Below, piece after piece: positions 1 to 47,772 of a DNA stretch of 47,772 bases. Within the stretch, counting starts at the first letter, position 1, and each line of letters starts with the position of its first letter. The stretch spans positions 1-47,772 of the forward strand of contig JBFMHS010000409.1 of assembly GCA_040751765.1 (NCBI GenBank), in the 5' to 3' direction. The position numbers and the translations under genes were made by a program. This stretch comes from Pseudomonadota bacterium (GTDB lineage Bacteria > Pseudomonadota > Alphaproteobacteria > Rhodospirillales > Magnetospirillaceae). The notes under the pieces are model-generated. The model ran no database searches. It was given only the letters and a program-made list of their open reading frames with translations, and was not told the origin of the DNA.

Positions 1-102
1 GCCCCGGATGGGCGGGTGGGGGGTGGGCGAAAGGTGGTTTCCTCGCCCCTCCCGGCCGATATAAGGTCAAGCTGTCCCGCCGCGCACCCGTGGAGACCCC
101 CT

Positions 103-852
103 ATGCTGCCCGCCCTCAATCCCGTCGTGGTCATTCCCGCCCGTCTCGCCGCCACCCGTCTGCCCGACAAGCCGCTGGCCGACATCCACGGCGAGCCGAT
201 GATCGTCCATGTCTGGCGCCGCGCGGTGAAGGCCGGCATCGGGCCGGTGGTGGTGGCCTGCGCCGAGCAGGTGGTGGCCGACGCGGTGACCGCCCATGGC
301 GGCACGGCGGTGCTGACCGATCCCGACCATCCCTCGGGGTCCGACCGGGTGTGGGAGGCGCTGGAGAAATGCGACCCCGAGCGCCAGTTCGGGGCGGTGG
401 TCAACGTCCAGGGCGACCTGCCGACCATCGATCCCATGGTGATCCGCGCGGTGTTCGACCCGCTCCAGGACCCGGCCGTCGACGTCGCCACCCTGGTCGC
501 CGAGATCCGGGACGAGGAGGAGCGGACCAATCCCAACGTGGTCAAGGCGGTGGTGGGTTTCGCCGACGGCGCCCGCGTCGCCCGCGCGCTGTATTTCAGC
601 CGCGCCACCGTGCCCGCCAATCCGGGGCCGCACTACCATCACATCGGCCTTTACGCCTACACCCGGCCGGCGCTGGAGCGCTTCGTCAAGCTGCCCCAGG
701 GCGTGCTGGAGAAACGCGAGAAGCTGGAGCAGCTGCGGGCGCTTGAGAACGGCATGCGCATCGATGCCGCCTTGGTTGACACGGTTCCGCTGGGTGTCGA
801 TACTCCCGCCGATCTCGAAAAGGCGCGGGCGATGATCGCCTCCGGCGCCTGA
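103..852 (+). CDS. kdsB: 3-deoxy-manno-octulosonate cytidylyltransferase (CMP-KDO synthetase)
   Basis: ORF 16..852. The family-typical N-terminus '[31 protein letters not shown]' begins just after the ATG at 103, so I chose that ATG over the upstream GTG at 16. The 'VNVQGDLP' motif is present. Confidence 0.9.
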
Positions 853-874
853 CCTCCTCAAGCCCGACGGCGCC

Positions 875-1744
875 ATGACCACCCAGCCCGACCCCAGCCG
901 CGCGATCGCCTTCCAGGGGCTGCCCGGCGCGTATTCGCACCTGGCCTGCCGCAATGCCTATCCCAGCATGGCGCCGCTGCCCTGCCAGACCTTCGAGGAC
1001 GCCTTCGCCGCCGTGCGCGAGGGCCGGGCGCGCTATGCCATGATCCCCATCGACAATTCGGTGGCGGGCCGGGTGGCCGACGTGCACCATCTGATGCCCT
1101 ATTCGGGCCTGCACATCATCGCCGAGCACTTCGAGCGCATCAATCACCACCTCCTGGCCCTGCCCGGGGCCGAGATCGGCGACCTGGTGGCGGTCAAAAG
1201 CCACGTCCACGCCCTGGGCCAGTGCCGCAACCTGATCCGCCAGCTCAACGTCCGCGCCATCGTCGGCCACGACACCGCCGGCGCCGCCAAGGAAGTCGCC
1301 GAGGCCGGCGACCGCACCATGGGCGCCATCGCCTCGGAACTGGCGGGCGAGACCTATGGCCTGGTGTCGCTGCGGGCGAACATCGAGGACGCCGAGCACA
1401 ACACCACCCGCTTCGTGGTCATCGCCCGCGAGGCCATGGAGCCCAACCCCAACCAGCCCTGCGTCACCACCTTCGTGTTCCGGGTCCGCAACGTGCCGGC
1501 GGCGCTGTTCAAGTCGCTGGGCGGCTTCGCCACCAACGGGGTGAACATCACCAAGCTGGAAAGCTATCTGGTCGGCGGCGAGTTCGTGGCGGCGCAGTTC
1601 TACGTGGACGTCGAGGGCCACCCCGCCCACCGCAACCTGCGCCTGGCGCTGGAGGAACTGGACTTCTTCAGCCACGAGGTCCGCATCCTCGGCGTCTACC
1701 CGGCGCACCCCTTCCGCCTCGCCCAGCGGGCGGCGGGGGAGTAG
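875..1744 (+). CDS. pheA: Prephenate dehydratase, monofunctional (PDT plus ACT domain, no chorismate mutase domain)
   Basis: 289-aa ORF with 'IAFQGLPGAYSHLA', 'TRFVVI' and a C-terminal ACT-like region 'FRVRNVPAALFKSLGGFATNGVNITKLESY'. Confidence 0.92.
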   Translation: MTTQPDPSRAIAFQGLPGAYSHLACRNAYPSMAPLPCQTFEDAFAAVREGRARYAMIPIDNSVAGRVADVHHLMPYSGLHIIAEHFERINHHLLALPGAEIGDLVAVKSHVHALGQCRNLIRQLNVRAIVGHDTAGAAKEVAEAGDRTMGAIASELAGETYGLVSLRANIEDAEHNTTRFVVIAREAMEPNPNQPCVTTFVFRVRNVPAALFKSLGGFATNGVNITKLESYLVGGEFVAAQFYVDVEGHPAHRNLRLALEELDFFSHEVRILGVYPAHPFRLAQRAAGE

Positions 1745-1753
1745 GCGGTCCGA

Positions 1754-1777
1754 CCCTCGCCCGCGGGCGGGCGAGGG
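1754..1777. terminator. GC-rich perfect inverted repeat between convergent pheA and argB (candidate bidirectional terminator)
   Basis: ccctcgcccgc (1754-1764), gg, gcgggcgaggg (1767-1777). The arms are exact reverse complements. It lies in the 42-nt gap between two stop codons. No clear U-tract. Confidence 0.45.
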
Positions 1778-1786
1778 CGCGAAACC

Positions 1787-2704
1787 TCAGTCCGCCTTGA
1801 TCAGCGTGCCGACGCCGTGGGGGGTGAACAGTTCCAGCAGCACCGCGTGGGGGACGCGGCCGTCGAGGATGACGGCGGCCTCGACGCCCTGGGCGACCGC
1901 CTCCAGGCAGGTCTCGACCTTGGGGATCATGCCGCCCGAGATGGTGCCGTCCTGGATGTAGTCGGCGACCTGGCTGGCGGTCATCTCGGGGATCAGGTTG
2001 CCCGACTTGTCCAGCACGCCGGCCACGTCGGTCAGCATCAGGAGGCGCCGGGCGCCCGAGGCGGCGGCGATGGCCCCGGCGGCGGTGTCGGCGTTGATGT
2101 TGTAGGTCTCGCCGGCCCCGCCCATGCCCACCGGCGCGATCACCGGGATGATGTCGGATTCCTGGAAGAAATCCAGGATGTGCGGAGTGATTTCGGCCGG
2201 CTCGCCGACGAAGCCGAGGTCGAGGATCTTCTCGATGTTGCTGTCGGGGTCCTTTTTGGTCCGGCGCAGCTTGCGGGCGCGGATCAGGTGTCCGTCCTTG
2301 CCCGACAGGCCCACCGCGAAGCCGCCGGCCTCGTTGATGGCCGAGACGATCTGCTTGTTGATCTTGCCCGACAGCACCATCTCGACCACCTCGACGGTGG
2401 CCTCGTCGGTGTAGCGCAACCCGTCGACGCGCGGGGTCTGGATGTCCAGCTTCTTCAGCATCTGGTCGATCTGCGGGCCGCCGCCATGGACCACCACCGG
2501 GTTGACGCCGACCTGCTTGAGCAGCACCACGTCGCGGGCGAACAGGCGCGACAGGTCCTCGGATTCCATGGCGTGGCCGCCGTATTTCACCACGATGGTT
2601 TCGTCCGAGTACTGGCGCATGAAGGGCAGCGATTCGGACAGCGTCTTGGCGCGCTCCAGCCAGGCCTTGCGGTCGTGCAGGATGTCGGGGGTGTCGTCGC
2701 TCAT
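1787..2704 (-). CDS. argB: Acetylglutamate kinase
   Basis: Within ORF 1787..3034. Internal Met '[32 protein letters not shown]...[10 protein letters not shown]', then '[10 protein letters not shown]'. Its ATG overlaps the engB stop (ATGA). Confidence 0.93.
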
Positions 2705-3402
2705 TTGGCGGGCTCCGGGTTGGCGAGCTGGACCAGTTCGGCACGCAACTCGGCGATGCCGACGTTCTTCTCGGAACTGGTGACGATCAGATTGGGATGG
2801 GCGGCGACGCGCTTCCTGATCTCGTCCTCGACGCGCTTGGTCACCGCCTCGAGTTCGGACGCCTTCAGCTTGTCGGCCTTGGTCAGCACCACCTGGTAGA
2901 CCACCGCCGCCTTGTCGAGCAGCTTCATCATGTCGCGGTCCACATCCTTGAGGCCGTGGCGCGAATCCACCAGCACCATGCAGCGGCGCAAGCTGGGGCG
3001 GCCCGACAGGTAGTGGCCGATCAGCCGCGTCCACCGCTCCACCATGTCCTTGGGCGCCTGGGCGAAGCCGTAGCCGGGCATGTCCACCAGGATCATGCGG
3101 CCCGAAACGTCGAAGAAGTTGAGCTGCTGGGTGCGGCCGGGGGTGTTGGAGGTGCGCGCCACCGTCGAGCGGCCGCAGATGGCGTTGATCAGCGACGACT
3201 TGCCGACGTTGGAGCGGCCGGCGAAGGCGACCTCGGGCAGGCCGAAGGGTGGCAGGGCGTCGAGGCTCTCGATGCCGCGCAGGAAGGTGATGTCGCGCGC
3301 GAACAGGAGCCGGCCGGCCTCGATCAGGCCGGCCGCTTCCTCTTCCGGGGTGGGCGCCGCGGGGGTCAGGCCTTCACTCCCGCCCTGCGCATGATGATCC
3401 AC
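2701..3402 (-). CDS. engB: Ribosome-biogenesis GTPase EngB/YihA
   Basis: C-terminal part of the run-through ORF 2701..5019: '[19 protein letters not shown]', 'DMPGYGF', 'LTKADK'. There is no in-frame ATG near the N-terminus. Candidate starts are GTG at 3402 (overlapping the yidC 3' end) or CTG at 3369, so the start is uncertain. Confidence 0.85.
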
Positions 3403-5084
3403 TGCTGCAGGATCGACAGGGTGTTGCTCCACGCCCAATAGATCACCAGGCCCGAGGCGAAGGTCGCCAGCATGAAGGTGAACACGATGGGCAGGATCTG
3501 GAACATCTTGGCCTGCACGGGGTCGGCCGGCTGCGGGTTCAGCTTCTGCTGCAGCCACATGGTGACGCCCATGATCAGCGGCCAGACGCCGATCATCAGG
3601 AAGGTCGGCGGATCCCACGGGATCAGGCCGAACAGGTTGAAGATGGAGGTCGGATCGGGCGCCGACAGGTCCTTGATCCAGCCGTAGAAGGGCGCGTGAC
3701 GCATCTCGATGGCCACGAACAGCACCTTGTAGAGGGCGAAGAACACCGGAATCTGGATCAGGATGGGCAGGCAGCCCGAGACCGGATTGACCTTCTCGCG
3801 CTTGTAGAGGGCCATCATCTCCTGCTGCATGCGCATCTTGTCGTCGCCGTAGCGCTGCTGCATGGCCTGGATCTGCGGCTGCAGCTTCTTCATCTTGGTC
3901 ATGGCGACATAGGACTTGTTCGCCAGGGGGAACATGATCGCCTTGATGACCACGGTCAGCGCCAGAATCGCCAGGCCCATGTTGCCCAGCATGCCGTTCA
4001 GCATGGTCAGCAGATAGAAGAAGGGCTTGGTCAGGAAGTAGAACCAGCCGAAGTCGATGGCCAGGTCGAAGCGCTCGACGCCGTATTTCTCGGCATACGC
4101 GTCCAGCAGGCTGACTTCCTTGGCGCCGGCGAACAGGTTGAAGCCGGCCTCGATGGACTGGCCCGGTTCGGCCACGCGCGGGCCGCCGGTGAAGTCCACC
4201 TGGTAACGGTCGCCGGTGTCGGTGCGCTGGTGCACGAAGCGGCCGGTGACCTCCTCCTTCTGGGTCGGGATCAGGGCGGTCAGCCAGTACTTGTCGGTGA
4301 TGCCCAGCCAGCCGCCGGTGGTCTTCTCGCGGATGACGCCGTCCTTGGCCAACTCGTCGTAGTCGACCTCCTTCAGCGTGCCGCCCAGCACGCCCAGCGG
4401 GCCCTCGTGCAGGATGTACATGCCCTCGGTGGTCGGGGTGCCGGTGCGCGACACCAGGGCGTAGGGATGCAGGGTGACCGGCTTGGTCCCGATGTTCTCC
4501 ACGCGCTGCTGGACGGTGAACATGTAGTTCTCGTCCACCGTGTAGGTGCGCATGAAGCGCAGGCCTTCGCCGTTGTCCCAGGCAAGGGTCAGCTTGCCGC
4601 CGGCGGTCAGTTCGGCGGCCGAGCCCTCGACGGGCTGCCACAGCGTATCGGCCTTCGGCGTCTTGACCGCCGGGTCGGCGGGCACCCAGCCGAATTCGGC
4701 GTAATAGGGCTGCGGCGCGGCGGCCGGCGACAGCAGCGTGATCTCGGGGCTGCCGCGGTCGGGGGTCTCGTGGTAGTTGGCCAAGGTCAGGTCGTCGACG
4801 CGGGCGCCGGCCAGCGAGATCGAGCCGTGCAGGCGCGGGGTGCGGATGGGCACCCGCTTGGCCTGGGCCAGGGCGGCGGCGCGGGTCTCGGCCGGGGTGG
4901 CCGGCTTGGCGGCGGCGGGGGCGTCGGCCTGGGCGGTTCCCTGCGGCACCGGCGGCACCGAGGTGGCGGCCTGGTCGGCGGACACCGGCGCCTGGGTCGG
5001 GGTGGTCGGGAACAGCCACTGGAAGCCGAACAGGATGGCGGCCGACAGGACGATGGCGAGGATCAGGTTACGCTGTTCGTTCAT
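3366..5084 (-). CDS. yidC: Membrane protein insertase YidC
   Basis: 572-aa ORF with an N-terminal TM segment, a large periplasmic domain and the conserved C-terminal 5-TM core ('[31 protein letters not shown]', '[20 protein letters not shown]'). Confidence 0.95.
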
Positions 5085-5329
5085 GACATCCTAGTCCGGG
5101 TCTTCGGGTCCGGCACGGGATCGACCCCGCCGTCGTTCCAGGGGTGGCAGCGGCAGACGCGGCGTACCGCGAGCCACGAGCCGGCGATCGGTCCATGCTT
5201 GTCCACCGCCTCGAGCGCGTAGGCCGAGCACGACGGATAGAAGCGGCAGCTGGCCGGCAGCACCGGCGAAATGGCCAGCTGGTAGAAGCGGATCAGTCCG
5301 CGCAGCAGCAAGCTGATCGGATTGGTCAC
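5081..5329 (-). CDS. yidD: Membrane protein insertion efficiency factor YidD
   Basis: 82 aa, '[31 protein letters not shown]'. GTG start. The stop overlaps the yidC ATG. Confidence 0.9.
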
Positions 5330-5719
5330 CTACGCCTCCTTGGTGGCGGACGGGTCGGGGGTTTCCGGCCGTCTCGCGCCGACACGTTTTAGCGCGGTTC
5401 GCAAATCCTGCAATAGAAGAGAATATGGCCGGTTCAGCGTTTCCCTGCGGCCGATGACCACCAGATCGACATCGGCGGCGGCCAGCTCGGGCAGCAGCTC
5501 GTCGGCGGCCGCCTTCAGGCGCCGCCGCGCGCGGTTGCGTTCCACCGCGTTGCCCACCTTCTTGGAAACGGTAAAGCCGACGCGGGTGGCGTCGGCTCGA
5601 CTCTCCGGCGGCGTGGGGGCCGATTGCAGGATCAGGCCCGGAGCCGCCCATTTGCGCCGCAAGGCCGCGACGCGCAGGAAATCGGCCCGTTTCTTGAGCC
5701 TGACCAGGCGCGAAGCCAT
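5330..5719 (-). CDS. rnpA: RNase P protein component
   Basis: Within ORF 5330..5800. Start placed at 'MASRLVRLKKRADFLRV'. The basic 'KKVGNAVERNRARRRLK' RNR motif is present. It lies directly downstream of rpmH. Confidence 0.85.
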   Translation of the reverse strand: MASRLVRLKKRADFLRVAALRRKWAAPGLILQSAPTPPESRADATRVGFTVSKKVGNAVERNRARRRLKAAADELLPELAAADVDLVVIGRRETLNRPYSLLLQDLRTALKRVGARRPETPDPSATKEA

Positions 5720-5738
5720 CCCCAGGGCCGAACGGCCC

Positions 5739-5873
5739 TTAGGCCGACAGGCGCTTGCGGCCCTTGGCGCGGCGGCTGTTGATGACCTTGCGGCCGCCAA
5801 CGGTGGCCATGCGCGCGCGGAAGCCGTGGCGGCGGGCGCGGACGAGCTTGCTCGGCTGGAAAGTGCGCTTCAC
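5739..5873 (-). CDS. rpmH: 50S ribosomal protein L34
   Basis: '(V->M)[43 protein letters not shown]', 44 aa with a GTG start at 5873. The longer ORF extending to 5951 is not supported. Confidence 0.9.
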
Positions 5874-5974
5874 GATAGGTACTCCGGTCAGACAAACGGG
5901 TCTTAGGAAATTGGAAGGCGGGTTTATAGTCGTTGCGGCACCGAGAGTCAATCGCTGGTGGGAGTGTGGCGCAG

Positions 5975-6742
5975 ATGACCTGGGACCCTAAGACCTACAC
6001 CCGCTTCGCCGCGCCGCGTTTGCGTCCGGCGCAGGACCTGCTGGCCCGGGTCGGGGCCGAGGATCCGGCGGTGGTGGCCGACCTGGGCTGCGGCACCGGC
6101 ACCGTCACCCGGCTGCTGGCGCGGCGCTGGCCGAGGGCGCGGGTGATCGGCGTCGATTCCTCGGCCGAGATGCTGGACGAGGCCGGCGCCGACACCGCCC
6201 GGCTGGCCTGGGTGCGCGCCGACATCGCGGCATGGGAGCCGGACCGGCCGCTGGACGTGGTGTTTTCCAACGCCGCCCTGCACTGGCTCGACGACCACGC
6301 AGCCCTGTTCCCGCGCCTGATGGCGATGCTGGCCCCGGGCGGCTGGCTGGCGGTGCAGATGCCGCGCAACCACGGCGCCCCGTCGCACACCGAAATGGTG
6401 GCCGCCGTCCGCTCCGGCCCGTGGAGGGAGCGGTTGGAGCCGCTGCTGCGACCCGGCCCGGTGGCGGAGCCGGCCTTTTATCATGACGCGCTGGCGCCGC
6501 TGGTGTCGGAACTGGACCTCTGGGAGACGGAATACCTTCAGGTGCTGGAGGGGGAGGACCCGGTGGTGGAGTGGACGCGCGGCACCGCCCTCAAGCCGCT
6601 GCTCGACGCCCTCGCCGAGCCCGACCGCGCCGCCTTCCTGGCCGACTACCGCGACCGGATGCGTGCCGCCTATCCCCGCCGGCCCGACGGGCGGACCCTG
6701 TTCCCGTTCCGGAGGCTGTTCCTGGTGGCGCGGAAGGCCTAG
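5975..6742 (+). CDS. tam: Trans-aconitate 2-methyltransferase-like SAM-dependent methyltransferase
   Basis: '[26 protein letters not shown]...DLGCGTG...[12 protein letters not shown]...[12 protein letters not shown]' is collinear with the Tam family. Confidence 0.8.
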
Positions 6743-7479
6743 TCCGCCGCGAAGAACCCTTCCGCCATCCGGCAGATCTCGTCCACCGCCACCGCCAGGA
6801 TGCGTTCGCCGGTCTCGGGGCTGGCCAGCGACGGGTCCGAGCCGATGCGGCCGTCGGGGAAGCTGGCGCGGAAATCGGCGGCGCCGTGGAAACCGCCGCG
6901 CGGCCCGACCCTCGGCTCCAGCGGGCGCGGGTCGGCGGTCCCGGGGTGCAGGGCCCAGGTCACCGCCACCTCGGGCGGGGTGGCGTGGCAGCCGACGGCA
7001 TCGCCGAACAACTCGCGCGAGACCGCGTCGACCTGGGGCAGCTCCCACCAGTTCAGCAGCCGCGTCCGCAGCCCGGGGCGCGGGGACCGGGCGTCCAGGT
7101 CCATCTGGGTCTCGGCGAAGGCGGCCAGCACGGTGCAGGAATTGCCGCCGTGGCCGTTGATCACCAGCACGCTGTCGAAGCCGTGGCTGACCAGGGACAG
7201 CAGGCAGTCGCGCATTACCGCCATCAGGGTGGATGGCCGCAGGGTCATGGAGCCGGGGAAGGCCATGTGGTGCTGGGCCATGCCGACGGCGAGGGTGGGG
7301 GCGACCATCACCCCCAGGCGTTCGCCGACCCGCCAGGCGATGGCCTCGGCGCACAGGGCATCGGTGCCGACCAGGCCGGTGGGGCCGTGCTGTTCGGTGG
7401 AGCCGATGGGCAGGATCACCGCCCGCGAGCGGGCGAGATAGGATTCGACCTGGGGCCAGGTGGCGAGTTGAAGGCGCAT
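6739..7479 (-). CDS. Creatininase/creatinine amidohydrolase-family protein
   Basis: Within ORF 6739..7644. Start at 'MRLQLATWPQVESYL'. Motifs 'PIGSTEQHGP' and 'VINGHGGN'. Confidence 0.8.
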   Translation of the reverse strand: MRLQLATWPQVESYLARSRAVILPIGSTEQHGPTGLVGTDALCAEAIAWRVGERLGVMVAPTLAVGMAQHHMAFPGSMTLRPSTLMAVMRDCLLSLVSHGFDSVLVINGHGGNSCTVLAAFAETQMDLDARSPRPGLRTRLLNWWELPQVDAVSRELFGDAVGCHATPPEVAVTWALHPGTADPRPLEPRVGPRGGFHGAADFRASFPDGRIGSDPSLASPETGERILAVAVDEICRMAEGFFAAD

Positions 7480-7689
7480 GGTCACTCCTTGCTGGTCGGT
7501 CCGATGTTCCATATGGGGGCGGCGGCCGGCAAGCGCGCTGTCACGCCGCGGTGCCGAAAAAGCGGGCAGCGGGCAAGGCGTTGGTTTTGCCCGCGTATTA
7601 GGCGATTTATGCTGCACTTGCTCACTGCAACCGGTTTGTCGCATAGTAGGCCGAATTGGTTAAATTCAGCCCACCCGGGGTCCACACAG

Positions 7690-8682
7690 ATGAGCGTCAC
7701 CGTCACCCGTCGCCGCGTCCTCACCGTGCTTGCCGCCGCCGCCGGCGTGCCCCTTCTGCTGCACGCCACCAAGGCCCAGGCCCGCCTGGTCAAGTGGGAA
7801 GGCACCGCGCTGGGCGCCCCGGCCAGCCTGTCCTTGTATCACCATGACGAGGCTTCGGCGCGCGCCGCCATCGATGCGGCAGTGGCCGAGCTGCGCCGCC
7901 TCGAGGGCATCTTCAGCCTGTACCGCGCCGATTCGGCCATGGCCACGCTCAACCGTGCCGGCCGCCTGGAGGCGGCGCCGGCCGAGCTGGTCGAGCTGAT
8001 GGGCCGGGCAGTGGAGACCGCCGCGCTGACCGGCGGCGCCTTCGATCCCACCGTTCAGCCTTTGTGGCAGGTCTATTTCGATCACTTCACCGCCGCCGAG
8101 CCCGACCCGGCCGGTCCCGCCGCGGAGGCGGTCGCCGCCGCCCGCGCGCTGGTGGACTGGCGCGCGGTGTCGATCGAGGCTGCGTCCATCCGCCTCGAGA
8201 AGCCCGGCATGGGCGTCACCCTCAATGGCATCGCCCAGGGGTACATCACCGATCGCGTCGCCGGGGTGCTGCGCTCCCACGGGCTCGAGCGCATGCTGGT
8301 GGACATGGGCGAGCCCAAGGCCCTGGCGGCCAAGCCCGACGGTTCGGCCTGGCGCATCGGCATCGCCGATCCCTCGGCGCCCGACCGCTCCATCACCACC
8401 GTCGACGTGGTCGATCGGGCGGTGGCGACCTCGGGCGGCTATGGCACCACCTTCGACGGCGCCGGCCGTTTCACCCATCTGATCGACCCCGCCTCCGGCG
8501 CCACCGCGCCGGCCCTGGCCGGGGTGACGGTGATCGCCGATTCGGCGGCCCGCGCGGACGCGCTGTCCACCGCCCTGGCGGTGGCGCCGGCCGGGCGCCG
8601 CGAGGCCATCGTCAAGGCCGCCGGCGGCGTCACCGCGCTATTCGTGGCCGCCGACGGCACCATCGCCACCATCGAGTCCTGA
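7690..8682 (+). CDS. apbE: FAD:protein FMN transferase ApbE (Tat-type signal 'RRRVLTVLAAAAG')
   Basis: C-terminal 330 aa of ORF 6571..8682: 'GAFDPTVQPL', 'LNGIAQGYITD', 'VATSGGY'. Confidence 0.85.
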   Translation: MSVTVTRRRVLTVLAAAAGVPLLLHATKAQARLVKWEGTALGAPASLSLYHHDEASARAAIDAAVAELRRLEGIFSLYRADSAMATLNRAGRLEAAPAELVELMGRAVETAALTGGAFDPTVQPLWQVYFDHFTAAEPDPAGPAAEAVAAARALVDWRAVSIEAASIRLEKPGMGVTLNGIAQGYITDRVAGVLRSHGLERMLVDMGEPKALAAKPDGSAWRIGIADPSAPDRSITTVDVVDRAVATSGGYGTTFDGAGRFTHLIDPASGATAPALAGVTVIADSAARADALSTALAVAPAGRREAIVKAAGGVTALFVAADGTIATIES

Positions 8683-8702
8683 CCCGCGAAGGAACGGCCG
8701 CC

Positions 8703-9650
8703 ATGGCCCCCACCATCGACACCGACCGCCTGGCCGCCGCCTGTCGCGAGCTGGCCCCCACGCCCAATCACGCCTCGCTGGTCAAGGCGGCACGCCAGCT
8801 CACCGGCCTCGACCTCAAGCTGGCCTGCGTCGACGCCGACTGGTACCGCCTGGGCGGCGTGGTCGATGCCCACGGCCGCAAGGTCGCCGACGACCTGGAG
8901 GACTGGGTCACCGCCGAGACCGGCGGCGACGTCACCGCGCTGTTCACCCGCTACGGCGACGCCGGCCTGCGCTTCACCCGCCACACCGGCCGCCGCGTCT
9001 ACCTGACCGCCGCCACCGGCCCCGACCCGCTGGATTTCGTCCAGGTCGAGGTGGACGCGGTGCAGGAGAAGATTTGCCGGCCGCTGTTCGAGGACGACTC
9101 GATCCCCGACACCATCAACGAGCTGGAGGCGCTGCCGCCGATCCCCGACGCGGTTCCGCTGACCCAGCCGGCCTATCTGTTCCGCCGCGTAACCGATGTC
9201 GCGGCGATGCCCGAACTGGTCTCCGAGCACAAGGGCGATCCCCGCCTGAAGCGCTTCGCCGCCGAATGGGCGGCCAGCAGCGCCGGGAAGGCGGGGGCGT
9301 TTTGCGAGCGGTGGGCGCTGCGCGTCACTCCCTATCGCAATTCCGACGGCGAGCACGTGCTGGAGGGCAAGCCGGTCACCTCGCTGAAGGTTGAGCTGCC
9401 CGACCTCCAGGCGGCGCGCGAGCACGCGGTGGACTACCATCCCGCCCGCTCGGTGCTGGCCATCGACCGCGAGGCCGGGTTCCCCATGGCGTGGTACTTC
9501 CTCCAGGTGGCCCGCCACTATGCCCACTACCGCTGCATCATCGACGTGCGCGACGACTTCCTGAAGGGCGGCGCCGGCATCGCTCCGCTGCCGGAGGCCG
9601 ACGCCCGGGTGGTCGAACGGTGGATCGACGACCCCTACAATTTCCACTGA
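8703..9650 (+). CDS. Hypothetical soluble protein, 315 aa, no family recognised
   Basis: C-terminal part of ORF 8064..9650, from the ATG at 8703. GC3-rich codon usage like its neighbours. 20 nt after the apbE stop and 2 nt before the rseC start. Confidence 0.7.
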   Translation: MAPTIDTDRLAAACRELAPTPNHASLVKAARQLTGLDLKLACVDADWYRLGGVVDAHGRKVADDLEDWVTAETGGDVTALFTRYGDAGLRFTRHTGRRVYLTAATGPDPLDFVQVEVDAVQEKICRPLFEDDSIPDTINELEALPPIPDAVPLTQPAYLFRRVTDVAAMPELVSEHKGDPRLKRFAAEWAASSAGKAGAFCERWALRVTPYRNSDGEHVLEGKPVTSLKVELPDLQAAREHAVDYHPARSVLAIDREAGFPMAWYFLQVARHYAHYRCIIDVRDDFLKGGAGIAPLPEADARVVERWIDDPYNFH

Positions 9651-9652
9651 CC

Positions 9653-10123
9653 ATGGCCGAGCTCGTCGAGGGGTTCGCCCGGGTGGTGGCGGTCGCGGAC
9701 GGCAAGGCCTGGCTGGAGCCCGAGCCGGCCGCCGCCTGTGGCGGCTGCGCCGCCAAGGCCGGCTGCGGCACCGCCTATATCCGCCCCGGCAAGGGCCAGC
9801 GGCGCTTCGCCGTCGCCGACGATTTCCATGCCCGCGTCGGCGACCGGGTGGTGGTCGGCCTTGATCAGGCGGTGCTGACCCGCGCCTCGGCGGTCGCCTA
9901 TCTGCTCCCCATCGCCCTGGTGGTCGGGATGGCGGTCCTGGCTTCGCTGCTGGGCGCCAGCGACGCCGGCACGGCCGCCGCCTCGGTGGTCGGCCTGGTC
10001 GCCGGCATCGGGCTGGCGCGGTGGCGGGCCGGCCGCATGGCGCGGTCGGGCGACTTGACGCCGGTGGTGCTGCGGCGGCTGTCGGCCGACGACGCCTGCT
10101 CCTCCGGGCAGGGGGAGGCTTGA
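9653..10123 (+). CDS. rseC: RseC/MucC-family (SoxR-reducing system) membrane protein
   Basis: Within ORF 9491..10123. 'GFARVVAVADGKAWLEPEPAAACGGCAAKAGCG' Cys motif followed by two TM helices. Confidence 0.75.
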   Translation: MAELVEGFARVVAVADGKAWLEPEPAAACGGCAAKAGCGTAYIRPGKGQRRFAVADDFHARVGDRVVVGLDQAVLTRASAVAYLLPIALVVGMAVLASLLGASDAGTAAASVVGLVAGIGLARWRAGRMARSGDLTPVVLRRLSADDACSSGQGEA

Positions 10124-10225
10124 CCTCCGGCAAGGTGGTCACGGCGCCGCCCGGACCATCGTCCAGGGTCGCGAAGGCGCGGAAAACCGCCATTTCTTGA
10201 GAGAAAGCGCATATTGCGGCGCAGT

Positions 10226-10273
10226 CAGAAACCACAAGGTTTCTGGCGTCTTGGGGTGGGAAGAGGCCCACCC
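10226..10273 (+). terminator. Two consecutive perfect hairpins downstream of rseC, in the rnfA leader (terminator or structured leader)
   Basis: cagaaacc-acaa-ggtttctg (10226-10245) and gggtggg-aagagg-cccaccc (10254-10273). Both stems are exact. Confidence 0.35.
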
Positions 10274-10493
10274 GTCGGGGCGTTGTCGCGAGGTTTTGTT
10301 GCGTCTATTGTCCGAGAAGACGAAATTTAATTCTTATTTTTCGGCGTTCGTGGTAACAACCATCCGTTTCGCAGGTGCAGCAGAGGCCCTCGGCCGCGCG
10401 CTTGTGCATTGCGGGATTTTCATGGCGGAACCGCGCCGGTTGGGGTACACTATGCCCAATTTGCGGGCAGACCGTGGGTGTTGAGTAAAAACT

Positions 10494-11075
10494 ATGCAGG
10501 AAATTCTGCTCCTCCTGATCGGGACGGCCCTGGTCAACAACGTGGTGCTGGTCAAGTTCCTTGGCCTGTGCCCGTTCATGGGCACGTCGAACAAGGTGGA
10601 CACCGCCATCGGCATGGGCATGGCGACCACCTTCGTGATGACGCTGTCCTCGGTCCTGGCCTGGGGCATCGAGGCGTTCCTGCTGCTGCCCCTCGACCTC
10701 GGCTTCCTGCGCACCATCACCTTCATCCTGGTGATCGCCGCCGTCGTCCAGTTCACCGAGATGGTGGTCCGCAAGATCTCGCCGGCGCTGTACCAGACGC
10801 TGGGCGTCTACCTGCCGCTGATCACCACCAACTGCGCCATCCTGGGTGTTGCCCTGCTCAATGTCCAGGAAGGCCACAGCTTCGTTCAAAGCCTGCTGTA
10901 CGGCTTCGGGTCGGCGGCCGGCTTCACCTTGATCCTGGTCATCTTCGCCGGCCTGCGCGAACGTGTCGCGCTGGCCGAGGTCCCCGCCGCCTTCGAGGGC
11001 GCGCCCATCGGCTTCATCGTCGCGGGCCTGCTGTCGCTGGCGTTCATGGGGTTCGCCGGCATCAGCGCCAAGTAA
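10494..11075 (+). CDS. rnfA: Rnf electron transport complex subunit A
   Basis: 193 aa, polytopic, '[17 protein letters not shown]', '[15 protein letters not shown]'. Confidence 0.95.
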
Positions 11076-11087
11076 GAGGTTAGGGAC

Positions 11088-11624
11088 ATGCTCGCCGCCG
11101 TCGGAAGTCTCGCCGTTCTCGGAGCCACCCTGGGCACCCTGCTGGGCATCGCCGCGCGCTACCTGCGCGTGGAGGAGAACCCGCTGGAGGCCGAGCTGGA
11201 GGCGCTGCTGCCCGGGTCGCAATGCGGTCAGTGCGGGTATGCCGGCTGCAAGCAGGCGGCCTCGGCGCTGGCCTCGGGCGAGGCCAAGCCGACCATGTGC
11301 CCGCCGGGCGGGCGCGAGACGGCGGCGGCCATCGCCGCCAAGCTGGGCGTCACCATCGACCTGTCGGGCGCCGAGGAGATGGAGCCCGAAATCGCCTTCA
11401 TCAACGAGGACATCTGCATCGGCTGCATGCGCTGCTTCCAGGAGTGCTCGTCGGATGCCATCGTCGGCGCGCCCAAGCAGATGCATACCGTCATCACCGA
11501 CGTCTGCCACGGCTGCGGCAAATGCGCCGAGGTCTGCCCGACCGAGGCCGTCGAGTTGCGGCCGGTGCCGGTGACCCTGGCCAGCTGGCACTGGCACAAG
11601 CCGGTCTCGCGGATGGTGCACTGA
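11088..11624 (+). CDS. rnfB: Rnf complex subunit B (Fe-S)
   Basis: 178 aa with an N-terminal TM segment, 'CGQCGYAGC' and two ferredoxin CxxCxxCxxxCP motifs. Confidence 0.93.
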   Translation: MLAAVGSLAVLGATLGTLLGIAARYLRVEENPLEAELEALLPGSQCGQCGYAGCKQAASALASGEAKPTMCPPGGRETAAAIAAKLGVTIDLSGAEEMEPEIAFINEDICIGCMRCFQECSSDAIVGAPKQMHTVITDVCHGCGKCAEVCPTEAVELRPVPVTLASWHWHKPVSRMVH

Positions 11625-11625
11625 G

Positions 11626-13158
11626 ATGAAGCTGTTCCGCGTTCGGGGCGGCGTCCATCCCGACTACCGCAAGGAGCTGAGCTCGGAGAAGGCCACCGTG
11701 CCCTTTCCGCTGCCCAAGCGCCTGTACATGCCGCTGCAGCAGCATATCGGCGCCCCCGCCGAGCCGCTGGTCGCCATCGGCGACCGCGTGCTCAAGGGCC
11801 AGATGATCGCCCGCGGCGCCGGCGCGGTGTCGGCGCCGGTGCACGCCCCCACCTCGGGCGTGGTGGCCGATATCGGCAACCACACCGCTCCGCATCCGTC
11901 GGGGCTGCCCCAGCGCACCATCGTCATCGAGCCCGACGGCGAGGATGAGTGGGCGCCGCTGCCCGAGCCGGTGGCCGACCACCTGTCGCTGACCCCGGCC
12001 GACATCGCCAGGCGTGTGGCCGAGGCCGGCATCGTCGGCCTGGGCGGCGCCACCTTCCCGTCGGCGGTCAAGCTGGACCTGCGCTCGCGCTACAAGCTGG
12101 ACATCCTGCTGGTCAACGGCGCCGAGTGCGAGCCCTACCTGACCTGTGACGACCGCCTGATGCGCGAGCACGCCGACGAGGTCATGGACGGCGTGCGCAT
12201 CATGGCCTACGCGCTGGAGGTCCAGACGGTCCTCATCGCCATCGAGGACAACAAGCCGCAGGCCCTGGCGGCCATGACCCGGGCCGCCGCCGGACTGGGC
12301 GGCGACATCCGGGTGGTCGGCGTCCCGGTGCGCTACCCCATGGGCTCGGAACGCCACCTGACCCTGGCGCTGACCGGGCGCGAGACCCCGGCCCGCAAGC
12401 TGACCGCCGATATCGGCGTGGTGGTCCACAACGTCGCCACCGCCCGCGCCGTGTCGCAGGCCATCCGGTCGGGACGGCCGCTGATCAGCCGCCTGGTCAC
12501 CGTGTCCGGCTCGGCCATCGCCGAGCCCAAGAACATCGAGGTGCCGCTGGGCGTCCAGGTCTCGGAGCTGATCGCCTTCTGCGGCGGCCTGACCGAACAG
12601 CCCCGGCGCATCATCTCCGGCGGCCCGATGATGGGCCAGCCGCTGCCCACCACCGAGGTCCCGGTGATCAAGGGCACCAGCGGCATCCTGGCGCTGACCC
12701 ACGCCGAGACCAACGAGAAGGCGGCCCAGCCCTGCATCCGCTGCGGCACCTGCGTCACCGCCTGTCCCTGCGGCCTGGTGCCGGTGGAGATGGCCGCCTT
12801 CATCCGCAAGGACAACCTGGACGGCGCCCAGGCCGCCGGCGTGCTGGACTGCGTCTCCTGCGGCAGCTGCTCCTATGTCTGCCCGTCGCACATCCCGCTG
12901 GTCCATTATTTCAACTACGCCAAGGGCCGCATCAACGCGCTGGAGCGTGACAAGCGCAAGCGCGACCTGGTGAAGAAGCTGGTCGAGGCGCGGGCCGAGC
13001 GCATGGAGCGCCTGGCCAAGGCCAAGCGCGAGGCGCTGGCCGCCAAGAAGGCCGCCGCCGAGGCGGCCAAGGCGGCCAAGGCCGCCGCCGAGGCCGCCAA
13101 GCCCGCCGAGGCTCCCGTCAGCGAGGACAAGGCCAGCGAGGACAAGGCCAGCGCATGA
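11626..13158 (+). CDS. rnfC: Rnf complex subunit C (NADH-binding, 2x[4Fe-4S]) with a Lys/Ala-rich C-terminal tail
   Basis: 510 aa, 'GIVGLGGATFP', 'CIRCGTCVTACP', 'CVSCGSCSYVCP'. Confidence 0.93.
   Translation: MKLFRVRGGVHPDYRKELSSEKATVPFPLPKRLYMPLQQHIGAPAEPLVAIGDRVLKGQMIARGAGAVSAPVHAPTSGVVADIGNHTAPHPSGLPQRTIVIEPDGEDEWAPLPEPVADHLSLTPADIARRVAEAGIVGLGGATFPSAVKLDLRSRYKLDILLVNGAECEPYLTCDDRLMREHADEVMDGVRIMAYALEVQTVLIAIEDNKPQALAAMTRAAAGLGGDIRVVGVPVRYPMGSERHLTLALTGRETPARKLTADIGVVVHNVATARAVSQAIRSGRPLISRLVTVSGSAIAEPKNIEVPLGVQVSELIAFCGGLTEQPRRIISGGPMMGQPLPTTEVPVIKGTSGILALTHAETNEKAAQPCIRCGTCVTACPCGLVPVEMAAFIRKDNLDGAQAAGVLDCVSCGSCSYVCPSHIPLVHYFNYAKGRINALERDKRKRDLVKKLVEARAERMERLAKAKREALAAKKAAAEAAKAAKAAAEAAKPAEAPVSEDKASEDKASA
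13120..13149 (+). repeat. Exact 15-bp tandem duplication (agcgaggacaaggcc x2) encoding SEDKA-SEDKA at the rnfC 3' end
   Basis: Read directly from the sequence. It lies within the low-complexity Ala/Lys/Glu tail of RnfC. Confidence 0.8.
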
Positions 13159-14231
13159 CCGTCGTGATCGACAAGAGCGGGCCCTTCGCCCACGCCCCCA
13201 CCAGCGTGCAGCGGACCATGACCCTGGTCCTGGCCGCCCTGCTGCCCGCCACCGCCTTCAACATCTGGCTGTTCGGCTGGCCGGCGCTGTTGCTGTTCGC
13301 CGTCACCCTGGCCGCCGCCCTGGCCACCGAAGCCGGCTGCCTGCGCCTGCTCGGCCGGCCGCTGTCGCCGACCCTGTGGGACGGTTCGGCGGCGCTGACC
13401 GGCTGGCTGCTGGCCATGAGCCTGCCGCCGTGGGCGCCGTGGTGGATCGGCGCGGTGGGGTCCTTCGTCGCCATCGCCTTCGGCAAGCACATGTTCGGCG
13501 GCATCGGTCAGAACGTGTTCAACCCGGCCATGGTCGCCCGCGTGGCGCTGCTGATCTCGTTCCCGGTGCAGATGACCATCTTCACCCGCCCGGCCCCCAT
13601 CGGCCAGGCCGGCTCGCCCGGGTTCCTCGAGTCGCTGGCAATCACCTTCGGCGGACGCTTCGACGTCGACGCGCTGTCGGCGGCCTCGGCGCTGGGCCAC
13701 GTCAAGACCGAACTGTCGCGCGGCATCCCGGTCACCGACAGCATGGCCAAGGCTCCCGAGCTGATGGACCTAATGCTGGGCACCATTCCGGGCTCGTTCG
13801 GCGAGACCTCGGCGATCCTGATCCTGCTGGGCGGCGCCTTCCTGCTGGCCAAAAGGATCATCACCTGGCACATCCCGGCGGCCATGCTGGGCACCATCTT
13901 CGTGCTGGGCACGGTGTTCAACGCCCTCGATCCCGCCCGCCACGCCGACGGCCTGTTTCACCTGTTGTCGGGCGCCACCTTCCTGGGCGCCTTCTTCATC
14001 GCCACCGACTACGTCACCTCGCCGGTGGCCAGGCAGGGACAGATCGTCTACGGCATCGGCGTCGGCCTGCTGACCTGGATCATCCGCACCTATGCCGGCT
14101 ATCCCGAGGGCGTGGCCTTCGCCGTGCTGCTGATGAACGCCATGACGCCGCTGATCGACCGCGGGTTCCGGCCGCGCGTGTTCGGCCGCACCCGCCGCGG
14201 CGAGCCGCTGCCGGTCAAGGGGGGCAAATGA
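13155..14231 (+). CDS. rnfD: Rnf complex subunit D
   Basis: 358 aa, polytopic, NqrB/RnfD-like ('GGIGQNVFNPAMVARV', 'TDYVTSP'). Overlaps the rnfC stop. Confidence 0.93.
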   Translation: MTVVIDKSGPFAHAPTSVQRTMTLVLAALLPATAFNIWLFGWPALLLFAVTLAAALATEAGCLRLLGRPLSPTLWDGSAALTGWLLAMSLPPWAPWWIGAVGSFVAIAFGKHMFGGIGQNVFNPAMVARVALLISFPVQMTIFTRPAPIGQAGSPGFLESLAITFGGRFDVDALSAASALGHVKTELSRGIPVTDSMAKAPELMDLMLGTIPGSFGETSAILILLGGAFLLAKRIITWHIPAAMLGTIFVLGTVFNALDPARHADGLFHLLSGATFLGAFFIATDYVTSPVARQGQIVYGIGVGLLTWIIRTYAGYPEGVAFAVLLMNAMTPLIDRGFRPRVFGRTRRGEPLPVKGGK

Positions 14232-14815
14232 ACGCGCGTGACACCCTGATCCACGCCGTGGTGCTGGGCGGCTTCTCGCTGGCCGCCGCCGGTCTGCTGG
14301 CCAGCGGCAACATGTTCACCGCCGAGGAAATCCGCTTGCGCGCCATCGAGGATTTGCAGGCCTCGCTGACCCAGGTCATCCCGGCGACCATCCACGACAA
14401 CAACCCGGTCGCCGACGCCGCCAGCGTCGAGGGCCGCAAGGTCTATCGCGCGCTCAAGGCCGGCAAGGTCACCGGCGTCGCCTTCGAGTCAAGCGCCAAC
14501 GGCTATGCCGGCGAGATCCGCGTCATCCTGGGCGTCGACGTCGAGGGCCGCATCCTGGGTGTCCGCGTGGTCAAGCATGCCGAGACCCCCGGCCTGGGCG
14601 ACAAGATCGAGGTCGCCAAGTCCGACTGGATCACCCGCTTCACCGGCCTGTTCCTGGGCGACCCGCCCGAGGACAAGTGGGCGGTCAAGAAGGACGGCGG
14701 CCCCTTCGACCAGTTCGCCGGCGCCACCATCACCCCGCGCGCCACCGTGAACGCCATCCGTGACGGCCTGAAGTTCTTCGCCGCCCACAAGACCGAGATG
14801 CTGGAGGTCCGCTGA
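14228..14815 (+). CDS. rnfG: Rnf complex subunit G (FMN-binding)
   Basis: C-terminal part of ORF 13376..14815, from the ATG at 14228 (ATGA overlap with the rnfD stop). 'ETPGLGDKI' and 'FDQFAGATITPRA' (flavinylation Thr context). Confidence 0.9.
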   Translation: MNARDTLIHAVVLGGFSLAAAGLLASGNMFTAEEIRLRAIEDLQASLTQVIPATIHDNNPVADAASVEGRKVYRALKAGKVTGVAFESSANGYAGEIRVILGVDVEGRILGVRVVKHAETPGLGDKIEVAKSDWITRFTGLFLGDPPEDKWAVKKDGGPFDQFAGATITPRATVNAIRDGLKFFAAHKTEMLEVR

Positions 14816-15498
14816 TGGCCCAGTACCGCACCATCATCCGCCAGGGACTGTGGGACAACAACGTGGTGTTCGGCCAGATGCTGGGCCTGTGCCCCACCCT
14901 GGCCGTGACTTCGACGGCCACCAACGGCCTGGGCATGGGGCTGGCGACCCTGGCGGTGGTGACCGCCGCCAACCTGCTGGTGTCGGCGTTGCGCCGCTTC
15001 ATCACCGCCGAGGTCCGCATCCCGGCCTTCGTGCTGATCATCGCCACCATGGTCACCGTGGTCGACATGGCGATGAACGCCTGGCTGCACGAGCTGTACA
15101 AGGTGCTGGGCCTGTTCATCCCGCTGATCGTGGTCAACTGCCTGGTGCTCGGCCGCGCCGAGAGCTTCGCTTCCAAGAACCCGCTGGCGCCGTCCATCGT
15201 CGACGGCCTCGCCATGGGCGTCGGTTTCACCCTGGCCCTGGTCGTCGTCGGGGGCCTGCGTGAGGTGATCGGCACCGGTACCCTGTTCGCCAATGCCTCG
15301 GGCCTGCTGGGGCCGGCCTTCACCTTCCTGGAGATGAAGCTGACCCCGGCCGACTATCCCGGCGCGCTGGTGATGATCCTGCCGCCCGGGGGCTTCGTCG
15401 CCGTGGGCGTGCTGATCGCGCTCAAGCGCATCATCGACGCCCGCGCCGGCAAGAAGGTCGACACCTCCGCCACTTCCGTCTGCCACGCCGCCGAGTGA
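14815..15498 (+). CDS. rnfE: Rnf complex subunit E
   Basis: 227 aa, 'NNVVFGQMLGLCPTLAVT', 'GLFIPLIVVNCLVLGRAE'. Confidence 0.93.
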   Translation: MAQYRTIIRQGLWDNNVVFGQMLGLCPTLAVTSTATNGLGMGLATLAVVTAANLLVSALRRFITAEVRIPAFVLIIATMVTVVDMAMNAWLHELYKVLGLFIPLIVVNCLVLGRAESFASKNPLAPSIVDGLAMGVGFTLALVVVGGLREVIGTGTLFANASGLLGPAFTFLEMKLTPADYPGALVMILPPGGFVAVGVLIALKRIIDARAGKKVDTSATSVCHAAE

Positions 15499-15503
15499 CG
15501 CCC

Positions 15504-15791
15504 ATGAAGGTCGGAATCGCCTACGCCACCCCCGCCAAGCAAAGCTGGATCACCGTCGAGGTCCCCGAGGGGACCACGGTCGAGACCGCGATCCGCACCT
15601 CCGGCATCCTGGTCCAGTTCCCCGAGATCGACCTGGAAGCCCAGAAGGTCGGCATCTTCGGCAAGCCGGTGACGCTGGACACCGTGGTCGAGGACGGCGC
15701 CCGGGTCGAGATCTACCGCCCCATCACCGCCGACCCCAAGACGGTGCGCCGCCGCGCCAAGCCCGGCGGCGGCGACGCGGCGGACGAGTAG
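15504..15791 (+). CDS. rnfH: RnfH-family ubiquitin-like protein
   Basis: 'MKVGIAYATPAKQSWITVEVPEGTTVETAI...VEIYRPITADPK'. ATG at 15504. A GTG at 15495 is an alternative start. Confidence 0.8.
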   Translation: MKVGIAYATPAKQSWITVEVPEGTTVETAIRTSGILVQFPEIDLEAQKVGIFGKPVTLDTVVEDGARVEIYRPITADPKTVRRRAKPGGGDAADE

Positions 15792-15794
15792 GGG

Positions 15795-17117
15795 TCACCC
15801 CCCGAAGCTCACCGTCACCTTCAGCCCGCCCAGATCGGAGCGGCCGAAGGCCACCGTTCCGGCGTTGAGAGCGGCGATGTCGGCGACGATCGCCAGGCCC
15901 AGGCCCCAGCCGGGCACCTGTTCGTCCAGCCGCGTGCCCCTGCGGGCGGCGTCCTCGGCCTGGTCGGGGGTGAGGCCGGGGCCGTCGTCTTCCACCTCCA
16001 GGGTCAGCATTCCGCGCGCCGTGACCCGCACGGTCGAGCGCGCCCATTTGGCGGCGTTGTCGCCCAGGTTGCCGATGATCTCCTCCAGGTCCTCGCGCTC
16101 GCCCCGGAAGGCGGCGTCGTCCGCGACCGCCACGATGAAGGCCAGCCCCCTGTCGGCATGCACCCGCTCGAGCACCCGGGCAATGTCGGCCGTCACCGGG
16201 GCCACCGCCACCTTGCGGCCCAGCGCCCGGCCGGCACCGGCCACCGCCGCGGCGCGGGCGAGGTGGTGCTCGACCAGCCGGGTCATGGCCTGGACCTGGG
16301 CGCGGACGGTGCCTGGGTCGGGGGTGCCCGAGGCTTCGGCCGCCAGCACCGCCAGCGGCGTCTTCAGGCCGTGGGCCAGGTTGCCCACATGGGTGCGGGC
16401 GCGTTCGATCAACACCGCGTCGTGGTCGAGCACCTGGTTCATGGCCTCGGCCAGCGGGGCCACCTCGCGCGGATAGCGGCCGGCGAGGCGAGCCCGCTCG
16501 CCGTCGCGCACCGCCTGGAGATCGGCCCCCAGCACCCTCAGCGGCCGCAGCCCGAAGCGGACCTGCACCACCACCGCGCCGGCAAGGCCCAGCCCCATCA
16601 GCGCCAGCGCGGCGGCGAGCAGGGAGTCAAAGCGGTTGGTCTCGGCGGCGATCTCGCCCAGGTCGCCGGCGACCAGCACGTGGACGGGGGCGGCGATCCC
16701 GGCGAGGGTGACGTCGCGCTCGACCACCAGCAGCCTCTCGCCATTGGGGCCGGTAGCCCGTTCGGTGCGGACCGCGTGGGCGGCGGGATGGGTGGGCAGG
16801 GTGGAATCCCACAGTGAGCGCGAGCGCAGCAGGTCGCCGGCCGGCGGCGTCACCTGCCAGTACCAGCCCGAGAAGATGCGCTCGAAACGGGGGTCGCCCA
16901 GTGGCCGCGCCACCGTCAGGCCGCCGTCCGCCTCCACCCGCAGCGCGGCGATCTGGGCCTTCAGCAGGGCATCGAGGCGGTGCCCGAACTGGCGCTCGAC
17001 GGTGTCGTGGAAGGCCCCGACCAGGACCAGCCCGCCGCCGCCGAGCAACAGGGCCGTCCACAGCAGCGCGGCGGCGACCAGCCTGACGGTCAGAGACGGG
17101 ACGCGCGGGGCGCTCAT
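15795..17117 (-). CDS. PhoQ-like sensor histidine kinase (2 TM, periplasmic domain, HAMP, HisKA 'NLAHGLKTPL', HATPase)
   Basis: Within ORF 15795..17534. Start 'MSAPRVPSLTVRLVAAALLW'. ATGA overlap with the upstream response-regulator stop. Confidence 0.88.
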   Translation of the reverse strand: MSAPRVPSLTVRLVAAALLWTALLLGGGGLVLVGAFHDTVERQFGHRLDALLKAQIAALRVEADGGLTVARPLGDPRFERIFSGWYWQVTPPAGDLLRSRSLWDSTLPTHPAAHAVRTERATGPNGERLLVVERDVTLAGIAAPVHVLVAGDLGEIAAETNRFDSLLAAALALMGLGLAGAVVVQVRFGLRPLRVLGADLQAVRDGERARLAGRYPREVAPLAEAMNQVLDHDAVLIERARTHVGNLAHGLKTPLAVLAAEASGTPDPGTVRAQVQAMTRLVEHHLARAAAVAGAGRALGRKVAVAPVTADIARVLERVHADRGLAFIVAVADDAAFRGEREDLEEIIGNLGDNAAKWARSTVRVTARGMLTLEVEDDGPGLTPDQAEDAARRGTRLDEQVPGWGLGLAIVADIAALNAGTVAFGRSDLGGLKVTVSFGG

Positions 17118-17782
17118 GCCGGGTCCGGCGGTCCGAGCCGGTAGCCCTGGCCGCGCACGGTCTGGATCATGCCGGCGGGCAGCTTGCGTCGGATGCGTCC
17201 AACCAGAACCTCCAATACGTTCGAATCGCTGTCGAAATGACGGTCGTAGACATGCTCGGTCAATTCGGTGCGGCTGACCACCTTGCCCACGTGGTGCATG
17301 AGGTAGGACAGGATGCGGAATTCCTGCGCGGTCAGCGCCACCGGCATGCCGTCGAGGCTGGCACGGCCGCCGTTGGTGTCCAGCCGCAACGGCCCGCAGG
17401 CCAACTCGGGCTGGGCATGGCCGGCGGCGCGGCGGATCAGAGCGCGGACGCGGTAGACGATCTCCTCCATCTCGAAGGGCTTGGTGACGTAGTCGTCGGC
17501 CCCGGAATCGAAGCCGGCCATCTTCTCCGACCACCGCGAGCGCGCGGTCAGGATCAGCACCGGCATGGTCCGCCCGTCCTCGCGCCAGCGCTTCAGCACC
17601 GACAGGCCGTCCAGCTTGGGCAGGCCGAGGTCGAGGACCACGGCGTCGAAAGGCTCGGTGTCGCCCAGATGCCAGCCGTCCTCGCCGTCATAGGCCAGGT
17701 CCACGGCGTAGCCGGCGGCTTCCAGGGCCTTTTGCAGCCTGAGTGCCAGCGCCGGCTCGTCCTCGACCACCAGCACCCTCAT
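17114..17782 (-). CDS. OmpR/PhoB-family response regulator
   Basis: 222 aa, REC ('VLDLGLPKLDG', 'YVTKPF') plus a winged-helix output ('TVRGQGYRL'). Confidence 0.92.
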   Translation of the reverse strand: MRVLVVEDEPALALRLQKALEAAGYAVDLAYDGEDGWHLGDTEPFDAVVLDLGLPKLDGLSVLKRWREDGRTMPVLILTARSRWSEKMAGFDSGADDYVTKPFEMEEIVYRVRALIRRAAGHAQPELACGPLRLDTNGGRASLDGMPVALTAQEFRILSYLMHHVGKVVSRTELTEHVYDRHFDSDSNVLEVLVGRIRRKLPAGMIQTVRGQGYRLGPPDPA

Positions 17783-18078
17783 CGGCGGCGTTCCTTCTCG
17801 GTCAGAGGCTCGCCGGTGGCGGCATCGAACAGGCGCTCCACCACGCGGCCGTCCGGGGTCAGCAGCTTCAGTTCATAGACCAGCCGGCCGTGCTCGTGTT
17901 CCAGCTCGGCCTCCAGCAGTTGGCCGGGCTGCTCCTTCTCGGCGCGGTCGAGGATGGTCCTGAGCGGCAGCACCTGTCCAGCCTCGGCGGCGCGGCGGAC
18001 GCGGTCGTGATCACGCTCGCCGGCCAGGGTGGGGGCGGCGAGGGCGAGGGGCAGAAGGATGGCGAGGATGCGTTTCAT
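17779..18078 (-). CDS. Small secreted PepSY-domain protein
   Basis: 99 aa with signal peptide 'MKRILAILLPLALAAPTLA' and a PepSY-like 'LLEAELEHEHGRLVYELKLLTPDGRVVERLFDAATGE'. Overlaps the response-regulator start. Confidence 0.75.
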   Translation of the reverse strand: MKRILAILLPLALAAPTLAGERDHDRVRRAAEAGQVLPLRTILDRAEKEQPGQLLEAELEHEHGRLVYELKLLTPDGRVVERLFDAATGEPLTEKERRR

Positions 18079-18102
18079 GCCGGAAAGCCTATGACCGCCA
18101 AT

Positions 18103-18141
18103 CTGAACCGTGGCTGAACCGTGGGGTCAGGTCCGGTTCAG
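18103..18141. promoter_or_regulatory. Candidate response-regulator operator: ctgaaccgtgg x2 in exact tandem (11-bp period) plus an inverted copy cggttcag
   Basis: Direct repeats at 18103-18113 and 18114-18124, and an inverted octamer at 18134-18141. They sit in the divergent PepSY/cytochrome intergenic region, next to an OmpR-family regulator gene. Confidence 0.45.
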
Positions 18142-18187
18142 GCGCGCCCCGCTAAGGTGGGCTCCCATCGAAACCGAGGAGAGCCCG

Positions 18188-18313
18188 ATGCTGCGCAAGA
18201 TGATCCTGCAAGGCCTGGCCGCCGCGCTGCTGATCGCCGCCGGCGCCGCCGCCTATGCCACCGTCACCACCGGCGACCTGCCCCGCCTCTCCCACGACCA
18301 CGATGATGATTAA
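18188..18313 (+). CDS. Putative 41-aa membrane/secreted peptide with a His/Asp-rich C-terminus (MLRKMILQGLAAALLIAAGAAAYATVTTGDLPRLSHDHDDD)
   Basis: GAGGAG-like RBS 5-10 nt upstream, GC3-rich codons, and a stop codon embedded in the next gene's RBS (taaggag). Confidence 0.5.
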   Translation: MLRKMILQGLAAALLIAAGAAAYATVTTGDLPRLSHDHDDD

Positions 18314-18323
18314 GGAGCGATTC

Positions 18324-19190
18324 ATGAGCGCGCGCAAGCCACCCCGGCTGGACCTCGCCATCCTGCGCCTGTGGCATGCGGTGATGGCGGGCGGCTTCCT
18401 TGTCGCCTATCTCACCGGCGACGAGGACACCTATGCCATGCACGTCTTCTCGGGCTACGCGGTGCTGGCGGCGGCGGCAATCCGCCTCGTCCTCGGCCTG
18501 CTGGCCCCCGGCGGCTCGCCCCTGCGCCTGCCCCGGCCGTCGATGGCGCGGACGCTGGAATGGATGGGCAACCGGCGCGGCCGCAACCCGCTTTACGCCT
18601 GGCTGGGCGCGGCGGTGCTGGCCTCCGTCGGCCTCGCCGCCGCCACCGGCGCCGTGGCCGATGTGGTGGTGTGGTTGGAGGACCCGCACGAGGCGCTGTC
18701 CGAGGCCTCGTTGATGGCGGTCTTCGTCCATGTCGGCTTCATCCTGTTCGTGCATGGCGGCAAGCGCCTGCTGGCCAGGCTGGCGACCGCCTCGGCGGTG
18801 GTGGTGGCGCTGGCGGCCGGCCAGGCCCAGGCGGCCGACCCCCGCGCCGCCGTGCTCGACCATTTCGCCACCCGGGCCCGCGCCGCCGACCCCGCCTTCG
18901 CCGGCTTCTCGGCCGAGCGCGGCGAGGCGCTGTTCCGCACCAAATGGGCCGGCGGCGACGAGCGCACGCCGTCCTGCACCGCCTGCCACACCGAAAATCC
19001 CCGCCGGCAGGGCCGCAACGCCAAGACCGGGCGGCCCATCGAGCCGGTGGCGGTGTCGGCCAATCCCAAGCGGTTCACCGACCTCGACGAGGTGGAGAAG
19101 CAGTTCGGTCGCGACTGCAAAAGCGTGCTGGGCCGCGAGTGCACCGCCCGCGAGAAGGGCGACTACATCACCTTCATGAAGGGTCAGTGA
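18324..19190 (+). CDS. Fusion protein: 4-TM cytochrome b561-family domain, an extra TM/signal-like segment, and an SHP/DUF1924-like monoheme c-type cytochrome domain (CTACH)
   Basis: Within ORF 18255..19190. ATG at 18324 preceded by AAGGAG. The C-terminus 'TPSCTACH...RFTDLDEVEKQFGRDCKSVLGRECTAREKGD' resembles sphaeroides heme protein. Confidence 0.8.
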   Translation: MSARKPPRLDLAILRLWHAVMAGGFLVAYLTGDEDTYAMHVFSGYAVLAAAAIRLVLGLLAPGGSPLRLPRPSMARTLEWMGNRRGRNPLYAWLGAAVLASVGLAAATGAVADVVVWLEDPHEALSEASLMAVFVHVGFILFVHGGKRLLARLATASAVVVALAAGQAQAADPRAAVLDHFATRARAADPAFAGFSAERGEALFRTKWAGGDERTPSCTACHTENPRRQGRNAKTGRPIEPVAVSANPKRFTDLDEVEKQFGRDCKSVLGRECTAREKGDYITFMKGQ

Positions 19191-19191
19191 A

Positions 19192-19620
19192 ATGAAGCGC
19201 CTTGTCCTCACGCTGCTGGTCGCCGCCACCCCCGCCCTGGCCGACGACGACCGGGTGCCGCCGGTCACCGACCCGCTGGTGCTCAAGGAATGCGGCGAAT
19301 GCCACATGGCGTTCCAGCCCGCCTTCCTGCCGGCGCACTCATGGGACCGCATCATGGACACCCTGTCAGACCATTTCGGCGACGACGCCTCGCTGCCCGC
19401 CGACAAGGTCGCGGCCATCCGCCAGGTGCTGGTGGCCGGGGCGGGGCGCGAGCGCAAGCGGGACCGCGGCGAGTTCACCCTCGCCATCACCAGGACGCGG
19501 TGGTTCCAGCACGAGCACCGCTTCCCCGAGCGGGTGTGGAAGGACCCCAAGGTGCTGACCGCGTCCAACTGTCCGGCCTGCCACCGCGACGCCGAGCGCG
19601 GCTGGTACGAGGAGGATTGA
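19192..19620 (+). CDS. Diheme cytochrome c (DHC family)
   Basis: 142 aa with a signal peptide and two heme motifs, CGECH and CPACH. Confidence 0.8.
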   Translation: MKRLVLTLLVAATPALADDDRVPPVTDPLVLKECGECHMAFQPAFLPAHSWDRIMDTLSDHFGDDASLPADKVAAIRQVLVAGAGRERKRDRGEFTLAITRTRWFQHEHRFPERVWKDPKVLTASNCPACHRDAERGWYEED

Positions 19621-19623
19621 TCG

Positions 19624-19869
19624 TCAGGGCCGCGCGCCGAGGCGTTCCTTGGCGGCTTCCCATTCGGCCAGGATGACCTTGGCGCCGTGCTTGTCGTGCT
19701 TGCGCACCAATTCCTGGTAGCGGCGGTCGTAATAGCCATTGCGGCCGACATTGCGGGCGTCGCGGTCCCAGGCGATGCGCCGCTTGTCCAGGTCCACCCG
19801 GCAGCGGGGCGAACAGGTCTCGGCGGCGGGGTCGGCGACGGCTCCGCCGCATGTCTTGCAGGCTCCCAT
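19624..19869 (-). CDS. Small zinc-ribbon protein (CxxC...CxxxC), function unknown
   Basis: 81 aa, '[11 protein letters not shown]...ETCSPRC', basic C-terminal half. Confidence 0.55.
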
Positions 19870-19922
19870 GGCGGCTTCTCCTTGCTGGACTCGGGCGCTC
19901 CCGCCCCCATATAACCGCAGGC

Positions 19923-20759
19923 ATGAACACCGTCGGCATCCCCTTCGTCAAGATGCACGGGCTCGGGAACGACTTCGTCATTCTCGACGCCCGTCCGCGC
20001 CCGCTCGCCCTGTCGCCCGAAACCATCCGCGCCGTCGCCGACCGCCGGCGCGGCGTCGGCTGCGACCAGTTGATCGTCATCGAGCCGGCCCGCAACGCCG
20101 TCTCCGACGCCTGGATGAGCATCTTCAACCCCGACGGTTCCGAATCGGGGGCCTGCGGCAACGCCACCCGCTGCGTCGCCTGGCTGCTGATGCGCGACAA
20201 GGGGGTCGACAAGGTGGTCATCGAGACCCGCGCCGGCCTGCTGGACGCCGAATCGCGCGGCGACATGATGGTGGCGGTGGACATGGGACCGGCCCGGCTG
20301 GACTGGCGCGAGGTGCCGGTGGCCGAGGCGGTGGACACCCTGCACATGGGCATCGGCGTCGGTGCGCTCCAGGACCCGGTGGGGGTCAGCATGGGCAACC
20401 CGCACGCGGTGTTCTTCGTCGAGGACGCCGAGGCGGTGGACCTGGCCGCCCTGGGGCCGGTGCTGGAGAATCACGCGTTCTTTCCCGAGCGCGCCAATAT
20501 CGAGGTCGCCCAGGTCCTGGGCGACGGCCGCATCCGCATGCGGGTGTGGGAGCGTTCAGCCGGCATCACCGCCGCCTGCGGGTCAGGCGCCTGCGCCACC
20601 CTGGTCGCCGCCGCCCGCCGGGGCCTGACCGGCCGCGCGGCCGAGGTGGTGCTGGACGGCGGCACCTTGTCCATCGAATGGCTCAAGGACGACCACGTGC
20701 TGATGACCGGGCCGGTGGCGCTGTCCTTCACCGGGACGCTGGACGCGAGTTTGCTGTGA
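19923..20759 (+). CDS. dapF: Diaminopimelate epimerase
   Basis: Within ORF 19851..20759. '[15 protein letters not shown]', '[16 protein letters not shown]', '[16 protein letters not shown]'. Confidence 0.93.
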
Positions 20760-20862
20760 TCCGGACGAGCGTAGCGAGGACTATGCGCGTTGAGCGCGCC
20801 GGAGCGCCAGCGGAGGGAAGCCAAGGGGCGGGGATGCGCCCCGCCCGGCGTTTGAGGGCCTC

Positions 20863-22098
20863 ATGACAAGGGTGATTACCTTCGGCTGCCGCCTCAACGC
20901 CTACGAATCCGAGGTGATGCGTGAGCATGCCGAGGCGGCGGCCTCAGGGGTCGAGACCATCATCGTCAATACCTGCGCGGTGACCGCCGAGGCCGAGCGC
21001 CAGGCCCGCCAGTCCATCCGCAAGCTGCGCCGCGACAACCCCGGCGCCCGCATCGTGGTCACCGGCTGCGCGGTGCAGGTGGACCCGGCCAAGTTCGCCG
21101 CCATGCCCGAGGTCGACCAGGTGCTGGGCAATGTCGAGAAGATGGAGCCCAAAGTGTTCGCCGAGCCGCCGGCCGAGCGCATCGTGGTCACCGACATCAT
21201 GCAGGTGCGCGAGACCGCCGAGCATCTGGTGTCCGGCTTCGAAGGCCGGGCACGGGCCTTCGTCGAGGTCCAGCAGGGCTGCGACCACCGCTGCACCTTC
21301 TGCATCATCCCCTTCGGGCGCGGCCCCAACCGCAGCGTCCCCATGGGCCGCGTCGTCGACCAGGTCCGCGCGCTGGTGGAGCAGGGCTTCGCCGAGGTGG
21401 TGCTGACCGGCGTCGACGTCACCGCCTATGGCGGCGACCTGCCGGGCGCGCCCGGCTTCGGCCAGATGGTCCGCCGCCTGCTGGCCGCCGTTCCCGAGCT
21501 GCCGCGCCTTCGGCTGTCCTCGCTGGACCCGGTGGAGGTGGACGACGACCTGCTGCGGGCGGTGGCCGAGGAGGAGCGGCTGATGCCGCATTTCCATCTC
21601 TCGGTCCAGGCCGGCGACGACATGGTGCTCAAGCGCATGAAGCGCCGCCACGCCCGCGCCGACGTGCTGGCTTTGGCCGCCCGCCTGCGCGACCTGCGTG
21701 GTGACATCGCGCTGGGGGCCGACATCATCGCCGGCTTCCCCACCGAGGACGAGGAAATGTTCCGCCGCTCGCTGGAACTGGTCGACGAGGCCGGCCTGAC
21801 CCATCTCCACGTCTTCCCGTTCAGTTCGCGCCCCGGCACCCCGGCGGCGCGCATGCCCAAGGTGCCCGGCGACGTGGTCAAGGAGCGCGCCGCCCGCCTG
21901 CGCGCCAAGGGCGAGGCCGCCATGGCCGCGTTCCTGGGCACCCGCCTGGGCCGCGAGGTGTCGGTGCTGATCGAGCAGGACGGCCAGGGCTTTTGCGAGC
22001 ATTATCTGCCGGTCCGCGTGGCCGGCGAGCAAGGCCGTGTGGTGCGGGCCCGGGTGACGGGCATTGACGGGACGACGTTGAAGGCGGAGACGGCATGA
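20863..22098 (+). CDS. mtaB: Radical-SAM methylthiotransferase, MtaB-like (tRNA t6A37 methylthiotransferase)
   Basis: 411 aa with N-terminal 'TFGCRLNAYES', the radical-SAM motif 'CDHRCTFCIIP' and a C-terminal TRAM-like region. The conserved dapF-mtaB-ftsY order is present. Confidence 0.85.
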   Translation: MTRVITFGCRLNAYESEVMREHAEAAASGVETIIVNTCAVTAEAERQARQSIRKLRRDNPGARIVVTGCAVQVDPAKFAAMPEVDQVLGNVEKMEPKVFAEPPAERIVVTDIMQVRETAEHLVSGFEGRARAFVEVQQGCDHRCTFCIIPFGRGPNRSVPMGRVVDQVRALVEQGFAEVVLTGVDVTAYGGDLPGAPGFGQMVRRLLAAVPELPRLRLSSLDPVEVDDDLLRAVAEEERLMPHFHLSVQAGDDMVLKRMKRRHARADVLALAARLRDLRGDIALGADIIAGFPTEDEEMFRRSLELVDEAGLTHLHVFPFSSRPGTPAARMPKVPGDVVKERAARLRAKGEAAMAAFLGTRLGREVSVLIEQDGQGFCEHYLPVRVAGEQGRVVRARVTGIDGTTLKAETA

Positions 22099-23213
22099 CC
22101 AAGAAGGGCTTTTTCGGGCGGCTGTGGGGCGGCAAGGAGACGGTGGAGGAGCAGGAGCTGGCCCCCGAGGCGGTCCCCGCGCCCGTGGACGAGCCGGTGC
22201 CCGAACCCGAGGCGGAGCCCGAGACCGACGATTCCCACCTCACCGAGGTGGTGGCCGAGCGCGACGCCGCCATGGCCGAGCTGAGCGAGCCGGCCAAGGT
22301 CGGATGGTTCGGCCGCATGAAGGCGGGCCTGTCCAAGTCGTCGTCGCGCCTGACCCAGGGCCTGGCCGACCTGTTCACCAAGCGCAAGCTGGACGACGAG
22401 GCGCTGGAAGAGCTGGAGGAGCTGCTGATCACCGCCGACCTGGGTGTCGCCACCGCCGCCCGCGTCACCAGGCGCCTCGCCAAGTCCAAGTTCGGCCAGG
22501 ACGTCACCGCCGAGGAGATCAAGGCCGCCCTGGCCGAGGAGATCGCCGAGATCCTGGAGCCGGTGGCCCGCCCGCTGGAACTGGACCCCGAACTGCGCCC
22601 GCATGTGGTGCTGGTGGTGGGGGTCAACGGCTCGGGCAAGACCACCACCATCGGCAAGCTGGCCAAGCGCTACAAGGACGAGGGCCGCAACGTCAGCCTG
22701 GCCGCCGGCGATACCTTCCGCGCCGCCGCCGTCGAGCAGCTCAAGGTGTGGGGCGAGCGGACCGGTTGCCCGGTCATCGCGCGCGACACCGGCGCCGACG
22801 CCGCCGGCCTGGTGTTCGACGCCATGAAGGAGGCGCGGGCGCGCGGCGACGACGTGCTGTTCATCGACACCGCCGGCCGCCTGCAGAATAAGACCGGGCT
22901 GATGGAGGAACTGGCCAAGGTGGTGCGCGTCATCAAGAAGCACGACGAGACCGCGCCCCATGACGTGCTGCTGGTCCTCGACGCCACCGTCGGCCAGAAC
23001 GCCCATTCCCAGGTCGAGGCCTTCCAGGAGATGGTCGGCGTCACCGGCCTGGTGGTGACCAAGCTGGACGGCACCGCGCGCGGCGGCGTGGTGGTCGCCC
23101 TGGCCGAGAAGTTCCACCTGCCTGTCCACGCCATCGGCGTCGGCGAGAAGGTGGACGACCTGCGGCCGTTCTCGGCCGAGGACTTCGCCCGCGGCGTGGT
23201 GGGGCTGGAATGA
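22095..23213 (+). CDS. ftsY: Signal recognition particle receptor FtsY
   Basis: 372 aa with an acidic N-terminal domain and an NG domain ('VGVNGSGKTTTIGKLA', 'DTAGRLQNK', 'TKLDGTARGG'). Confidence 0.93.
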   Translation: MTKKGFFGRLWGGKETVEEQELAPEAVPAPVDEPVPEPEAEPETDDSHLTEVVAERDAAMAELSEPAKVGWFGRMKAGLSKSSSRLTQGLADLFTKRKLDDEALEELEELLITADLGVATAARVTRRLAKSKFGQDVTAEEIKAALAEEIAEILEPVARPLELDPELRPHVVLVVGVNGSGKTTTIGKLAKRYKDEGRNVSLAAGDTFRAAAVEQLKVWGERTGCPVIARDTGADAAGLVFDAMKEARARGDDVLFIDTAGRLQNKTGLMEELAKVVRVIKKHDETAPHDVLLVLDATVGQNAHSQVEAFQEMVGVTGLVVTKLDGTARGGVVVALAEKFHLPVHAIGVGEKVDDLRPFSAEDFARGVVGLE

Positions 23214-23614
23214 CCCGTTTCTTCCTTCTGCCGGTCGCCGCGCTGGTCGCCGCCGCTCCGGCCTGGGCCCAGGACGTCGCCAACGTGGACAACGAGACGC
23301 TGGCCGCTCTGATGGCCAAGGGCGTCCCGGTGGTGGACATCCGCACGCCGCCCGAATGGAAGCAGACCGGCGTGCTGGCCGGCTCGCACCGGATCATGGC
23401 CTTCGACGAGAACGGCCGCTTGGCCCCCGACTTCGTCCAGCGCCTGTCCCAGGTCGCCGGCCCCGACGACGAGGTCGCCCTGATCTGCCGCACCGGCAAC
23501 CGTACCCGCGCCCTCTCCCAGGCGCTGGCCCGCCAGCTCGGCTATCGCAAGCTCTACAACGTCGAGAAGGGCATCAAGGCCTGGATGGCCGAAGGCCGGC
23601 CGGTGGAGAAGTAG
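23210..23614 (+). CDS. Periplasmic single-domain rhodanese-like sulfurtransferase
   Basis: 134 aa with signal peptide 'AAAPAWA' and active-site loop 'CRTGNRT'. ATGA overlap with ftsY. Confidence 0.8.
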   Translation: MTRFFLLPVAALVAAAPAWAQDVANVDNETLAALMAKGVPVVDIRTPPEWKQTGVLAGSHRIMAFDENGRLAPDFVQRLSQVAGPDDEVALICRTGNRTRALSQALARQLGYRKLYNVEKGIKAWMAEGRPVEK

Positions 23615-23647
23615 GGGGCCTTAACTCCGCCGGGTCTCCGTCAATCC

Positions 23648-24226
23648 CTACAGCAGCTTCAGCATGGCGAAGCCGGCCACGATCAGCACCAGTGTCGCGG
23701 TCATCACCAGCTTCAGGCGCTTTTCCACGAACACCCGGATGGGCGGGCCGAACTTCCACAGCAGCACGGCGACCAGGACGAAGCGGATGCCGCGCGAAAC
23801 GATGGAGGCGACGGTGAATTCGGCCAGGTTGAAGTGGAATGCACCGGCGGCGATGGTGACCACCTTGTAGGGGAAGGGGGTCATGCCCTTGGCGATGATG
23901 AACCACACGCCCCATTCGTCGATGACCGGCTTGAGGCCCTGGAACTTCTCGACCGCGTGGAACACGGTCAGGATCGCCATGCCCACGGTGTCCATCAGGA
24001 AATAGCCGATGGCATAGCCGAGATAGCCGCCGGCCACCGAGGCCAGGGTGCACACGGCGGCCAGGCGGAACCATCGCGTCGGCGCCGCCAGGACCATGGG
24101 GATCAGCATCACGTCGGGCGGAATGGGGAAGAACGAGCTCTCGATGAAGGAAATCGCCGCCAGCCACCACACGGCGTGGCGATGGCCGGCCTTGTCCATC
24201 ATCCAGTCATAGGTCTTCTGGAGCAT
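23648..24226 (-). CDS. DedA/YqaA-family membrane protein
   Basis: Within ORF 23648..24535. Start 'MLQKTYDWMMDKAGHRHAVWWLAAISFIESSFFPIPPDV'. Confidence 0.8.
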   Translation of the reverse strand: MLQKTYDWMMDKAGHRHAVWWLAAISFIESSFFPIPPDVMLIPMVLAAPTRWFRLAAVCTLASVAGGYLGYAIGYFLMDTVGMAILTVFHAVEKFQGLKPVIDEWGVWFIIAKGMTPFPYKVVTIAAGAFHFNLAEFTVASIVSRGIRFVLVAVLLWKFGPPIRVFVEKRLKLVMTATLVLIVAGFAMLKLL

Positions 24227-24384
24227 CCGTTCCCCTTGCGCGCAGGCGGCGCCCGGTTTAGCAGCTTGGGTGCCCGGCGGCAATCGGATTGGGGCGGCTA
24301 TCCCGTTTCGCCGGTGTCTGCCCCTTGTCTTTCCCTCCAATGGGGGGCACTCTCCGCCGGGTGCACGGGGAGACAGGAGATCGG

Positions 24385-26847
24385 ATGCGAGGGTCCTTGG
24401 CCGCGCTGACGGCGTTCGCCACCGCGACCGCGCCCGCCGCGCTGGCGCGGGGGCTGGAGGGGTCCGACCTGGCCGGTTTCGACCCGGTGTCCATGGCGGT
24501 CGGCGCCGCCGTGATCCTGCCCATCGCGCTGCCATTGGTGGCGTTGCAGCGCTGGCGCATCGCCCGGCTGGAACGCCGCGCCGCCGACAAGGACGCCGAC
24601 GCCCGCCGCCTGCACGAATGCCTGTCGGCGGCCCCCGACGGCTACTACGCCTTCACCGCCGGCCCCGACCCGCGCGAGACATGCTCACGGCGGCTGGCGG
24701 TGCTGCTGGGCCTGCCCAAGGGCATCGATTCCGGTTGGCCCGAGGTGTTGGAGGCCTTCGCCCCCGCCGACGCCCGCACCCTGGACGACCGCCTGGCGGC
24801 GCTGCGGGGCGACGGCGACGCCTTCGAAATCGAACTGCCGCTGCCCGAGGGCGGGCGGCGGGTGCGGGCCACCGGCATGCGGGTGGCCGGGGCCGACGGC
24901 GAGCACATGGCTGACCTGGTGTGGATGGCTGACGTCACCGACGGCGCCGCCGTGGTCGAGGACCTGGCCCGCTCGCTGCAGGCGCTGGCCTCGGACACTG
25001 CCTATATCAAGGTGCTGCTGGACGCCCTGCCCATGCCGGTGTGGCTGCGTGACGACGACCTGTCGCTGGTGGCCGTCAACCAGGCCTATGCCCGCGCCGT
25101 CGACGCCGAGGGGGCCGAGGCGGTGGTCGCCGCCGGCATCGAGCTGGCCGCTGACGCCAGCGTCCGCGAGGCCCGCGCCCTTGCCGCGCGCGCGCGCGCC
25201 GCCGGCGAGCCGCGATCGGAGAGCTTCCATCTGGTGCTGGGCGGCGAGCGCCGCCTGGCCAGCATCACCGAGGTGCCGGTGTCGGTGGGCGACAACCTGC
25301 TTACCGCCGGTTTCGCCCTCGACCAGACCCGCGAGGAAGAGCTGCGGGCGCAGTTGGACCAGCACGTCACCGCCCATGTGGAGGTGCTGGAGCGCCTGGC
25401 CACCGCCATCGCCATCTTCTCCACCGACACCCGGCTGGCCTTCTTCAACACCGCCTTCGCGCGGCTGTGGCGGCTGGAGCGCGACTGGCTGGCGACCCAG
25501 CCCACCTATGGCGCGGTGATGGACTCCTTGCGCGACCGCCGCCTGCTGCCCGAGGTGGCCGACTACCGCGCCTACAAGGAGGAGGAGCTCAAGCGGTTCA
25601 TCTCGCTGATCGACCCCGTCGAGGCGCTGATGCACCTGCCCGACGGCCGCACCTTGCGCCGGCTAACCTCGCCGCATCCTTATGGCGGGCTGATCTTCAC
25701 CTACGAGGACGTCACCGACACCCTGGCCATGGAGCGGTCGTTCAACACCGCCATGGCGGTGCAGCGCGAGACCCTGGACCACCTGCACGAGGGCATCGCG
25801 GTGTTCGGCGGCGACGGCCGGTTGAAGCTGTCCAATCCGTCCTTCGCCGCCATCTGGGGGCTGTCCGCCGACGACCTGGCCGGCGGGCCGCACCTGATGG
25901 AGATCGTCGAGCGCCTGAAGCCGTTCTTCGAGGGCCGGCCCGACCGCGCCTCGGCCTGGAGCCCCGCCCGCGAGCGCCTGATGGCCCTGGCCAACCAGCG
26001 CAGCCCGGCCGAGGAGCGGCTTGAGCGCCAGGACGACACCATCGTCGACTGCACCAGCGTGCCGCTGCCCGACGGCGCCATCCTGCTGACCTTCCTCGAC
26101 GTCACCGATTCGGCCCGCGTCGAGCGGGCGCTGATCGAGCGCAACGAGGCCCTGGCCGCCGCCGACCTGCTGAAGAGCGAATTCATCGCCAACGTCTCGG
26201 CCGAGGTCCGCAAGCCGCTGACCACCATCATCGGCTTTGCCGAGATGCTGTCGGCCGAATACGCCGGCAAGCTCAACAAGCGCCAGCATGAATACGCCCG
26301 CGCCATCACCGAGGCGGGCCAGACCCTGGCCGGGCTGGTCTCCGACATCCTCGACCTCGCCGCCATCGAGGCCGGCCAGATGACGCTGGAACTGGACACC
26401 GTCGACGTCCATCCCCTGCTGGGCGGGGTGCTGTCGCTGGTCCGCGAGCGGGTGCGCGAGAAGAAGATCGCGCTGGCCTTCGACTGCCCGCTGGACATCG
26501 GCTGGATCGTCGCCGACGAACGCCGCCTCAAGCAGGTGCTGTTCAACCTGGTCGGCAACGCGGTGAAGTACACCCCGGTGGGGGGCGCCGTCACCATCCG
26601 CGCCGAGCGGCAGGGCGGCGAGCTGGCGCTGACCGTGGGCGATTCCGGGCCCGGCATCGCCCAGGCCGACCAGGCCCGCGTCTTCGACAGCTTCGTGTCC
26701 ATCAGCCACGAGGACGGCAGCCAGGGCGCCGGCCTCGGCCTGGCGCTGGTCAAGCGCTTCGTGGAACTGCACGGCGGCCGCGTCGAGCTCCGCAGCTCGG
26801 CGGCGGAAGGCACCTGGGTGACGGTCAGGCTGCCGACAGGGGGGTGA
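24385..26847 (+). CDS. divL: DivL-like membrane-anchored multi-PAS pseudo-histidine kinase (DHp with Ala at the phospho-acceptor position, plus a HATPase_c domain)
   Basis: Within ORF 24289..26847. ATG at 24385 preceded by AGGAG. H-box 'SEFIANVSAEVRKPLTTIIGFAEML' (Ala codon gcc at 26200-26202). N, G1, F and G2 boxes are present ('NLVGNAVKYT', 'DSGPGI', 'GAGLGLALV'). Confidence 0.8.
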   Translation: MRGSLAALTAFATATAPAALARGLEGSDLAGFDPVSMAVGAAVILPIALPLVALQRWRIARLERRAADKDADARRLHECLSAAPDGYYAFTAGPDPRETCSRRLAVLLGLPKGIDSGWPEVLEAFAPADARTLDDRLAALRGDGDAFEIELPLPEGGRRVRATGMRVAGADGEHMADLVWMADVTDGAAVVEDLARSLQALASDTAYIKVLLDALPMPVWLRDDDLSLVAVNQAYARAVDAEGAEAVVAAGIELAADASVREARALAARARAAGEPRSESFHLVLGGERRLASITEVPVSVGDNLLTAGFALDQTREEELRAQLDQHVTAHVEVLERLATAIAIFSTDTRLAFFNTAFARLWRLERDWLATQPTYGAVMDSLRDRRLLPEVADYRAYKEEELKRFISLIDPVEALMHLPDGRTLRRLTSPHPYGGLIFTYEDVTDTLAMERSFNTAMAVQRETLDHLHEGIAVFGGDGRLKLSNPSFAAIWGLSADDLAGGPHLMEIVERLKPFFEGRPDRASAWSPARERLMALANQRSPAEERLERQDDTIVDCTSVPLPDGAILLTFLDVTDSARVERALIERNEALAAADLLKSEFIANVSAEVRKPLTTIIGFAEMLSAEYAGKLNKRQHEYARAITEAGQTLAGLVSDILDLAAIEAGQMTLELDTVDVHPLLGGVLSLVRERVREKKIALAFDCPLDIGWIVADERRLKQVLFNLVGNAVKYTPVGGAVTIRAERQGGELALTVGDSGPGIAQADQARVFDSFVSISHEDGSQGAGLGLALVKRFVELHGGRVELRSSAAEGTWVTVRLPTGG

Positions 26848-26860
26848 GGGAAGCCCTCCG

Positions 26861-26891
26861 CCTCCCCCCAGGCGTTCCGCGCGGGGGGAGG
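26861..26891. terminator. Inverted repeat between the convergent divL-like gene and ctrA (candidate bidirectional terminator)
   Basis: cctcccccc (26861-26869), a 13-nt loop, ggggggagg (26883-26891). Confidence 0.35.
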
Positions 26892-26898
26892 GGGGAAG

Positions 26899-27627
26899 TC
26901 AATGCGCCGCCACGCCGTGGCCGGTGTCGGCCGCCCGCGACGGGCTGGCGCCGTCGGGGTCGCGCAGCACGTAGCCGCGGCCCCACACCGTCTCGATGTA
27001 GTTGTCGCCGCCGGTGGCCGTGGCCAGCTTCTTGCGGAGCTTGCAGATGAAGACGTCGATGATCTTCAGCTCTGGTTCGTCGATGCCGCCGTAGAGGTGG
27101 TTGAGGAATTGCTCCTTGGTCAGCGTCTGGCCCTTGCGCAGGCTCAAGAGTTCCAGGATTCCGTATTCCTTGGCGGTCAGGTGCAGCGGCTCGCCCTCCA
27201 CCTCGACGGTGCGGGTGTCCAGGTTCACCGACAGCTTGCCGGTGCGGATGATGGATTGCGCGTGGCCCTTGGAGCGGCGCACGATGGCCTGGATGCGGGC
27301 CACCAGCTCGCCGCGGTCGAAGGGCTTGGTCAGGTAGTCGTCGGCGCCGAAGCCCAGGCCCTTGATCTTCTTGTCGGGCTCGGTCAGGCCCGACAGGATC
27401 AGGACCGGGGTCTCCACCCGTGACGAGCGCAGGCGGCGCAGCACCTCGTAGCCGTCCATGTCGGGCAGCATGAGGTCGAGGAGGATGATGTCGTAGTCGT
27501 AGAGCTTGCCGATCTCGAGGCCATCCTCGCCCAGAGCCGTCGTGTCGACGACCATGCCTTCGGCCTTGAGCATCGTCTCGATGACCTGGGCCATCATCCG
27601 GTCGTCTTCAACCACCAGCACGCGCAT
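26899..27627 (-). CDS. ctrA: Cell-cycle/motility response regulator CtrA
   Basis: Within ORF 26899..27708. 'MRVLVVEDD...[25 protein letters not shown]...[10 protein letters not shown]...[52 protein letters not shown]...[13 protein letters not shown]' matches the CtrA signature along its length. Confidence 0.92.
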
Positions 27628-27664
27628 CTGAGTTATCCCGATTTCGCCGTGTATTGAGATTGAG

Positions 27665-27672
27665 TTAACCAT
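27665..27672 (+). promoter_or_regulatory. CtrA half-site TTAACCAT in the ctrA/fliI divergent intergenic region
   Basis: Exact octamer, 38 nt upstream of the ctrA ATG. It is immediately preceded by the tandem ATTGAG-ATTGAG (27653-27664). Confidence 0.45.
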
Positions 27673-27706
27673 AAGGGGGTATTTTGGCGACTTCAAGGCG
27701 CCCGGC

Positions 27707-29152
27707 ATGACAATCCCCCCACGACAAGGGGTTAGCGGTCATCCGGACGGCCCGGAAGCATACCTCCGAAGCGCGGAAAATGGAGCCCGAAGGTTGAAAT
27801 TCCTGGTCAAGAACGTCCTCGGCGACATCGACCGGCTGTCGGGCATCCGGGTTTATGGGCGGGTGGCCGCCGTCCAGGGCATGCTGATCGAGGCGGGCGG
27901 CGTCCAGCGCCAGATCTCGGTGGGCGACCGTTGCGAGGTGATTGCCCGCGACGGCCGCCGCGTGCCTTGCGAGGTGGTGGGATTCCGCTCGGGCCGCGCG
28001 TTGCTGATGCCGTTCGTCGCCATCGACGGCGTCGGGTTGGGCTGCCGCACCGAGGTGGGCGATTCCGAGCCGGTGATCTATCCCGACAGCGGTTGGCTGG
28101 GCCGGGTGGTCAACGCCTTCGGCCAGCCGGTGGACGGACTGGGGCCGTTGCCCATGGGCGATGCCGCCGTGCCCATCCGCAACCGGCCGCCCTCGGCCCA
28201 TTCGCGCTCGCGCGTGCGTGGCAAGGTCGACCTCGGGGTGCGTTCGGTCAACGCCTTCCTGACCATGTGCCGGGGGCAGCGCATGGGCATTTTCGCCGGG
28301 TCCGGCGTCGGCAAGTCGTCGATCCTGTCGATGATGGCCCGCAACACCTCGTGCGACGTCTCGGTGATCGGGCTGATCGGCGAGCGCGGCCGCGAGGCGC
28401 GCGAGTTCATCGAGGACGACCTCGGCGAGGAGGGCATGAAGCGGTCGGTCGTGGTGGTGTCGACCTCGGACGAAAGCCCGCTGATGCGCCGCCAGGCGGC
28501 CTACATGACGTTGTCGGTGGCCGAGCACTTCCGCGACCAGGGCCTCGACGTGCTGTGCATGATGGACTCGGTGACCCGCTTCGCCATGGCCCAGCGCGAG
28601 ATCAGCCTGTCGGCGGGCGAGCCGCCGGCCTCCAAGGGCTACACCCCCACGGTGTTCGCCGAGCTGCCCCGCCTGCTGGAGCGGGCCGGCCCGGGCATCG
28701 AGGGGCAGGGGGGCTCGATCACCGGCATCTTCACTGTGCTGGTGGACGCCGACGACCACAACGAGCCCATCGCCGACGCGGTGCGAGGCATCCTCGACGG
28801 CCATATCGTGCTCGATCGCGGCATCGCCGACCGCGGCCGCTATCCGGCGGTCAACATCCTGCGCAGCGTGTCGCGCGTCATGCCCGCCTGCAACAACGAC
28901 CAGGAGAACGCCCTGGTCAGCCGCGCCCGGCGCCTGCTCGCCACCTACGAGGACATGGCCGAACTGATCCGCCTCGGCGCCTACCGGCGCGGCACCGACC
29001 CGGCGGTCGACGAGGCCATGCACTACTATCCGATGATCGAGGCCTTCCTGACCCAGCGCAAGGACGAGGCCACCGACCTCGGCACCTGCTATGCCGAACT
29101 GGCCCGCATCCTCGGCATGGAGTTCGAGGGCGACGGCATGGGGAGCCGCTAG
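27707..29152 (+). CDS. fliI: Flagellum-specific ATPase FliI
   Basis: 481-aa ORF with Walker A 'GSGVGKSS' and '[14 protein letters not shown]'. An in-frame TTG at 27794 with an upstream GGAG is an alternative, shorter start. Confidence 0.9.
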
Positions 29153-29155
29153 TCC

Positions 29156-29593
29156 ATGGCCAAGGCCAAGGGCCTGAAGACGCTGATCCGGCTGTCCAAG
29201 TTCAACGTGGACGAGAAGCGCCGCGTGCTGGTGGCGCTGCAGAACGCCGAGGACCAGGTGCTGGCCGAGATCGACAGCCACGACCACCGCCTCAAGGAGG
29301 AGCAGCGCGTCGCCGCCCAGGACTCCACCGGCGTCGGCTATCTCTACGGCGCCTACCACCGCGCCTGGATGGACCGCCGCGAGAACCTGCTGCGCTCGCT
29401 GGCCGCCCTGCGCGCGCAGATCGAGGCCGCCCGCGACGCCCTGGCCGAGGCCTATCGCGAGCAGAAGACCTACGAGATCACCCAGAAGGAACGCGAACGC
29501 CGCGAACAGGAAGAGCGCGACCGCAAGGAACAGGCCTTCCTCGACGAACTGGGCCAGCAGATGCACCAGCGGAAGAAGGATGAGGCGGGGTGA
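29156..29593 (+). CDS. fliJ: Flagellar export chaperone FliJ
   Basis: 145 aa, coiled-coil, 'LKTLIRLSKFNVDEKRRVL...', immediately after fliI. Confidence 0.75.
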   Translation: MAKAKGLKTLIRLSKFNVDEKRRVLVALQNAEDQVLAEIDSHDHRLKEEQRVAAQDSTGVGYLYGAYHRAWMDRRENLLRSLAALRAQIEAARDALAEAYREQKTYEITQKERERREQEERDRKEQAFLDELGQQMHQRKKDEAG

Positions 29594-29651
29594 GCCCCCT
29601 TGCGCCCCCTTCCCGGATTCCTTACTTTCTTACTGGAAAGGAAGGTGGGGC

Positions 29652-29879
29652 ATGGATCTGGCGCGGGTGACGGCCAAGGGCCAGACGACGATTCCCAAGG
29701 CGGTGCGCGAGCGTGCCGGCATCAAGGAAGGCGACCTGCTGGAGTTCGTGGTCGAGGGCGATCATGTGGTGGTCCGCAAGATTCGCCGCAGTCAGGACGA
29801 CGATTACCTGAGGGGCGTCGAGGCGACCTTGGGCGAGTGGCTGTCCGACGAGGATGAGGCGGCCTATCGTGACCTTTGA
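29652..29879 (+). CDS. AbrB/MazE/SpoVT-family antitoxin
   Basis: Within ORF 29580..29879. 'MDLARVTAKGQTTIPKAVRERAGIKEGDLLEFVVEGDHVVVRK' is the swapped-hairpin signature. An RBS-like GGAAAGGAAGG lies upstream. Confidence 0.8.
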   Translation: MDLARVTAKGQTTIPKAVRERAGIKEGDLLEFVVEGDHVVVRKIRRSQDDDYLRGVEATLGEWLSDEDEAAYRDL

Positions 29880-30207
29880 GCGCTTCGACCTGGTGGTGGT
29901 GCCCTTCCCCTTCTCGGAGCGCGAGGGCGCCAAGCGGCGGCCGGCGCTGGTGGTGTCGTCGACGGATTTCAACCTCACCCACGACCATGTGGTGCTGGCC
30001 ATGGTCACCACCGGGGCCAGGACGCGCTGGCCGTCGGACGTGGCGATTTCTCCTGGCGCCGCCACCGGGCTGGCGGTGCCGTCGGTGGTCCGGCTCAAGT
30101 TGTTCACTCTCGATCGCGCGTTGATCCTGCGGACCATCGGCAAGGTGTCGGGCGCCGATGCCGTGAAACTCGACCAGGCCCTGCGCCGCAATCTCCTGAA
30201 CGAATGA
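29854..30207 (+). CDS. PemK/MazF-family toxin (endoribonuclease-like)
   Basis: 117 aa, 'FDLVVVPFPFSEREGAKRRPALVVS...VLAMVTT...VRLKLFTLDRALILRTIGKVS'. Overlaps the antitoxin 3' end. A GTG at 29869 is an alternative start. Confidence 0.8.
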   Translation: MRRPIVTFERFDLVVVPFPFSEREGAKRRPALVVSSTDFNLTHDHVVLAMVTTGARTRWPSDVAISPGAATGLAVPSVVRLKLFTLDRALILRTIGKVSGADAVKLDQALRRNLLNE

Positions 30208-31103
30208 CCCTCACCGCCTATCTTGCCCCCGAGGGCTTCGAGGACGACCTGCGCGCCGAACTGGGCGACGTGGCCGAGCAGCACGGCAGGCTGATGCTGG
30301 CGCCGGGGCCGGCGCGGGCGGTGGCGTGGGCGCAGAATGTGTGGTTCGACCCGGTGCGCATCCCCATCGCCTCCATCGGCGAGGGCGCCAGGGCGCTCAA
30401 GGCCGTCCAGCGCAACTGGTGGCCCTATGCCCCCACCCTGCACCGGCGCACCGCGCTGATGGTGGACAAGCTGCCCAAGGTCTCGGCCCGGCCTTTGGTG
30501 TTCGGCCAGCCGGCGCCGACGGCGCCCTTGGGATCGTTCACCCTGCTCGACGAGCACACCCTGCTGGCCTCGGCGCGGTGCTCCAGCCCGTTCCCCAACG
30601 GCGAAGTCCGCTTCGTCGAGGACAAGGCGGGGCCGCCCAACCGCGCCTATCTCAAGCTTTGGGAGGCCTTCACCGTCCTGGGTGTCCACCCCGCCCCCGG
30701 CGAGACCTGCCTCGACCTGGGTGCCTGCCCCGGCGGCTGGACCTGGGTGCTGGCCGGGCTGGGGGCGCGGGTGACGGCGGTGGACAAGGCGCCGCTGGAT
30801 CCGCGGGTGGCGGCGATGCCCGGGGTCACCGTGCTCGCCGGCAGCGCCTTCGGCCTCGATCCCCGCCAGGCTGGGCCGGTCGACTGGCTGTTCTCGGACG
30901 TCATCTGCTATCCGTCGCGCCTGCTGGCCCTGGTGCGCCGCTGGATCGAGGCCGGCGCGGCGCGCAATTTCGTCTGTACCGTCAAGTTCCAGGGCGAAAC
31001 CGATTTCGAATCCTTGCGCGCCTTCGGCGAAATACCGGGCGCGCGTCTGCTGCACCTGTTCCACAACAAGCACGAAGTCACCTGGGCGCTGCTCCGGCCC
31101 TAA
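30204..31103 (+). CDS. RlmM/FtsJ-like SAM-dependent ribose 2'-O-methyltransferase (23S rRNA C2498-type)
   Basis: 299 aa, 'NRAYLKLWEAF...CLDLGACPGGWTWVL...SDVICYPSRL...VKF'. ATGA overlap with the toxin stop. Confidence 0.72.
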   Translation: MTLTAYLAPEGFEDDLRAELGDVAEQHGRLMLAPGPARAVAWAQNVWFDPVRIPIASIGEGARALKAVQRNWWPYAPTLHRRTALMVDKLPKVSARPLVFGQPAPTAPLGSFTLLDEHTLLASARCSSPFPNGEVRFVEDKAGPPNRAYLKLWEAFTVLGVHPAPGETCLDLGACPGGWTWVLAGLGARVTAVDKAPLDPRVAAMPGVTVLAGSAFGLDPRQAGPVDWLFSDVICYPSRLLALVRRWIEAGAARNFVCTVKFQGETDFESLRAFGEIPGARLLHLFHNKHEVTWALLRP

Positions 31104-31181
31104 GGCCTTCCGGTGTTGCCCTGTGCCCGGGATGGGGTTACACCTAGAGCCGCTTTGAAATTTGCTTAGAGTTCGGGTGCC

Positions 31182-32282
31182 ATGGGCGTTCCTACCCTTC
31201 CGCCGCCGGTGGATATCGACAACGACACCAAGAAGGCGGTCATCGACGGCCTGAAGAAGGTGCTCGCCCGCCTGCAGGAGCAGGGGCTGGTCGATGCGGG
31301 CGCCACCTACCAGAACCTGATCTCCCAGCCCGAACTGCTGGAAAGCTTCATCAAGACCTTCACCGCCCACCGCGACTCCTGCGACGACATCGTGAAGGAC
31401 GCCAAGGGCGGGCCCATCCGCGACAACGACACCCCCACCGCCTGCGGCGTGTCGCTGGACCAGATCCAGCAGCTGCTGGTGCGCACTTGCGCCAAGAAGG
31501 TGATGGAGTCCGAGAAGACCATCTCCACCGTCACCGAGACCGTCACTAAGAAGAGCTTCCTCGGCTTGATCAAGAAGACCGAGGAAGTCAGCCGCGAGAC
31601 CACCGACCCGGTGGAGGAGCGCAAGATCCGCGAGATCACCCGCTACGTCGCCTTCGGCTGGCAGTTGCCCTTGCTCAACGCCTATCGCCAGCTGACCTAC
31701 CAGCAGCTGATGGAGATCGGCGAGGACCTGGTGGCGCTGCCCACCGCCGCCCATGTGGAGGCGCTGTCCCAGTTCGATCCCGGCATGCTGCGCAAGGTCA
31801 AGCAGGCGGCCGGCGAGGACTTCGCCGAGATCCTGGCCGACCGGCCGCAGGCCATCGCCGGCGTCGCGGTGTGGAACCGCGACATGTACGAATTCTACCG
31901 CAAGGCCCTGGGCGACAAGGCCTGGGCGTTCTTCGCCCGCGACTCAGCCTTCTTCAACGTGGTGGCGTCGCTGGACAAGCCCACTGCCCGCATCCTGGGT
32001 GACGTGCTGTGCTACGTCGCCGCCGAGAACCTGGCCGAGATCCAGCGCCTGAACATCGACAAGATCGAGGTGCTGGTGACCTCGCTGCGCGCCGCCTTCG
32101 GCGACCGCCTGGGCCAGATCCTGGCGATCCCCAATTTTTCCAAGGACATCCTGCGCAAGGTGGTCGACAACCTGATCCACATGAGCCAGGAGAAGGACAA
32201 GCTGATGACGTCCTTCGCGCTGACCTGCAAGGCCATGGTGCCCACCGTCATGGAATGGCTGGCCAAGCAGCGCGTCGCCTGA
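31182..32282 (+). CDS. Hypothetical soluble protein, 366 aa, no recognisable domain
   Basis: Long ORF with neighbour-like GC3-rich codon usage. The protein is Lys/Glu/Ile-rich, unlike the Arg/Gly/Pro-rich artefact ORFs. Confidence 0.7.
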   Translation: MGVPTLPPPVDIDNDTKKAVIDGLKKVLARLQEQGLVDAGATYQNLISQPELLESFIKTFTAHRDSCDDIVKDAKGGPIRDNDTPTACGVSLDQIQQLLVRTCAKKVMESEKTISTVTETVTKKSFLGLIKKTEEVSRETTDPVEERKIREITRYVAFGWQLPLLNAYRQLTYQQLMEIGEDLVALPTAAHVEALSQFDPGMLRKVKQAAGEDFAEILADRPQAIAGVAVWNRDMYEFYRKALGDKAWAFFARDSAFFNVVASLDKPTARILGDVLCYVAAENLAEIQRLNIDKIEVLVTSLRAAFGDRLGQILAIPNFSKDILRKVVDNLIHMSQEKDKLMTSFALTCKAMVPTVMEWLAKQRVA

Positions 32283-32449
32283 CCCGCCGTGCCTCAGGGG
32301 ACGTCGGGTCCGCCGGCCTGGTCGCCATCGCCTGGGCGTTGTCCGCGGTTCCATCGTGGCGGGCACCCCCGCGTGCCGCATGACCGCCGCGGTGGTGGGG
32401 ATTCTTCTCTGACGGCCGGCGCGCCGCCGAAGTTTACTTTGGCCGTTGG

Positions 32450-35400
32450 ATGCTGCATCTTCGCCCCATGATCGTCGGCTCCGCGTCCAAACGACTCCTG
32501 GTCATCGAGGACAATCCGGGCGACCAGCGCCTCATCGAGATCAAGCTCGCCGAGGCCATGGTCTCCTGGGCGGCCGACTGCCGCGCCAGCCTTGCCGACG
32601 CGCTGGTGCGGCCGCTGGACGGCTACGAATGCATCCTGGCCGACTTGGGGCTTCCCGATTCCTCGGGCATCGAGACGGTGTTGCGGATCAAGCGGGCCGC
32701 CCCCGACATCGCCCTGGTGGTGCTGACCGGCCTCGACGACGAGCGCGTCGCCCAGGACGCCATCCGCGCCGGCGCCCAGGACTACGTGGTCAAGTCCCTG
32801 GCCGGGCTGGAATTGCTGCCCCGTGTCATCCGCCATGCGGTCGAGCGCCAGCAGACCCAGCTGGCCCTGGAGGCGTCGCGCCGCACCAACGAGGCGCTGC
32901 TGGACGCCAGCCACGACCTCGCCGCGCTGCTGGAGGCCGACGGCCGCCTGATCACCATCAACGCCAAGGGCGAGCAGTATTTCGGCAAGACCGCCGAGGA
33001 CCTGGCCGGGGCCAACCTGTTCGACCTGCTGCCCAAGTCGCTGGCCGCCCATCGTCGGGCCTATTTCGATCAGGCTCTGGCCAGCGGCCGAACCGTCGAG
33101 TTCGAGGATTCCGACGGTCCACACTGGTACGCCAACCGCGTCCTCGCCGTCGCCGGCACCATGCCGGGCGAACGCCATTGCGCCTGGTTCTGCCGCGACA
33201 TCACTTCCGAGCGTGCCGCCGCCGACAAGCTGGAGGAGGCCAAGGACGCCGCCGACCTGGCCAACCGCGCCAAGACCGACTTCATGTCGCGCATGAGCCG
33301 CGACATCCGCACGCCGCTCAACGACGTCATCGGCTTCGCCGAGATGATCGCCGCCGAGATGCTGGGCCCGGTGCAGCCGGCCGGCTACCGCGAATACGCC
33401 GACAGCATCCTCAATTCGGGCTCGCAGATCCTCAAGCTGATCGACCGCATCACCGACGTGTCGATGCTGGAATCGGCCCTGCTCAAGGACCAGGCCTCGT
33501 ATCGCGATCTCGTCGAGCTGTCGCCGGACCTGATCTGCGTCTGCGTCGACGGCGTCATCGAGCGCATCAACGCCGCCGGCCTGGGCATGCTGCGGGCGCC
33601 GGCCGCCTCGGCCTGCGAGGGCAAGGCCTTCGCCGACTTCATCCACGCCGATTACCGCGCCATCTTCGACATGGGCCTGGAGGCCCTGTACGAGGAGGAC
33701 CACCCGGTCCCGGTCAAGGTGGTCACCTTCGCCGGCCGCACCCGCGACGTCGAACTGTCGGCGGTGCCGCTCAGGCGCGACGGCCATGTCGCCACCCTGC
33801 TGGTCGGCCGCGACACCACCGAGGTCACCGCCGCCATGCGCGCGGTGGCGGCGCGCGAACACCGCATCCGCGCCATCATGGACACGGTGTTGGACGCCAT
33901 CGTCACCATCGACGAGGACGGCGTCATTGTCAGCGCCAACCTGTCGGTGGAGCGCATCTTCGGCTATTCGCTGACCGAGTTGGTGGGCGCCAACGTCGCC
34001 ATCCTGATGCCCGAGCCCGACGCCTCGCAGCACGGCGGCTACATCAAGAAGTTCATGGCCGGCCACGGCGGCACGGTCATCGGCGTCGGCCGCGAGGTCA
34101 TGGGCCGCCGCAAGGACGGCACCCTGATTCCGGTGCATCTGTCGGTGTCCGAGCTGCGGCTGGACAAACGGCGCCTGTTCACCGGCACCATCCGCGACCT
34201 GACCGAGAACAAGCAGCTGGCGCAGCGGGTCAACTACCTCGCCAACCACGACCCGCTGACCGATTTGCCCAACCGCTCGTTGCTGACCGACCGGCTGGGG
34301 CAGGCGGTGGCGCTGGCTCGCGGCGCCGGCGGCCATGTGGCGGTGATGACCATCGACCTGGACGGTTTCACCACCATCAACGATTCGCTGGGCCATGACG
34401 TCGGCAACCAGCTGCTGCGCGAGACGGCGCGCCGGCTGACCCAGGCGGTGGGCGGAGGTGGCACCGCCGCGCGGCTGGCCGGCGACGAGTTCGCGGTGGT
34501 GATCCCCCAGCTCAAGGATCTGGCCCAGGTGACGGCGGCGGTGGAGCAGGTGCAGGACGCCCTGACCAAGCCGTTCCACATCCACAACGCCGACCTCAAC
34601 CTGCCGGCCGATATCGGCGTCTCGGTCTATCCCCGTGACGGCGAGGAGCCGTTGGACCTGCTGCGCAACGCCGAGATGGCGCTGCACACGGTCAAGAAGC
34701 GCCCCGACCAGCGGTTGGGCTTCTTCGACACCGCCATGTCCTACGCGGTGTCCGAGCGCCTGACGCTGGAACGCTCGATCAAGGATGCCCTGACGCTGGG
34801 CCAGTTCGAGCTGTTCTTCCAGCCCCAGGTGCAGCTGGCCGACTATCGCCTGATCGGCGCCGAGGCGCTGATCCGCTGGCGCCATCCCGAGCTGGGCATC
34901 ATTGCACCCGACAAGTTCATCCCGGTGGCCGAGGAAACCGGTCTGATCGTGCCCATGGGCCGCTGGGTGCTCCAGGAGGCGTGCCGCCAGGTCAAGGAAT
35001 GGTCGCGCCTCGGCCTGCCGGCCATCCGCCTGGGCGTCAACATCTCGGGCCGCCAGTTCCGTGAGCCGGACCTCGCCGACACCGTCGCCCAGGCCATCGC
35101 CGACGCCGGCATCGACGCCCGCGCGCTGGACCTGGAGCTGACCGAAAGCATGCTGATGGTCGACGGCGAGGGCACCCTGAAGCTGCTGCGCGAGTTGGCG
35201 CGGCTGGGGGTGTCGCTGTCCATCGACGATTTCGGCACCGGCTATTCCTCGCTGGCCTATCTCAAGCGGTTCCCGGTCAACACGGTCAAGATCGACCGCG
35301 CTTTCGTGCGCGACCTCGAGCACGACGAGGACGGCCGCGTCATCGCCAACGCCATCATCTCGCTGGCCCACTCGCTGTCCCTGAAGACCATCGCCGAGGG

Positions 35401-35587
35401 TGTCGAGACCGAGAACCAGGCTGCGCTCCTGGCCAAGCACGGCTGCGACGAGATCCAGGGCTACCTGATCGGCCGGCCGCTGCCGTCGGCCGACTTCATC
35501 GCATTCGCCAGGAAGTGGGAGGCAGCGCCCGGCCCGGCCTTGGACGCCGGCGCGGGGACCGGGCAACAGCAGGGGGTTAGGCCATGA
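32450..35587 (+). CDS. Multidomain signalling protein: REC, PAS, degenerate HisKA/DHp (His replaced by Arg, no ATPase domain), PAS, PAS, GGDEF (AGDEF) and EAL
   Basis: 1045 aa. REC 'LLVIEDN...ILADLGLPD...VVKS'. DHp-like 'ANRAKTDFMSRMSRDIRTPLNDVIGFAEMI' (Arg codon at 33299-33301). 'LAGDEF' at 34478-34492. EAL 'GAEALIRW' at 34862-34870, 'DDFGTGYSSL', 'KIDRAFV'. Confidence 0.9.
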   Translation: MLHLRPMIVGSASKRLLVIEDNPGDQRLIEIKLAEAMVSWAADCRASLADALVRPLDGYECILADLGLPDSSGIETVLRIKRAAPDIALVVLTGLDDERVAQDAIRAGAQDYVVKSLAGLELLPRVIRHAVERQQTQLALEASRRTNEALLDASHDLAALLEADGRLITINAKGEQYFGKTAEDLAGANLFDLLPKSLAAHRRAYFDQALASGRTVEFEDSDGPHWYANRVLAVAGTMPGERHCAWFCRDITSERAAADKLEEAKDAADLANRAKTDFMSRMSRDIRTPLNDVIGFAEMIAAEMLGPVQPAGYREYADSILNSGSQILKLIDRITDVSMLESALLKDQASYRDLVELSPDLICVCVDGVIERINAAGLGMLRAPAASACEGKAFADFIHADYRAIFDMGLEALYEEDHPVPVKVVTFAGRTRDVELSAVPLRRDGHVATLLVGRDTTEVTAAMRAVAAREHRIRAIMDTVLDAIVTIDEDGVIVSANLSVERIFGYSLTELVGANVAILMPEPDASQHGGYIKKFMAGHGGTVIGVGREVMGRRKDGTLIPVHLSVSELRLDKRRLFTGTIRDLTENKQLAQRVNYLANHDPLTDLPNRSLLTDRLGQAVALARGAGGHVAVMTIDLDGFTTINDSLGHDVGNQLLRETARRLTQAVGGGGTAARLAGDEFAVVIPQLKDLAQVTAAVEQVQDALTKPFHIHNADLNLPADIGVSVYPRDGEEPLDLLRNAEMALHTVKKRPDQRLGFFDTAMSYAVSERLTLERSIKDALTLGQFELFFQPQVQLADYRLIGAEALIRWRHPELGIIAPDKFIPVAEETGLIVPMGRWVLQEACRQVKEWSRLGLPAIRLGVNISGRQFREPDLADTVAQAIADAGIDARALDLELTESMLMVDGEGTLKLLRELARLGVSLSIDDFGTGYSSLAYLKRFPVNTVKIDRAFVRDLEHDEDGRVIANAIISLAHSLSLKTIAEGVETENQAALLAKHGCDEIQGYLIGRPLPSADFIAFARKWEAAPGPALDAGAGTGQQQGVRP

Positions 35588-35952
35588 CCGGGACCGTCGT
35601 CATCGTCGAGGACAACGCGATGAACATGAAGCTCCTGGAGCAGGCGCTGTCCATCGCCGGATACCAGACCGTCAAGTCGGCGGACGGCGAGGGGCTGGTC
35701 GAGCTGACCGCCGGCGCCGACGCGGCGGTGGTGCTGATGGACATCCAGCTGCCCAAGTATTCCGGCGTCGACCTGCTGCGCCTGCTGAAGGCCGATCCCC
35801 GCACCGCCGACACCCCGGTGCTGGCGGTGACCGCCTTCGCCGATCCCGATTCGGTGGCGGGGTTCCTGGAGGAAGGCTTCAACCAGGTCATCACCAAGCC
35901 CATCTCCATTCGTAAGCTGCTGGACGAGGTCGCCCGGTACTGCGGCGGCTGA
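35584..35952 (+). CDS. divK: DivK-like single-domain response regulator
   Basis: 122 aa, '[18 protein letters not shown]...[12 protein letters not shown]...VLAVTAFA...ITKPISI'. ATGA overlap with the upstream GGDEF-EAL gene. Confidence 0.75.
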
Positions 35953-36005
35953 ACGCCGCCCGCCTCGCGCTCCCGCCGCGACCCTCAAGTCAGGAACAGC
36001 CCCCC

Positions 36006-37373
36006 ATGTCCGCACCCGCCAAGCCCAGCGGCGAACCCATCACCTCCAAGCGGCAGTTGGTCGACCACCTCGCCTCGGGCTGCAAGCCGCGCGAGGCCTG
36101 GCGCATCGGTACCGAGCACGAGAAGTTCGCCTACACCCTCGATGACCTGCGGCCGCTGCCCTACGAGGGCGAGCGCGGCATCAAAGCGGTTCTCCAGGGG
36201 CTGGTCAGGCTGGGCTGGCAGCCGGTCGAGGAGAACGGCAACGTCATCGCCCTGGTCGACGACACCGGCGCCAGCGTCACCCTGGAGCCCGGCGGCCAAC
36301 TGGAGCTGTCGGGGGCGCCGCTCGATTGCATCCACCACACCTGCCGCGAGACCTACGCCCATCTCAAGCAGGTCAAGCAAGTGGCGGCCAAGCTGCATGT
36401 CGGCTTCCTGGGGGTGGGATTCCAGCCCAAATGGCCGCGCGCCGACATCCCGTGGATGCCCAAGGGCCGCTACCGCATCATGCGCGACTACATGCCCAAG
36501 CGCGGCACCAAGGGCCTGGACATGATGCTGCGCACCTCGACGGTGCAGGTGAATCTCGATTTCGCCTCCGAGGCCGACATGGTGGCCAAGTTCCGCGTCT
36601 CGCTGGCCTTGCAGCCGGTGGCGACCGCCCTGTTCGCCAGTTCGCCCTTCATCGAGGGGCGGCCGTCGGGGCTGTTGTCGTCGCGCTCGGACGTGTGGAC
36701 CGACACCGACCCCGACCGCTGCGGCATGATCCCCTTCGTGTTCGAGCCCGGCATGGGCTTCGAGCGCTACGTGGACTACATGCTCGACGTGCCGATGTAT
36801 TTCGTCTACCGCGACGGCCGATACATCGACGCCTCGGGCCAGTCGTTCCGCGACTTCATGGCCGGCCGCCTGCCGGCGCTGCCGGGCGAACTGCCCACGC
36901 TGGGCGACTGGAACGACCATCTGACCACCGCCTTTCCCGAGGTGCGGCTGAAGAAGTACCTGGAGATGCGAGGCGCCGACGGCGGCCCGTGGCGGCGGCT
37001 GTGCGCACTGCCGGCGCTGTGGACCGGCCTGCTCTACGACGACTCCGCCCTGGCCGCCGCCTGGGACCTGGTCAAGGACTGGAGTATCGAGGAGCGCGAG
37101 CGCCTGCGCGCCGAGGTGCCCCGCCTGGGACTCGCCGCCACCGTCCGCGGGCGCACCGTGCGCGACCTCGCCCTCGAGGTGCTGGACCTGTCCGCCGCCG
37201 GGCTCAGGGCGCGGCGGCGCTTCAACGATTCGGGGCGCGACGAATCCATCTTCCTCGACACGCTGCGGGCCATCGCCGAATCCGGCCGCACCCCGGCCGA
37301 GGAGATGCTGGAGGCCTATCACGGCCGCTGGCGCGGCAGCGTCGATCCGATCTTCAAGGAATACGCCTACTAG
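36006..37373 (+). CDS. gshA: Glutamate-cysteine ligase, plant/alphaproteobacterial type (GshA type 2)
   Basis: 455 aa, '[12 protein letters not shown]', '[12 protein letters not shown]', '[16 protein letters not shown]'. Confidence 0.88.
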
Positions 37374-37384
37374 GAGGACAGAGG

Positions 37385-37678
37385 ATGAAGTGCGACAGCC
37401 TCGATCAGGTGCGCGAGAACATCGACCGTCTCGAACGGCAGATCGTACCGCTGCTGGCCGAACGCGCCGGCTATGTCGAGCAGGCCGCCCGCTTCAAGGA
37501 CACCAAGAGCGCGGTGGTCGACCCCGACCGCATCGAGGCCATCGTGCTGAAGGTCCGCCACATGGCGGTCGAGGAAGGCACCGATCCCGACCTGATCGAG
37601 CACATCTACCGCGCCATGATCAACGCCTTCATCATCCACGAATCCCAGGAGTGGAAGAAGGTCCACGGCGAGGGCTGA
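37385..37678 (+). CDS. Standalone AroQ-type chorismate mutase / PchB-like
   Basis: C-terminal part of ORF 36326..37678. AGGAGG RBS then ATG at 37385. 'LDQVRENIDRLERQIVPLLAERAGYVEQAARFK...DPDRIEAIV'. Confidence 0.78.
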   Translation: MKCDSLDQVRENIDRLERQIVPLLAERAGYVEQAARFKDTKSAVVDPDRIEAIVLKVRHMAVEEGTDPDLIEHIYRAMINAFIIHESQEWKKVHGEG

Positions 37679-37685
37679 GGCGCCC

Positions 37686-38702
37686 TCACCAGCGCATGAT
37701 GCCGCCCATGGGCTTCTTCTTCTCGCCCAGGCCGCGCTTGGTCATCAGCACCCAGTCGTTGACCTGCATGAAGCGCGGCGCCAGGAACTGGTAGATGTCG
37801 CGGATGCGGTTGATGTTCTCGTCCGAGCGGACGACGAACACCGTCTTCCACACCGGGATGATGTCCTCCCACGGCATCAGGCGGCGGTGCAACTCGTCGC
37901 GCACCGAGCGGATGTAGTCGATCTGGTTGTCGATGTTCTTCAGCATGGCCAGGATCTCGCCGGTCTGGGCGTCGATCTGGTCGAAGTAGTCCTGGAACAC
38001 CTTCAGTGCCCGCTGCGACAGGCGCGCCACCTGGTCGGTGGTCTCGATCATGCTGCGGTCGGCCGAGTAGATGCGGCGCAGGCCCTGCAGCTTCTCGTCG
38101 ATCTTCTTGATCTCGGCGTAGACGTCGCGCTCGGCCTCGATATAGGCCAGCTCCTTGGCCAGTGCCTCGATGTAGTGGACCACGTCCTCGCGGCGCTCGC
38201 GGCCCAGGCCGATCTCCTCGGCCGCCTCGGCGAAGGCGAGGTTGACGTTCTTTTTGACCTGCGGGTCGTCGGCGACCTGGGCCAGTTCCTCCACCGAGGT
38301 GAAGATGTGCTCGTTGCCGGTCAGCCAGGTCACCAGCTGCATGGTCAGGCGCTGATGGGCGATGCGGCGGTGGCGGTCGGTGGGCTCCCACGAGGCCTCG
38401 CGGGTCAGGATCTCCTTGGGAAGCTTCTCGCCGACGCGCAGGCCGCGCACGAACTGGAGCCCCTCGGCCACGCGGGCGAGCATGCGGGCGTCGTGGTTGT
38501 CCTCGCCCAGCATGAATTCCTTCTTGATGCCGTCGAAGGACAGCACGGCGTCGTTGTTGGCGAGCTTGAGCACCGCGACCGCCTCGCCGGTGTCGCTGAG
38601 GCGGAAATACAGGTCCTCGAAGGACTGGAAGAACTTGTGGTCGAACCGGATGACGTCCTCGTCCTCCGGTGACGCCTTCTTCTGCTCTTCAACGGCGGCC
38701 AT
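37686..38702 (-). CDS. Hypothetical soluble protein, 338 aa, no recognisable domain
   Basis: Long ORF with GC3-rich codons and an Asp/Glu/Lys/Ile-rich helical-looking sequence. Its stop is 7 nt from the convergent chorismate mutase stop. Confidence 0.7.
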   Translation of the reverse strand: MAAVEEQKKASPEDEDVIRFDHKFFQSFEDLYFRLSDTGEAVAVLKLANNDAVLSFDGIKKEFMLGEDNHDARMLARVAEGLQFVRGLRVGEKLPKEILTREASWEPTDRHRRIAHQRLTMQLVTWLTGNEHIFTSVEELAQVADDPQVKKNVNLAFAEAAEEIGLGRERREDVVHYIEALAKELAYIEAERDVYAEIKKIDEKLQGLRRIYSADRSMIETTDQVARLSQRALKVFQDYFDQIDAQTGEILAMLKNIDNQIDYIRSVRDELHRRLMPWEDIIPVWKTVFVVRSDENINRIRDIYQFLAPRFMQVNDWVLMTKRGLGEKKKPMGGIMRW

Positions 38703-38887
38703 GTTCCCCGTCCGACACCGTCATCCCCAACCGGTCTGCCCACGATCCGGCTCGCCAGTATGCCGCCGCCGGGCAGTGGCGACAAGGGGGTGCTTGGAGC
38801 ATGATCCGACCTGTCGGAACATGCCCGCCCGCCCTTGCTGCGGGGGCCAGGCAGGCGGAGGCTGGGCCCGGCGAGGGCGAACAAAAG

Positions 38888-39796
38888 CTAGCCGTCGGCC
38901 TCGACGAAGAGATGGCCCTCGCGGCCATGGACGTAGCCGTTGGCGAATTCCGCGCCGGGGCACAGCTCGGCCAGGCGGGCGCCGGCCTCGGCGGCGTCCA
39001 GCGCCCCCGCCAGCACGCCCCGGAACAGCGCCGCCACCGCCACCATGTCCACGTCCTGCGGCCACAGGCGGAACCGGCGCACGCCGGCGCGGCGCAGGTC
39101 TCCCAACTCGGCCAGCAGGTCGAGATAGTGGTAGGACATGGTCTGGGTGCCGTTGACGGCCAGGAACGGCTCGTCGTCCAGGGTGTCCACCGCCATGCCG
39201 TCGGGGTCCTCGGCGCAGACGTACTGGCAGCCGTCCTTGGCCAGGTTGCGCGAGCGGGCATGATAGCAGCGGGCCGAGATGGCCAGCGGCAGCCGCCCGA
39301 AGGCCTGGACCTCGATCTCGGCCTTGGCCGACCTGGCCAGAAGGCCGATGACCTCGGCCGGAAGCTCGGCCGGCAGGCAGGCGCGGATGGCTCCCCGGCT
39401 CTCCAAATAGGCCAGGGTGCCTTCGTTGTAGACGTTGACCATGGGGCCGACCACGAAGGGTTTGCCGCCCATCATGGCCGCCACCGAGACGTCGTTGGCC
39501 TCGATCAGCCAACCCTCCGAGCCGGCCAGCTCGCGGGCCTGCTCCAGTTCGCGCTCGCTCATGATCAGCGCCAGCGACGACAGCACCACTTCCTTGCCGG
39601 CGGCGGCCAGGCGCTCGATCACCTCGGGCAGGTAGGGGGTGAAGAACGGCGTGCGCTTCGAGCACACCACCTCGCCGACGCAGACCGTATCCAGGTCGGC
39701 CTCGTCGGCGATGCGGAAATAGAAGTCGCGCAGGTCTTCGGGCCGCCAGTTGAACAGGCAGGGACCCAGGGTCAGCAGGGCGGGGGACAGGGTCAT
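38888..39796 (-). CDS. ubiV: U32-family protein UbiV (O2-independent ubiquinone hydroxylation)
   Basis: C-terminal 302 aa of ORF 38888..40561, from 'MTLSPALLTLGPCLFNW'. The Cys pattern 'VCVGEVVCSKR ... ARCYHARSRNLAKDGCQYVC' resembles the UbiV Fe-S ligands. Confidence 0.8.
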   Translation of the reverse strand: MTLSPALLTLGPCLFNWRPEDLRDFYFRIADEADLDTVCVGEVVCSKRTPFFTPYLPEVIERLAAAGKEVVLSSLALIMSERELEQARELAGSEGWLIEANDVSVAAMMGGKPFVVGPMVNVYNEGTLAYLESRGAIRACLPAELPAEVIGLLARSAKAEIEVQAFGRLPLAISARCYHARSRNLAKDGCQYVCAEDPDGMAVDTLDDEPFLAVNGTQTMSYHYLDLLAELGDLRRAGVRRFRLWPQDVDMVAVAALFRGVLAGALDAAEAGARLAELCPGAEFANGYVHGREGHLFVEADG

Positions 39797-39804
39797 GGTC
39801 TTGG

Positions 39805-40800
39805 TCAACGCCAGGCCTTCTCGTAAGCGCCGGTGGTCTGCCGGCCGCCCTCGGTGATGCGGTCGAGGTCGATGTCGGGCAGCGCCCGGCCCTCCAGCAC
39901 GGCGTCGACGCCGGCCCGGAACGCCTGCACCACCGCCGCCACATAGGCGCGGCCGCGCTGGCGGCCCTCGATCTTGAAGGCGGTCACGCCCGCCTTGATC
40001 AGGTCGGGCAGGATGGCCAGGGTGTTCAGCGAGGTGGGCTCCTCGAACAGATAGCTGGTGCGGCCGGCCGCCTGGAAGCGGCCCTTGCACAAGGTGGGAT
40101 AGCCGGCCGGCTCGCCGGCGCCGAAGCGGTTGATGGTGAAGCCCGCCAGCTGCGAGGTCACTCCGCCCGACGCCTCCTCCACGTAGCGGACGTGGCTGGC
40201 CGGCGAGCAGACGCCGTTCATGTTGGGCGACTGGCCGGTGGCGTAGGACGACAGCGCGCAGCGCCCCTCGGCCATCACGCACAGGCCGCCAAACACGAAC
40301 ACCTCGGTCTCGACCGGGCGGATCCTGTCGTTGAGCGCCGCGATCTCCTGCACCGTCAGTACGCGCGGCAGCACCACCCGCTTGACCCCGAAGGTGTCGG
40401 CGTAGAAGCGGATCGCCTCGGGGTTGGAGGCGGCGGCCTGGACCGAGAGATGCAGGCGCAGCCCGGGATGGGTGCGGGCGGCGTAGTCGATCAGGCCGAT
40501 ATCGGCCAGGATCACCGCGTCGGCCGCCAGCCGGGCGGCGTCGTCCACCGCCTGGTGCCACAGTTGGGGCTGGCCGGCGCGAGGGAAGGTGTTGATGGCC
40601 ACCAGCACCTTGGCCCCGCGCTCGTGGGCATAGGCGATGCCCTCCGCCAGCTCCTTGCGGCTGAAGTTGAGGCCGGGGAAGTTGCGGGCGTTGGTCTCGT
40701 CGCGGAAGCCGACATAGACGCAGTCGGCGCCGGCGTCCACCGCGCTCCGCAGGGCCGCCGGGGTGCCGGCGGGGCAGACCAGCTCGGGACGTTCCATCAC
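39805..40800 (-). CDS. ubiU: U32-family protein UbiU
   Basis: 331 aa, 'ELVCPAGTPAALRSAVDAGADCVYVG', with the Cys cluster 'GGLCVMAEGRCALSS...GVCSP...TLCKGRF'. Confidence 0.82.
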   Translation of the reverse strand: MMERPELVCPAGTPAALRSAVDAGADCVYVGFRDETNARNFPGLNFSRKELAEGIAYAHERGAKVLVAINTFPRAGQPQLWHQAVDDAARLAADAVILADIGLIDYAARTHPGLRLHLSVQAAASNPEAIRFYADTFGVKRVVLPRVLTVQEIAALNDRIRPVETEVFVFGGLCVMAEGRCALSSYATGQSPNMNGVCSPASHVRYVEEASGGVTSQLAGFTINRFGAGEPAGYPTLCKGRFQAAGRTSYLFEEPTSLNTLAILPDLIKAGVTAFKIEGRQRGRAYVAAVVQAFRAGVDAVLEGRALPDIDLDRITEGGRQTTGAYEKAWR

Positions 40801-41492
40801 GCCATGCCCCGCGAGCGGCGGTCCTGGGCGCGGGCGGCCTTACGCAGCTGGCGGACTTCGGCCTCCAGCTCGGCCAGGCGCGCGGCCTGGAGGTCGCGGT
40901 CCTTGAGCGCCGGGGCGATCATGGCCTGGCGCAGCGTCTCGACATTGGCGCGCAGCGAGGCCACCAGCCCCAGCGCGGCGCCGGCGACGCGGCGAGCCGG
41001 GCGGGCAAAGGGGCCCATGGCCGAGGTCAGGTCCTCGACCAGGTCGATGCCGGCGCCGTCGATGGCGTTGCGCAACGCCACCACCACCTCGGTGTCGCCC
41101 TCGATGACCAGCTGGCGCGAGAAGAACAGGGCGTCGCCGTCCACCTTGCCCTCGGCCAGGGCGATCAGCGTCTCCAGCGGGCCGCGGATGGTGGCCGACA
41201 CCTCGCCCGGATCGACGGCGCGCCGCACCACCAGCCGCGGATCGGCGGGATGAGGCTCGAACAGGATGACGAAGGGCAGGTCGACGGGATCGATGCACAC
41301 CACGGAGTCGGCAAAGGGCTCCATGCGCTCCAGGATGTCGGGATGGCGGTTGCGGATGACGCGCAGCATGGCGTCGAACACCGGCTGCAACAGGGTCGGC
41401 CGCACCGGCCTGAGCGCCATTCCCAGCAGCAGCACCGGTGAGAACGGCGGCGTCGCCGGCTTCGCGCCCGGCCGCGTCTGACCTTCCAGCAT
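40797..41492 (-). CDS. ubiT: SCP2-domain lipid-binding protein UbiT with a C-terminal coiled-coil extension
   Basis: Within ORF 40797..41627. Start 'MLEGQTRPG' with an upstream GAGGA. SCP2 signature 'DALFFSRQLVIEGDTEVVVALRNAID'. Confidence 0.75.
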   Translation of the reverse strand: MLEGQTRPGAKPATPPFSPVLLLGMALRPVRPTLLQPVFDAMLRVIRNRHPDILERMEPFADSVVCIDPVDLPFVILFEPHPADPRLVVRRAVDPGEVSATIRGPLETLIALAEGKVDGDALFFSRQLVIEGDTEVVVALRNAIDGAGIDLVEDLTSAMGPFARPARRVAGAALGLVASLRANVETLRQAMIAPALKDRDLQAARLAELEAEVRQLRKAARAQDRRSRGMA

Positions 41493-41550
41493 GATGTTCC
41501 CAATCCTCGATCGACGGGACGTATACTCCAGTTGGTCATAGCCCCCCTCA

Positions 41551-41564
41551 TTGACCGCCGTCAA
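41551..41564. promoter_or_regulatory. Perfect FNR/FixK-type anaerobox TTGAC-CGCC-GTCAA upstream of ubiT
   Basis: Exact 14-bp palindrome TTGACCGCCGTCAA, centred about 65 nt upstream of the ubiT ATG, in the ubiT / REC-cNMP divergent region. Confidence 0.55.
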
Positions 41565-41676
41565 GCCGCCCGCCCCCCGCCGCTTCGTTTTGCTTGGCAC
41601 GGCCGGCGCGGAAGGATAGATAGGCAAAAGGGGAGCGGTGGGACGCGTTTAGCGCGCAAAGGGGACACCTGAAAGC

Positions 41677-42660
41677 ATGATTGTCGACATCGACCTGGCT
41701 CCGCTGACGGTGCTGATCATCGATGACAGCCGCTATGCACGCTCGTTCCTGAAGTCGGCGCTGCATTCCTTCGGCATCCGCCAGATCCTCGAGGCCGGTT
41801 CGGGCCCCGACGGCATCCACATGCTGGCCGAGCACAAGGTCGACCTGGTCCTGGTCGACTACGACATGGACCCCATGAACGGCATCGACTTCACCCGGTT
41901 CCTGCGCTCGGGCGAACTGCCCGGCTGCCGCGAGCTGCCGGTGATCATGATCTCCGGCATGGCCGAGATGGAAAAGGTCGTCGAGGCCCGCAACGGCGGC
42001 GTCAGCGAATTCCTGGCCAAGCCGGTGTCGGCGGAATCGCTGTTCCGCCGCATCCGCAACGCCCTGGTCAATCCGCGCCCCTTCGTCGACTGCGAGAGCT
42101 ATGTGGGGCCGTGCCGGCGCACCGTCGACCGCGGGCCGCCGGACCAGACCGAGCGCCGGGTTGCGCCGCCTCTGCCCAGGCCCAAGCCGCTGGTCGCGAT
42201 TGCCCAGGGCAGCGCCCGGCCCACCGTCAACCGCGCGGTGGCGCAGGCCGCGGCGGCCAAGGCCAAGGCGGCCGGGTCGGAACGGACCAGCCGCAAGCGC
42301 TTCAAGGCCGGCACCCGCATCTTCGACGAGGGCGCCGAGGGCCACGAGGCGTATGTGGTGGAGACCGGCCGGGTGACCATCTTCAAGGAAACCGCCGCCG
42401 GCAAGGTGGTCCTCGGCCATCTCGGTCCGCAGGGCATCTTCGGCGAGATGGCCTTGATCGACGGCGAGCCGCGCATGGCCTCGGCCGAGGCGGCGGAGGA
42501 CACGGTGTGCCTGGTCATCCCCAAGGCGGCGCTGGCCGCCCAGATCGGCCGCACCCCCGATCTGGTCATCCTGGTGCTCGAAACCCTGTTGCAGGACATC
42601 CGCAAAATGGGCCACGAGCTGGTCGAGGTGCGCGGGCGCCTCAATCCGCCGAGGCGCTGA
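41677..42660 (+). CDS. Response-regulator receiver fused to a cyclic-nucleotide-binding (CAP effector) domain, with no DNA-binding output
   Basis: 327 aa. REC 'LIIDDS...LVLVDYDMDPMNG...EFLAKP', a Pro/Ala-rich linker, then cNMP cassette 'FGEMALIDGEPRMASAEA'. Confidence 0.85.
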   Translation: MIVDIDLAPLTVLIIDDSRYARSFLKSALHSFGIRQILEAGSGPDGIHMLAEHKVDLVLVDYDMDPMNGIDFTRFLRSGELPGCRELPVIMISGMAEMEKVVEARNGGVSEFLAKPVSAESLFRRIRNALVNPRPFVDCESYVGPCRRTVDRGPPDQTERRVAPPLPRPKPLVAIAQGSARPTVNRAVAQAAAAKAKAAGSERTSRKRFKAGTRIFDEGAEGHEAYVVETGRVTIFKETAAGKVVLGHLGPQGIFGEMALIDGEPRMASAEAAEDTVCLVIPKAALAAQIGRTPDLVILVLETLLQDIRKMGHELVEVRGRLNPPRR

Positions 42661-42749
42661 ACACGCCGACGCTGACGAGGATTGTCCGCCCTCCCGGTTC
42701 CCGCTACCCTCCGCGCGGACTTGGCCTTGGGAGTGGCGGCGTGGACGGC

Positions 42750-43364
42750 ATGGTGTTCCTGCGCGGATTGGCGATCGGCTTCGCGGTGGCGGCGCCGATC
42801 GGGCCGGTGGGCATCCTGTGCATCCGCAAGGCGCTGGCCGATGGCCGCGTCGCCGCCCTGGCCGCCGGGCTGGGCGCCGCCCTGGCCGACACCGTGTTCG
42901 GTGCCGTGGTCGGCCTCGGCCTAGGGGCGGCGTCGCACTTCCTCAACGGCCATGCCGCCATCCTCAAGACGGTGGGCGGGCTGTTCATGCTGGCGCTGGG
43001 CGCCAAGACCTGGATGGCCGCCGCCTTCGCCGTCGAGCCGCCCGAGGGGCGCGGCCCCGGCCTGGCGCGGGATTTCGCCTCGACCTTCCTGATCACCATC
43101 ACCAATCCCGGCACCATCCTCGGCGTGATGGGCGTGTTCGCGGCGCTGGGTGCCGCCGCCAAGCCGGCGGGGGCGGGCGAGGCGTGGCTGCTGGTGGGCG
43201 GAATCTTCCTGGGCTCGACCCTGTGGTGGCTGGTGCTGGCGGAACTGACGATCCTGGTCCGCGCCCGCTTCTCGCCGACCGCGATCAGCCGCCTGAACCA
43301 CGTGTCGGGGGCGCTGCTGATGCTGTTCGGGCTGGGAGCGCTGGCCAGCCTGGCGTGGGACTAG
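42750..43364 (+). CDS. LysE/RhtB-family amino-acid exporter
   Basis: C-terminal 204 aa of ORF 42111..43364, 'MVFLRGLAIGFAVAAPIGPVGILCIRKAL', 'ITNPGTIL'. Confidence 0.85.
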   Translation: MVFLRGLAIGFAVAAPIGPVGILCIRKALADGRVAALAAGLGAALADTVFGAVVGLGLGAASHFLNGHAAILKTVGGLFMLALGAKTWMAAAFAVEPPEGRGPGLARDFASTFLITITNPGTILGVMGVFAALGAAAKPAGAGEAWLLVGGIFLGSTLWWLVLAELTILVRARFSPTAISRLNHVSGALLMLFGLGALASLAWD

Positions 43365-44378
43365 TCACATCGGCCCGCTGGGTCCCTGGACACTGGGCTG
43401 GTACGAGCAGCCGCCGCCGAGATATGTGGGCAGGATGGCCTCGGCGGTGGTGGGCTGGATGCCCAGCTCGGCCAGGCCCGGCTTGCCACCGCGCACCACG
43501 TTGTCCACCCGCATCAACGCCACCTGGTCGGGGGTCAGCACCGGCGTCGGCAGGTATTGCAGCAGCGCCGCCTGCAGACGCGCCACCCCGAACGGCAGCG
43601 GCAGCAGCAGGCGCCGGCGGCCGGTCATGCGCAGCACCAGCTCCATGACCTCCTTCATGGAATAGCGGCGCGGCCCACCCAGCTCGAACACCTTGCCGGC
43701 CAGCGTCGGGTCCTCGACGGCGCGGGCCATGGCCTCGGCGACGTCACCCACATAGACCGGCTGGAAGATCGGGCCGCCCGAGCCGTAGAGGTCGAGGACA
43801 TAGCCGGATTCGGTGCGCTTGGGGGCGAAGCCGTCGGCGGTGATCACCGGCAGGAACGGCGACAGCGCCGCCATGCGGGCGAACCGGTTGAAGAAGTCGT
43901 CCTCGGGGCCGAACACCACGCTGGGGCGGATGATCGCCGCCGACGGAAAGGCGGCCTGGACCGCTTCCTCGCCCGCCGCCTTCGAACGGGCATAGGCCGA
44001 GGGCGAACCCTTGTCGGCGCCCAGGGCCGACATGTGGACCAGCCGCGACACGCCGGCCTCGGCGGCGGCCTTGGCGACGGTCTCGGCGGCCTGGCGGTGG
44101 ACGCGGTCGAAGCTTCGCCGGCCGCGCTCGTAGAGGATGCCCACCAGATTGACCACGGCGTCGGCGCCGCCCACCGCCATCGCGACGCTGGCCGGGTCGG
44201 TGACGTCGGCGCGGATGGGATTGATCTGGCCGACATCGCCCAGGGGGCGCAGGAACTCGGCCGCCACCGGATCGCGCACCGCGACGCGCACGATCCATCC
44301 CCGGGCGGCCAGGCGCTGGACCAGATGCCTGCCAATAAAACCAGAGCCGCCGAAAACGGTGACCAGCCTCCGCGCCAT
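43365..44378 (-). CDS. NAD(P)-binding SDR, complex I NDUFA9-like family protein
   Basis: 337 aa, 'VTVFGGSGFIGRHLV', 'YARSKAAGE'. Confidence 0.85.
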   Translation of the reverse strand: MARRLVTVFGGSGFIGRHLVQRLAARGWIVRVAVRDPVAAEFLRPLGDVGQINPIRADVTDPASVAMAVGGADAVVNLVGILYERGRRSFDRVHRQAAETVAKAAAEAGVSRLVHMSALGADKGSPSAYARSKAAGEEAVQAAFPSAAIIRPSVVFGPEDDFFNRFARMAALSPFLPVITADGFAPKRTESGYVLDLYGSGGPIFQPVYVGDVAEAMARAVEDPTLAGKVFELGGPRRYSMKEVMELVLRMTGRRRLLLPLPFGVARLQAALLQYLPTPVLTPDQVALMRVDNVVRGGKPGLAELGIQPTTAEAILPTYLGGGCSYQPSVQGPSGPM

Positions 44379-44533
44379 GCCTTCCTCCGATTTCTTCTTC
44401 CCCGTGGCCCCGGTCCACTGGCCGGATACCTTGAATCATTGGTGATCGAGGCTAGACGTTTCCAGAGGGGAACGCAACGCCCCGCCTCGGCGGGTGGTTG
44501 CCGACCGGCCCGTGGTGGGGGTACCCTCGGCCC

Positions 44534-45088
44534 ATGCGTGGATCAGTCCTGGCCTTGATCGCTGTTGCCGCCGCCGCGCCCGCCTGGGCCGGGGAGCGGC
44601 TGCAGGTGCCCCAGCTGCCGGGGTGGGTGGCGGTGGCTTCCTATGCCGGCCCTGACTCCGAGGTCACCGAGCTGGTGCCGCAAGGCGAGGAGGAAGAAGG
44701 CTGGAGCCGCCGCATCGTGGTCCAGGCCTTCCGCGACGCCGCCATGGCGGTGCCGGCCTTCCTGGATCTGGCGGCGGCCAATTCCGCCGCCCTGTGCGCC
44801 GAAGGCGCCTCCGCCGAGCCCGCCCGCGTCGGCCGGCTGGGTCCGCTGGACGCCGGTTCGCGCCTCATCTCCTGCGGCCGCACCAAAGCCGAGGGCCGGG
44901 GCGAGGTGGCGCTGCACTATGCCATCCGGGGCCGCGACGCCTTCTACGTGGTGGTGCGGGCCTGGCGCGGCTCCCCCTTCGCCGCCGGAGCCGGTCCGGT
45001 GTCGCGGCGGGAACTGGACGACTGGATCGGCTTCATGCGTGCCGTCACCGTCTGCGACAGCCGCGATCCGTCACGCCCGTGCCGGTAG
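44534..45088 (+). CDS. Secreted hypothetical protein (184 aa)
   Basis: Within ORF 44498..45088. Signal peptide 'MRGSVLALIAVAAAAPAWA'. No recognised family. Confidence 0.6.
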   Translation: MRGSVLALIAVAAAAPAWAGERLQVPQLPGWVAVASYAGPDSEVTELVPQGEEEEGWSRRIVVQAFRDAAMAVPAFLDLAAANSAALCAEGASAEPARVGRLGPLDAGSRLISCGRTKAEGRGEVALHYAIRGRDAFYVVVRAWRGSPFAAGAGPVSRRELDDWIGFMRAVTVCDSRDPSRPCR

Positions 45089-45091
45089 GGG

Positions 45092-46459
45092 TCAGGTCTT
45101 CACCCGCGCGCGGTATTTCAGCACGGTCTCGCCCTTGGCCGGCACGGTGACGGTCCAGGCGGCGGTGAAGGCGCCGTCGCGGAGGTGCTTGGCGCTTTCG
45201 TCCACCACCAGCCATTCGCCGTCGAAGCGCTCGCGCACAGTCACCTTGGCCGGCTTGTCGCCGGCATTGGCGAGCTTGACTTCCCAGGCCGCCTCGGTGA
45301 CCTCGGACGACACCCGCAGGAAGTCGGTCTGGACGCGTCGGGCGGTGACGTCGAAGGCCTCGCCCAGGATGATGCGGGCGGCGGCGCCGTCGGGGGTGGC
45401 GTCCAGCCGGTCCTCGCCGACCAGCAGCGGTGCCCCGTCCTTGGTCGCCTGGGTGACCCGCACCACCCCGGCCGGCAGCGGCTGGCCCAGGCTGTTCTTG
45501 AAGCGCAGTTGCAGCGTCGGATGACGCTGCTCGGGCTCGGCCCAGCGGTCGCGCCAGGCATGGGGCGGCAGCGGGTCCAAGGTCAGCGCCCGTTCCACCT
45601 CGACGGTGGCCGGCGCCGTCAGCGCCACCTGGCGGGTGTCGCCATGGCCCAGGGTGACCGGCCGGGGGATGGCATAGACATGGTAGGGGCCGGCGGCCTC
45701 GGGCGCGGGGGCATCCAACGAGGCGGCCATGGCCATTTCGGCGCGGCCCGCCTTGAGGGGTCTCGGCGGGCGCGGGGCCTGGTTGAGGGTGCCGGCCACC
45801 ACCCGGACACGGGCATCGGCGAAGTCGGCGCCGCTGGTGTTGGTCAGCGTCGCCCAGCCGGCCAGCACCATCTTGTCGCCGTCCAGGTGGGCGGTGTAGT
45901 CGGCACGCCAGTCCAGCCCGCCGGTGAGATAGGAGAAGTCGGCCTCGCGCTTGCCGGCCGAGGCGGCCTCGACCGAGGCGGTCCAGGCCGGCAGCGGCCG
46001 CAGGCCCTCGGGCAGGGCGTCGAACAGCACCCGCTCGGGCTGGCCGGCCACCACCTTGCCGTCGACACGGAACAGCGGCACCGGTTCGGCGGCCAGCACC
46101 ACCGCCCGCTCCTCCTTGCCGGAACCGGGCCATACCACCGTCACCTCGCGCCCCACCGAGGCGGCAAGCAGGCGGGCGGTGTCCAGTCCCGGGGCGGCGA
46201 AGCCATGGTCGCGCACGGCGACGCCGCCGGCGGTCAGTTGGCCCGACCCCAGCCGCGCCTCGCGGGCCACGCCCTCGAGGACCAGCCGCGACGGCCCCTT
46301 GTTCAGCTCCAGCACGCGGCGGTCGCGCACCAGCCCGACATCGCCCTGATAGACGGTCAGCGACAGCTGGGCGCGGTCGGCGGGGGTGGACACCGTCTCG
46401 GCGGCGAGGGCGGCGGCGGGCAGCAGCGCTGCGGCGAGGATGAGGGCGGTGGGGCGCAT
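45092..46459 (-). CDS. Secreted DUF4139-like protein
   Basis: 455 aa with signal peptide 'MRPTALILAAALLPAAALA' and 'DFSYLTGGLDWRADYTAHL...LAGWATLTNTSG', as in DUF4139 proteins (recalled from memory). Confidence 0.65.
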   Translation of the reverse strand: MRPTALILAAALLPAAALAAETVSTPADRAQLSLTVYQGDVGLVRDRRVLELNKGPSRLVLEGVAREARLGSGQLTAGGVAVRDHGFAAPGLDTARLLAASVGREVTVVWPGSGKEERAVVLAAEPVPLFRVDGKVVAGQPERVLFDALPEGLRPLPAWTASVEAASAGKREADFSYLTGGLDWRADYTAHLDGDKMVLAGWATLTNTSGADFADARVRVVAGTLNQAPRPPRPLKAGRAEMAMAASLDAPAPEAAGPYHVYAIPRPVTLGHGDTRQVALTAPATVEVERALTLDPLPPHAWRDRWAEPEQRHPTLQLRFKNSLGQPLPAGVVRVTQATKDGAPLLVGEDRLDATPDGAAARIILGEAFDVTARRVQTDFLRVSSEVTEAAWEVKLANAGDKPAKVTVRERFDGEWLVVDESAKHLRDGAFTAAWTVTVPAKGETVLKYRARVKT

Positions 46460-46539
46460 GGGGCGTGACTCTCCGGTGTGCGAACCTTCCCAGGGGTATG
46501 CTATGAATCCGGCGGTTCCATGGCATCGGAGGGATAAGG

Positions 46540-47679
46540 GTGGACGCGACTATGGTCATTCTGGGGCTGGCGGTGCTGGCGGCGATGGCGCTGGCGGCCT
46601 TCTTCGCCCTGCGCGGCCAGGCCGGAGCCGCCGAGGCGGGCGCGCTGGCCCGCGCGGTGGAGGGCGTCGCCCAGGCCCAGTCCTCGCTGGCCGGCCGGCT
46701 GGCGCAACTGGCCGAAACCCAGGCGGCGGCGCAGGCCCATCTGGCCGAACGCCTCCAGGCCCAGGAGCGGGCGCTGTCCAAGGCGGTCGAGGAGCGCCTC
46801 GCCGACATGGCCAAGCGCATGGACGACGGCCTACAGCAGGCCTCGCACCGCCAAGCCACCACCATGCATGAACTGCGCGAGCGCTTGGCGGTCATCGACG
46901 CCGCCCAGAAGAACATCACCGAACTGTCGGCGCAGGTGGTCAGCCTGCAGGACATCTTGTCCAACAAACAGGCGCGCGGCGCCTTCGGCGAAATCCAGCT
47001 GGCCGACCTGGTCAGCGGCGTGCTGCCGCCCTTCGCCTACGAGTTCCAGGCCCAGATTGGCGACGGCCGCAGGGTCGACTGCCTGCTCAAGCTGCCCAAC
47101 CCGCCCGGTCCCATCGCCGTGGACGCCAAGTTCCCGCTGGAATCCTACCATCAGCTCAGGAACGCCCGCGACGACGCCGAGCGCACGGCGGCCGGCCGCG
47201 CCTTCGCCACCGCCATCCTCAAGCACGTGCGCGACATTGCCGAGCGCTACATCGTCGCCGGCGAGACCGCCGAATCGGCGCTGATGTTCCTGCCCAGCGA
47301 GGCGGTCTACGCCGAACTGCACGCCAATTTCCCCGAGGTGGTCGAGAAATCCTTCCGCGCCAAGGTGTGGATCGTGTCGCCCACCACCCTGATGGCGACG
47401 CTGAACACGGTGCGCGCGGTGCTCAAGGACGCCCGCATGCGCGAGCAGGCCGGGGTGATCCAGAAGGAGGTGCGACTGCTGCTCGACGACGTCGGCCGCC
47501 TTGACGACCGCGTCTCGGCGTTGGACAAGCATTTCAACCAGGCCGCCGAGGACATCCGCCAGATTCGCATCTCCACCGACAAGGTGGTCAAGCGGGCCGA
47601 CAAGATCGAGGCGGTGCAGATGGGGGAGGACGAGGTGGTCGCCGAAGTGGCGGCGCCGCAGCCGAAGCTGCCGGTGTGA
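46540..47679 (+). CDS. rmuC: DNA recombination protein RmuC
   Basis: 379 aa with an N-terminal TM segment, a coiled coil, then 'RGAFGEIQLADLV...VDCLLKLPN...IAVDAKFPLESY...MFLPSEAVYAE...VSPTTLMATL'. GTG start preceded by GGAGGG. Confidence 0.9.
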   Translation: MDATMVILGLAVLAAMALAAFFALRGQAGAAEAGALARAVEGVAQAQSSLAGRLAQLAETQAAAQAHLAERLQAQERALSKAVEERLADMAKRMDDGLQQASHRQATTMHELRERLAVIDAAQKNITELSAQVVSLQDILSNKQARGAFGEIQLADLVSGVLPPFAYEFQAQIGDGRRVDCLLKLPNPPGPIAVDAKFPLESYHQLRNARDDAERTAAGRAFATAILKHVRDIAERYIVAGETAESALMFLPSEAVYAELHANFPEVVEKSFRAKVWIVSPTTLMATLNTVRAVLKDARMREQAGVIQKEVRLLLDDVGRLDDRVSALDKHFNQAAEDIRQIRISTDKVVKRADKIEAVQMGEDEVVAEVAAPQPKLPV

Positions 47680-47687
47680 CGGCCCAC

Positions 47688-47722
47688 CCGGCGCATGAGG
47701 GCGCCGGTGACCGCAGGTCACC
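47688..47722. terminator. Two adjacent 7-bp-stem hairpins after rmuC, between convergent genes
   Basis: ccggcgc-atgagg-gcgccgg (47688-47707) and ggtgacc-gca-ggtcacc (47706-47722). The two stems share 2 nt. Confidence 0.4.
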
Positions 47723-47772
47723 GGGTATGACCGATCAATGCTCGCGGTGGGTGGCGAAGGCGATCTTGTCGA

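Follow-up and report, generated by a model that had tools for sequence, protein, structure and literature searches.

A predicted c-di-GMP phosphodiesterase with a His-less, ATPase-less DHp domain, encoded beside divK in Magnetospirillaceae

The locus and its divK gene

Here, we describe a gene for a 1045-aa protein and the single-receiver gene that follows it on a 47,772-nt stretch of Magnetospirillaceae DNA (contig JBFMHS010000409.1), the whole of which is referred to below as the window. The features discussed are as follows.

24262..26847 (stop-to-stop), + strand: divL, a PAS-HisKA-HATPase_c pseudokinase with Ala at the His position
26899..27738 (stop-to-stop), - strand: ctrA
32450..35587, + strand: gene of 1045 aa, REC-PAS-DHp(His-less, no ATPase)-PAS-hemePAS-GGDEF(AGDEF)-EAL (Pfam; heme binding predicted)
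32498..32818, + strand: N-terminal REC, aa 17-123 (Pfam)
32900..33214, + strand: PAS1, aa 151-255 (Pfam)
33269..33475, + strand: HisKA-type DHp, aa 274-342 (Pfam, AF2, Foldseek)
33299..33301, + strand: Arg284 codon CGC at the phospho-His position
33497..33829, + strand: PAS2, aa about 350-460 (Pfam)
33863..34198, + strand: PAS3, FixL-type PAS predicted to bind heme, aa 472-583
34241..34705, + strand: GGDEF domain, aa 598-752 (Pfam)
34772..35479, + strand: EAL domain, aa 775-1010 (Pfam)
35584..35952, + strand: divK orthologue, 122-aa single REC, its ATG overlapping the upstream stop (ATGA)

An earlier note on this DNA had read the 1045-aa protein as REC, PAS, DHp, PAS, PAS, GGDEF and EAL, and that order is borne out by Pfam, which placed every domain and gave boundaries for all seven. 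Many orthologues begin aligning at Met7, suggesting that the true start of the gene may be 32468 and not 32450. Mean pairwise identity is 0.82 in the DHp, 0.80 in EAL, 0.72 in REC, 0.68 in GGDEF and 0.60 in PAS1, the least conserved domain of the protein. Since E20, D21, D65, T93 and K115 of the N-terminal REC are invariant (39 orthologues), this receiver is predicted to be phosphorylatable. The same window contains divL and ctrA 5-8 kb upstream, and the product of 24262-26847 matches the DivL structure 4Q20 with an E-value of 2e-48. The 1045-aa protein as the organism's DivL was ruled out, since the true DivL is a separate gene about 6 kb away. The nearby divL and ctrA were absent from the earlier note, as were the heme PAS3, the PleC/DivJ/PdhS type of the DHp and the wider cassette family of Rhodospirillales described below.

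The earlier note had also reported a DivK-like single REC overlapping the main gene by ATGA, which is confirmed: the junction reads ...CC ATG A at 35584-35587, so that the divK ATG overlaps the TGA of the upstream gene, with a Shine-Dalgarno-like GGGGG run 7 nt 5' of the ATG. The best solved relative of the 122-aa receiver is C. crescentus DivK 1M5T (E 8e-20, 39% identity), followed by PleD and CheY. Its active site is intact (motifs ED, LMDIQLP, AVTAF and KP), helix alpha1 carries the 'EDNxxNMKL' of Caulobacter DivK, invariant in 41 orthologues, and its orthologues are named DivK in the MSR-1 annotation and by JGI. Judged by its sequence, the 122-aa receiver is the DivK orthologue of the lineage. 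Its alpha4 reads ADPDS vs. AMKGD in DivK, a stretch spanning the position of Asp90, which was highlighted at the DivL-DivK interface by Childers et al. (PMC4211667). One DivK best match is listed for M. magneticum by Brilli et al. When the combination of this architecture with divK was surveyed, the pair was adjacent in 40/40 Magnetospirillaceae loci, -4 to +20 nt apart and with varying flanking genes, and it is also found in M. gryphiswaldense MSR-1; none of seven distant family members (0/7) had an adjacent stand-alone receiver gene. Synteny inside one bacterial family can persist by descent.

Output, heme and DHp domains

From its domains and motifs, the 1045-aa protein is probably a multi-input c-di-GMP phosphodiesterase. 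The EAL motifs, which had been described as looking intact, make up a complete set (EALxR, N, ELTE, DDFGTGYSS, KID, EGVE and QGY) that is invariant in 39 orthologues. The AGDEF said to stand in place of GGDEF was found at residues 677-681 (34478-34492) and recurs in 36/39 orthologues, while Asn653 occupies the guanine-binding Asp site (PleD D344), as Asn does in 39/39; no RxxD I-site was found in the GGDEF domain. AGDEF together with Asn for the guanine-binding Asp makes the domain more likely regulatory than a cyclase. The AGDEF enzyme VCA0965 of V. cholerae is active, and the domain could therefore still have cyclase activity.

PAS3 aligns with B. japonicum FixL (E 7e-33, about 50% identity), its proximal His528 (34031-34033) and distal Arg548 falling on the heme His and Arg of FixL, and is thus predicted to be a FixL-type, heme-binding PAS. 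As such, it is the regulator that most obviously suggests itself for the EAL output, and the core of the protein is probably an O2-sensing phosphodiesterase, although O2 sensing does not extend to the whole family, the heme-ligand His being absent in about 10/39 orthologues. This core resembles the O2-sensing E. coli DosP, which likewise has a heme-type PAS directly ahead of GGDEF-EAL and an active-looking EAL; unlike DosP, the present protein has a FixL-like heme PAS and 470 more N-terminal residues (REC-PAS-DHp-PAS). Another heme-PAS c-di-GMP phosphodiesterase is Komagataeibacter AxPDEA1. PAS2 carries a conserved Cys pair (LICVCVDG).

The earlier note had allowed that the segment after PAS1 might be a mere PAS linker, but it came out as a true DHp hairpin: HisKA PF00512 scores 46.3 bits vs. 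a gathering score of 26.9 and covers 1-65 of 66 model positions (Pfam), the segment is modelled as two helices, 252-304 and 313-346 (AF2), and PAS/LOV-histidine-kinase structures are its top Foldseek matches. The Arg noticed at 33299-33301 in place of the phospho-His is encoded by CGC and lies in the motif FMSRMSRDIRTPL, which begins at residue 278; as Arg284, it aligns with the phospho-His site of the solved kinases RetS, HK853 and DivL. The missing ATPase domain was equally upheld, in that no HATPase_c match was found on the protein at E <= 0.1 (Pfam) and PAS2 comes directly after the DHp. Having neither a phospho-His nor a catalytic domain, the 1045-aa protein cannot be a kinase. Arg stands at the His site in 42/44 family sequences and His in 2/44, the Arg being encoded four ways across the family (CGC, CGT, CGG and AGG). 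The H-box is invariant except at the His position, in a DHp that is among the best-conserved domains of the protein. Some of the H-box conservation could stem from what the helix bundle needs structurally, for example the Pro kink. About 1% of kinases are without the His, and Arg is among the substitutions (PMC5361649).

Several features place this DHp beside PleC, DivJ and PdhS, of which DivK is the cognate receiver. PAS1 plus DHp scores 82 bits against the PdhS family model and 70 against DivJ, with the next family at 53; these scores are far under the equivalog cutoffs and thus indicate similarity of subtype, not orthology. Profile matches carry the JGI names PleC or DivJ. The H-box is common to this DHp and the three kinases, and PleC-like kinases (L044-L052) also have its inter-helix loop length and 'GP..Y.EY' motif, both of which hybrid kinases lack. 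Asn at H+7, Gly at H+11 and Phe at H+12 are invariant and the same as in PleC-type kinases, and these are partner-specificity positions in other kinases. By sequence, then, the DHp belongs to the PleC/DivJ/PdhS type, that of the kinases of DivK itself, although in those kinases the DHp has its phospho-His and catalytic domain, whereas here PAS domains and a c-di-GMP output come after it.

A wider family of ATPase-less DHp-PAS cassettes

The ATPase-less DHp-PAS2 cassette is part of a wider Rhodospirillales family, in which the outputs behind it are GGDEF-EAL or CckA-like kinases; related cassettes whose His site holds Phe or Arg stand upstream of the latter. Across 24 clusters of this family, the site holds His in 14, Arg in four, Tyr in four and Phe in two, and the His was lost at least seven independent times. 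The ATPase-less DHp-PAS-PAS-GGDEF-EAL cassette is older than the linkage to divK. Its age, the lack of a receiver gene beside any of the seven distant members and the His kept in 14/24 clusters together suggest that the conserved job of the DHp may not involve a co-encoded DivK.

Among known systems, DivL of C. crescentus (PDB 4Q20), which is the receptor for DivK~P and controls CckA, has a HisKA-type DHp with a non-phosphorylatable His site in an otherwise intact H-box (xELRTPL) and PAS domains ahead of it, and both proteins are encoded beside DivK-pathway genes; a receiver signaling into a dead kinase is the proposed further likeness. However, the 1045-aa protein is without any ATPase domain and has Arg instead of Tyr or Ala, its DHp is PleC/DivJ/PdhS-like (E 4e-5 only against the DivL structure), and its output is in cis (GGDEF-EAL), that of DivL being another kinase. 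RetS and other pseudo-histidine kinases likewise use a kinase scaffold for protein-protein signaling and not phosphotransfer, but retain an ATPase-like domain. Among the pseudo-histidine kinases described in the cited literature, we found no example embedded in a c-di-GMP enzyme.

DivK docking and its alternatives

The earlier note proposed that the DHp remnant acts as a pseudokinase adaptor that recruits the co-translated DivK. This reading is supported in part: the true DHp hairpin, its DivK-kinase type, its conserved H-box, the DivK neighbor and the coupling in 40/40 loci are in its favor, and the age of the cassette relative to the divK linkage counts against it. Docking of DivK on the His-less DHp is plausible, and as an overall explanation we give it somewhat less than even weight. 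The DHp would no longer be able to autophosphorylate or relay phosphate, and would have been retained both as a dimeric helical bundle carrying N-terminal signals to the output and as a docking site for DivK, made from the same mRNA via coupled translation. Binding of DivK, most likely as DivK~P, to the H-box face could tune EAL activity by shifting the DHp-PAS2 helices. The predicted contacts are Arg284, Arg287, Thr288, Asn291 and Gly295-Phe296, with Arg284 taking the role of DivL Tyr550 at the acidic phosphorylation pocket of the receiver. Earlier work found that DivL's His-less DHp docks DivK~P with R553 (H+3) as a docking residue (PMC4211667); R287 (H+3) is its equivalent in the present DHp and is conserved. 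Docking could equally shorten the lifetime of DivK~P. The outcome would be that the DivK/DivL/CtrA motility and cell-cycle circuit is tied to O2 status and c-di-GMP turnover, and the locus could correspond in function to the divK-pleD operon, a hydrolase standing in for the cyclase. In both, divK is co-transcribed with a receiver-bearing c-di-GMP enzyme and the DivK phosphorelay is linked to c-di-GMP; the present gene order is reversed, and a probable phosphodiesterase with PAS, heme and pseudo-DHp domains takes the place of a REC-REC-GGDEF cyclase.

An unlikely explanation, yet one to be taken seriously, is that the DHp is a structural relic, serving only as a dimerizing four-helix bundle or coiled-coil spacer between REC/PAS1 and PAS2/PAS3 plus EAL, with DivK co-transcribed through a shared regulon and making no contact with it. 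The DHp-PAS2 cassette does occur in many Rhodospirillales sensor proteins without a nearby receiver gene, helix alpha2 continues straight into PAS2 (AF2), and the at least seven losses of the His indicate that phosphochemistry is dispensable. However, a spacer should keep only its core heptads, whereas the exposed H-box (R-T-P-L-N..G-F) is invariant and PleC-like family-wide; the His was replaced only by Arg, Tyr and Phe, never by small or acidic residues; and the coupling to divK, often by a 4-nt overlap, has outlasted rearrangement of both flanks. It is improbable that the DHp is instead a phosphatase remnant, which would speed hydrolysis of DivK~P (or of the protein's own REC~P) in the manner of PleC, without His or ATPase, so that signals from O2 and PAS pass outwards to DivK and not inwards from it. 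Many HisKA kinases without the His or a nucleotide-bound ATPase domain lose most phosphatase activity, which counts against it. The DHp is of the PleC type, and its acidic H+1 residue D285 and H+4 residue T288 are invariant, the pairing that Willett and Kirby reportedly described in 2012 as the HisKA phosphatase motif E/DxxT/N. Zhu et al. are said to have found in 2000 that the isolated EnvZ DHp has phosphatase activity, which some EnvZ His243 mutants also retain. Yet DivL has the same Thr and is described as a sensor, not as a participant in phosphotransfer (PMC5361649).

There is also a slim chance that the partner is in cis, the DHp docking the protein's own N-terminal REC, whose phosphorylation would set the DHp conformation, with DivK unrelated to the DHp. 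That REC has complete catalytic residues, the REC-(PAS)-DHp order recurs in wider family members (P0247, P0272 and P0288), and the true kinases that come nearest in full N-terminal similarity likewise begin with the same REC type. But the DHp of those kinases is of another subtype whose loop is 4 residues shorter, an N-terminal REC is missing from most of the wider family, and the alpha1 of this REC (NPGDQRLI) does not resemble that of DivK or PleD, in contrast to the PleC-like specificity positions of the DHp. Least of all do we expect a kinase decoy, in which the DHp would heterodimerize with that of a PleC-type kinase of the same cell, as in RetS-GacS, and block or localize that kinase. The same genomes do hold true PleC/PdhS-like kinases with a very similar DHp (L044; L047 from the same MAG as L001), and RetS is among the best solved matches, but fusion to PAS2 and an enzymatic output throughout the family points to a role within the molecule.

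Returning to DivK docking, the idea can be extended to the whole family, in a form that we regard as doubtful, if well worth stating. The ATPase-less PleC-type DHp with PAS2 could be a portable sensor of phosphorylated receivers, working by DivL-like reverse signaling, which Rhodospirillales plugged onto heme-PAS c-di-GMP phosphodiesterases and CckA-like hybrid kinases. The His would have become dispensable after loss of the ATPase and given way to Arg, Tyr or Phe on at least seven occasions, and the ligand DivK would have been translationally coupled in Magnetospirillaceae, bringing the DivK-DivL-CtrA motility circuit together with O2 sensing and c-di-GMP in a single node.

To our knowledge, backward signaling from a response regulator into a histidine kinase that is catalytically dead has been well studied only for DivL, whose discoverers explicitly asked whether other systems use reversed signaling (PMC5361649). 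The idea of a DivL-type pseudokinase is thus known, and what may be new here is an ATPase-less variant inside a c-di-GMP enzyme beside DivK. The locus is a second, simpler candidate for backward signaling, in that the dead DHp is fused to its own readout, predicted c-di-GMP hydrolysis, and the putative ligand DivK is in the same operon. Since the pair is also present in the genetically tractable MSR-1, the idea is directly testable by phosphodiesterase assay. If true, it would link the CtrA motility pathway of magnetotactic bacteria to O2 sensing and c-di-GMP, and ATPase-less DHp input modules would be established as a whole family; if false, the family would still show a kinase dimerization domain recycled as a signal-transmitting scaffold.

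A PleC-type DHp within a GGDEF-EAL protein

The open reading frame at 32450-35587 (+) encodes a protein of 1045 amino acids, in which seven domains were delimited with Pfam; the alignments of many orthologues begin at Met7, and the true start may therefore lie there (32468). The HisKA match, at 46.3 bits, exceeds the gathering score of 26.9 and covers model positions 1-65 of 66, and nowhere in the protein did Pfam detect a resemblance to HATPase_c, even with E relaxed to 0.1. In the H-box, FMSRMSRDIRTPLNDVIGF, Arg284 (codon CGC, 33299-33301) is in register with the phospho-His in phmmer alignments to RetS, a GacS-like kinase, HK853, ERS1 and DivL. Arg287 corresponds to R553 of DivL. The domain order, the arginine at the phosphorylation site and the missing ATPase domain are therefore as the earlier note had read them.

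Domains of the 1045-residue protein (Pfam), with mean pairwise identity among 39 full-length orthologues
REC, residues 17-123, identity 0.72
PAS1, residues 151-255, identity 0.60
HisKA (DHp), residues 274-342, identity 0.82
PAS2, residues about 350-460, identity 0.80
PAS3, residues 472-583, identity 0.74
GGDEF, residues 598-752, identity 0.68
EAL, residues 775-1010, identity 0.80

That the segment might be a mere PAS linker, which the same note had entertained, is ruled out: it matches HisKA over its full length and aligns with solved DHp domains, and structure prediction agrees with a DHp-type helical hairpin. AlphaFold2, run on residues 1-470 with a 30-sequence alignment (mean pLDDT 74), places two long helices (252-304 and 313-346) after confident REC and PAS1 domains, and the best PDB matches that Foldseek found for this model are PAS/LOV-histidine-kinase structures, over about 208 aligned columns. 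The top NCBIfam models for PAS1 plus DHp were PdhS (82.5 bits) and DivJ (70.4), with the next family at 53; these scores lie far below the equivalog cutoffs and therefore denote subtype similarity only. An alignment with loci L044-L052, which encode genuine PleC-like kinases from Magnetospirillum and other alphaproteobacteria, shows three features that the DHp has in common with them: the H-box xx[ED][LI]RTPLNxxIGF, an inter-helix loop of equal length and the loop motif E-x-[LF]-G-P-x5-Y-x-[ED]-Y. The residues at H+7, H+11 and H+12, positions that in work by Skerker and Laub reportedly govern the choice of receiver by other HisKA kinases, are invariant here: Asn, Gly and Phe, as in PleC-type kinases. 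A DHp-PAS2 profile search, which yielded chiefly short fragments and no census of architectures, retrieved kinases named PleC or DivJ by JGI as the nearest named kinases. By homology, then, this is a true DHp, and its type is PleC/DivJ/PdhS. Inheritance of REC-PAS-DHp as one block from the REC-PAS-kinases that are the top non-orthologous matches was rejected for the DHp. Hybrid kinases P0008, P0014 and P0022 share the N-terminal REC type, but their DHp is of a different subtype with an inter-helix loop four residues shorter, and the protein is therefore a mosaic.

The coupled divK gene and its neighbourhood

Genes of the window
24262-26847, +, divL (PAS-HisKA-HATPase_c)
26899-27738, -, ctrA
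27632-29152, +, fliI, after ctrA
29153-29593, +, fliJ
29812-30207, +, PemK/MazF-type toxin gene, between fliJ and the methyltransferase gene
30204-31103, FtsJ-like methyltransferase gene
31182-32282, +, gene for a 366-residue protein
35584-35952, +, divK-like gene, single receiver of 122 residues
41653-42660, +, receiver fused to a cyclic-nucleotide-binding domain, further downstream of the gene pair

The ATG of the divK-like gene overlaps the TGA of the gene before it (ATGA) and follows a GGGGG run 7 nt upstream; a promoter and terminator scan gave nothing above chance. Among solved structures its product is closest to C. crescentus DivK (E 8e-20), with PleD, Sln1 and CheY ranking lower. It shares 39% identity with DivK over 115 residues and is identical to it in helix alpha1 (EDNxxNMKL), LMDIQLP, AVTAF and KPIS, which are invariant in 41 orthologues, whereas the alpha4 region reads ADPDS vs. 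AMKGD in DivK. The N-terminal REC of the GGDEF-EAL protein itself is only 21% identical to DivK. Orthologues of the receiver are named DivK by JGI and in the annotation of M. gryphiswaldense MSR-1, and Magnetospirillum has been described as possessing a PleC-DivK system without DivJ (Brilli et al., PMC2877005). Both the overlap and the DivK-like receiver of the earlier note are upheld; judged by these matches, the neighbour is the DivK of the lineage.

The best solved match of the product of 24262-26847 is by far DivL (4Q20, E 2e-48). Its H-box, FIANVSAEVRKPLTTIIGF, has Ala at the phospho-His position, in agreement with the Ala reported at this site in M. magneticum DivL (PMC4211667). By this likeness it is the DivL of the organism, which rules out the GGDEF-EAL gene for that role. 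The ctrA gene, divergent from divL, matches the NCBIfam CtrA equivalog at 414.7 bits (curated cutoff 350). With divL, ctrA, fliI and fliJ in the window, the gene pair lies in a CtrA-pathway and flagellar neighbourhood, and fliI-fliJ are upstream of the pair in MSR-1 (L081) too. The 366-residue protein matches no Pfam or NCBIfam family; its gene stands directly or closely upstream of the pair in MSR-1 and at about 27 of the 43 orthologous loci, in most cases behind an FtsJ-like methyltransferase gene.

Conservation and repeated loss of the histidine

The 43 loci with an orthologue were found, at 66-89% identity, in a scan of one genome per species; they belong to Magnetospirillum, Paramagnetospirillum, Phaeospirillum and related MAGs. 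The receiver gene comes directly next in each of the 40 loci that reach that far, at a gap of -4 (ATGA) to +20 nt and amid differing flanking genes, and the overlapping pair also occurs in MSR-1, where the GGDEF-EAL orthologue has 1036 residues. Within the DHp, the string S-R-D-I-R-T-P-L-N-D-V-I-G-F shows essentially no variation. Of 44 sequences, 42 have Arg at position 284, specified by CGC, CGT, CGG or AGG; L011 and L040 have His (CAC) there, both in an ATPase-less DHp. Since L040 is the basal branch of the orthologue clade in a tree with His-carrying outgroups, it would appear that the ATPase domain was lost before the His and that Arg has since been kept by selection. L040 also carries GGDEF in place of AGDEF. 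L011 branches within the Arg-bearing sequences, as if it had reverted to His.

An initial impression that the architecture is unique to Magnetospirillaceae was overturned when DHp plus PAS2 (residues 262-470) was searched exhaustively against 1.8 billion cluster representatives. A single alignment crossed the DHp-to-PAS2 junction in 24 clusters (32-72% identity), the named members of which are Rhodospirillales such as Varunaivibrio sulfuroxidans. HisKA is followed directly by PAS, not by an ATPase domain, in eight members scanned with Pfam and in the precomputed Pfam lists of four more. The position of the phospho-His holds His in 14 clusters, Arg in 4, Tyr in 4 and Phe in 2, and a neighbour-joining tree requires at least seven independent losses of His. 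Because Arg and Tyr are the two residues that a single transition in a His codon produces, the restriction to bulky replacements is no more than suggestive of selection. No stand-alone receiver gene adjoins the cassette in the seven distant members examined, so that divK synteny, which the earlier note had proposed surveying and which holds in 40 of 40 Magnetospirillaceae loci, is ruled out as a general feature of the cassette. In Caulobacter, too, pleC, divJ and divL are unlinked to divK; the missing synteny is therefore compatible with DivK as a partner in trans.

Outputs of the cassette are mostly PAS-GGDEF-EAL. In P0249 (locus L089), P0263 and P0368, a His-less (Phe or Arg) PleC-type DHp and PAS-PAS precede a genuine CckA-like HisKA-HATPase-REC kinase further downstream in the polypeptide, a layout reminiscent of a DivL fused in cis to CckA. 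A Cys-x-Cys pair in the first PAS2 strand (PDLICVCVDG, window about 33527-33550) is conserved across the wider family, in which the stretch reads LICVCVDG, LTCVCVDG, LICICTGD, CICVVYEG and others; the pair may be a redox or cofactor site.

Output core and possible role of the DHp

The earlier note was right about the output motifs, since the EAL catalytic motifs are all intact and invariant among orthologues and AGDEF is found in 36 of 39, but it overlooked that PAS3 is a FixL-type heme PAS. PAS3 matches the B. japonicum FixL heme domain at E 7e-33 and has the proximal His (H528) and distal Arg (R548). About 10 of the 39 orthologues (L034-L037, L039, L009, L010, L017, L032, L038), including the Phaeospirillum / M. 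fulvum-molischianum clade, have substitutions or deletions at these residues, and oxygen sensing has apparently been lost in some lineages. The GGDEF domain has no I-site. Its guanine-binding Asp (PleD D344) is Asn653 (34406-34408), a replacement found in all 39 orthologues; in Hypr GGDEF enzymes, substitutions at the equivalent site shift the nucleotide specificity, and the domain might therefore bind a ligand other than GTP. The C-terminal half is most economically read as a DosP-like phosphodiesterase that responds to O2 and whose GGDEF has a regulatory part.

Pseudo-histidine kinases have been described before; the His is absent from about 1% of kinases, with Arg listed among its replacements (PMC5361649). 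In the papers searched we found no account of this gene, of an ATPase-less DHp within an enzyme of c-di-GMP metabolism, of the coupling of such a DHp protein to divK in translation, or of a Rhodospirillales-wide cassette with repeated His loss.

As to function, the DHp could be purely structural, which we consider rather unlikely. Action solely as a phosphatase on DivK~P seems improbable, and docking of the protein's own REC more improbable still; heterodimerisation with a PleC-type kinase is very improbable. We tentatively favour a DHp that serves as both transmission bundle and DivK docking face, for which DivL is the mechanistic precedent (PMC4211667), and the cassettes fused to CckA-like kinases, purely by analogy with the DivL-to-CckA connection, favour an input module. 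Such a DHp would be unable to phosphorylate anything; it would form a dimeric transmission bundle and offer a surface on which DivK, most likely as DivK~P, could dock, with Arg284 standing in for DivL Tyr550 at the acidic pocket of the receiver. In this way the protein would couple the state of DivK, O2 and c-di-GMP hydrolysis.
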